Shown: in pieces, positions 1-64,000 of the stretch
How positions within the stretch are numbered: position 1 is the stretch's first letter
How the letters are laid out: every line of letters begins with the position of its first letter
NCBI RefSeq assembly: GCF_009914755.1
Contig: NC_060932.1
Source of the DNA: the human T2T-CHM13v2.0 reference genome, Homo sapiens
Reading direction: 5' to 3' (one strand)
DNA: 64,000 nt
Translations under genes and position numbers: made by a program
The notes under the pieces: generated by a model
Seen by the model: the letters and a program-made list of their open reading frames with translations, nothing else
The model's database searches: none
Told to the model about the DNA's origin: nothing

Positions 1-113
1 AAAAAAAAAAGCCACTTTAAGCACCATCTATTCCCATCCTGGTAAAAGGCATTCAGCAAATGGCAAAATGCTCTTCAATTTTTATTCAGTGAAAACTTGC
101 TCTACAGTGTTAC

Positions 114-550
114 CTTCTGAATTCAGTATCTTTTTCTGAATGATAGCTTTCCACTGTCACCCAAGTACAAAAAGCCAGCGGTAATTGTCATAGTGTGTGA
201 TTCATTATCCATAGTATCATCATGTATAGATTTAATTAATTCTGGAAAGGTTCCCTTCCACAGCTGCCCGTGGCTCAGAATTTTCAGGTTGCAATCTTGG
301 TATCCAGACTATAATAGTGTCTCTTGCTGTGTTAAGAAGCTATTCAGTATGTGTAGTTGTTGGGCTTGACCTTTTCGTCGTCTAGTGCAGATTAACAGAA
401 GGTAGAGTGGCTGAGAATCTCACTGATGAAATTTTCGTGCTTGATTCTTCGTTCTGAATATGGTGGTAATAATAGTTCTTGGCTTAAGCACAATCCATTT
501 TAAAAGTTCTGTAATTGCTAAATTATAATAATCATAATGATGTGAGATGT
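114..550 (-). other. Candidate non-coding exon (minus strand)
   Basis: Minus-strand acceptor TTTTCTGATCTCTTCTCTTGCAG ends at 551 and donor AG|GTAACA follows 114. An upstream GTAAGT donor at 695 would give a 145-nt intron. Stops occur in all three frames. No transcript evidence. Confidence 0.3.
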
Positions 551-1343
551 CTGCAAGAGAAGAGATCAGAAAATACACTTTTCTGTCTTAAAAGGATTTT
601 TATTTCTTCCATTTCAAAGCATGCCTGCTTGCAGCAATATACAGCCAGTATTTCAATTCTGAAATCTTTCAGAGGCTATCACTGCAATGACTTACTTAGA
701 AATAAAGAAGAACTTCCCATTCCATCACCTCCTGCAATATGAGAGTGTGTGTACCAATCTTTTGGATCTACTGGCAATCAGTAGCAGGATAGTAGCAAAT
801 TATTTGATTTGGTTAAGCAATGACTTAAAAAGTAGATGGGAAAAAAGTATATTCCATCTATTTAAAAAAACTATGAATAATTATGTACATTTATACAACT
901 TTACACTCAACTTGGAGATCATCTTCCTTCATGCAAAAATGACACTTTTATGGATTAATCATATTAAAGTTTGTGTATGATCTAATTTACTAAATATGAC
1001 TTTTAACCCAGCACACTTGCCCACTTTTTTTTTTTACCTAGTGTAAGCAGAACTAGAGTGTAAATGTTTCGTCATCATAATCCTTTGTAGCATCTTGGAA
1101 CAATTACTCAAATATTTAATTCATATTTTAGGTTTATAGCTTTGAAAATATTTTAAATATTAAAAAATGACAGTTTTCAAGAAGTAATTCCTAAGTGGAA
1201 AGATAATTTCACCTAGCAGCAACCTAAGCTTAAAGAGGATTAAAGTCTAAATACAATAATAATGTAATAATAATGTGGGCTGAAAAAGAGTGATGTCCTG
1301 TCAGATACATGTTAGTGGCTCCCATCAATATTATGAGATGATT

Positions 1344-1737
<394 letters not shown>

Positions 1738-1964
1738 TTATGCATATATTATAATAGTCATACATGCAACAAGTCTTACTGAAAAAAATCACACATTTTG
1801 AAGCTTAAGTAGATTTTAGAGATTATTTTACTCTCCTACGTTTTCTTAATGACTAAACTGACGTTCACAGTTGTTAGGACTGTTGCCAATGGTCACAAAT
1901 CTAGATCACAACAGAACAAAGAATGTCACCCTCACCCATTCTTCAATTTCTCATTTGTTTTCTG

Positions 1965-2090
1965 GCCAGAAAGACCTAGTTTTAATCCCTATGTCTACCA
2001 TCCAATATTTTTGGGACCTTGGACAATTTACCTAAGCCATATAGGACCAAGGTTTCCTTACTTTAAAGGATGAAAAAATATTAGAAGAGT
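1965..2090 (+). mobile_element. MIR fragment
   Basis: Degenerate match to MIR core (agacctagttttaatcc...gaccttggacaattta...gtttccttactttaaagg). Confidence 0.55.
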
Positions 2091-2744
2091 TAATAGATGT
2101 TTTCAAATTCATGGTCATATTGTATATAATCAAAATTAGTAGATATTACTATTGAATGTTATTTTTATGACTTTGGTTAGGTGGAGTTAACTATCCTAAG
2201 CCCTAGTTTTTATATTTATGATTAGCAAATAAAGCAAGAAGCATGAACTCCTCGGGGTTTCTCTGAAGGGAATACATTTTTATACAATGCCCTTTGTGTG
2301 TATAGCAACTAGAGTTCTAGGAAGTCCTGTCTAAGTATTAGGTGACTTAAAAGAAAAAGTCTAATTCAATACTGCTTCAGTCTTTAATATTACTCAAGGG
2401 TAGAAAATGTGCAGAAGTATCATTTTTCTTTAGCAGAAAAGCTTAATGAGCAGCAGGTGTGCAGATTTGAGACTAGAATTAAACTTCCAGTAAAAAGGCA
2501 AAGCCTATAAAGAGCACTCTCTTCAAGAGAGAAGGACAGAGGATTTTGGAGTTTAAGGTATTCAGGTTAAAAGGCACAGAGCATTGACTTAGGTGAATGA
2601 AACATAGTCAACGAGGGAAAATGCAACCAGCAAGGAACTTCTGATGTCGGAAAGGCTTAATGATTTTCGGAACACATCTATCTAATACTAAATTTACTCT
2701 AATGAGGTATGTTCAATACTGCCATAAGTAAACACTGAAGTTAA

Positions 2745-2950
<206 letters not shown>

Positions 2951-3379
2951 TGGTTCTTTATTTAACCAAAACTTGTTATCAAGACTTAAGCTACATAGAG
3001 TTATACTAACAAAAAAATTAATATATTGATGCAATTAGAATATTTTTAGCAAACTGAAAGAATGATGTCTAGCCATAATTATTTCAAAGCTTACAGTCTG
3101 TAGGTCTGTATTTTCAAAATCATTATCTGGATAAAGGCCATAGTGGCCAACCAGGTGACTGAAAAGGGACTGGTAAAGGGGTTACAGAAAGCTCTCCACT
3201 GTGAACCATTGGTATAATAGTTGAGCAACTTAACTCAGGGATGTCACTCACAGAAGAACACATTATCCCAAATAGAATGGCCCTGTTCTACTCTGTAAGA
3301 GCCTGTCAAGTTGCTGAACTTTTCCAAGTCAATGAATGGGAATACTCTCTTAAATAGAAGAACACAAGCTTAAGGTCTC

Positions 3380-4930
3380 TGACAATAAAATACTTAACAA
3401 ATGTAACATGCTCTGTTTATGTTATTTTTGTTCTAAGATAACATCAAGTGCTATACACTGCAAAATAAACAAACTCTATATCCTAATCAGGGAAAGCAAG
3501 GAATACCTTCATGGAAAAAGTGACACATACAATGAGAAGCTGGTAAAGACAATAAGGGAATATAATAGAATGTTCCAAGTAGAGATGACATTATGTGTCA
3601 CATATTGCATCCATGAGAAATGGAATATGCCTGAAGCAGTCTATTAGGAAGTGTTTTGGCATTAACATCTGTTGAAAGAAAGAGACAGAAACAGGAATGA
3701 GCAGAAGAGAAGTCAAGCTGTGATGCCGTTGCAACAGAAGTCTCATCCAGCTGTATTGGGGACTCTGAAGGTACAATGACTCTTCAGATTTGCCCTAAGT
3801 TGAGGCTAGAAAGCCAAGCTTGTGTATGTCTTGTCAATAAGTAATTGGGCACAGATTGTTTTCTGCATCCCACCTGAAAGCTTGAATAGCTTTGGGTGAG
3901 GCAATTCCCCTTCCTTATACAATCCCTGAAGGGAGCTGACAGTTGAGATATATCTCTTGATGGCAATTACAGAAGCTGGAATAATAAGTCCTTCATTCTT
4001 GGATTGGGATCTGGGCAACACTTAGCATACACCACACCAAGTTTAAAATATTGGAAGTGAATCTGAGACGAAAGAAATCCAGGATGACAAAAAGAGAACC
4101 TAAAGGATGGTGGTAAAACATAAGGTGGTGTTTCTGGCCAGAAAACAAATGAGAAATGGAAGAATGGGTGACATTCTTTGTTCTGTTATGATCTAGATTT
4201 GTGACCATTGGCAATACTCCTAACATAACTAGCTCAATAATCCTATAATTTTATCATTAGAAACTTCAGCTAGTTTTACAATACTGACCAATGTGTGTAG
4301 AAACAACACCTAAGGCTAGATCAAAAAGGATCGGAAAAAACATTTCAGGACTCTGGACTTCAAATTAGGGACAAAGAGAAATCACTTGGGCTTTTCAGCA
4401 CAAGGCAAGATGAATAGACTTGAATTGAAAGATCCGTTTAGCAGCTTTGTGGAGAATAGAGTGGAGAAAGCCAGTAGCAGTTCAGAGCAACCAAATAGAA
4501 GAAGGAGTCTGGGCAAACACATGGTGCCCTCGAAGTAACATGTGCGTGAGGGAATGGTACAGCTCCATACATGGGTCTGGAATTGATGAGCACTTTTATA
4601 GAGGTTAAGATGTGAGTGTGAAGTCAAGGAAATGGATGAGATGATGGTGGGAGTGAGTAGAGCGTCAGCAATGTAAAGATCCTAGAAAAGAAACCTTAAA
4701 GTATTACAACCTTTATTAGCCAGCAAGGGAAAGAGAGGCTGACAAATTAGAGAGAAATTGAAGAAGCTGGATGGAAGAAATCTAACACAGTGTTTCACTG
4801 AAATTAAGGGCTATGAGCCTTCCAAGAGCTCAAGAAAGGGTACCATTGCTATGTGCTGCTGAATGATCAAATACAATCAGGACTGATACACATCGATTAT
4901 ATTTGGCAATATCACAAGGGCAATGATTAA
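3380..4930 (-). mobile_element. L2 LINE remnant, interrupted by an LTR16-like element and a 169-bp insertion
   Basis: Purine-rich degenerate L2 antisense motifs (gatccgtttagcagctttgtggagaataga; gtgctgctgaatgatcaaatacaatcaggactga...atttggcaa). Confidence 0.6.
3594..4036 (-). mobile_element. LTR16-family (ERVL) solo LTR
   Basis: Motifs ctgtgatgccgttgcaacagaagtctca, ctttgggtgaggcaattcccc, gggatctgggcaacac...accaca; TG...CA ends. Confidence 0.6.
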
Positions 4931-5473
4931 GAGGTAAATCAGGGAATGGTAGCTTTAACTGTTTAGTTTTGAGAACTTGGAATTTTTCTTGACTTTTATT
5001 TTCTCTGTAAAGTTAGCACAGATTGTCTATTAGGAAAGTAGAGGGAAATGTTAGATTTGAAGCTATGGGAGTTTAGCCAAGAGATTATAATGGCAGCACT
5101 CCAAATTGAACATGGCAGACCGTATATACTTGTTTATGTCTGTTAGCTTTGAGATACCGTGAAAATGACAGTAGCAAGAATTTTCATAAATGCGTACCTC
5201 TAGAAAGACAAAGAGAACCTGAGGGGAGAGGTAAGAAATACTTCTAGTAAAGATTTGAAATATTTTTGGGAGAGATGAAAATGAAAAATATTGAAAAGAT
5301 GAGTTACACACATTGGTCAGTGTTGTAAAACTAGGTGAAGTTTCTGATGATAAAATTATAGGATTATTGAGCTAGTTATGTTAGGAGTATTGCCAATGGT
5401 CACAAGTCTAGATCATAACAGAACAAAGAATGTCACCCATTCTTCCATTTCTCATTTGTTTTCTGGCCAGAAA
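4131..5473. repeat. 169-bp inverted repeat (arms 4131-4299 and 5305-5473)
   Basis: Reverse complement of 4131-4299 matches 5305-5473 with 4 mismatches; spacer is ~1 kb. Confidence 0.95.
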
Positions 5474-5484
5474 GACCTAGTTTT

Positions 5485-5640
<156 letters not shown>

Positions 5641-5709
5641 CAGAAAGACCTAGTTTTAAATCCTATGTCTACCATCCAATATTTTTGGAACCTGGGAAAA
5701 TTAGTGTAT

Positions 5710-6063
5710 TTATTCTTTTGTTTTTATTTTTTAAATTTATTTTCTTATTTTTCAATTTTATGAGTACACAGTAGGTGTATATATTTATGGGGTATATGTG
5801 ATGTTTTGATACAGGGATGCAATGTGTAATAATCACATCAAGGTAATTGGGGTATTCATCACCTCAAGTATTTATCATTTCTTTGTGTTCGGAACATTCC
5901 AATTTCACTCTTTTGGTTATTTTGAAATGTAGAATAAATCATTATTGACTGTAGTCACCCTATTGTGCTATCAAATACTAGATCTTACTCATTCTACCTT
6001 AACTATATTTTTGTACCCATTAACCATCTCTACTCTCCCTTGCCCCCTGCAACCTTTACCAGA
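5710..6063 (-). mobile_element. L1MA-family 3' end
   Basis: gtaggtgtatatatttatggggta...catcacctcaagtatttatcatttctttgtgtt...gtagtcaccctattgtgctatcaaatactagatctt. Confidence 0.85.
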
Positions 6064-6302
6064 CTATCATTTTCTTTGTAGTACCTACATCACTTCTCAG
6101 CTTAGGTGTAAGCAAAAAGAAAATACTGGTGTTTAGCTGGATAGATGCTAACAGAGTATAAAAACTAAGGCGTTTTGATAAGACAGTGGTTGGAATGATG
6201 GATAAGATAATCAAAGCTGTATAGAGAAGGAATTTAAGAAATGGTATAATTATATTCTGTAGCAGAGACAGCTTCCAAACTGCAAGTATAGACTGTTGAA
6301 AC

Positions 6303-6620
6303 TAATGGTAGCACTTCAAATTGAACATGGCAGACCAAATATACTTGTTTACCTCTGTTCTCTTTGAGATACCATGAAAATGACAGCAGCAAGAATTTTC
6401 GTAAAGGCATAAGACTAGAAAGGCAAAGAGAACCTCAGAGAAGAAGTGAGCAATATATTTTGGAAAGCTGGAAAGTGTAAGATTGAGTAGTAACTTGGCA
6501 GACTGAGGAAATTGCAATTATGTCAGCCCCAGGGACAGTGCAAAATCAGGCTGATTCAGGAACTCTGCAAGACTCAGAATTTGGATGTACAAAGTACTTC
6601 TATAAGTAGGACTTTAAATA
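6303..6620 (+). mobile_element. Old L1M/HAL1-like 5' fragment (partial second copy at 5087-5290)
   Basis: aacatggcagac...tacctctg...aaaatgacagc...aaaggcataa...caaagagaac...ttttggaaagctggaaag resembles ancient L1/HAL1 5' ends. Confidence 0.4.
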
Positions 6621-6621
6621 G

Positions 6622-7128
<507 letters not shown>

Positions 7129-7168
7129 CTTACCTTTATTTTTATATTAAAATTCCACACATTTGATC

Positions 7169-7636
7169 TGTTAAAAGAAAACTTCAAATTAAATTTTACA
7201 GACTTAAATTGAGCAAAAAACAAACAAAGAAACAAAAAAACCCCAAAAAACAACAAAGAAACGATTCACAAATCGGGCAGCCTCCAGAATCACAGCAGAT
7301 TCAGAGATACTCCAGGGGTTCCTCGTGGTCAGAATAAATTTATAGACAAAAGAAGTAAATGGATGTACAGGAATCAGAAGTGAGGTACAGAAACACCTGG
7401 ATTGGTTACAAGTTAGTGTTTGTCTTATTTGAACACAGTTTGAACACTCAGAAGTCTATGAGTGGTTGCAGTATGGCCGCTGGGATTGACTAATACCCAG
7501 CTATCATTACAGGCGCATACTCCTAAGTTAGGTTTTCAATTTTGTCTGTCTATTAAGCTAGCCTACGTTTGGCCCACAAGGACTCAAATATAGAAGTACG
7601 GAGTCTTTCTCAGATCATATTTAGTTCGTTTTGACA
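7169..7636 (-). mobile_element. MER57-family (ERV1) solo LTR
   Basis: Reverse complement of the right end reads TGTCAAAACGAACTAAATATGATCTGAGAAAGACTCCGTACTTCTATATTTGAGTCCTTGTGG, matching the MER57 5' end; TG...CA termini. Confidence 0.8.
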
Positions 7637-8309
7637 GTACTTTTATGTTACATTTTGACATATAGAATAGTGATTCTGAATGATTTTATAACTCTTCTGA
7701 GCTTGGAACCAAATGAAAGAAAGAGGGAGAGAGAGAGAGAAAGAGAGGAGGATTATATTTCTGCTTTACTGCTAATAAAAGCTGAACTGGAAAATAGGAG
7801 GCCAATACTAATTAAATTAGCACAGACTGACCAGAACATGGCAGACCTTCCCTGAAAGGACAGAGACTGCTTCAAAATGAGAAAATTACACAGAGAGAAA
7901 GAAATAGCAGACCAAGATGTACCTTCTTAGAAAGTGGAAAGGTGGGGGTATAGGAGAAAGAAAAAAATACTGGGATAAGCATTAGCAATTTCTTTTCTCT
8001 TAGGCTCACCTAACAGATAAGTTACAGAGCAGTGAAGAATCTTAGAGTAAATCTTGGAGTGTTTCTTTGTTATTTTTCCTCTTAAAAAGTCAAATGAGAA
8101 TTCCCATCACCCTATGGCAATGTTAGGAGTAAGAATAAATGTCCTTCTAAATAATTATAAAGATCAATGGTGTTTATATACTGCAGCCATTTAAATATTG
8201 TTTATTGCAGGGTGAAGTAGTGTGAATGTATTTCTTTTCTTTCTGCCTTTATCATTTTATTTTTGTTTCTATTTCTTCTTATTCATTTTTTTTAGCGTTC
8301 TCAGATTCA

Positions 8310-8869
<560 letters not shown>

Positions 8870-9176
8870 TAATATTATCTAAGTAATATAAATGTAAATA
8901 AAAGTTTTTCCCAAAGATTTCTTATGAAATCTTTTATCCTTCTGCCCAAAACTGGACAGATTGTTTTAAATGCCTGCAGACCGGTAGCCATTCTGGGTTT
9001 ACCCTGTTGGGATTTGTACATTGGGCCCTCCATGGTCTTTTTCTTTATAACCTTCGTTGTATTAAAGTACACATTTAATGATACCAGAAGGTAGGTGTGT
9101 AAGATAAATTTTTGGAGACTTTCAGGTAGAAAAAGTCCTTATTTTCTTCTCAGTTTATATTTCTCATATACTGTAG

Positions 9177-9486
<310 letters not shown>

Positions 9487-10464
9487 CCTCTGATTTTTAA
9501 AGGTATAACTTTCTTCTGACAGAGATGAGTGGTCTGTTTGCAATCTATTTATTTTTTTCTTTTCTCTCTAGAATCTTTTATAAATCTTCTTTTTATCACT
9601 GGTAATATAAAATTTCTGGGTGTGGGTAACTAATTTTTTATTCATCCTACTCAACAATTTGTTGAATCCTTTTTTTCACCTCTCTTAAATTTTAGTAAAT
9701 TATCTTCTATTATACCCCACCTTCATTTTCTGTTATTTTTTTTCCTTGAACTCCTGTTAGTCAGCTGATATCTCAATTAAAATATTTTATATGTGAAAAT
9801 ATATATAAGAAATATATTGTTTATATTAGAAAGATATATTGTTTATATTAAGCAATTGTTGCATATAGCATAATGCTTAAATTAAGGGGATTTCTTCAGC
9901 TCTATCCTCTAACATGCTTGTGAGTAGTTTCTTTTTTTATTTTAGCAATTTTATCTTTTATTTTTGTAGGGATTTTTCTTGGTCCCCAAATGTACTTCTT
10001 GTAAGCATCACGTTTACAAATTAATTTTCCTCAAAGTTCTATTTGTTGCATTATGTGTATCTCCTCCAGTCAATGGTTTTTTGTTTGTTTGTTTAGATCA
10101 TCCTTTTCCATGATGCAAGCTTTCCTGAAATATCTAGCAATTCCTGGTCATGCCTCCATATATAATATAAGGAAAAGCAAAGGATGATTGTAGTTCACGT
10201 TTGTGTGGACAGAATTTTCAACAGACTGCCTTCACTTTGGATAAAGCAGGATATTTTACTGAGGCGATTAAGTGCAAAAATTTAGAACACTTTATTCTGG
10301 GATTTTAAAATTGCCCTAGCTTTCTCCATATAGTTTGTTCTAGTTTTGACTTAAAAAAATATGATAATCATTGTTTCAGCAGGGACTTAAATTTCTATGG
10401 CTTTCATTTTTCTCCAGAGCCTAGGAGAGTGGTGGCATCATTGTCTCTTTTCTGTTTAAAGTTT

Positions 10465-10693
10465 CAAGCTTGTCTAAGCCGTGGCCTGTGGCCTGCGTGC
10501 GGCCCAGGATGGCTTTGAATGTGGCCCAACATAAACTAGCGAAGTTTCTGAAAACATTACAAGATTAATGTATGGACCTTTTTTTTTTTTTTTTTTCTAA
10601 TCAGCTATCATTAGTGTTAGTGTATTTTATGTGTGGCACAAGACAATTCTTCTTCCAGTGTGGCCCAGAGAAGCAAAAAGAATGGACACCCTT
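10465..10693. mobile_element. MER30 (hAT-Charlie non-autonomous DNA transposon)
   Basis: CAAGCTTGTC...GGCCCAGGATGGCTTTGAATGTGGCCCAACA...AAGACAATTCTTCTTCCAGTGTGGCCCAG...TGGACACCC. Confidence 0.85.
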
Positions 10694-12239
10694 CAAATTA
10701 AACCTTCAGATAATACCTCTCTTTTCATCTCTGTTCTTCACTCTTAACTTTCTGTTTTTGCATTTGTAGTTTTCGTGAATATGTGCTGGGTGAACTGACT
10801 GCCCACCAGAATTCTAGGTGTTTTCTCAAGCGTTCTTCACCAGAATTTGTGAAATCTCTTTTCTATTAATGACTTTCATTCTATTTTCTTTATTATAGGG
10901 TCATATTGTTGTTTGTATATTTCTTTATAATAACTTTATTACCTCACGAGAAATATAGTGTGAAGATATGTCTTCATTCTGCCATCTTGACCCAGGCCCA
11001 AATTTAGTTTTAAAATGCTCAGGGGAACATGGAACATATATTAGGGTATAGGAAGGATAGAGAGTCGAAACTAGTTACACACCTCATTTAGGCGAAATGA
11101 TAGTATCTTGAATTAGACTGGCTGCTGTGAAGTTAGGAAAATGCAGATGAACTCAACAGTATTTTGGAAGTGAAATTAACATGACACTATTTATTTTGTG
11201 GTAAATAAATTCACATTTATATAGTTTAGTTTTTTTCATCGTTTCAATAGTTCTCCAACTTTTATTTTAGAGTAAATAGGTGATTCTAATCTTTTAAATC
11301 TCACTTTATGAAGAAGTAGTAATATGTCTTTTATTATTTTTGTTAAAAATCTATTATTCCTTTTAAACTCTATTATATTTTTAAGAATTGTAATCTTAAA
11401 TTCACATAGTGTTTGAAGCATTGAGATATACTACACCTGAAAATTATTAATATGTCAGTCTCTATTACCTATACTATTCTATAAGTAGAGGTAATTCCTG
11501 AACCAATCTAGGCCAGGTCAAGGTAATGTAAGAAGTGTCAGTCAGAATGGGGCTTGGAATACTCTTGGAATGTATTTCATTATTCAGATTCAAATTTATA
11601 TAGCTGTTATTCAGATTCCCTAAATCCTTAGTTGTTAAATACCACAAATATAAATATTCCTTGGAAATATATATGCTTATAAGATAAGGCCAACAAAAGA
11701 TTTTATAAGTACCTCAAATTTATCTTTACAACCTTGATGAGAATGCATCAGTCCTAGTGATCTGTAGTGTGCCACCTCAGAGTATATCAAGTATCAATTT
11801 TGCATATTAGGCCTATATTAGGCCTATACTAAACAAATCCTGACAACCTTCTAAAGGGCTTTTCCTGAGTGGAAGCCTCCACAGATCATATTTTTGCATG
11901 AGATTTACAGATAACAACAATAGGGAAGTAATTCAAAATGATAATTTTTGAAAGGATTGAAGACCAGAAGTAGGCCTGATAACAATTATTAAAGGAAAAT
12001 ATCTCCTTTTATTACTTTAGTTTATTAAATGTTGTTGTATTTGACCCATCTATATGTGAGTTCCACTTTTATAAAGAAACTCTTAGAGACAGAGGATTTA
12101 AGTCATGTTAGAGATAGATGTATTCATAAGGTTAGCATTGATAGAAAAAAATTGAAGCCAGAGATATAAGAGAAGTGATTCATAAGCCAGCTGCTCATTA
12201 GAACACCTTTAGAGTTTCTAATCTTGGACATAGGTTTCA

Positions 12240-13975
<1,736 letters not shown>

Positions 13976-14149
13976 GAGTTAATTCTAGGTTTAGTTGCTG
14001 CTTGTAATATAAACTTTCCAAAGATACTCAATATGGAGATATCATACTTTAGTCAGGTATTACCCTTTTTCCTCTGTTTCAATATGTCCAAAAAAACAAA
14101 ACAAAAAAAAGTTTGAGTAGTTTCTATGTTCAATAAGCTTATATGTTAC

Positions 14150-14305
14150 ATTTCACTATCTCCTTTTTATAGAGTACGAAACTCAGTTTAATAAAATTTA
14201 GTGTGTAGTCCACATTCACACAGTTAGTACATGAAAAAGAAAAGATTTGAGCAGGTTTTTCTGGCTTCCAAGTGCATGCTTTTCCCACTAGACAACACTG
14301 TCTTA
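14150..14305 (-). mobile_element. MIR
   Basis: tttttatagagtacgaaactcag...cacacagttagt...ctggcttccaagtgcatgcttttcccactagacaacactg. Confidence 0.65.
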
Positions 14306-14441
14306 CCTCACGATAAATTCCCCACCTCCCTATACTGATAGAGATTCTTAAAAGCAAAACAAAACAAAACAAAAAACAAACCAAAACAACACAGCTCTAG
14401 AACTATCTCTATCTTACATTTCCTTTCAAAATATATCCAAC

Positions 14442-14748
14442 TGTTTGTTTCTTTGTTTGTTTGTTTTTGAGGCGGAGTTTCGCCCTCTCACCAGACTGGA
14501 AGTGCAGTGGCATGATCTCGGGCTCACTGCAACCTCCTACTCCTGAGTTCAAGAGATTCTGCTGCCTCAGCCTCCCAAGTAGCTGGGACTGCAGGCACAC
14601 ACCACCATGCCCCGCTAATTTTCGTAGTTTTAGTAGAGACGAGGTTTCACCATGTTGGCCAGGAAGGTCTCCATCTCTTGACCTCGTGATCCGCCCGCCT
14701 TGGCCTCACAAAGTGCTGGGATTACAGGCGTGAGCCACCGTGCCCGGC
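14442..14748 (-). mobile_element. AluSc
   Basis: TCACCAGACTGG, GGTCTCCATCTCTTGACCTCGTGATCC; TSD CCAACT(g/a)TTT. Confidence 0.92.
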
Positions 14749-14799
14749 CCAACTATTTTTCAATTTATATAAATGCAATCTGTATGATAAGTAAATGGA

Positions 14800-15190
14800 C
14801 TACAGAGTCAGCTAGATGGGACCAAAAATAGAAGAGCAGAGGAGAAAGAGTGATCTAGAGTGTATAGAGCCAGAAGAATAATTGTGCTACCTTTATATAT
14901 GCTGAGTTTGTGGGGTTGAGTGGGACATTCAGATGGAAAATTATTCATCAAGTGTTAAAAAATACACAAATGAGGCTTAAAATAGAGTTGAAAACAGCAG
15001 ATTTGGGAACCTCCATTTTCAGGGTACACGTCTGCAATTGGCAAGCAGATTATAGGAAAACAGAAAAATAATAGGAGAAAATGAACAAGATATTTACTCA
15101 GAAACTAAGAGATAAATCACATTGAGTAATGCTATGGAAAGGTCAAGAAAGAGAGATTGAGAAAAAGCCCTCACAGTAACCCTTTTAAAA
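14800..15190 (-). mobile_element. L2 fragment
   Basis: atgctgagtttgtgggg...gggacattcagatgga...gatttgggaacc; aatgctatggaaaggtcaagaaagagagattgagaaaa. Confidence 0.55.
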
Positions 15191-15329
15191 GTTAATTGAT
15201 GGAAAAATAAAGCAAAACTACTTATCACTTAGAGACTTTTTAGGTTGATGCCTTCATTTTTTTTCCCTCTGAATGACTTTTCAAAAAGTAATTGTAATCA
15301 TATTTAACATATAATTTTAGTGTTCTAAT

Positions 15330-15730
15330 TTTCCCTAAATATTGTATAATATGTAGTTTATATAAACAAATAAATTTCCTAAATACATACATAATAGTGG
15401 CATAATATTGCATTGAATGAATAAATCATACTTGAAGACTCCTGAAAATAAACAATTGATGGGCTTTCAATTTTGGTTACAATTGCTGTTTCAATACTTG
15501 TTTTGGTATATGCTGGTTTTGTCTATTGAAGATTATTCCTTCAGGAAAAAATCCTGATTCAGTCTTATTTCGAGAAATATTTAACTCCATTAGAGGTTCA
15601 TGATTTATATCACTAAAATGCTTTGCAAATAGATTACATCACTTATAGTGCCTTGAGCAATGTGCATTGTTACATCTTTAATAATACTTTTACAACTGTA
15701 GTGTATCTTACTATTTTAAAATCTTTTTAA
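15330..15730 (-). mobile_element. L1ME-type 3' fragment
   Basis: ggcataatattgcattgaatga...gatgggctttcaatttt...aaatgctttgcaaatagattacatcactta. Confidence 0.5.
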
Positions 15731-15811
15731 AGTTATGCATTGAACACTTTTTTAATTGGGAATGGGGAAAAGAGAAGTACACTACAGACCCTTTAGATTG
15801 GCTACCACAAA

Positions 15812-16115
<304 letters not shown>

Positions 16116-17295
16116 TAATTGTTAGGACTTTTACAGAAGTTAGACTCGAAGTATGTAATTAATAGGAAAAGAAATGTGGACTATAAACACTTCATTTTAA
16201 TATCTAATAAATTATGTCCCCTTCTCCTGCCCTCTGCAGGTATTGTATACTTATTTAAAGCTGTATTTTGTTTCATGCAACAAGTAATTGCTGTAGGAAA
16301 ATACATATCTTTGGAAATTTAGGTCAAATTACTGGTAAGTTATGTTTTAGGAAATGGAGGTGGGATCTTAAAGTTAGTAACAGTTGTGTAGGCTACAAAC
16401 AGACCCAAGTATTAACATGTGGGGAAGGATTTGTAAATCACTATACAAATTTGGTATAGCTTACAGAAACATAAGTTGGTATTCATCTATTAGTTGCTAT
16501 TATGAATAAAAAAGACAATAAGATTCACAAATGGGAAAAATTAAAGAAAAAAGGAGATGAATACTGAAGAAGGGAAAGCAATTTTAGGTCATAGATATTA
16601 GCAACTCATGTGACTCCACTATCCTAATCTGAGATGTATGTATTTATTGTCTAAGCAAACTCAAAGTTTCAGATTAAACGTTAATTATTGATGCTTTGCT
16701 TTGGGACCACACTATTGAAATAATATTGGTATTGTGTTGGAGGCAAAATATAGGCTCAATAATCACCTAAAAACAATCCTGACAGTGATAAAATATTGTT
16801 CAGCACTGACATTTTCCTTAAGGTGATGATTTTCCCCATTCAAATTCCTAAAAATGTGTGAGACTGAACAAAGCTAATATATTTATGGGTGATTTTACTC
16901 AGACATCTTCCATGGAATCTGTTGACAAGAAAAATAGCTTAATAAAATAAAGGGAGGAAGGAAAAGACTGAGGGAGAAAGATATTAAGTGAAAATGAATC
17001 CTAAAAGATTAATCAATGGTTGGATCTAGAAATTTAACTGAAGCCTTTAAATTAGACTTCCTTTAAGCCACTGTCAAACAAAAATGACCATATATAGTAT
17101 ATTGCTTTAATATCAGATGGGCATAAAGTGTTTTTTATGTAGTGTTTATGCTATTAGTTTTTATTAATTATCATCTCACAAATACTTTATTTTCTCAGTA
17201 TAAAAGGTCTTAGGTATTTGTCTTGCGCTGTTGAATTTTATACTGACTCTTTTTATTTTCCTATTCTTAATATCAATGAGATGATTCATTCTGTA

Positions 17296-17390
17296 GTATA
17301 TATATGTATATATTTACACACACATATATATACACACACTATATATATTCTCTAGCTAATGAATGTATGTGTATATATATTTTATATATA
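17296..17390. repeat. (TA)n/(CA)n low-complexity tract
   Basis: tatatatatgtatatatttacacacacatatatatacacacac. Confidence 0.7.
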
Positions 17391-17598
17391 ATTTTCTTTA
17401 AATTTGCCTACTAGCACATTTTGAGGAGAAATTAAAAAATAAAACTAAAAGTTTTGCGTATGAGGCATTGTACTATATTAATAACTGACATTTGTAAAAC
17501 AAACATGAATTCTTTACCTTTGGAAGCTTGAGTTTCAGTGAAGAATATTTTCCATGGCAGAATTTTTACATACATTACAGATTATTTAAAATTATTAT

Positions 17599-17871
<273 letters not shown>

Positions 17872-18522
17872 TTATTATTGATTTTGAATCCATTTTTTAA
17901 TTCCATAAACATATACTAGAAATAATATACTATGTGCTAGAACTGAGCTAAGAAACCAAAGTGAAATAAGATGCTATTTCTGTACTCAAGAAACTTAAGA
18001 AATTTGTTTTTGTCAAAATAACCAAGGAGGAGTTTGCGAGGAGTTTGGAGGCATGTGAGATCCTGATCAGCCCAGGACCAGATAAATTGAGATACTTTTC
18101 CAGGTCCCATTTTTCCCACTCCAAGGCATCCCTTCCTATTTAAATGTCCACTGAACCCTCCTTACCACATTGTTTCATGCAAAGCGTAATTTTTTGGAAA
18201 GACTAGATATTAATAATAAATTCCTTAGAATGGATTGATATCATTATATTACTTCTTTAACTTGAAAGGTGGTATCCTAAAAAAGTAATATACTGATGTC
18301 AATCTAGGCATTAATTACTATTAGAAAAATGGGCATTGTAATGATGTCGTAAGCTTTAGGGCTGGCCTAAAATTTTATCACCTCTAGCCTTTGTAAACAC
18401 AGCAAAGTAGGAGTGGGCATGTATTTATTTCCTGCCTCTTACCCCTTCCTTAAATTATTTTATATCCTGAGTCCTGGCCTACCTCCAGTTTCCCAATTAG
18501 TATCAGATTTAGAAAAGACAGC

Positions 18523-18563
<41 letters not shown>
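18523..18563. repeat. (CA)~20 microsatellite
   Basis: Perfect AC run. Confidence 0.97.
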
Positions 18564-18570
<7 letters not shown>

Positions 18571-18911
18571 GGAGTTTCTTACAAATTGGGGCAAAGAGTC
18601 AAATGCCCAATGCCTCCATACTTCAATATTTTAAATTAACTCTTAAAAATTATAGTGGCTGGGTAAACTGTATTCTTTCATGGTTTTCCTGTGATCATGG
18701 AAAGAAAATCTAAGATGAATTCTATTTGTATGAAATTACCCGACTTTTAATTTGATTCTTCCACTGATAAGGTTGACTGCATAGTTGATTCAAACGAAGA
18801 AAGTGCTACCAACAGCCATCAAGATGAGCAAAAGACCTAGCTCAAATGAAGGAGCTCCCAGTGGCCAAATCTGGAACAATTTAAGGGAAGAAAAGAAAAG
18901 ATAGTTTTATT

Positions 18912-19663
<752 letters not shown>

Positions 19664-22600
19664 TCATCGTTGCAAGCAAAATCAACTAATGAATGCTAAA
19701 TTTAAGAGCCAAAATTTAAGAAAAAGATATGATTTGATATTAAATGATATTATTTGAATAATTTCAAAATAATCTTCCCCAGCATTTGTGTCGATTGCAA
19801 ACAGAAAATGCTAACTTTATAGTGAAGAAACCTTGCAAACATCACCTTAACCAATGAATCAAGATTAACTTTCCAGCAGTAAGATATATTTACACCATGA
19901 TGTGATGAACTGAGAAGGGCACATCATTTCTGTCATGTTCCTGACAAAAATGCATTACCTCATCCTGATCAGCAGAAGACATCAGACACACCAAAACTGA
20001 GGCACTTGACCAGTATGCTTCAAAAGTGTCGAGTCCATGAAAGACAAGGAAAGACTAAAGATCTGTCACAGATTTGAAGAGACTAGTGAGGCATGAAACA
20101 ATACATTATAGGATCCCTTATTAGAACCTGAAACAATAAGAAAGCATTAGTGAAAAAATTGGGGTAATAACATCTGCTGTTTAGTTAACAGTATTGGGCC
20201 AATATTAGTTTTCTTGTTTTGAAAATTGAACCATTTTTAGGATTTTATAAGAGTAGGGAAAATAGGTAAAGGTGATCTGAGATTTCTCTATGTACTAATT
20301 TTGCTACTCTTTCCTGTCTAAAATTATTTGGAAAAAAAAGTTAACAACAATAAAAATCTGTGCACGGTTATGGATAATTTAAGTTTTCTTATTTTTGTTT
20401 ATCTGTATTTTTCTATCATGAGTATGTATGTATTACTTTTTACTTAAATAAAGTGTTTAAAAGGCCAAAAAGGAAGCCTGGCTCAAGCAGGGATACATAA
20501 TATTCCTGACACAAATACATAAATATACAAGATTTCTAGGGGAGGTAGCTCATTAACAGATAATCCCCACAAAGTGCACGGCTTCATGAAAGACACTTCC
20601 ACCTTTCAGTTGATAGAGGAATATGTATTCATACCAAGATATACAAGGATATGTTTTAAAGCTGTTTGTTATACTGAAAGTAACACATGTAATCTATTAC
20701 TTATTGGTTGTCAGTTGAACTTTTTCAAATTAGTTAACCTCTGGAGCACCATTTACTCATCAATTATTTAAAATTATCTTTGGTCATGGCTTTTGCAAGG
20801 ATTAAATGACACAAATCTGGTAATGCGCTCTGATAGTTGTAAAATGTTCTTTTACTCATCCATTACTGTTACTGTTTGGTATGTTCAATTGACAAGTGAG
20901 CCACAGGCAGACAGGATTCTTTCTGATAACTGATCTGAAAAAGTTAACTGAACTTCATGCAAAAGCCTATTTTACCCTCACTTAACTGAAATGTGGCTGC
21001 AGGGAAGGCTTTGGAGAAGAGAGAGATGAGTGAGCACTTTTCTCTTTTGAGCCTGGACTTAGGATGAAATATGTATGGAAATTAAGTCATTTTCAGTTCA
21101 TCTTGATTTTTGTTGCTCTCCTCATACCTTCCTGACCTTCGTTTGCCCCTGAGCTTTTTCAGTGCTGAGTGATGATCATGTAGGTAGAAATCATATGGAA
21201 AGCATGCCATGCGTGCAGGATGCACAGGGATGCAGGAATTTAATTTTCTTTCAGTGCAAAGCAGCCCTGACTGCTTAAGACTGATTTCCCTTTACAGCAA
21301 AATGTACAAAAGAGTATTGGGAGAAAAGTTTTCCACTTTAAATAAATTCTGCTGCTTGTGCTTTATGTGAGGAGATTTATGAAGTTCATTTAAAAAATTG
21401 GCTAAGTAAAGGGAGTTTTCAATCTGAAATGAAGACAAACTAAGGGAAAAAAAAACAAAATATATGGGGATCTGACTCATCCTAGCCCATTAGCTCGGCA
21501 CTGGTGCACACATACATAATGTTAATGCAGGAGTACAGTTTTAAAACCTGATTAGAGTAAAGACTAAGAATTTGAAAAATAATCAAGTGAATCAACATTA
21601 CAGTACACAACAAAGAATACTCTTGGAGCAGATGACAATGGAGAGAAGCAGAGAAGACTATCTTGTATTTAATCCCTGATTATCAGGGCAAGTGTTTTAA
21701 GGAAACAGATAAAAAGTTAAAGTGCATATATAATGAGAAAATTACATAAAGTTGTGGCCTGGAAAAAAAAAGCCTTTCATTTTTAACTTAATTCCTAGTT
21801 AGGAATAATCTAACAGTCTAATAAAAGCATTAATAGAAAGTTAACATAACAAATTATTAATTTTTATTTACATTCTTGTCATTAGATTTTAAATTTGTAG
21901 TTACAGAGTTCATAACACAGCCCCATTCCAGGAAAGTTAAGGCAAAACATGTTTATTAAAAAAATTTTATTTCTTTCTTTTTATTGCGCAGTAGCTATAA
22001 CAAGGCATTTCCTAACACAGAGGACAGAGAATGATGTAGTACCAATGGATGCATAAGCCTAATATGATTAGCATTTCTTTGCAGGTAATTTTTTTTTTCC
22101 TCATAAGGGAAAAACATTCCCCATCCTTGTCACATTTCTCAATTTATATAGAGGAAAGTGAGTCATTAGGGATGAGTTATTGTCTGTGGGTGAGACAGTC
22201 CACTCATCTTGTAGTTGTATGCATTTTCCATTTCACGTTCTACACATTGCTCTTAAGTTACCACGCATTGCCTGAGAAATTAAATGTCTTTCTTTGCACT
22301 GAAAAACAAATGCAGAACAGCTCATTTTCCTTTGCTGAGAGGCAGAGCTAGAACATAGGTATGCAAAGAATTATTCTTAATATAGATGAAAAATATTTCC
22401 CCAAAGCATTGAAAATTCCCTTTTAGTCTAAGCATAGTGGCTCTTAAATAGAGACTTGCACAATCGTTAACACCAATTTATGTAACAGGCAATTTGAAAA
22501 GACTTTTAGAAATCCTGGGAAGTTACGACTACAACACATTTGTTCATTAGCTCTCAGTCTAATTACCACAAAGCCATTCACCCTCACCTTCCTGAATCAA

Positions 22601-23924
22601 TGTTCATATTAAATGGAGGGTGTCCTTCTGTGGACTCTGAGGAACGTGGCCTTGCCAAAACTTAGAGCGCACACAAGGAGCCCTACTGTTGAGGTCTAAC
22701 ATCTGATCTATCACTGAAGAGAGTCGTAAAGGTATTCAGTATTAATGACTATAAGGACTGAATCTAATAACTGCAATTTTAAGTAGGATTTGAAGTTGTA
22801 AATGTCAGAAGAACAGAAAATGATGTGTCCAATTGTAGTGCCTACTGTGACTCTAATTGGCAAAGTCATTGATATAACAGGTCATTGTTTATGGAGCTCC
22901 TCTGTGGGGAATTAAGAATAACTGAATACTATAGTTTATGAGCTAGATGCAATTTGGGGAAGAAAGAGACAGCACGAGTGGGTCTTTTCTGTAACAGATT
23001 GCATTCGACAATCTCAAAATTCTAGGTTATTATCTGGGAAAAAAATCTTTAAAAAAATATTCAAGTGATGTGTGTTCATTAAATCTGAGTGTTGACAAAG
23101 TGCTCAATTCGTTAAAGGTTCCATTTATATTATGCATCAATTTAGGTTATAAAATACTTGGCAGATAATAGTGGTGGTGGGGAGAGGAGTGCTTACCACA
23201 CCTGCTCAAGAGAGATCTGGAATATATTAATTTAAACAAGAAAGTAAAATTATTTAAATTGGTCTTACCTCTTAAGATTGGTCTTTCAGTACAAAGAAAC
23301 TTGCTATTTGAAATTGTTTCATATGAAAGGTGTATTTTCTATGATGAATGACTGAATATGACATAAAAGTCCTCTACAGTGACAGTTAATTGTTCAAAAT
23401 ATTTCTCTCTTGTTCTTTTGGTATATACTTCATTAGACATTAATCATTTACATTCTCGATATTTCCCGTGAGAGTAATTGAATCATTTCTTGACTCAGTC
23501 TTAAATCAATTAAAATTGGATAGTAAATTATTTGAGAAATTATTATAAATACATTTTATATTCTTTCAAACTAACCAAATTGTACAATATTCTGTACATC
23601 ATTTTTGAACAAAGATTAACATTTTGACTTAAGTGAGTGACAGATTGATACTCTGATGGGTGATAAAACAGCTTTCAATTATTTGGAAGAGCAAATTTGA
23701 GTTGCTCTTAATGCTCTGTCTCTTGTGTTCCATCAGCACTCACCATATGAATAGGAACCAATGCCAATTTGGCATGCTGAATTGAGGTTCCCAGAGGTAT
23801 ATTTTAGGAATAGTTGATATTGGTATCAATATGTGTAAATGCATGTTAAACTGTGTTTCAAGCATTTCTGTAAACTGATGTTGCCAGTAAACCATATGTT
23901 TCCAAATCTGAAGTCTATTATATA

Positions 23925-24155
23925 ATAATAGAGCACATTTACTGGGTAGTTACTATGTGTTAGGCCCTATTCTATGTTCTTTTGATGGATTAGGTCATTT
24001 AATTCTCAAAATAACCCCATGAGAAGAAGCCTGTCATCCTTATTTTATAAATGAGGAAAGTGAGGTACACAATGGTTAGGTAATTGTCAAAGCCGCACAT
24101 CTAATTTAATTGTGAAGTTGAGGTTCAAGAATAACAATCTTGTCCCAGAGCTCAG
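23925..24155 (-). mobile_element. MIR
   Basis: catttactgggtagttactatgtgttaggc...tcatttaattctca...attttataaatgaggaaagtgaggtaca. Confidence 0.8.
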
Positions 24156-24346
24156 GTTAGAAAAAAATAAAATAATATAATTATTGTTTTTACATATTTA
24201 TGAATATAATCTGCCAGTAGTAGCATTAGAGTTTTGCAAAATGTATATACAAAAACATTCAGGAAAACACATAAAAAGATGACTTACTGGGGTCAACACT
24301 GACATTATTTATTTATGACAATTTTCAGAGAGTACGTTCTTATTTA

Positions 24347-24694
<348 letters not shown>

Positions 24695-24778
24695 TCAGTC
24701 ACTCAATTAAATCCAATGATTTTTAAATTTGATTACATTATTATTATTTCATTAAACTTCAATCTCACTACTAGGTGT

Positions 24779-24974
24779 TGTATTAGTCTGTTTTCATGCT
24801 GCTGATGAAGACATTCCCTGAGACTGGGTAATTTACAAAAAGGGGGTTTAATGGGGAACTCACAGTTCCACGTGGCTGGGGAAGCCTCACAATCTTGGCA
24901 GAGGGCAAGGAGGAGCAAGTCATGTCTTATGTGGATGGCGGCAGGAAAAGAGATCTTTTACAGGGAAACTCCTG
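24779..24974 (-). mobile_element. THE1A/B solo LTR, first half
   Basis: TGTATTAGTCTGTTTTCATGCTGCTGAT...GGAGGAGCAAGTCATGTCTTA...GGGAAACTCC; preceded by GGTGT (24774-24778). Confidence 0.92.
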
Positions 24975-25887
24975 TTCTTTTTGTTTGTTTGTTTTTGTTT
25001 TTTGTTATACTGTAAGTTCTGGGGTACATGTGCACAACGTGCAGGTTTGTCAGAGGTATACACGTGCCATGGTGGTTTGCTGCACCCATCAACTCATCAT
25101 CTACATTAGGTATTTCTCTCAATGCTATCCCTCCCCCAGCCCCCCACTCCCCAACAGGCCCTGGTGTGTGATGCCCCCCCACCCCATGCATATGTGTTCT
25201 CATTGTTCAACTCCTACTTACAAGTGAGAGCATGCAGTGTTTGTAAGTGTTTGTTTTCCTGTTCTTGTGTTAGTTTGCTGATAATGACGGTTTCCAGCTT
25301 CATCCATGTCCCTGCAAAAGACATGAACTCATCCTTTTTTATGGCTGCATCATACTCCATGGTGTATACGTGCCACATTTTCTTTATCCAGTCTATCATT
25401 GATGGGCATTTGGGTTGGTTCCAAGTCTTTGCTATTGTGAATAGTGCTGCAATAAACATACCTGTGCATGTGTCTTTATAGCAGCATGATTTATAATCCT
25501 TTGAGTATATACCCAGTAATGGGATGGCTGGGTCAAATGGTATTTCTAGTTCTAGATCCCTGAGGAATCGCCACACTGACTTCCACAATGGTTGAACTAG
25601 TTTACAGTCCCACCAACAGTGTAAAAATGTTCCTATTTCTCCACATCTTCTCCAGCATCTGTTGTTTCCTGACTTTTTAATGATTGCCACTCTAACTGGT
25701 GTGAGATGGTATCTCAATGTGGTTTTGATTTGCATTTCTCTAATGACCAGTGATGGTGCGCTTTTCTTCATATATTTGTTGGCCACATAAGTGTCTTCTT
25801 TTCAGAAGTGTTTGTTCATATCTTTTGCCCACTTTTTGATGGGGTTGTTTGTTTTTTTCTTTTAAATTTGTTTAAGTTCCTTGTAGA
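24975..25887 (-). mobile_element. L1PA (L1PA7-like) 3' end, ~0.9 kb, 5'-truncated
   Basis: (TTTG)n tail and L1PA 3'UTR; ORF 25214-25786 is the ORF2p C-terminus ([26 protein letters not shown]). Confidence 0.95.
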
Positions 25888-25895
25888 TTCCTTGT

Positions 25896-28800
25896 AGAGG
25901 ATGATGTTACTCCCCATACACCAGAGGGTGTACAACCCCCTATGGTATTGTTTGTAATTTCCAGGAGTGGAAGAATGATGTTACTCCCCATATCGCAGGG
26001 GGTGTACACCCAAATGCGATATTGTCCATAATATTTAGGTGGGGATAGGATAGTGTTAATCTCCATATCCCAAAGGGTGTACACCCCCCTCCATTTGTAC
26101 ACCTTCTTGCGATATTGTTCATAATATACAGGGAAAGAGAGGATGATGTTACTCCCTGTATTGCAGGGGGTGTACACCCTCATGCGATATTATCTGTAAT
26201 AACCAGGGAGTGAGAGGATGATGCTACTCTTCATATCACAGGGAATACTCATGCTACTGCGATATTGTTTATAATATTCAGGGAGGGAGAGGATGATGTC
26301 AGTTGCCATATAAAAGGGGATATACCCACCCCTGTGATACTGTTTGTAATATTCACGGGGAAAGGAGATGTTACTACCCATATCACCCGGTGTGTACACC
26401 CTTCTGCGATATTGTTCATAATATTCAGGGGGAGAGAAAATGATCTTACTCCCGAAGTTGCTGTGTATACACAGCCCTGCCATGTTGTTCATAATATCTA
26501 GGGGGAAGAGGGTAATAGTACTCCCCATATCACAGGTGTTGTACAGCCCCTGTGATATTGTTCATAATATCCAGTGGGGGAGAGGATATTACTCTCAATA
26601 TTACGGGGCGGGGGGTACACCATTATATAATATGGTTTGTAATCTGTAGGGGATGACAACATGATATTACTCCCAATATCACAGGGGGTGTACAACCCCC
26701 TCGAGATACTGTTCCTAATATCCAATGGGGGAGGCGATGATATTACTGTCAGTATTGCAGGTGGTGAACACCTCTCCTGTGATATTGTTCCTAACATCCA
26801 AAGTGGAGAGGATGATATTGCTTCCAATATTACAGGGGGTGTACACCCCTCCTATGATATTGTTCCTAATATTCCGGGAGTGGGGAGAGGATGATATTAC
26901 TCCCAATATTGCAGGAGGTGTGCACACCACTGTGATATTGTTCCTAATATTCTGGAAAGGAGAGAATGATATTACTTCCAATACTACAGGGGGTGTACAC
27001 CCCTCTTATGATGTTGTCCCTAATACTCAGGGGGAGAGAAGATGATATTACCCCCAATATCGCAGGAGGTGTGCATTTCTTCGTGATATTGTTGCTAATT
27101 ACCATGGGGTGAGAAGATGATATTGCTCCCAATGTCACAAGGGGTGTACACCCCCCATGATATTTTTCCTAATATCCAGAGGGGGATAGGATGATATTAC
27201 TCCCAATATAGCAGGTGGTGTACACTCCCCTTGTGATACTGTTTCTAATATCCAAAAGGGGAGACAATGATATTACTGTCAATACCGCAGGGGGTGTACG
27301 CACCCTCTGTGACCCTGTGATATTGTTCTTAATACCCAGGTTGGGAGAGGGTGATATTACGCCCAATATCACAGAGGGGGTACACCCCGTTTGTGATATT
27401 GTTTCTAATACCCGGGGGGGGGAGAGAATGTTATTACTCCCAATATCGCAGGGGGTGTACACCCCCCTGAGATATTGTTCCTAATATCCGGTGGGAAAGA
27501 GGATGATATTACTCCCAATAGTGCAGGGAGTGTACACCCTTCCTGTGATATTGTTTCTAATATGCAGAAAGAAATAGGATGATATTACTTCCAATAGCTC
27601 AGGGGGTGTACACACCCCCTGTGATATTGTTCCTAATATCCAGGGTAGGAGAGGAATGATATTACTTCCAATATCGCAAAGACTGTACACCCCCGCTGTG
27701 ATATTGTTCCTAATATCCAGGTCAGGAGAGGACAATATTACTCCCAATATCGCAGGGAGTGTATATCCCGCCGCGTGATATTGTTCTCAATATCTGGGGC
27801 GGGGGGAAAGGATGATATTACTCCGAATATCTTAGGGGATGTACACCCCTCTGTGATATTGTTCATAGTATCCAGTGAGGAAGACAATGATATTATTCCC
27901 AATATTGCAGCAAGTGTGCAACCCCACCCCCCATGGTATTGTTCCTAATATCAATGGGAGAGAGGATGATATTACTTTCTATATCGCTGGGGTGTACTCC
28001 CCACTTGTGATACTGTTAATAATTTCAAGGGTGGGAGACGATAATATCACTGTAAATATCGCAAAGGGTGTACAACGGCCCTGTGATATTGCTCCTAATA
28101 TCCGGGGGAAGAGAGGATGATATTAATCCCAATATAGCAGGGGTTGTCCACCCCCTTAGTAGATGTTGTTACTAATACCCAGGAGACGAGAGTGTGATAT
28201 CATTCCCAATAACTCAGCGGGTGTACCTCCTGTTTGTGATATTCTTCCTAATATTCAGTGGGGGAGAGGATAATAATACTCCCAATATCGTAGGGGATGT
28301 AGGACCCCCTGTGATATTGTTCCCAATATACAGTTTTGGAGAGGTTGATAATACTCCCAATATCGCAGGGGTGAACACCTTGCCTGTGGTATTGTTCCTA
28401 ATATCCACTGGGGTGTATCATGATATTACTGCCAATATCGCAGACAGTGTAAAAACCCCTATGATATTGTTCCTAATATCCAGGGGAAGAAAATGATATT
28501 ACTCCCAATAGTGCAGGGAATGTACACCCCCGTGTGTTATTTTTCCTACTCTCCAGGAGGGGAGAGGATATTACTCGCAATATCGCAGGAGGTGTACAAC
28601 CCCTGGTGATATTGTTCCTAATATCCAGGGGTAGAGGATGATATTACTCTCAATATCGCAGTTGCTGTACACATCTCCTGTAATATTGTTTCTAGTATCC
28701 AGTGGGGGAGAGGATGAAATTACTCTTAATATCTCAGGGGGTATACACACTCCCTGTGATACTGTTCCTAATATCCAGAGGGGGAAAGGGTGATATTACT

Positions 28801-31800
28801 CCCAATATCAAAGGGGTTGTACAACCACCCCCATGATATTTTTGCTAATATCCGGGGTGGGGGGGAGAGGATGACATTACTTCCAATGTCGCAGGGAGTG
28901 TACACCCCCTCTGTGATATTGTTTTTAATATTCAGATGGGAGAGCATTATATTACAATATCACAGGGTGGTGTACACACCCGTCTGTGATATTCTTCCTA
29001 ATACCCAGGAAAGGAGAGGATGATATTACTTTCAATATCGCAGGAGTTGTACACATCTCTGTGATCTTGTTTTTAATACCCGGAGAGGGAGAAAATGATA
29101 TTACTACCAATATCGCAGGCAGTGTACACCCCCCCCCCGTGATATAGTTTCTAATATTCAGGGAGGAAGAGGATGATATTATGCCCAATATTGCAGGGGT
29201 TGTACACTCACCCTGTGACATCATTCCTGTGATATCACCCTGTGATATCTAAATTTCCAAAGAGGGAGATGTTGTTACTCTTAATATTGTAAACACGCTG
29301 TGTAGACACCCTCCTGTCATATGGCTCGTAATATCTGGGGGGGCGGGGAGAGAAGATGGTGATATTACTCCCAATATCACAGGGGGGTGTCCACCCACAG
29401 ACATGTGGGGAGTAATATCACCCCCTTCTACCCCACCCTGGACATTATGAGTCATATGACAGGGTCCTCCACCCCCCACCATATAGGGAGTAATGTCACC
29501 CCCCTCTCCCCTCCTGGATATTATGAGCCATATGACAAGGGGGTGTCCACCCCCCGCCATATGAGGAGTAATATCACCCTCTTAAACCCCCCTGGATATT
29601 ACGAGCCATATGACAGGAGGGTGTCTACACAGCGTGTTTACAATATTAAGAGTAACAGTATCTCCCTCTTTGGAAATTTCGAACAATATCACAGGAAATT
29701 GTACAGCACCTGCGATATTGGGAGTAATATCATCCTCTCCTCCCCAGGGATATTAGGAAAAATATCACAAAAGGGATATACACCTCCTGCGATATTGGGA
29801 GTAATATCATCCTCTTCCCCCCCACCCCGGATATTAGGAACAATATCACAGGGGGTGTACACCCCTGAGATATTGGGAGTAATGTCATCCTCATCCTCTC
29901 CCCACCTGGATATTAGGAACAATATCAAAGGGGAGATGTACACGTCTTGCGATATTGGGAGTAACATTGTCCTTTTCCCCCCTGGATATTGGGAAAAACA
30001 TCCAAAAGGGGTGTACACTTTCCGCGATATTGGGAGTAATAACATCCTGTTCTCCTTTGAATATAAGGAAAAATATCACAGAGGGGGTGTACACCCCTGC
30101 GATATTGGGAGTAATATTCTCTCCCCACCTGGATATTAGGAACAATATCAAATGGGGTGTACACCTCCTGCAATATTGGGAGTAATATTGTTTTCTGCCC
30201 CCCCCCCCCGGAGTATTAGAAAAAAATATAACAAAAGCACAAAAAGGGTGTACACCCCTCTGCGATATTGGGAGTAATATCCTCTTTCCCCCACACAAGA
30301 TATAAGGAAAAATGTTACAAAAGGGGTATACACCTTCTGTTGTATTGAAAGTAATATCATCCTCTCTCTCTTTGAATATTAGGAGAAATGTCACAAGGGG
30401 GGTGTACACTTTCTGCAATATTGGGAGTAATATCACCCACTGGATACTAGGAACAATATCACAAAAAGGGTGTACACCGCCTGCGATTTTGGGAGTAATA
30501 TCGTCCTCTCCCACTTTGAATATTAGCAAAAATACCACAGAGGGGTTGTACACCCCCTGCGATATTGGGAGTAATATCATCCTCTTCTTCCCTGAATATT
30601 AGGAACAATATCACAGGGGGGTGTACACTCCGTGACATTGAAAGTTCTGTTATCCTCTCCGCACCAGGATATTAGGAAAAATATCTCGGAGGAGTGTGCA
30701 TTTCCTGCCATATTGGGAGTTATTGTCGTTTCCCTCCATAAATATTAGGAACATATCACAAGAAGGGCATACACCCCCTGCGATATTGGGAGTAATATCA
30801 TCCTCTCCTTTTGTGAATTTTAGGAACAATATCACAGGGGGGATGCACACCCTCTGCTATATTGGGAGTAATATCATCATCTCACTCCCTGGATAATAAA
30901 ACAATGTAACAGTCGGGGCGTGCACCTCCTGCAATAATGGGAGTAATATCATTCTCTCCCTTCCTGGATATTAGAAACAATATCACACGGGGGGTGTGCA
31001 TTCCCTGCGATATTGGGAGTTATGTCATCCTCTCACCCTGTGGATAGTACAAACAATATCACAGGGGGGTGTACACACGTGGTGTTTACGATATTGGGAT
31101 TGATATCATCCTCTTTCTGCCTGGCTATTGCAAATAATATCACAAGGGGATGTACACTATCTGCAATATTCAGAGTAATATCATCCTTCCCCCCGCCCCA
31201 GATATTACACAATATCACAGAAGGGTGTACACCCCCTGCGTTATTGGGAGTAATATCATTTTCTCCCATTCTGGATGTTACGAACTACATCAAAGGGGAG
31301 TGTACACCCGTGCGATGCTTGCAGTAATATCATCCTCTCTCCCCCTGGATATTACGAACAATATCACAGGAGGGTGTGCCCTCCCTGGGATATTGGAAGT
31401 AATATAGTCCTCTTTCTCCCTGGATATTACGAACAATATCACGGGGGTGTACACTCACTGCGATATTGGGAATGTTATCATCCACTTTCCCCGTGCATAT
31501 TGCGAACAGTATTACAGGGGCTGTACAGCCCCTGCGATAGGAAGTAATATCATTCTCCCCCTGACTGGATATTAGGAACAATATCACAGGGGGCTGTACA
31601 CCCCCTGCGATATTGGGAGTAATATCATCCTCTACCACCCTGAGTATCACGAACAAGATCACAGGGGGGTGGACACCGCCTGACATTTTGGGAGTAATAT
31701 CATTTTCTACCACCCTGAATATTATGAACAATATAACAGATAATGTACACACAGAATATTTACGGTATTGGGAATAATATCATCTCACCGCCTGGATATT

Positions 31801-34800
31801 ATGAAAAATATCACAGGGAGGTGTACACCCCCTGCGATATTGGCAGTAATATCCTTCTCTCCCCGCTGGATATTAGGAACAATATCACAGGGAGGTGTAC
31901 CCCCCTGCCAAATTGGGAGTAATATCATCCTCTTGCCCCTGGATATTACAAACAATATCACAGAAGGGTGTACACCCCCTGCGATATTGGGAGTAATATC
32001 CTCTACCTTTCTGCATATTATGAACAATATCATACAGAAGTAATATCATTCTCTTCTCCCCTGCATATTATGAACAATATCACAGGGAGGTGTACCCCCC
32101 TGCCAAATTGGGAGTAATATCATCCTCTTGCCCCTGGATATTACAAACAATATCACAGAAGGGTGTACACCCCCTGCGATATTGGGAGTAATATCCTCTA
32201 CCTTTCTGCATATTACGAACAATATCATACAGAAGTAATATCATTCTCTTCTCCCCTGAATATTATGAACAGTATCACAGGGGGGTGTACACACCCTGCG
32301 ATAGGTGGAGTACTATTATCCTCTCTCCGCCTGGATATTATGAACATTATCACAGGGAAGCATGCACCTGTGTGTAATATCCTCTTCCCTTCTGAATATC
32401 ACAGGGAAGTCTGCACCTTCTGCAATATGAAGAGTAGTGTCATTTCCTCCAACGCCAATATTACAAACAATATCACAGGAAGGTGTACACCCTCTCTGAT
32501 ATGAGGTGTAATATCATCTTCTCCATACCGGAATATTACGAACAATATCGCAGAGGTGTGTATACCTTCTGCGATGTGGGGAGTAATATCATCTTCTCTT
32601 CCCCTGGATATTATGAACAATATCACAGACGTTGTAAACAGACGGTGTCTATGATATCGAAAAAAATATAATCTCCCCCCCCCCAATATTATGAACATTA
32701 TCACAGGGGCATGCACCCCCTCTGATATTGAGTAATATCATTTTCTTCTTTCCTGAATATTAAAAACAATATCACAGGGGAATGTACACCCCCTGTGATA
32801 TTGGGAGTAATATCATCCTCTTCCCCACTGGATATTAAAAACAATATCATAAAGGATGTACACCCCCTGTGATATTGGGAGTAATATCATCCTCTTTCTT
32901 CCTGGATATTACAAACAATATCACAGGGGGGTATACACCCCCTGCGATATTGAGAGTAATATCATCCTCACCCTACTGGGATATTATGAAAAATATCACA
33001 GGGGGATGTACACCTTCTGCGATATTGGGAGTAATATCATCCTTCTCCCACTTGGATATTACGAATAATATCACAAGGGGATGTACACAACCTGCGATAT
33101 AGGGAGTAATACCATCCTCTCCCCCTCCCCCAGAAACTACGAACAATATCACAGAAAGGTTCACACCGCCTGTGATATAGGGAGTAATGTCGTCCTCTGC
33201 CCCCTTGGATATTATGAACAATGTCACAGAGGGGTGTATACCACCTCGATATTGGGGTTAATATCATCCTCTCACCACCTGGATATTATGAATAATATGA
33301 CAGAAGGGTGTATACCCCCTGTGATATCAGGAGTAATGTCCTCCTCTCCCCTCCTGGATATTAGCAACAATATAACAGGTGCGTGTACTCCCCCTGCGAT
33401 ATTGGAAGTAATAACATTGTCTCCCACCCCCGGATATTACAAACAATATCACGAGGGGAGTGAAAACTGCCTGCGATATTGGGAGTAAGATCATACTCTC
33501 CACCCCTAAATATTATGAACAGTATCACAGAAGGGTGTACAATCCCTGCGATATTGGGAGTCACATCATCCTCTCCTCCTCTGAGTTTTACAAACAATAT
33601 CACAGGGTGGTGTACATACCTTGTGATATTGAGAGTAATGACGTTTTGTCCACCTCTGGATATTACGGACAATATCACAGGGCGGTGTACACCCCCTGCC
33701 ATGTTCGGAGTAATATAATCCTCTCCTATCCTGGATATTACAAACAATATCAAAGGAGGGTGAACACACCCTGCGATATTGGGAGTCATATCATCCTCTG
33801 CCATCCTAGATATAACGAAAAATATCATAGAAAATGTATAAAAAGGGTGTTTTCGATATTGGGAGAATATCCTCTCCCCCCTGGATATTACGAACATTAT
33901 CGCAGTGGGGTACACACCCCCTGCATTATGGGGAGTAATATCCTCTCCCCCCCGGATATTATGACCAATATTGCAGGGGTGAGTACATCCCCTGTGATGT
34001 GTGCAGTAATATAATTTTCTCTTCACTTGAATATTACGAACAATGTTGCAGGGGGCTGTACACGCCTGGCAATATGGGGAGTGACATCATCCCCTCCCCC
34101 CATGGATATTACAAACAATATCGCAGGGGTGTCTACACCCCCTGCAATATGGGGAGTAACATCATCCTCTGTTCCCGCCGTGATATTATGAACAATATCG
34201 CAGGGGCGGTGTAAATTCCTTGCGATATAAAGAGTAACATCATCCTCTCCCTACCTGGTTTTTAGGAACAATATCGCAGGGGGGTAACATCATCCTTTCC
34301 CTTTCTGGATATTACAAACAGTATCGCAGGTTGTTTATGGGAAGTAACATCATTCTCTATTCCCCTGGATATTACGGACAATATCTCAGGGTAGGGGTAC
34401 ACCCTATGTGATATTTAACATCACCCTCTTCTTCCCTGGATATTACAAGCAATAATGCGTGAGGGTGTACACCCTTTGAGATATGGGGAGTAACATCATC
34501 CTCTCCTGATCTGGACATTACAAACAATATCATAGGGACGTGTAAACCCACTGGGATATGGTGAGTAACATTAAAGTCTCCCCCACCAGATATTATGGAC
34601 AATATCGCTGGCGGGGTGGTGTATCTCCCTTGCAATGGGCGTATCCCCTATCAATGTCTGGGGTGGGGGAGTGGATGATATTACTTTTCAACATCACAGG
34701 GAGTGTACACCTCCCTGTGATAGAGTTCGTAATATCCAGAAGGGGAGAGGAAGAGATTACTCCCAATATCGATGTTACTCAATGTCGCAGTGGGTGTACA

Positions 34801-37800
34801 CCCTCTGATATTATTGTTGGTAATATCCAGGGGGGTGAAAATGATATTACTCAGAATATTGCAGAGGGTGTACACCCCCTGTTATATTGTTCGTAATTTT
34901 CAACAGGAAAGATCATATTAGTCCCAATATCGCAGGGGATGTACACTTCCCTGTAATATTGTTCTTAATACCCGGGGGGCGAAAGGACAATATTACTCCC
35001 AATGTCTTAAACACCGTGTGTGTACACCGCCCTGTAATAAAGTTCGTAATGACCAGGGGAAGGGAGAGGATGACATTACTCCCCATTTCGCATGAGGCTT
35101 ACACTCCTCTGTGATATTGTTCATAATCTCCAGGAGGAGAGAGGATGTTACCACTTCCAATATTGCTAAGGGTGTACACCCCCCTGTGATATTGTTCGTA
35201 ATTTCCAGGGGAAAGAGGATGATATTACCCCCAATAGCAGAGGGAGTGTACATCCCCCTAAGATATTCTTTGAAATATCCAAGGGGAAAAAAGATTATAT
35301 TACTCCCAATATCGCAGGGGTTTTACACCCCCCGTGATATTGTTTGTAATATTAAAGGGAAGAGAGGATAATATTACTTCCAATATTGCAAAGGGTGTAC
35401 TCCCAACTGTGATATTGTTTGATTACAGGTGTGGAGAGGATGATATTACACATGTTTGATTCAGGTGTGGAGAGGAAGATATTACTCCCAATACCATAGA
35501 GGGTATACACCCTTCTGTGATATTGTTCGTAATATCCAGGGGGGAAGAGTATAATATTACACTTAATATCGAAGGTGGTGTACACCCCCCTGTGATATTG
35601 TTCGTAATATCCAGAAAAAAGAGAGTAATATTATTCCCTATATCAAGTGGGTGTACACCCCGCTGTGATATTGTTCATAATATTCTTGACGGGAGAGGAT
35701 GCTATTACTCCACATATCTCAGGGGGTGTACATCCCCCTGTGGTATTGTTCGTACTTTCCAGGAAGAGAGAGGATGATATTACTCCCAACACTGTATGGG
35801 TGTACACTCCCCTGTGATATTGTTCACAATATCCAAAGGGGGAGAGGATAATATTACTCCCAATATCGCTATGGTTGTACACTCCCCTGTAATATTGTTC
35901 GTAATATCCAGGGGGAAAGAGAATGATATTACTCCCAATATCCCAAGGAGTGTACACCACTTTGTCATATTGTTCACAATATCCAGGTGGGGAGAGGATG
36001 CTGTTAGTCAACAATATCGCAGGGTGTGTACGCCTTCTTGTAATATCATTCCTAATATCCAGAAAGGAAGAAAATGATACTAATCCCAAATTCCAAGGGG
36101 TATACACCCCCCTGTGATATTGTTCTTAATAACCAGAGAGAGAGAGAATAATATTACTCTGAATATTGCAGGGGGTGTACACCCCCTTGTAATATTGTTC
36201 GTAATATCCAGGTGGAGAGATGATGATAATACTCGCAATATCCCATGGGGTGTACATGCCCCTGAGATATTTTTCGTAATATCCAGGGGCGGAAAGGATG
36301 ATAGTAATCCTAATATTGTAAACACGCTGTGTGAACACCCCCACCCCCCAGTGATATTGTTCATAATATCCAGAAAGGGGGAGGTTGATATTTCTGTCAA
36401 TATCACAGGAGTGGTTCACTCCCCTGTGATATTGTTGGTAATATCACGAGAGAGAGAATGATACTACTTCCAATACTGCAGGGTTGTTTGTAGTAATAAA
36501 AGATAGTACTCCCAATATCAAGGTGTTGTACACCCCCTTCTGATATTGTTCAGAATTTCTGAGGAGGAGAGGATGATATTACTCCCAATATTGCAGAGGG
36601 TGTACATCCCCCTGTGATGTTGTTCGTAATATCCAGGAAGGGAGAGAATGATATTACTCCCAATATCACAGGGGGTGTACACCCCCCGTTAATATTTTTC
36701 ATAATAAGCAGGTGTGGAGGGAGGAAGGTACTACTCCCAATTTCGCTGAAGGTATACACACCCCTGTGATATTGTTCATAATTTTCGGGGAAGGAGAGGA
36801 TGATATTACTCCCAATATTGCAAGGGGTGTACACCCCCCCCCCCGTAATATTGGTCTTACTATCCAGAAGGAAAGAGGATGACATTACTACCAATATTGC
36901 AGGGATTGTACACCCTCCTTTGATATTGTTCATAATATCCAGGGGGTAAGAAGATAATTATACTGCCAATATGGCAGGGGGTGTACACCCCCCTGTGATA
37001 TTGGGATGACTCTATATCGCACAAGGTGTAGTCCCCCCTGTGATGTTGTTCGTAATATCCAGGGAAAAACAGGATTATATTACTCTTAATGTATCAGGGA
37101 GTGTACACCCTCCTGTGATATTGTTCATAATATTCACAATGGTAGAGGATATTACTCCCAATATCGCAGGGGGTGTAAACCCCCCTGTGATATTGTTTGT
37201 AATATCCAGGGGGAGTGAGTATGATATTACTCCTAATATCGCAGGGGGTGTACACCCCCCGGGATATTGTTTCCAATTTCCACAAGGGGAGAGGATGATA
37301 TTACTCCCAGTATCGCAGAAGGTGTACACCACCCTGTGATATTGTTCATAATATCCAGAGGGAAAGAAGATGATATCACCACCAATATTCCAGGGAGTGT
37401 ACACCCACCTGTGATATTGTTCATAATATTCAGGAGGGGAGAGGATGATTTTGTGCCCTATACCCCAGGGGGTGTACACCCACCTAAGATATTGTTTGTA
37501 ATTTCCAGGAGGGGAGAGGATGATATTACTTTCCATATCGCTGGGGGTGTACACCCCCAAGCGATATTGTGCATAATGTTTAGGCGGGGATAGGATAATG
37601 TTAATCCTCATATCAAAAAGGTTGTAAACCTCCTTGTGATATTGTTCGTAATATCTGGGGAGGGGGAGGATAATGTTACTCTTTATATCACAGGAAAAGT
37701 ATACCCCCCCTGCGATATTGCCCGTAATATACAGGGAAAGAGAAGGTGATGTTACTCCCCATATTGCTGTGGGTGTACACACCCCCGGGATATTTTCAGT

Positions 37801-40800
37801 AATAACCAGGGGGCAAGAGAATGATGTTACTTTCCATATCGCAGGCAATATACATTCCACTGCGATATTGTTCCTAATATCCAGAAAGGGAAAGGATGAT
37901 ATTACTCCCCATATCAAAGGGGTATACACATCCTTGTGATATTATTTGTAATATCCACGGGGAAAGGAGATAATGTTACCACCCATATTGCTGGGCATGT
38001 ACACCCCTCGCGATATTGTTCATAATATTTAGGGGGAGAGAAAATAATATTACTCCCGATATTGCAGGGGTGCACACACCACTGCCATATTGTTCGTAAT
38101 ATCCAGGAGGAGAGGATGATATTACTCCCCATATCGCAGAGCGTGTACACCCTACTGCGATATTGTTTGTAATATCCGTGGGGGAGATGATATTACTCCC
38201 AATGTCGTAAAACATCTTGTGTGTACATCCTCTGTGATACTGTTCATAATATCCGAGGTGGCAGAGGGTGATGTTACTCCCAATATTGCAGGAGCACAGC
38301 CCCCCCACCCCCGTGATATTGTTTATAATTTTCAGGGGGGAGGATGATATTATTCCCAATATCGCAGGGGTGTACACTCTCCGTGATATTGTGTATAATA
38401 TCCACGGGGGGAGACAATGATATTACTTCCAATATCGCAGGGGGTTGTATACCCCTCGTGATATTGTTCATAATATCCAGGGAGGTGAGAAGATAATATT
38501 ACTCTCAATATTGCAGAGGGTGTACACCATTCTGTAATAGAGTTCGTAATATTCAGGGGAGGGAAGGATGATATTACCCCCAATATCACAGGGGGTGTAC
38601 ACGTCCCTTGTGATACTGTTTCTAATATCCAAATGGGGGAGACGATGATATTACTGTCAATATCGCAGGTGGCGTTTACTTCCCCCGTCATATTGTTCCT
38701 AACATCCAGAGGGGGAGAGGATGATATTACTCCCAATATCGCAGGGGGCGCACACCCCTCCTGTGATATTGTTCCTAATATCCAGGTGGCAGAAGATGAT
38801 ATTACTCCCAATATGGCAGGGAGTGTACATTTCTTCGTGATATAGTTCCTAAAAACCATAGAGTGAGAGGATAATATTACTCCCAATGTCGCAGGGGGTG
38901 TACACTCCCCCTGTTGTATTGTTCCTAATATTCGGGGCGGGGGGAAGGATAATATTTCTCCCAATATAGCAGGCGGTGTACACCGCCCCTTGTGATATTG
39001 TTCCTAATATCCAAAAGGGAAGACGATGATATTACTGTCAATACTGCAGAGGGTGTACACCCCCTCTGTAATATTGTTCCTAATATCCAGGTTGGTAGAG
39101 GGTGATATGATGCCCAATATCACAGAGGGGGCACACTCCCTTTGTGATATAGCTCCTAATATCCAGCGGAGAGAAGATGTTCTTACTCCCAATATCGCAG
39201 AGAGTGTACACCCCCATGAAATATTGTCCCTAATATCCAGGGGGAAAAAGGATAACATTACTCCCAATAGCGCAGGGAGTGTACACCCTTCCTGTGATAT
39301 TGTTTCTAATATACAGGGGGAAATAGAATGATATTACTCCCAATAGCTCAGGGGGTGTACACCCTACTTGTGATACTGTTTCTACTATCCAGGGGGAAGA
39401 AGATAATATTACTCCCAATATCACAGGAGGTGTACACACACCCCCGTGATATTGTTCCAAATATCCAGAGTGGGGGAGGATGATATTACTTCCAATATCG
39501 CAAAGGCTGTGCACCCCCCTGTGATACTGTCTGTAATACCCAGGGTGGAGAGGATGATATTTCTTCCCATATCGCAGGGTGTATATATACCCTGTAATAT
39601 TGTCCGTAACATCAAGGGGTGGAGAGGATGATACTATTCTCCATATCACAGTGTGTACATCCCGCTGCGATACTGTCCATATCTCCTATGGGGGAAGAGG
39701 ATGATATTACTCCTCCAATCACAGGGGGTGTACACCCCCGTGTAATATTGTCCGTAACATCCGGGGGGAGGGGATGATATTACTTCCCATATTGCAGGGG
39801 GTGTTCCCGCCCCTGTGAAATTATCCGTAACATCCAGAGGGTGAGGGGATGATATTACTCCCCATATCGCAGGAAGTGTAAAACCCCGTGTGATATTGTC
39901 CATAACATCCGGGGGGAAGAGGATGACATTACTCCCTATATCGCAGGAGGTGTACACCTTCCTGTAATATTGTCCTTAACATCCAAGAGGAGAGAGGATG
40001 ATGTTACTCCTCATATTCCAGCGGGTGTACAGTCCCCTGCGATATTGTCCTAAATATCAAGAAAGGGAGAGGATGAAGTTACTCCTCATACCGCAGCGGG
40101 GTGTACATATCCGTAATATCCAGGGTTGGGGGGAGGATGATGTTACTCTCCATATCGCAGAAGGTGTAAACTCTCTGGCAGTATTGTCTGCAATATCCAA
40201 AAGGGAGAGGATGATGTTTCTCACTATATCCCAGTGGGTGTACACCCCGCTACGATATTGTTTGTGATATCCATAAGAGGAGAGGATTATGTTACTCCCC
40301 ATATCGCGGGGGGTGTATGCAATATTGTTTGTAATATCCAGGGAGGGAGAGGATGATGCATATCCCCATAACGCAAAGGGTGTACACACCCCCTGCGATA
40401 TTATCCGTAATATCCAGGGAGGGAGAGGATGATGTTACTCCCCATATCGCAGGGTATGTACACCTCCCTGTGATATTGTTCGTAATATTCAGGGGGAGAG
40501 AAAATGATATTACTCCACATATCCGAGGGGATGTACACACCCTGCAATATTGTTCGTAATATCCAGTGAGAGAGAGGATGATATTACTCCCCATACTGCA
40601 GGGGGTGTACAACCTACCGTGATATTGTTCATAATATCTGGGGAGGAAAATGATATTACTCCCAATATCGTAAACATCCTTAGTGTACATTTTCTGTGAT
40701 ATTGTTCATAATATCCAGGGTGGCAGAGGATATTACTCCCAATATCGCAGGGTGTGTACACCCTCCTTTGATATTGTTGGTAATATCTAGGGGAGGAGAG

Positions 40801-40954
40801 GATGATATTACTCTGAATATGGCAGGGGATATAACCCCCTGTTACATTGTTCATAATATTCAGGGAGTGGGAGAAGATGATAGTACCGACAATATCGCAG
40901 CAAGTGTATACTCCTCTGTTATATTGTTTATAATTTTCAGGGGGCGGGGAGAGG
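25896..40954. repeat. SATR1/SATR2-type satellite array, ~70-bp monomer, ~15 kb
   Basis: Roughly 200 diverged tandem copies of GGATGATATTACTCCCAATATCGCAGGGGGTGTACACCCCCTGTGATATTGTTCCTAATATCCAGGGGGGAGA; orientation is reversed over ~29400-34630. Family name is from recall. Confidence 0.9.
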
Positions 40955-41131
40955 TTTTTTTTTTAAACCATCAGATCTCATGAGACTCATTAACTATCAC
41001 GAGAACAGTGAAGGAAAGGCCCACCCCCATAATTCAGTCAACTCGCACTCGGTTCTTCCCATGACATATGGGAATTGTGGGAGTTAAAATTCAAAATGAG
41101 ATTTGGGTGGAGACACAGCCAAACCATATTC
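40955..41131 (-). mobile_element. THE1A/B solo LTR, second half
   Basis: TTTTAAACCATCAGATCTCATGAGACT...GAGATTTGGGTGGAGACACAGCCAAACCATAT; followed by GGTGT (41132-41136). Confidence 0.92.
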
Positions 41132-41382
41132 GGTGTCAATTTACTTAGGAATTTAATTAAAATTTCTAAGTTTAAACGTTAGAGAAAATTTAGCGTAGAT
41201 AAGAGGTTTCATTAGCAATCATGACAGTAAATTCCATAAGAGAAATACACGTAGCTTATTTTTAATTTTTCCTGACTGCTAAGTGGAGTAAGTTCTGTAA
41301 GAAAATATATCAAGATTATTGTGAAAAAATAATAGTTAATATAGTCTTTCTGCAAGGATTTAGAATAGAAAACGGGTATTAT

Positions 41383-41510
41383 ATTTATTATTTGACAAGT
41401 TAACAAGATTTGAGGTGTCACTATATTCAAGACATTGTTTTCCATGCCGAAGATAAAGCAGTAAACAAAATAGACGAAATATCTTGCTCTCAATTTTATG
41501 TTTTATTGTT
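41383..41510 (-). mobile_element. L2 3' fragment
   Basis: atttattatttgacaag...cactatattcaagacattgtt...gataaagcagtaaacaaaatagac. Confidence 0.55.
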
Positions 41511-44150
41511 TATAGACCTATGAAAACTTCTCCAAGAAGGAACAGAAATATAAATACTTATCGTCGCATAGAAGATAATATACATATATATGTAAATAAG
41601 ACAGGGTTAAAATATCAGGGAACAGTGGGGCCTATGTGAGCTGAAGTGCTCATACCAGCCCAGAGGTTTGGGGCTTCATTTCCTTAAATCATAGAACCAG
41701 CCAACCAAATGTGTCTGCTACTTACAGTGACACAGATTTCACTCTTTTCCTATCATCTCAAAGAGACTTTAAGCAATCTATATTCTAGTCTTTGTTCATG
41801 TTTGAATACCCACTGCAATGTATACTACAAGGGGTCAATCAAAATTAGTTTCAATCCTTCCAGGGTTGGGAATCTCAGTCCTTGCCACTCGTTCTGCTTG
41901 GCCCTTACCTTATGCATAGATCTGTCACTTGAGTTTGTTTGTGTCTGCTCAAACTCAAATATGTCTGAAACCAAATCACCTCAATATCAACTTCAAAGCA
42001 ATGAATTAACGAGCATTTCCTAATAATGTTTATGTATTATTCCAAGGATAACCAGAGAAGTGTAAAATACACAGATGCATGGACAGGACTGACACTGCTG
42101 AAAAGTAATAAGTAACTGCTAGAGACTCTGTAGAAATTAACATAATTTAAAATTAGGATTAAGAGATAACATCTATAAAGTTGGTAGAAATGTGAAGCAG
42201 TGTTTATTTCAATGAACAAGTTTACACACCTAATCAAATTAGTTTAGTATCTCCTCACTGTTTATATTCTAACATTTTTTCAAAAATTCATATTATTTCT
42301 TTCATATTAATGATTAAACATAACATATATGTATGCTTGTTTATTTTATGTTGCAAAAATAATGACAGGTTAAGTGTAGGAAATTTAGAGACACAGAAAA
42401 GCTCACAAAGGAAGACAAAAATTACAAATAAGCCTTTGTCAAGTAATAGCCACTGTTAGTATTTTCTTTATTAAATATTCAATTTGCATGTAGAAATATT
42501 TATGATATATTTTGTGCTACAAGTACAACACAGGTTTATGGATTGATAATGTATAATTTACCATGCACTAAAAATTCAGTTAATTTCTCCATAACCTCTA
42601 AGAGTCTTCAGAGTTTATTATTATGCCTCTCTAGTAAAAATACTTAAAAATTTTTAAACTATGTGTATTTTAATGCTGCCTAAATAAAGTCAGGAAGTAA
42701 ATGTATCCAGTTTATTAAAATGATCACTTTTAATGTATTATATTTTCAAAAAGGAATTTGTTTATATTTCCTATAATAAATACCCAACAACAACATTTTG
42801 AACCAACATTTTATCCTATAATAATGCAATTGAAAAAATCCCTACTTAACACTATTTACAACACGTAAGTTACTAAAATAGAGACACTGTTTTGTATGCA
42901 GAAAATAAATAATTTTGAGTTCTCCATTGCATAACAGATAACAGATAGAAGTTTTTAAAGAAAATTGAAAAATAAAAAATCTAGCTGAATATTACTGAGT
43001 CAAAAGTCCCTCAATGTGCTATTCAGAATGCAAAACGATTTATTATAACTGATAACATTTCCTTATAACTATGCATCTCAAATAAGACCAGGGAAAAACA
43101 AACTTGCTATTTGTTTTCTAGCTCTTTTCAGTTGAAATGACTTACTTTCTCTTTATAGTGGATTTTTCAGGTAAATGCTCAATCTTTGATTATCCTTATT
43201 TCTTTTCCATATAGCATCTGGAAACATAAGGAGCTTATGAAGTCCTTGCAGCAGAGTTGAAGGAGCCTCAGATGTGATTGGAGGTCATTGGGAAACACTG
43301 TGGGTCTTCTCTGTCTGGCCTTGAAGGTACGAGCATTACTATTACTTGTCTGTCTAGCCAAATCTTTCCTTGTCAATGTTGGCAGCCTGCCTCTCCCTTT
43401 TCTTGCTCTCTCTCTCTCTCTCTTTCCTCAGTCAGGACTTGGGGGTCCTCCCAACTGACTCAACCTCACTACTTTTTTCCTGGTGTTGCACATTTTACCA
43501 AAGCCTGGCTCTCATTTAGTTTCCAGCCTGCCTAGTTCACTTTCAACCTTTACCCCTGATCTGTGTTCTGGATGAATCAACCAGACAACTCCATCACCAG
43601 CATATACCTCCTTCTGACTCTTGAGAGGTGGACCCTTTGCCAGGCAATGTTTTCTGTGGCTCTCAGTGGGAACTGTAGCAAAACTCCCTAAGCTTTTAGT
43701 TCTCCCCTTTAGGTATCCACTGAATCTCTTCCAGTGGGAACTTTGGCAAGGCCAGGGAGGTTAAGATATACTTTCTCATTCCCTTTCTTCTCTCCATAAA
43801 TTTGTCAAGTCAGGGCCTTTTTCATCTCTTTCTGTCTGTTTTTACACACTTCTACTTGCTGAAGTGGCATTTTTCAACTTCTTGGGGACAATGATGGACT
43901 ACATAGAGCAGAGGGAGACAGGCTGATTGATACTTAAGGAATAAAGTGTTACAAAGCATATTATGCCTTTTACATCAACCTGCTGTAATATGAATTGATA
44001 AAACAAGGCAAGAAATAATTCTGGTTAACCACCCAAACATTTGTCAATATATCACAATTTCAATAAACTTTCATCTCTTTTAGTTTCATTTAGCGAGCTT
44101 TTAGTTATCTAAATGGATTGCACATTGCAAAGTATTCATTGCAATATATT

Positions 44151-44313
44151 GTTTATCCTATTTGTTAATGCCAGCTTATTTTTCGTCTCTGTGTATACAA
44201 CATGCATTCTCAGGAACAGAGATTTTACATATCACAGTAAATCTAAGAACCTTGGCTCCTAAAACAATGTTCAGAGACCATAGACACTAAATTATTTATG
44301 GAAGAAGTAAATA
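44151..44313 (+). mobile_element. L2-like 3' end (locally duplicated at 45837-46002)
   Basis: attctcaggaacagagatttt...cctaaaacaatgttcagagaccatagacactaaattatttatggaagaagtaaataa. Confidence 0.5.
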
Positions 44314-44720
44314 AGCTGAGAATATTTGTAGAACCATTCCAACATGAGATTTTTACAGTAAGAAAGAAAAATGATTAATCTGGAACTTGTATTCTCCTTC
44401 AAAATGTTCTGAATTAATGTGTCTTAAAAGACTGAAAGTATCCTGTTAACATCCAGCAGCAGCCTCCTTCAGAACATTGAAAACCTGAATAAATTCAACA
44501 TATAAATGCTACAAGACATGTCCATCAAGCTGTCTTTAGGGTAGCTATTGCTCTGAGACCTTTTATTCATTTGCAAAATTTAACTATTTATTTAGGTATT
44601 GTTCTTGGATTATGAATAAGGACTCAAATGGAAATTAGTTATTATTATTTATAGAGAAAAATTATTTACATGTTTATTTGTATTCTCATCCTAACATGGT
44701 GACCAATGCATAGTACATAG

Positions 44721-45058
<338 letters not shown>

Positions 45059-45320
45059 GAGTTTATCTAACATTTCAACACACACTATTTCATTTGTTAT
45101 TCATTGAAGCTTACATATTAGTCATCATTCCTTAAATTAAAAATAAAAAATAAAACAAAGAGTAACTGCTACCACACAACTCCTTTGAAGTTGATCAAAG
45201 CACACAGTGCAAATATTTTAATGTAAGAGTTGTAATGAATAAAAGAGAAAAGCATGACTAGGCATACTGAAGAAGAACTGTGGAGTTAGAAAATGAGGGT
45301 CGTTAAAAAAAAAAACACTC

Positions 45321-45809
45321 ATTTTTTTCTTTTTTCTCCAAGACGTATTGAAGTATAGTTGGCAAACAAAAATTATGTGGATTTATAGGGTATAATGTGA
45401 TGTTTTGATTACATGTATACATTGTGAAAGAATTAAATCAAGCTAATTAGCATATCTATCACCTCACATACTCTTTTGTGGTAAAAACATTTAAGATTTA
45501 CTCACTCGGCAATTTTCAAGTACACATAGTCACAATACTGTATAATAGACCTACAAAAATGATTCAACCTGCCTAACTAAAACTTTATACCCTTCAACCA
45601 ACATCTTTACATTTACTCCCCACTCCATAGCCCCTGGCAACTACTATTCACTCTGTGCATCTACGAGTTCAATGTTTGCAGATTTCATACATGAGTTAGA
45701 TCATGCAGTATTTGTCTTTCTGTGTCTAACTTATTGAACTTAGCATAATGTCTCCCAGGTTCATCCATATTGTCAGAAATGAAAATATTTCCTTTTTTAA
45801 AGGCTAAAT
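45321..45809 (-). mobile_element. L1MA-family 3' end
   Basis: aaatcaagctaattagcatatctatcacctcacata...aacatttaagatttactc...agcccctggcaac...gatcatgcagtatttgtctttctgtg. Confidence 0.85.
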
Positions 45810-46369
45810 ATATGGAATACTATTTATCTTCTTAAAGTTTATCTTATTTGTTTATGCCTGTTCATTTTTTGTCTTTGTGCCTGAAACATAAATTCTCAAG
45901 AGCAGAGATTTTTATGTATCACAATGAATCTAAGAACCTTGGCCCCTAAAACAATGTTCAGAGACTATAGACAATCAACTGCTTATGGAGGAAGTGAATA
46001 ATATATATTTAGATGTGTGTGTGTGTATGTATATTTCTAACTATGATATTAGAAAACTTTATTTTTTAATTTTGTAGGTAGCCAATATATGTAGGATTCA
46101 AAGTAAAAAATGTATTAAAAATTATATAGTGTTCAGCAAATATCAAGTATAAAATAATTCACATAAATATGAAATGATACCCTAAGCAAACCTGCACTAG
46201 TGCACTGGTAAAGGCTAGTAAGTGATTATGTATGTTTATTCTACCATGCTTGTAGTACTAACTAACAAATGCTATTAGAAGTTTAACATCTACAAAAAGG
46301 CAAGGTATATTCCATTCTTGACACTGTTTCATAATTTAAAATACATTATAAAACATATTTTTGTTAATG

Positions 46370-46810
46370 CATTAAAATAATTATTAGTTTTTGTTTTTGG
46401 ACACACATTGTACAAAGATGTAACTGAAAGGGATTGGTACAGAGCTGTAGATGAGCAATTTTGTATGTTATTAAACTTACATTACTATAAATTTCAAATA
46501 AAGCCAACTATACCCTCATGAAAACCAGTAATGTAAGAAATAAGAGTCAAAAAAAGCAATAAGAAGCTATATAGGAAACAAATAGCAAAATGACAGAAGT
46601 CACTAGTAATTACTTTAAATATGATTAGATTAAACGCTCCAATCAAAAGAGAGAGGTTGATAGAATGGATTTTTAAAAAGCATGAGCCAACCATATGCTG
46701 TCTACCAGAGAATGACTTTAGATCCAAAGAAGAATAGGTTGAAGGTGAAATTATGGAAAAATGTATTCTATGCCAATAGTAACAGACAAGGCAGGGGTAG
46801 CAAATAGTAG
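46370..46810 (+). mobile_element. Old L1M fragment: inter-ORF region and ORF2 endonuclease N-terminus
   Basis: Translates to ITLNMIRLNAPIKRERLIEWIFKKHEPTICCLPE, similar to L1 endonuclease ILTLNVNGLNAPIKRHRLANWIK..DPSVCCIQE. Confidence 0.8.
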
Positions 46811-48079
46811 CCTAAAGAGGGGAGGAAAAAGATATTCTATTCAAATAATAACCAACAGTCTGTAATGTGTGTTACAGACTTAAGGCATGTCAAAGAGATG
46901 CTAGTCTTTATTCATAGCTTTTTAAAAAAATATTAGTTGCTCTATGGTAAGTAAGTTTTTGGAATTGCCATGTTCTATGTGTGGTGGATGAAGTTTCATC
47001 CTCTTTAGCATTATTTTCCTTGTAGTGTAGCTTCGATCCTTACTCATAGTAAATCCCAAATAAACATCTATTTTTTTGTGTGAGGGAATGTTCTGTCTTT
47101 CCACACATGTGCCAGGGAAAACTAAAAATCTTAAGAATGATTCTGAAAGTTAAAGGTATGGAAGTGTTGTGTTTTTCAATTCTTGCATGAAATCATTGAC
47201 TAGCACTGGGCTTCTTCTCTTCTAGATTATAATAACATGCTCTGTCAGCTAAAGACAGATTTGTTAAGTCAGAAATGCATGAATGAATAAAGTATGACTA
47301 TAAAGATAGAATATTTTATCATGCAAGTGTAAGTGGAAGCCTCTGACTTCCAGTGTTGCACTATTCCCTGAGGCCCAATAAATGTAGAGAGATGGAAAAA
47401 AAGAAAAGGACCAGGGGGAATGATTTATAATAACATATTAGAACGATTTTATATAGATGCTTTGGCCAGACTTGAAGTAATGTGGGAAGTGAGTAGAAAT
47501 GGATCATATATTTTATTCCATCCAATGCCAACTCAAATGTTCACATTAAAATTGCTTGGGAAAATGCAAAATTGGGGACTCCAAAGCTACAATAAGAATG
47601 ATCATAGAACTGCCATATTTAAAATATGATTTTAAGTGACATTTTGCCATTAATTTTAGATGTGCTTTATCTTGTTAGCTACATTTTAAACTGTGGCACA
47701 AGTATGTATTTTCTCTTATAGTCTGGGGTTTAAAACTTTCTTTGTCTTTGATATAGTCAAGTCTTGCTAATCTACACTACTTATAATTAAATTATTTTAT
47801 ATCTTGCCTTACAAAGTCTTCTAATTTCAATTTCAATTGTCATTGAAAGTTCTTTTTCTATTTATTGAAGTTGAATTGAGGTGAAAATTTTAAAAACTAT
47901 CAGCCTGCATATTGGAAATATTCTTCTAATTAATGCTTATTTTGTGCCCTCATTTTTAAAAAAATATGGGAATACTTTCTATATGTTTTTTGGTTGGGAC
48001 GTCCTCCTTTGGTTCAAAATATTCCATAGATAAAACATATTTTATGTTGGCTGATAGAGTTTAGCCAGATAAATGGTTT

Positions 48080-48310
48080 GGCACAGCTTAGCACTAAAGG
48101 GATAAAACTCTATGATTTGAGTACCTGAATTCGAATTCCAGCCACACATTTCCTAACTCTGTGGTTTGAGGCATTAATTAATTTCTCAAAGCCTTCATTT
48201 CCTCCTCTGTAATATAGAGATAATTCTACTGAATTCTAAAATATCATTTAGATACTTATAAGAATATTTAGCATGTGTAAGCACTCAATAATAAAAGTTT
48301 AGCTATTATT
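48080..48310 (+). mobile_element. MIR
   Basis: cctgaattcgaattccagc...tttcctcctctgtaatatagagataat...taagcactcaataa. Confidence 0.75.
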
Positions 48311-49296
48311 AAATGAGTTTCTGAAAGTCAAATCAAGTTGAAACAGTAGTAACAGGCTGGTAGTTTTCCAACTATACCTTACAAAGGAATAAGTCTATGG
48401 AAAATCTCTCAGTTCAAATGGACAAAGATTGTATGTAAGAGATGGAAATAAATTAAAGAAGATTGAGTCGCATCCAAGAATTGGGGCTTGTGCACTGTTC
48501 ACTGGGTTTATTCAATTGGTACTCCAATCCCAAACTTGACACTCTTGGTTTTCCCATAAAAGCACAAGCTCATCAATTGAATACAGAGTCACACAATGGC
48601 TAAGTTCTGATCTACATAGAGTCATTAATGTGATCTCCATCACCAGCTACATTCATAATGAAAATAATGAAGAGGAAAATCTACAGAGTGAAAATGTACC
48701 TTAGGACCAGAGGTGGAAATCTCAGGAGACATGTCTTTAGCACCATTACTTTACTGATGTTCTTTTTATTAGTAGTATTGGTGTATATTCATACAAATGT
48801 TATCCTCTTCCTTTTTGAGAACTTGAACATCATGCGTGCTTTTATTATAGATAAAGGAGATAGATGGAATTGAAATAAGATTTTAAAAAGTCCCTCAGAG
48901 TAGCTCATAAACCATTTTTAAGCATGCCTCATGACTGGTTTCTTAAAACAGTGTCATAATTGATATCCTATATTTTCTAAATTCTCCCATATGACTGTGG
49001 CTTAATTGTAATCCAGCCATTAATCTCAAAGTCAGGCATTACAAAGAGACTATCATACTTAGTTTTCCTCTGTTAAATATCCTTATGACCTCAGAATATT
49101 TTTTCATCTCCTCTTTGTCCCCACTTTTGAAATAGACAACTAATGGTGTTGCTGTTGGAAATTTGTACTCTTCCAATATGTTCAGTAAACTCTTATCATG
49201 GTAGTTTTTCAAACGCCGTCCTGAACAAGGGTTATTCTCTCATTATAAAATGCTTAAGAGTTAAACAAATTTATAGGATAAAGTATAAACAGCATA

Positions 49297-49422
49297 GCCA
49301 GGAGCAGTGGCATATGCCTGTTTTCCCAGCTGCTAGGGAGGATTCCTTGAGCTCAGGAGTTCAGATCCCGCTTAAGCAACATAGCAAGGCCATGTCTCTA
49401 AAACAACAAAACAAAACACAAA
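49297..49422 (+). mobile_element. FLAM/monomeric Alu
   Basis: GCCAGGAGCAGTGGCATATGCCTG...GGATTCCTTGAGCTCAGGAGTTC...GCAACATAGCAAG, A-rich tail. Confidence 0.8.
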
Positions 49423-50983
49423 CTCCTTATCATATGAAACTAAATCATTGTTTATTAGTCTCATCCCCATGTATCAGCCTCATTTCCAAATATGCTCTTC
49501 TTCTTTGGGATTTATTTTTAATTTCCCTAAGAGATGCCTGGATATTTTAATGACTTTGAGTCTCCGGTCATTCTTCTTTTGGTGTGAATGCTTTTCGTTG
49601 TGCCAGAAATTTTAACAGAGATGCCTGAAGCTAGGAACTTCTTTGGCAAGTGGGTAAAAATGGCAGGGATGTGCCAGTTTGGAGTGTCTGCCTTGAAATT
49701 AATGAGCAGGTGCAGAATAGTAACTGTCAGTTTAAGGTGCTAGTACAGTAAGCCAGTTTTTTTTTTTTTGACTGGTTTACTGGCTAATCTGAGGAAATAG
49801 TAATCACCTTTTAAGACTCTCCTCATGCCCTGTCTTGGTATCATTTTTTTCTAACATGGTACAACCATCCATAGGTTTGGTCACTAGGACATTTGAGTCC
49901 CAGCCATATTTTAATAGATGTTTCAAAGCATTTCCTTTTATGTCTTTTTTTTTTTTGTAGGAAGAGGATAGTTAACTTGTTTGATTTCTAGATGCAATCA
50001 TGAACTTGAGGGTAAGATATTCTATTTTCACCTTTTTATCACCTAGCATGCTGTTATTTAAATTGATAATTATTTACTTTATAATCTATCATTCATTTTA
50101 ATGACAGATTAATAACCCTAATATTCAACTTCTGTCAAATATACTCACTGATCAATTATCTGCTCATATAACTACTAGCATCTCTTCAATGGCATCTTAT
50201 TGTGTGAGGATTAGATGGGAAGCCCTCTGTCTTATATTTTATATCTATTAAACTAATGTCCCAAAGTACTATATGTAGTGCCTTCTTTCCCACTTCGGGA
50301 ACACTATTCTCTGAGAAAACTGGATTGTTCATTGTTCCTCCAGCATATTTTGTACATTCTCTACCCTTGCCTTTGCTTAGGCCATTGCCTTTGCTTAGGC
50401 CATCACCTTTGCAAGAAAATTCTCCATAACATCTATCGATAAAATCTTCCCTCCACTTAATCCCCACCATCTCTGAGATATTTTCCATATTAATTTAATT
50501 GTAAAGACCTGTCTTCTTGCTGTTCTAAAAGCCTTTTTCGAAGACATAAATTTAACATATCATTCAATGCCTTGTATTGTTGGTTGTTCATTTTTCTTTC
50601 TTTATGTTCCTCATGTTAACCTGTCAATATAGGGGTATGTGTTGAAAGTTAAAAATGTGCAAGTCTAAAAGAAGATGAACAAACAACATCTTTTTAAAGA
50701 ATTTGGAAATTCTGAATAGAGTATCAATGGCTGATTGTAATTTGGCTTTGCTGTTAATGTTATCTTAAGTGTTTAATAGATGTATATTGGTGGTTAGAAT
50801 TATTATAATTTACTTTTCAAATCCTCACTAGAGCACTATTTAAGTTTTCTTTGCTTGTGAAATTCTTTCATTTTTTTCTAATTGTTATCTCAGGTTCAGG
50901 AAGCTAAAAGTATTTTGTCTTTTTAAATCATAGTCTTCAAGGGAAAATGAGAAGAAAGAGAGGAAGAGGGAGAGTGTGTTTGG

Positions 50984-50984
<1 letters not shown>

Positions 50985-51030
<46 letters not shown>

Positions 51031-51038
51031 CCTGTGTG
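50985..51038. repeat. (TG)n(CG)3(TG)n microsatellite
   Basis: Alternating purine-pyrimidine tract. Confidence 0.95.
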
Positions 51039-51493
51039 TTTGATGCTTATGTATTTTTTTTGCTGAAAAAATCAGATTTAATTATTCAAAACAGGGGTAA
51101 AGTTCAAAATCAAAGGTACAATAACAAAAGAAATATTTAAATATACCCACAAATATATTTTAAATGCCATATTTAGTATGACAAAATGAAAATGAAGAAA
51201 AAAATGGATACTACTTTTAAGTAAAGAAAAATATTTTAGTGGTATGGAGCAGTGTTCAGGTTCACAACTTTGAAATATGAATGCTAGATGCTTTTGCCAT
51301 CATGTTGGACTCACATCAGAAACTATACAATATGAATGACATTCAGTATTTAGTAACTAAACAATGAATAATTTCATAAAGTGAAGACTGGAGTACACTT
51401 TATATTTTATGGGGGCAAAATTGGAATAGACAACTTTCCTCTTTAAATTTAAGAAAGTATAGAGAAAACTCTGAGGAGAATAAAAGACTATGG

Positions 51494-51677
51494 AGTAGTC
51501 GATCTCAATCTTGGCTGCACGTTAGATTCACCTTGAATAGGTTAAAAATAGAGTGGTACTTGGGCATCACCCATAAGGAATTACAGCAGAGTCTCTGAGG
51601 ATAGGGCCCAAATCTGCTACTGTTTTAAACTCCCCCAGGTGATTATAATATATTGGCATATTTGGGTCCCACCATTT
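51494..51677. mobile_element. MER5-family hAT DNA transposon
   Basis: tctcaatcttggctgcacgttagattcacct...ctccccaggtgattataat. Confidence 0.7.
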
Positions 51678-52744
51678 CAGAGAATGAAAGCTTATAAATA
51701 TGATCATAAGTCAGAATATTCTGGAAAGATTACTCAAAAGTTTCCGTTTCTTCAAAGGTACTGTTTCACTAAGGTTAGATGTCCTAAAAGCAGCACTGTC
51801 TCACAGCATTAGATGCTATCACTGCTCTCCTGTAGCGGTAGCTGAGGAGAAGTCACTGTGGCTTCCTTGTTACAACTTATATAGAAAAAAATAGATTTAG
51901 ACAATTATATATTCTGAAAGCAATGTTTAAATATCCCAAGTCACTGTAAGAACATTCCCCTCTGTGGTTCTTGACAGTAATCACATCCTCTTTTTTTTTT
52001 TTTTGCCCCACCTTATTGATCTTTACAGCTTTCAGGTACATTCTGAAAATGTTTTTTTCACCTAACTTATACACTGTAAATTTGTTTTCTCTCGTTTTAG
52101 TTAGGAAATTTTAATTAGACTCTGTAAGTTACTGTGGAATGTGATCTCTGGAAACTACTCCATAGAAAATAGCATAGCACTATTTAATCCTGCCTGTGTA
52201 TTTGATTAAAAGCTTTAGATCTTTATCTTCTTGAAAATAATAAAGTGCAACAAAATTTTGAGAGATAGCATTTGAGAAGCTTTCTTGTTCTCACCCATTT
52301 ACTTTGCTAATCAAGAGGGAAAAACAGAAAACACAATATTGTATTTTAAATTCTCATCTAATCACTACTGAATCATTTTTGTCATTGTCATCCTATCATT
52401 ATTTTAGATTCTTAGTTGTATAATGTAAGGCTAGGAAATCTTGTTTTATAACTTTAATATTTTCAGAAAGTTATCTTTTGTGGAAGAAGAAGAAGGCTGG
52501 TCAACATTTCAGGTTTCTACATAATTAAATGTTAGTTCTCCAGGTTAAAGAGGATGGGTTCGATTCGGGGAAAACGTTAATACTAATGTTAACTAAGGCC
52601 AATTATTCCTTTCCAGTCTCAGACAAAGCAAGTCTCTGAGAGTTGATTTAGTTACTCTTTGAAATACTACAAGTACCTGCCTCATCCTTCTTCAAGCTCT
52701 CTTTCTCTTTTCCCTCCTCACTCTCCTCCTCTTCCTCCACCTTC

Positions 52745-53569
52745 TTTTTCTTTATTTTATTTTATTTTATTTTGTTATTATTATACTTCAAGTTTTAGGG
52801 TACAAGTACACAATGTGCAGGTTAGTTACATATGTATACATGTGCCATGCTGGTGTGCTACACCCATTAACTCGTCGTTTAGCATTAGGTATATCTCCTA
52901 ATGCTATCCCTCCCCACTCCCCCCACCCCACAACAGTCCCCAGAGTGTGATGTTCCCCTTCCTGTGTCCATGTGTTCTCATTGTTCAATTCCCACCTATG
53001 AGTGAGAACAAGTGGTGTTTGGTTTTTTGTCCTTGCGATAGTTTGCTGAGAATGATGGTTTCCAGCTTCATCCATGTCCCTACAAAGGACATGAACTCAT
53101 CCCTTTTTATGGCTGCATAGTATTCCATGGTGTATATGTGCCACATTTTCTCAATCCAGTCTATCATTGTTGGACATTTGGGTTGGTTCCAAGTCTTTGC
53201 TATTGTGAATAGTGCCGCAATAAACATACGTGTGCATGTGTCTTTATAGTAGCATGATTTATAGTCCTTTGGGTATATACCCAGTAATAGGATGGCTGGG
53301 TCAAATGGTATTTCTAGTTCTAGATCCCTGAGGAATCGCCACACTGACTTCCACAATGGTTGAACTAGTTTACAGTCCCACCAACAGTGTAAAAGTGTTC
53401 CTATTTCTCCACATCCTCTCCAGCACCTGTTGTTTCCTGACTTTTTAATGATTGCCATTCTAACTGGTGTGAGATGGTATCTCATTGTGGTTTTGATTTG
53501 CATTTCTCTGATGGGCAGTGATGGTGAGCATTTTTTCATGTGTTTTTTGGCTGCATAAATGTCTTCTTT
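52745..53569 (-). mobile_element. Young L1PA (PA2-PA4-like) 3' end, 5'-truncated
   Basis: ORF 52985-53539 is a near-consensus ORF2p C-terminus ending SLIGGN*; canonical young L1PA 3'UTR and T-rich tail. Confidence 0.95.
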
Positions 53570-53574
53570 GTTTG

Positions 53575-55160
<1,586 letters not shown>

Positions 55161-55164
55161 AATT

Positions 55165-55884
55165 TTTTTATTTTGTAAGAAAAATTTTTAATTATTATGG
55201 ATACACAATAATTCTATGCATTTATGTACATGTGAAATTTTGATATGCATACTTTGAATCATATTTTGAATCACATACTATGTGTAATGATCAAGTTGTG
55301 TAATTAGGATGGCTATCACCTCAAGCATTAATCATTTATTTGTGTTCAGAACATTTCAGTTCCACTCTTAGTTATTTTGAAATATGCAATAAATTATTTT
55401 TAATTATCAACTATTGTGTGATCAAATAACAGATCTTATTTGTTATAATTGCATTTTTATACCCTTTAAGTATATGTTCTTTATCCATCCTCCCCATTAT
55501 GATAAAAAAGACACATAATATAAAGCAAATCCTCTTCATTTTTTTTAAGTGCATGGTTGAGTAATGATAACTATATTCTGATTGACCTATAGAAATTTTT
55601 CATCTTGCAAAAAGGAAACTCTATATCCATCAAACGAACCCCCATTTCCCACCTCCCTAGAACATAACAACCATCATTCTACTTTGTATTTTCAGTATTT
55701 AGGCTAAACTAAATATCACATATATGTGGAATCATATAATATTTGTCCTTTTGTGTTTGGCTAATTTCATTCAGAATAATGCAAGTTTCATTCATATTGT
55801 AGCACGTGGCAAGATTTCCTTCTTTTTGAAGGCTGAGTAGTAAGCTATTGTATGTACTTACTACCTTTCCTGAATCAATTTATC
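55165..55884 (-). mobile_element. Two adjacent old L1 3' ends (L1MA-like ~55165-55500; L1MB-like ~55540-55884)
   Basis: atcacctcaagcattaatcatttatttgtgtt; ttttcatcttgcaaaaaggaaactctatatccat...gtggaatcatataatatttgtccttttgtg. Confidence 0.7.
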
Positions 55885-56655
55885 TTTTTTTTTAACTTTT
55901 AAGTTCAGAGGTATATGTGCAGGCTTGTTGCATAGGTAAACTTGTGTCATGTGGATTTGTTGTATATTTTATTTCATTACCCAGGTGTTAAACCTAGTAC
56001 CCATTTGTTATATTTCCTGTTCCTCTCCCTCCACCCACCCTCCACCGTCAAGCAGGCCTTGGTGTTTATTTATCTCTTATTTGTGTCCATGTGTACTCAG
56101 TGTTTGACTCCCACTTACAAGTGAGCACATGGAGTCTTTGGTTTTCTGTTCCTGTGTTAGTTTGCTGAGAAGAATGGCTTCCAGCTCCATGCATGTCCCT
56201 GCAAAGGATATGATCTTGTTCTTCTTAATGGCTGCATAGTATTGCATGATGTGTATGTACCACATTTTCTTTATCCAGTCTGTCATTAATGGCATTTAGG
56301 TTGATTCTATGTCTTTGCTATTGTGAATAATGCTGCAATGAACATATGTGTGCATGTGTCTTTATGATAGAATGATTTATATTCCTTTGGCTATATACCC
56401 AGCAATGGGATTGCTGGATCAAATGGTATTTTTGTCTTTTGGTATTTGAGGAATTGCCACACTGTCTTCCACAACGGTTGAGCTAATTTACACTCCCACC
56501 AGCAGTATATAAATGTTGCTTTTTCTCCACAACCTCACCAGCATCTGTTATTTTCTGACTTTTTAGCCATTTTGACTGGTGTGAGATGGTATCTCATTGT
56601 GGTTTTGATTTGCATTTCTCTAACAATCATTGATATTGAGCTTTTTTTCATGTTT
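55885..56655 (-). mobile_element. Older L1PA (PA13-16-like) 3' end
   Basis: taagttcagaggtatatgtgcagg...cataggtaaacttgtgtcat; ORF 56077-56295 is an ORF2 C-terminal fragment. Confidence 0.85.
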
Positions 56656-56689
56656 GCTTGTATAATTTAAATATAGTATATATGACCAG

Positions 56690-57180
56690 TATTTATCAAA
56701 GGTAAATTAAAATATACATATGAACAAAAATTTGCTTAAAATGTTCTTAGCAATTTAATTCGTAACAGTAAAAACACTGGAAAAGTATCCAAGATTCATT
56801 AACAGTTTAATGAATAAAATTTTGGCATATGTCTACCACGAAAATCTACTCAGCAATAATAGAGAGAACTACTGTTACATGCAACATGTATCTTTCAAAA
56901 CATACATGCTGAGTGAAATCGCATACAAAATTCTGACAAAGGCAAAATTAGTCTACAGTGAAAGATAGTAGAACAATGGTCTCCTGGGACCTGGATGTCT
57001 TGTTGGTGATGAGATAAACGCTAAAAGAGAATGAAGGATCTTTTGATGGTGATGGAAATGTAATATATCTTGAATGGGATGGTGGCTTCATGACTATATA
57101 TATATTTGTCAAAAATCATTTATACTTATAAGGGTTGTTTGTTATTTTATGTAAATTATACCTCAATAAAACTTGAATTT
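56690..57180 (+). mobile_element. L1ME-type 3' end
   Basis: ctactcagcaataa...catgcaacatg...atgctgagtgaaa...ggtgatggaaatgt...tgtaaattatacctcaataaa. Confidence 0.7.
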
Positions 57181-59349
57181 TCTAAAGATATGTCTGCAGG
57201 CATTTTAAACAATTAATTGGTTGTGTAACAGATGTGTATTATGCCTCGTTCAACAATCACTAGTGAAATTTACTCATGTAATGAGCCTTGTATTTTATGA
57301 GTCTGATTCACAAGTTAGTCCTTTATGAATTTTGAGGGGGTGAATGAATGAGAGGAATGTATCCTATATGTGATAGGGTATCTGTGATGATTGTGGACCA
57401 ATATGGATATTACATTTAGTTTTTTTATAAATATAAAAATTTTAGACATGAACTTTTAGAAACATAGTTGACTAAATTCCTCTTCTGTGTACAAACATGT
57501 CAAATTGCTAACTAAAATACAGCCAATACTAAAAGTTCATAGTTGAGATTTTAAATAAAAAGAACAAGAATGCAATTTTGAGATAGAAAGGAATAGGAAA
57601 CTTAAAACAAGGTTTGCATATTCAGGATGTCACTGTGGTGGTTCACAGGGTATTACATCCAGTTACATATTCGGGATAACAGAAATGAGGGACTTTTACA
57701 GAATATTGGCCTTGCCTTTGCACACAGCAAAGACCTGGAATTGTAACAGCTTTATCCATGAAAATAGAATAAACAAAACTAGTTCATTCACCTGAAATGA
57801 AGAGTTTTCACAGAGAAAGCCTAAGAGAGCAAACCTGGAAAGAGGAGGAACAAAATTAAACAAAACACCATCAAATTCAGGGACCTCTGTTACATACAAA
57901 ACTTTTAAATGGCTTTTGGGATCTCTAATTTAAAAGACAATAATTTAAATGTTAGTTTGCTTCTCCTCTTACACGGAAAAATGTACTTTCTAAAGGAAAC
58001 ATGCATATATAATACCCACATAGATGTGCACACATGTGTATGTGCATAGCGTACACATGCATGTACACTCACATGTGCAAACACATGTTATTACTAAGTA
58101 ATAAATTACTTAGTATGAATAATTAATAAATTAAAAAATGACAAATTCCTGGGTTGGTGTTTAATTTTATTAAAGTTATTTTTTCTTGCAATTTCATCAT
58201 ATTTCAAAGGATTAATTTTTCTTTGTAAATCTTTAGGTTGTAAATGTATGAAACAAAATTGTGGCTGGATGAAGAAGGTGGCAAAGGTATATAAATCATG
58301 TGTTACAGAAATCCAGTAAGAACATTTATTTTACGTTAAATCTATGGAGAATGGAACATAAAATTATGATTATAATAATATATTGTTGAGAAAGAATTTG
58401 CTATATGTTAGGTTGTAAGGACTTTTATGTAATAATTCCATCCTTTTAAGAAATTGATGAAATAGATACTATTATTATCTCCATTTTACATGGGGAAGGT
58501 AAAGAATATGAAACATGAACTGGTAAAATTACTTAATTTAAATAGCTAGTCAGTGTGGGAGGTGGAATTTGACACATATATAAATTTTAAATTCTTTATT
58601 TTTAAAATATATTTTATTTTGTATATTTGAGGTTTTAAAGTTTTTAGATATAAGGATTTTAAAATTTATATTTTTGTAATAGAATATTAATTTATTTGAC
58701 AGGATCAGAATGTTTGCACTTATGTAATATTAATTCTGTGATATTTGTGCAAACATAGTTTATGGTAAAATATGTACCCATCTTTTATAAATGTTCTGAG
58801 TGCTCCTGAGATGTTTATTTTGTCATTGTTTATTGTGTAATTTTAAGGGAAAATTATATATACATCCATTGGAAAAAGCAATATAACATTTTGTTAGAAT
58901 ATTTTGTATCTTCACATATTTTATTTTTAAGTGATCAAGTATTATAAAAGGTATGCTAAAATCTCCCAGGAAGATTGCAGATTTGTGAATTTCTCTTTGA
59001 ATTTGGAAATGTTTGCTTGGTAGGCTTTGCAGCTTTATTATTAGGTGAATAAAAATTTAAAAATTTAATTCTTTCCAAAGAGAAAGACCTAAACATCACT
59101 ACAGAGGTAGCTTTAGTTATTCTATACTATTCTGACAATTTCTATTTTAAAAAATGTGCTTACATTTTTTAAAACCTTTGCTGTTACCCTACTGTGTTCT
59201 TATGGGCTTATTAAGATTTTTACTATTCTATTCTTTTCTTGTATTGGGTTCGAAATTATCTTCTTTCTCCTCTTTCATGGCTAACCTTAAAATGTAGTAT
59301 ATATTTTCTATATTCCTCTTTACCCCAGAACAACGCAACATGCATTAAC

Positions 59350-59430
59350 TATATCTATATTATATCTCTATCTAGATCTACATCTGTATCTATATCTGTA
59401 TCTGTATTTATCTGTATCTGTATCTATATC
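59350..59430. repeat. (TATCTR)n simple repeat
   Basis: tatatctatattatatctctatctagatctacatctgtatctatatctgtatctg. Confidence 0.75.
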
Positions 59431-60597
59431 GGCACCTGTCCACTCCAATACAAAGTAAAATTCTTGAAACACTTTACATTTGATCATCCCCTGCTATCTT
59501 CCAGGATATTTGAATACCATATTTTATGTATACCTTGTATTTACTCGCTCCAAATTAAACACCTCATTACTTTTTTATATAGTGAATATTACTATAGATT
59601 TACATTAAAACTATACCTTCTGTTAGTTCAGACTTCATTTTGGAATCTTCCTCAGAAGTTCCTTTTTGAGGATTATTAGAGATAAGTTTTCATGTGGAAA
59701 TGCTTCTTTTTCATGGTGTTCCTTTGCGTGATCATTTAGCTGTTCCTTTGCATGCTTCGTTGTTTTGTATTACCTCCTCTTATGTGTGAGTACTCTAGAT
59801 GTAGAAATCTTATAAGGTCTGTGTTAAGGGAGTAATCTTCCACAAGGCCTCTGCTTTTGCCTCTTCAACATGTTCAGGATCCTTCTTACAATTCAATATT
59901 CCTGTACTGGATCTTTGATATTATGCTGGCAATCTTTAATACAAATGCAAAAACCCTAAGGAGTTATTTTTCCCTTTTTTTGGTGGCTGGATTTGCCTAC
60001 TGTCACCTCCTCTTCACTGAATTTGTAGCCCTTCAGGAGCATCAATTTCAAAATGGATTTTTTGGTAGAAACACCCAACTAACCAGCCCTGTGACCCTGT
60101 GCCTCAAGTGAAAATCCAGCTTTACCCTCTCTTTATTACTCCAGCTTCTAGCCCCTGGGACCTTCCTTTACTTTTTGCAGGCTTATTTCTATATTCAAAC
60201 GGACTTTTGTATGTCATTCTTAATGTTTTTGAACATGAATATTACAAGGGATCAATTTTGCCAGTTAGATTGAATGTAACAATCCATTCATTTGTTCTTT
60301 CAGCAAAGATCTGTCAACATGATAGATTTGCTGCTATAATTCAACAGTAAATAGAGGACAGGGTTCACATTTCAAAGTTTGGCCCATTATGACTACATAA
60401 CTAACATTTTAGAAATTTTCTGAATTTCAAATATTTTATCTTGTTTTCAGTTTAAACATCCCTATCTGTATTTTCTTCAGAAAATATTGTGACCTTGTAT
60501 CATGCTAACCATTTTTAAAGTGCACAATTAATAATTGCTTGATTATTTCACTTCTTCTCTGTTCTGACTGCTTCGTTTCAGGAGCCAAACAGTGTCA

Positions 60598-61050
60598 CTA
60601 CTTCAACAAAAATTTATTGAGCAATTATTTTAGCTCTAATGCTAGGCGCTGTATATGCAAAGAAGAAAGAAATAGATACTCCTTAGTACAAAGATAAATT
60701 AATATTTAGAGCAATAACTAGAGGCTAATTTAAAAATGTTTATAAAGTATGAGAATACAGAGGAAGAAGTCCCTAACTGCAACTACAAAGGCAAAAAAAA
60801 ATCCCACAGAGATAAGTTAGCTGAATCTTGAACAAGTCAAAATGATACCTCTTGGTATCATAGCAGTGGAAGAGGAGAATGTCAGGAAATGAAAGATGTT
60901 AGGTAAGATCAAAATCTTAAATGCATCTGTAAGACACTGAACTTTACCTTTTAAGCAACTAGGAGAAATTATCTGGACTCAAGCAGGGAAATACAAAACC
61001 ATATTTGCATTTTCAAAAGACATGAAAGATGGATAAACAGTGATGAGATT
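60598..61050 (-). mobile_element. L2 3' region
   Basis: ttcaacaaaaatttattgagca...gctaggcgctg...agctgaatcttgaa...aagcagggaaat...atttgcattttcaaaaga. Confidence 0.7.
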
Positions 61051-62119
61051 GAATTCGGAAAGAATTTAAAGTAGTCTTTATAATTTAAAAAAGGTCTGGA
61101 GTTCTTAAAATTTTGAAAATATGTGCTCTGTGAAGTTCTTGTACCTAGAGCAAGAGTCACATGGGGATATTGCTACTTAAATTTTGAATCATTTTAATCA
61201 TTGGTGTTATCATTCATATGCTTAAAAATATTTAATAAAATTAATCTTTAGCTCTGTCCCTCTCCCACAAAAGGAAGCCTCCAAGCTCTATAGAAAGTAT
61301 TTCTATGTTAAATGCACACATTTCTTATAAGCCTATATAAATCTCTAAATGTGTTGGGAACTTTATTTCTCTTTCTGATATTCTACCATGGGCCCCCAAA
61401 TTGGATATATATTTTTTTCTTTGTGTGAAGACATTATATCCCCAACAGTCCTATTTACCATAATTAATATCTTTAAAAAGCTGTATTTAATGCTGAAAAA
61501 TTTAAACCTTGGATCTAAAAGTATTTTTCAGAAATTATTTGCTTCTTTATAAATGCCCAAAGACAGGAATTTGTCATTGATAATGAGAACAAGGAGAGGA
61601 CTATAATAATGGATATTTTGGAAAGGATAGCTTTGGGTGAAGTGTTGATATAGCTGAGGTGAAACCAAGGGAGATATTAGCTTAGCTTGAGTGCTAAGTA
61701 GGAGAAGAAAGTGAAACTGTGGTAAAGTATCATTTTCAGACCCAAAAGAGAAAGGCTCCTGCCCTGGGTTCCATGCATTACAGGGTTACCTGCTTTGGTC
61801 CTACTGCGGCCAAACTGTCCCTTGGGACAAGGCATCCACAGGTCAAGAAAATGATTACTCTCTAACTCTGCGTAGCTTTCTTTATGTCTGTCTTCCTGAG
61901 AGGACTTCCTTAGGCCCAATATGAGTGGCCAAGGAGTTGATCTTCGTGAAAGGTGTGAATAGAGCATATATGAAGTGCATATAGGAAGTGCATATAGGAA
62001 GTTTTGCAAACCTGTCCATAAGGTACCTCATGGTATGGAATAGATAGATCCGAATGAGAAGACAATAGGAGGCAGTTGGCTCCACCATCTGGCATAGAGT
62101 CTGACCCTTCAGGTTATTT

Positions 62120-62318
62120 TTATTTTATTTATTTATTTATACAATTTATTTATTTATATAATTTATTTATTCATTTATTTATTTTTGAGACAGTGTCTCA
62201 CTCTGTCACTCTGTCGCCCAGACTGGAGTGCAGTGGCGCGATCTTGACTCACTGCAACCGTCTGCCAGGCTCAAGCGATTCTTCTGCCTCGGCCAGGCAT
62301 GCACCACTACCGCCCAGC

Positions 62319-62349
<31 letters not shown>

Positions 62350-62476
62350 GTATTTTTAGTAGAGACAGGGTTTCACCATGTTGGCCAGGCTGGTCTTGAA
62401 CTTCTGACTTCAAATGATCCATCCGCCTTGGGCTCTCAAAGTGCTGAGATTACAGGTGTAAGCCACCACATTCGTC
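62120..62476 (-). mobile_element. AluS with internal deletion and expanded T linker
   Basis: TSD CCCTTCAGGTTATTTT; the right arm lacks about TCCCGAGTAGCTGGGATTA. Confidence 0.9.
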
Positions 62477-62947
62477 CCCTTCAGGTTATTTTGAAGTTAT
62501 TTTAACAAAGTAAATTTAGAGAACATATTTGATGTAACAGATTGGTAGCTGGATGCGTAACTTCAATGTTTAGATATATTGAGCATGGGCTTTTTTTTTT
62601 TTTCTTAATCTCTTACCTTGCATCCTAAAATGTTAGAGGCAGATATATGGGGAAAACAAAAAACACACTTTTTTTACTATACAATTTGTTTCTGTATGCT
62701 TTCACTGTAGTCACCTTCAAGCCAGAGAGTATAATTAGAATAATGAAATCAGGAAAAACTGCTAGAACGAGAAAGTTGAAACTGAAGGAGACCTTAGATT
62801 CTTTGCCTCTAATCTTAAAGGGTGAGACAACTGAGGGCATGAGTTTTGTCTCAAATCATCCAGAAAGGTAGTGGCAGAGCCAAGATAAAAACCTAGGTAT
62901 ATATGCAGCTTTATTTTTCTCTTTGCAATTAAAAAAAATAATGTGTT

Positions 62948-63247
62948 GGCCAGGCGCGGTTGTTCATGCCTGTAATCCCAGCACTTTGGGAGGCCAAGAC
63001 GGGCGGACCATGAGGTCAGGAGTTTGAGACCAGCCTGGCCAACATGGTGAAACCCTGTCTCTACTGAAAATGCAAAAATTAGCCAGGCATGGTGGCGCAT
63101 GCCTGTAATCCCAGCTACTTAGGTAGCTGAGGCAGGAAATCGCTTGAAACCAGAAAGCGGAGGTTTCAGTGAGCTGAGATCATACCACTGCACTCCAGCC
63201 TGGGCAACAAGAGTGACACTCCATCTCAAAAAAAAAAAAAAAAAAAA
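62948..63247 (+). mobile_element. AluSg-like
   Basis: GGCCAGGCGCGG start, GGACCATGAGGTCAGGAGTTTGAGACCAGCC, poly-A tail. Confidence 0.93.
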
Positions 63248-63519
63248 GTGTTTATTTTATATAAGAAGATTTTTTTTAATTGCAAATGACTCCTCCTTAG
63301 GTCTTATCAAACGTTCAAAATATCAAAATCATGTCAGTGCATGTTGTAAAGTTTAGACTAACTGGCTTGTTTTTCATTTGCATCTTTAATTTTGTAAATG
63401 ACCAATGTTATTTCCAATGATTCAGTGGCTGAGTTTTTTAAGGACTGTTAAGTGGTCAGATATTTTATTAATGTTTATAGAAAATACACTACAAAATTAA
63501 ACTTCTGATTTTTAAAATG

Positions 63520-63597
63520 TAGTTGTTTACATAAATTTAGTTGTCTACATAAATTTAGTTGTTTACATAAATTTAAAATTTAGTTGTTTACATAAAT
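63520..63597. repeat. 18-bp minisatellite, 4 copies
   Basis: Unit TAGTTGTTTACATAAATT; one copy has TGTCTAC, and there is a short spacer before the last copy. Confidence 0.9.
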
Positions 63598-64000
63598 ATT
63601 GGAAATTCTAAGAATACATGAAAATGTGAACAACTAAAAACTGTGAGACCTTATTTGGTAAATAATATGCATATTCCAAATGTGGGAAAATAATATAGAC
63701 CAAATAAGAAAGTTTAATAAATGAATTAAATCTGTGCTAATGTGTTATACTGGTTTTAAAATTGATTTAATAGCATTGTTTCAAATTAAAAAAAAAACTT
63801 CAGTACACATAATTTGCAGTACGAATATCTAGATGAAGTTATTACTGTGTGTGTCTTAACATTTTACAATTCTACTTTGGGTATCGTATTACATATAATA
63901 GAAATAAAGGACTAAAAATTACTACCCAGAAAGTGTTTGTTTATTTTCAGTGCAAATATCTCCTAACTATGTAACCTATATCTGATTATCTCATTCAATT

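What the first reader, a model, noticed from the sequence alone, without database searches (positions are those of the whole stretch)
24774..41136. A 15-kb satellite array, fused to an L1 tail, splits one THE1 solo LTR: satellite moved as cargo?
Seen: the THE1 halves (24779-24974 and 40955-41131) are collinear and join without loss (...GGGAAACTCC | GTTTTT..AAACCATCAGATC). The LTR's 5-bp TSD GGTGT is intact at 24774 and 41132. Between the halves lie an antisense L1PA 3' end with its poly(A)-derived tail on the left, then the satellite. The right breakpoint is TTTT|AA. Known: TTTT/AA is the L1 endonuclease cleavage consensus. Inference: the L1 tail and satellite occupy one L1-type insertion interval, with the satellite where the L1 5' part should be. 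Monomers look more diverged from each other than the host L1 is from its consensus, so the array probably arrived pre-formed rather than amplifying here. Candidate mechanisms are a template switch from L1 RNA to satellite RNA/DNA, or capture of satellite DNA during repair of the L1 5' junction.
Basis: partly seen in the sequence, partly recalled or inferred. Interest (0 to 1): 0.82.

Follow-up and report, generated by a model that had tools for sequence, protein, structure and literature searches.

The report
Old satellite block joined to L1
A 15-kb block of an old primate satellite (SATR1) and the tail end of an L1 retrotransposon sit together in a single L1-type cut site inside an older LTR, so the satellite most likely arrived ready-made during one L1 insertion, a possible route by which satellites spread.

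Summary
A MaLR-type solo LTR with a GGTGT duplication is split at its own T-run/AAAA, a textbook L1 endonuclease site. The gap holds an antisense 0.88-kb L1 3' end with its poly(A)-derived tail, a 7-nt filler, and 15,060 bp of SATR1 satellite: 202 monomers in +/-/+ blocks. A T-run lies on both sides.

The array was not built here. Monomers are about 72% alike at every spacing and lie 14.8% from their consensus. They are no closer to each other than to monomers of 13 other loci. The L1 is 88-90% identical to its best relatives. Only two small young duplications exist.

No other place in CHM13 shares the L1/satellite junction or the array's internal inversion junctions.

New here: the L1 stops exactly where its RNA would pair over 10-11 nt with the satellite strand just outside the captured block. 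Enumeration puts this at about 0.1-0.2% by chance, found post hoc.

Best reading (0.55): one L1 integration event joined a pre-formed satellite block to its 5' end. Main rival (0.25): two separate events at the same T-run. Outgroup genomes, not available here, would decide. It is a new variant of the known 5'-L1 chimeras and a one-off among the 19 other SATR1 loci sampled.

The parts
24774..24778 (.). Left copy of the LTR's own 5-bp target-site duplication, GGTGT
   Evidence: Read directly. Identical to 41132-41136.
24779..24982 (-). Left part of a MaLR-type (THE1/MST-like) solo LTR. It ends in the T-run copy TTCTTTTT (24975-24982).
   Evidence: 39 of 39 scored non-self copies match at 84-89%. 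Aligned to relatives. The minus orientation and the family name rest on recall of MaLR LTR ends, not on a library.
24983..25007 (-). Degenerate poly(T), the complement of the L1 poly(A) tail
   Evidence: Read directly. It merges with the LTR's T-run.
25008..25890 (-). L1 3' end of about 0.88 kb, antisense and 5'-truncated at 25890
   Evidence: 39 of 39 scored non-self hits at 88-90%. Eight of 8 intact copies continue TGGATATTAGCCC beyond this point.
25891..25897 (.). 7-nt filler CTTGTAG, a copy of 25880-25886, at the L1/satellite junction
   Evidence: Read directly. The junction string is unique in the genome (1 match, which is this locus).
25895..29371 (+). SATR1 block 1: 46 monomers in + orientation. 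It starts at consensus position about 55-56 (AGAGGATG).
   Evidence: nhmmer monomer map. Primer hits.
29248..29682 (.). First orientation switch. Inverted arms 29248-29343 and 29587-29682 (96 nt, 95% complementary) surround 243 nt of variant monomers.
   Evidence: No other genome locus spans it; the best other hit is 79%.
29409..34636 (-). SATR1 block 2: about 71 monomers in - orientation. It contains a young 195-bp x 2.6 tandem duplication at 31845-32355 (92% matches).
34693..40954 (+). SATR1 block 3: 84 monomers in + orientation. It ends at consensus position 60 (...GGGGAGAGG).
   Evidence: The second switch (34636-34693) has no strong palindrome and no other locus spans it.
40955..40964 (.). 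T10, the right copy of the LTR's T-run. It is the putative L1 target-site duplication and is directly followed by AAACC.
   Evidence: Read directly. Relatives have a single T(4-7) run before AAAACC.
40965..41131 (-). Right part of the same LTR
   Evidence: Aligns next to the left part in 5 of 7 relatives at 77-83%.
41132..41136 (.). Right copy of GGTGT

Best explanation
One L1 integration event put both pieces here.

**Steps shown by the sequence.** L1 ORF2p nicked the + strand of an intact MaLR-type LTR at ...CTCCTGTTTTTTT/AAAACC. The T-run primed on the L1 poly(A). First-strand cDNA (the window's + strand) ran about 0.88 kb and stopped at ...GTAGATTC.

**Steps inferred.** At that point the un-copied L1 RNA reads CUAAUAUCCAG, which pairs with the minus strand of SATR1. 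A SATR1 strand annealed there, in a way resembling twin priming. The cDNA end was joined, with a 7-nt templated filler, to a block of at least 15 kb of satellite that already had its present monomer order and its +/-/+ blocks. The far end of the block was joined to the other side of the staggered break, which left a T-run on both sides.

I think a DNA block is somewhat more likely than a 15-kb satellite RNA copied by template switching. The DNA could be a broken or circle-derived fragment, or copying from satellite DNA elsewhere. My odds are roughly 35 to 20 within the 55.

Since the insertion the array has only decayed, apart from one 195-bp tandem duplication and one inverted duplication of about 100 bp.
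For: 1. **The break is an L1 endonuclease site.** Relatives read T(4-7)/AAAACC exactly where the halves part. The tail is on the T side and AAACC is on the other side.

2. **One duplication for the pair.** In 3 of 5 relatives, 5-7 nt of the T-run align to both halves. There is no T-run, poly(A) or duplication between the L1 and the satellite.

3. **The array is older than its container's guest.**
- The mean pairwise identity of 190 near-full monomers is 0.717, and 0.714-0.730 at spacings 1 to 50.
- All registers align at 69-72%, and no self-HSP reaches 82%.
- Substitution divergence from the consensus is 14.8%.
- Identity between blocks (0.709-0.721) is about the same as within blocks (0.706-0.725).
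- Identity to the monomers of 13 other loci is 0.68-0.73, against 0.65-0.75 within those loci.
- The L1 is 88-90% identical to its 39 best relatives.

4. **The junction.** In about 3.1 kb of L1 only 2-3 sites share 9 nt or more with the cyclic SATR1 consensus. The truncation falls at one of them, at offset -1. The array's first base lies about 6 nt past the same motif (consensus positions 40-49 against a start at about 55-56). Enumerating all L1 cut points, satellite phases and orientations gives such a match within 20 nt of both missing sides in 0.07-0.21% of combinations.

5. **Precedent.** L1 cDNA intermediates joining foreign DNA ends is documented (PMC7058536, passages; PMC13526784, abstract). 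5'-L1 chimeras with one duplication, an endonuclease motif and a tail are a catalogued class (bioRxiv 10.1101/2025.02.02.635956, passages).
Against: - The duplication is only a homopolymer of about 5-10 T next to a poly(T) tail, so it carries little information. It is shorter than the 10-30 bp used as a criterion in the chimera catalogue.
- The complementarity at the junction is inverted relative to the product. It is not simple microhomology end joining. The filler is not the G-run that fill-in on the satellite strand would give. The coincidence was found after looking.
- Fifteen kb is far beyond any partner described in the passages I read.
- No donor array survives in CHM13. The best other matches are 73-79% over 300 nt or more, and one stretch of 165 nt reaches 87% at chr14:40.006 Mb without extending. 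Nothing therefore shows where the block came from.
- None of the 19 other SATR1 loci sampled repeats the arrangement, and the junction motif is unique.
- Simultaneous arrival has not been tested in other species.
Confidence: 0.55

Rival explanations
1. Two separate events at the same T-run. A SATR1 block first entered the LTR at T-run/AAAA by some other route. Later an L1 nicked the left T-run, now T-run/AGAGG, and inserted exactly at the array's edge without a duplication of its own. The reverse order, with loss of the L1 5' part, is a variant.
For: T-runs are reusable L1 endonuclease sites. L1s are so dense that an L1 at an array edge is not absurd genome-wide. In 2 of 19 other loci an L1 piece touches a SATR1 array in other ways: chr9:14.98 Mb on the poly(A) side and chr12:70.917 Mb with an internal L1 fragment. 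Most other arrays have no L1 at the visible edge, so SATR1 does spread without L1.
Against: It needs two rare hits within about 1 nt of each other and an L1 with no duplication. There is no LTR or T-run between the L1 and the satellite, and no satellite to the left of the tail. It leaves unexplained why the first, non-L1 event chose an L1 endonuclease site and duplicated the T-run. It also leaves the L1/SATR1 complementarity at the truncation point to chance, at 0.07-0.21%. A second L1-type event at the right-hand T10/AAA would leave a T- or A-run at a place where none is seen.
Confidence: 0.25
2. A pre-fused donor transcript, similar to a 5' transduction. At another locus a 5'-truncated L1 already lay next to a SATR1 array. 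A read-through RNA of about 16 kb that ended at the L1 poly(A) signal was then retrotransposed in trans.
For: It gives exactly the order duplication - satellite - L1 3' end - poly(A) - duplication. On the L1-sense strand the array has 0 AATAAA and 2 ATTAAA, so a long read-through is not excluded. An L1 does lie inside a SATR1 region at chr9:14.98 Mb, with satellite about 8 kb upstream as well. TE transduction seeding a satellite is documented for WaluSat (bioRxiv 10.1101/2021.07.12.451456, passages).
Against: No other locus carries the L1/satellite junction or either inversion junction. An RNA donor is copied rather than moved and should persist at roughly 88-90% identity. A 16-kb cDNA is extreme. 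At the would-be donor, an ordinary L1 insertion would leave a satellite-derived duplication at the junction, which is absent.
Confidence: 0.12
3. Growth in place. Only a short satellite seed was captured, and the 15 kb arose here by unequal exchange.
For: The array starts at consensus position about 55-56 and ends at position 60. That is a whole number of monomers plus 3-5 nt, as tandem growth from one unit would give. Two small young duplications show that local duplication does occur.
Against: There is no periodicity or preferred register. The best 8-monomer run is 0.831, barely above 60 order shuffles (highest 0.826, mean 0.798), and at about 82% it is older than the L1. Monomers are as far from each other as from other loci. 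Copies made after an L1 of this age should be about 88-90% alike.
Confidence: 0.03

Closest known systems
5'-L1 chimeric insertions (U6/L1, 5S/L1, Alu/L1, mRNA/L1), as catalogued in bioRxiv 10.1101/2025.02.02.635956 (passages read)
   Same: Foreign sequence is fused to the 5' end of a 5'-truncated L1 3' segment. There is one poly(A) tail, an ORF2p endonuclease motif and one duplication around the pair.
   Different: The partner is a 15-kb tandem satellite with internal inversions, not a small RNA, an Alu or an exon. The duplication is only a short T-run.
L1-mediated rearrangements, in which L1 cDNA is joined to a foreign DNA end (PMC7058536, passages; PMC13526784, abstract)
   Same: A normal L1 3' junction (endonuclease site, tail) on one side, with the cDNA's other end joined to unrelated DNA. 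The 2026 abstract reports that homology promotes such joins.
   Different: Those are somatic deletions, translocations or duplications in tumours and reporter cells. Here the result is a clean germline insertion of a free block, with both target flanks kept.
Twin priming of L1 (recalled: Ostertag and Kazazian 2001; described in passages and in the abstract of PMC2837659, listing)
   Same: A second nucleic-acid strand anneals inside the L1 RNA by a short homology and sets where the first cDNA ends.
   Different: No inverted L1 segment is present. The annealing strand would be foreign satellite DNA or RNA, not the target's own top strand.
TE transduction seeding a satellite: WaluSat (bioRxiv 10.1101/2021.07.12.451456, passages)
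   Same: A retroelement event places satellite sequence at a new locus.
   Different: There a short sequence was transduced and the array expanded afterwards. Here the array arrived long and already diverged, and did not expand.
SATR-HERVE-SATR unit of the Xiao/DA duplicons (PMC2700803, figure legend passage)
   Same: SATR1 also travels as part of a larger unit. Five of the 19 other loci sampled share the same truncated Alu | SATR array | ERV pol-like flank.
   Different: Those copies share both flanks, so they look like duplicated composites. The chr8 array has neither of those flanks.

Membership tests
5'-L1 chimeric insertion | Non-L1 sequence directly abuts the 5' end of a 5'-truncated L1 3' segment | tested here: met
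   The L1 ends at 25890, followed by a 7-nt filler and then the satellite. Eight of 8 other L1 copies read on as L1.
5'-L1 chimeric insertion | Poly(A) tail at the L1 3' end and an ORF2p endonuclease motif at the target | tested here: met
   Degenerate poly(T) at 24983-25007. Relatives of the LTR read T(4-7)/AAAACC at the split.
5'-L1 chimeric insertion | One target-site duplication flanking both parts (10-30 bp in the catalogue) | tested here: inconclusive
   Only a T-run of about 5-10 nt lies on both sides. Five to 7 nt of the relatives align to both halves in 3 of 5. It is a homopolymer next to a poly(T) tail, so it carries little information.
5'-L1 chimeric insertion | Both parts appear at the same node in a multi-species alignment | not testable with these tools
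   No primate genome other than the window's own is held.
5'-L1 chimeric insertion | The partner is an RNA, in sense orientation to the L1 | tested here: inconclusive
   The array has both orientations (46 +, about 71 -, 84 +). Whether SATR1 RNA was the template cannot be told from sequence.
L1 5' transduction | Flank carried upstream of a full-length L1, with a donor locus that shares the junction | tested here: not met
   The L1 is only 0.88 kb of the 3' end. No other locus spans the junction (40 of 4123 candidates scored; 1 match, which is this locus).
L1 twin priming | An inverted L1 5' segment next to the 3' segment | tested here: not met
   No inverted L1 lies beside the junction. Only the idea of internal annealing is borrowed.
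SATR1 satellite | Matches sequences taken from the SATR1 consensus | tested here: met
   The published SATR1_L and SATR1_R primers give 59 and 46 hits at 2 mismatches or fewer, all in 26413-40793, with 0 in shuffles. A 28-nt motif gives 1846 genome hits against 0 for the control. The Dfam/Repbase model itself was not available.
MaLR (THE1/MST-type) solo LTR | About 370 bp, homologous to thousands of copies, with a 5-bp duplication and TG...CA ends | tested here: met
   4868 first-look candidates. Intact relatives are about 370 bp. GGTGT lies on both sides. The + strand begins TG and ends TC rather than CA. The subfamily (THE1 or MST) could not be tested.
L1PA-type L1 3' end | Homology to primate L1 3' ends; subfamily by diagnostic sites | tested here: inconclusive
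   Homology is clear: 14,235 candidates, with 39 of 39 scored non-self hits at 88-90%. Subfamily assignment needs a library that is not on hand.

The most novel reading that the evidence does not exclude
The block was free satellite DNA, possibly a linearised circle cut out of a SATR1 array. Three observations fit this: the array is a whole number of monomers plus 3-5 nt, no donor copy survives, and the junction filler is copied from the adjacent L1 (25880-25886).

In this reading the block's 3' overhang annealed to the L1 RNA ahead of the reverse transcriptase. An L1 integration intermediate therefore captured it whole. If so, L1 intermediates are one route by which pre-formed satellite blocks are seeded at interstitial sites.

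This would help explain why SATR1 monomers at dozens of dispersed loci are no more alike within a locus than between loci.
Probability: 0.2. Interest if true: 0.75.

Novelty: new variant of a known kind. Interest (0 to 1): 0.55.

Why it matters
How interstitial satellite arrays come to lie at dozens of scattered sites is poorly explained. Here the stratigraphy gives a dated case: an old satellite lies inside a younger L1-type site, which lies inside an LTR. The case shows that an array was moved as a ready-made block of at least 15 kb rather than grown in place, and it carries the marks of L1 integration.

If primate comparisons confirm a single event, three things follow:

- The known 5'-L1 chimeras, which involve small RNAs, Alu and exons, would extend to very large tandem DNA.
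- A germline counterpart would exist for the L1-mediated rearrangements seen in tumours.
- The junction would offer a testable rule: pairing between L1 RNA and a foreign strand decides where the cDNA stops and what it is joined to.

If the two-event rival holds, the locus is an ordinary nested insertion. The only lasting result would then be that SATR1 arrays move as pre-formed blocks.

Tried and rejected
**Donor search**
- The L1/satellite junction, 1.5 kb of array, both orientation-switch junctions and an exact junction motif found no second copy.
- The tool scores only the best 4-40 first-look candidates, so a diverged donor could be missed.
- The 87% match of the first 165 nt to chr14:40.006 Mb does not extend. 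The diagonal averages about 0.74, with peaks of 0.81-0.85, and other registers give 70-73%. It is not a donor.

**Higher-order repeat or in-place growth**
- No periodicity was found.
- One possible old internal duplication of about 750 bp (about 26.98-27.75 kb against 38.7-39.5 kb, about 82%) is marginal. The observed 8-monomer run of 0.831 compares with a highest value of 0.826 in 60 order shuffles.

**L1 twin priming as the cause of the +/-/+ blocks**
- Rejected. Orientation switches are common in SATR1 arrays elsewhere: chr14:40.0 Mb; L034, L036, L037, L024; L043, L044, L046.

**Recurrent L1-SATR1 chimeras at the shared motif**
- The direct-homology product gave 4 hits at 3 mismatches. Three are plain SATR1 monomers and one is an L1 fold-back. 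None is a chimera.

**Other SATR1 arrays abutting L1 3' ends**
- Two of 19 touch an L1 in other configurations and none matches this one. For many of these loci only one edge was in the fetched stretch.

**Literature**
- Searches found no description of a satellite/L1 chimera or of this locus.

**Steps that failed**


Full report
**What is there.** The window is T2T-CHM13 chr8:82,770,001-82,834,000. A MaLR-type solo LTR starts at 24779 and ends at 41131. GGTGT lies on both sides, at 24774-24778 and 41132-41136. From left to right, the LTR is interrupted by:

- a degenerate poly(T), about 24983-25007;
- an antisense L1 3' end, 25008-25890;
- the 7-nt string CTTGTAG (25891-25897), which repeats 25880-25886;
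- 15,060 bp of a roughly 75-bp satellite (25895-40954);
- a run of ten T (40955-40964), followed directly by AAACCATCAGATC of the LTR.

**The LTR halves are collinear and the break is an L1 endonuclease site.**
- The left half with its flank matched 39 of 39 scored non-self copies at 84-89% (4868 first-look candidates, 40 scored).
- Of seven relatives fetched, the left half aligned in all seven. The right half aligned next to it in five. L005 had no right-half match and L007 only a displaced 42-nt one.
- The alignment shows the relatives reading GGGAAACTCC(T/C)(G/A)T, then four to seven T, then AAAACCATCAGATC.
- The window's left half runs through CTCCTGTTCTTTTT (to 24982). The right half begins with T10 and then AAACC.
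- In L002, L004 and L006, 5-7 nt of the T-run align to both halves. In L003 and L008 the alignments stop 2-4 nt apart.
- No LTR sequence is lost, and the single ancestral T-run is now present twice.

T-run/AAAA is the consensus L1 endonuclease site. This is established knowledge, and the motif is also quoted in the passages. The geometry is what target-primed reverse transcription predicts for an antisense insertion. The T-run stays on the left and merges into the poly(T). AA... stays on the right. A copy of the T-run precedes it as the target-site duplication.

**The L1.**
- Positions 25011-25890 matched 39 of 39 scored non-self copies at 88-90% over positions 3-880 (14,235 candidates, 40 scored).
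- If the partners are similarly diverged, this L1 lies about 5-6% from its source. That suggests a mid-aged primate L1. The figure is an inference, and the subfamily could not be assigned without a library.
- Eight of 8 other copies continue TGGATATTAGCCCTTTGTCAG after ...GTAGATTC, so the element is truncated at 25890.

**The satellite is SATR1.**
- Primers designed on the SATR1 consensus (PMC3606032, supplementary file 3) hit the window 59 and 46 times at 2 mismatches or fewer. All hits lie between 26413 and 40793, and none occurred in shuffles.
- A 28-nt motif occurs 1846 times in the genome at dozens of interstitial loci, against 0 for the control.
- This fits the description of SATR1 as an interstitial satellite that is dispersed across the macaque genome.

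**Structure of the array.**
- An HMM built from the array's own monomers places 202 monomers: 46 in + orientation, about 71 in - and 84 in +.
- The first switch is a local inverted duplication. Its arms, 29248-29343 and 29587-29682, are 96 nt long and 95% complementary.
- The second switch, 34636-34693, has no strong palindrome.
- Orientation switches are also seen in other SATR1 arrays. They are a habit of the family, not a mark of L1 twin priming.

**The array was not built here.**
- The mean pairwise identity of the 190 near-full monomers is 0.717. It is flat at 0.714-0.730 for spacings 1 to 50.
- Every alignment register gives 69-72%, and no self-HSP reaches 82%.
- The three blocks are as close to each other (0.709-0.721) as to themselves (0.706-0.725).
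- Monomers differ from their consensus by 14.8% in substitutions alone.
- Monomers of 13 other loci are 0.68-0.73 identical to the chr8 monomers and 0.65-0.75 identical among themselves. There is no locus-specific signature at all.
- The only young features are a 195-bp x 2.6 tandem duplication (31845-32355, 92% matches; monomer pairs 0.91-1.00) and the 96-nt inverted arms.
- One run of about 10 monomers at spacing 146 reaches about 0.82. The observed 8-monomer maximum is 0.831, against a highest value of 0.826 in 60 order shuffles. That is older than the L1 and only marginally significant.

Copies made after an L1 of this age should be about 88-90% alike, so the monomer order predates the insertion. 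An old array inside a younger L1-type site inside an LTR can only have arrived as a block.

**One event or two.**
- Nothing separates the L1 from the satellite except the 7-nt filler. There is no T-run, no poly(A), no LTR sequence and no duplication.
- There is no satellite to the left of the tail.
- A later L1-type event at the right-hand T10/AAA would place new material, with a T- or A-run, where none is seen. This follows from the geometry of target-primed reverse transcription.
- The two-event reading therefore needs two hits within about a base of each other and an L1 without a duplication.

**A new observation at the junction.**
- The L1 stops one base into CTGGATATTA(G). This is the reverse complement of (C)TAATATCCAG, positions 40-49 of the SATR1 consensus.
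- The array begins at about position 55-56, roughly six bases past that motif, in the + orientation.
- In other words, the L1 RNA just beyond the point where the cDNA stops is complementary to the satellite's minus strand just outside the captured block.
- In about 3.1 kb of L1 only two or three sites share 9 nt or more with the cyclic consensus.
- Enumerating every L1 cut point, satellite phase and orientation gives a match of 9 nt or more (direct or inverted) within 20 nt of both missing sides in 0.07-0.21% of combinations, across four L1 copies.
- The exact 10-mer is present 57 times in the array.

The coincidence was found post hoc. The geometry is inverted relative to the product, so it is not plain microhomology joining. 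It fits a strand of SATR1 annealed to the L1 RNA ahead of the reverse transcriptase, in a way resembling twin priming. The cDNA end would then be joined to the satellite's other strand, or the enzyme would switch onto the annealed strand. The two-event reading gives no reason for it.

**DNA or RNA.**
- The array starts at consensus position about 55-56 and ends at position 60. That is a whole number of monomers plus 3-5 nt, as a linearised circle would give. Chance is roughly 8-15% by my estimate.
- No donor survives in CHM13. An excised block would explain that.
- The 7-nt filler copied from nearby sequence looks like end joining.
- These points lean towards DNA. However, the L1-sense strand of the array has no AATAAA and only two ATTAAA, so a long read-through or switched RNA template is not excluded.
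- If the block came from a circle, the sequence that preceded its first base would be its present right end, where the motif is degenerate. The circle idea and the pairing idea therefore do not reinforce each other.

**Generality.**
- Among 19 other SATR1 loci, none repeats the arrangement. Thirteen were examined and six. Often only one edge lay in the fetched stretch.
- At chr9:14.98 Mb an L1 poly(A) abuts the array, and satellite also lies about 8 kb upstream. This is an ordinary L1 inside an array.
- At chr12:70.917 Mb an internal L1 fragment abuts an array.
- Five loci share one composite: truncated Alu, array, ERV pol-like flank. Compare the 'SATR-HERVE-SATR' unit in the passage from PMC2700803.
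- Two chr9 loci are paralogues.
- The junction string is unique, and the direct-homology product was not found.

**Comparison with what is known.**
- The closest class is the 5'-L1 chimeric insertion: unrelated sequence at the 5' end of an L1 3' segment, in one event, with a duplication, an endonuclease motif and a tail (passages of bioRxiv 10.1101/2025.02.02.635956). Partners named in those passages are snRNAs, rRNAs, tRNA, Y, 7SL and 7SK RNAs, Alu and mRNA exons.
- L1 cDNA joining foreign DNA ends is known from tumours (PMC7058536, passages) and from reporter assays (PMC13526784, abstract).
- TE transduction seeding a satellite is known for WaluSat, but there the array grew afterwards.
- Searches found no description of a satellite/L1 chimera or of this locus.

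**Verdict.** Pre-formed arrival is well supported. A single L1 event is the best reading (0.55) but remains untested by outgroups. The mechanism of the join is inferred. I rate it a new variant of a known kind, of moderate interest, and apparently a one-off in this genome.

Noticed in passing
L033 (chr2:71.06 Mb), L035 (chr3:115.25 Mb), L040 (chr10:15.00 Mb), L042 (chr3:132.77 Mb), L045 (chr9:102.39 Mb): Five SATR1 arrays of about 2-3.7 kb share the same two flanks. One is an Alu cut at ...GGAAGGCAGAG. The other is an ERV pol (integrase)-like stretch. They look like copies of one composite unit and may relate to the published SATR-HERVE-SATR element.
   Followed up: partly
L039 (chr9:80.49 Mb) and L044 (chr9:77.04 Mb): The two arrays have near-identical left flanks and variant first monomers, so they are paralogous copies of one segment.
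   Followed up: no
L024 1-1128 (chr9:14.98 Mb): A sense L1 3' end, 86% identical to the window's L1, abuts a SATR1 array directly with its A10 tail. More SATR1 lies about 8 kb upstream. This looks like an L1 inserted into an array.
   Followed up: partly
L046 1816-2103 (chr12:70.917 Mb): A sense L1 ORF2-region fragment ends abruptly at ...GGAGAAATAG, equivalent to window 25633, and a SATR1 array follows within a few bases.
   Followed up: no
window 26980-27750 and 38700-39500: About ten consecutive monomers are about 82% alike across 11.7 kb. This may be an old internal duplication that predates the insertion. It is only marginally above order shuffles.
   Followed up: partly
G000:C2:137661287-137661314: An L1 reads GTAGATTCTGGATATTAG|GGCTAATATC, a fold-back of L1 on itself at the same TGGATATTAG motif where the window's L1 is cut.
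   Followed up: no
L031 9628 to L032 about 4590 (chr14:40.0056-40.0106 Mb, with more array to about 40.028 Mb): This is a multi-block SATR1 locus with +/-/+ orientation, interrupted by an antisense Alu. Its monomers near 40,006,050 are 87% identical to the first 165 nt of the chr8 array, but the similarity does not extend.
   Followed up: partly
window 24360-24660: A full-length Alu with an A-rich tail lies about 110 bp upstream of the LTR. It is unrelated to the finding.
   Followed up: no
window 25895-40954: The array has 43.7% G+C and a CpG observed/expected ratio of 279/719 (0.39). On the L1-sense strand it has no AATAAA and two ATTAAA.
   Followed up: no
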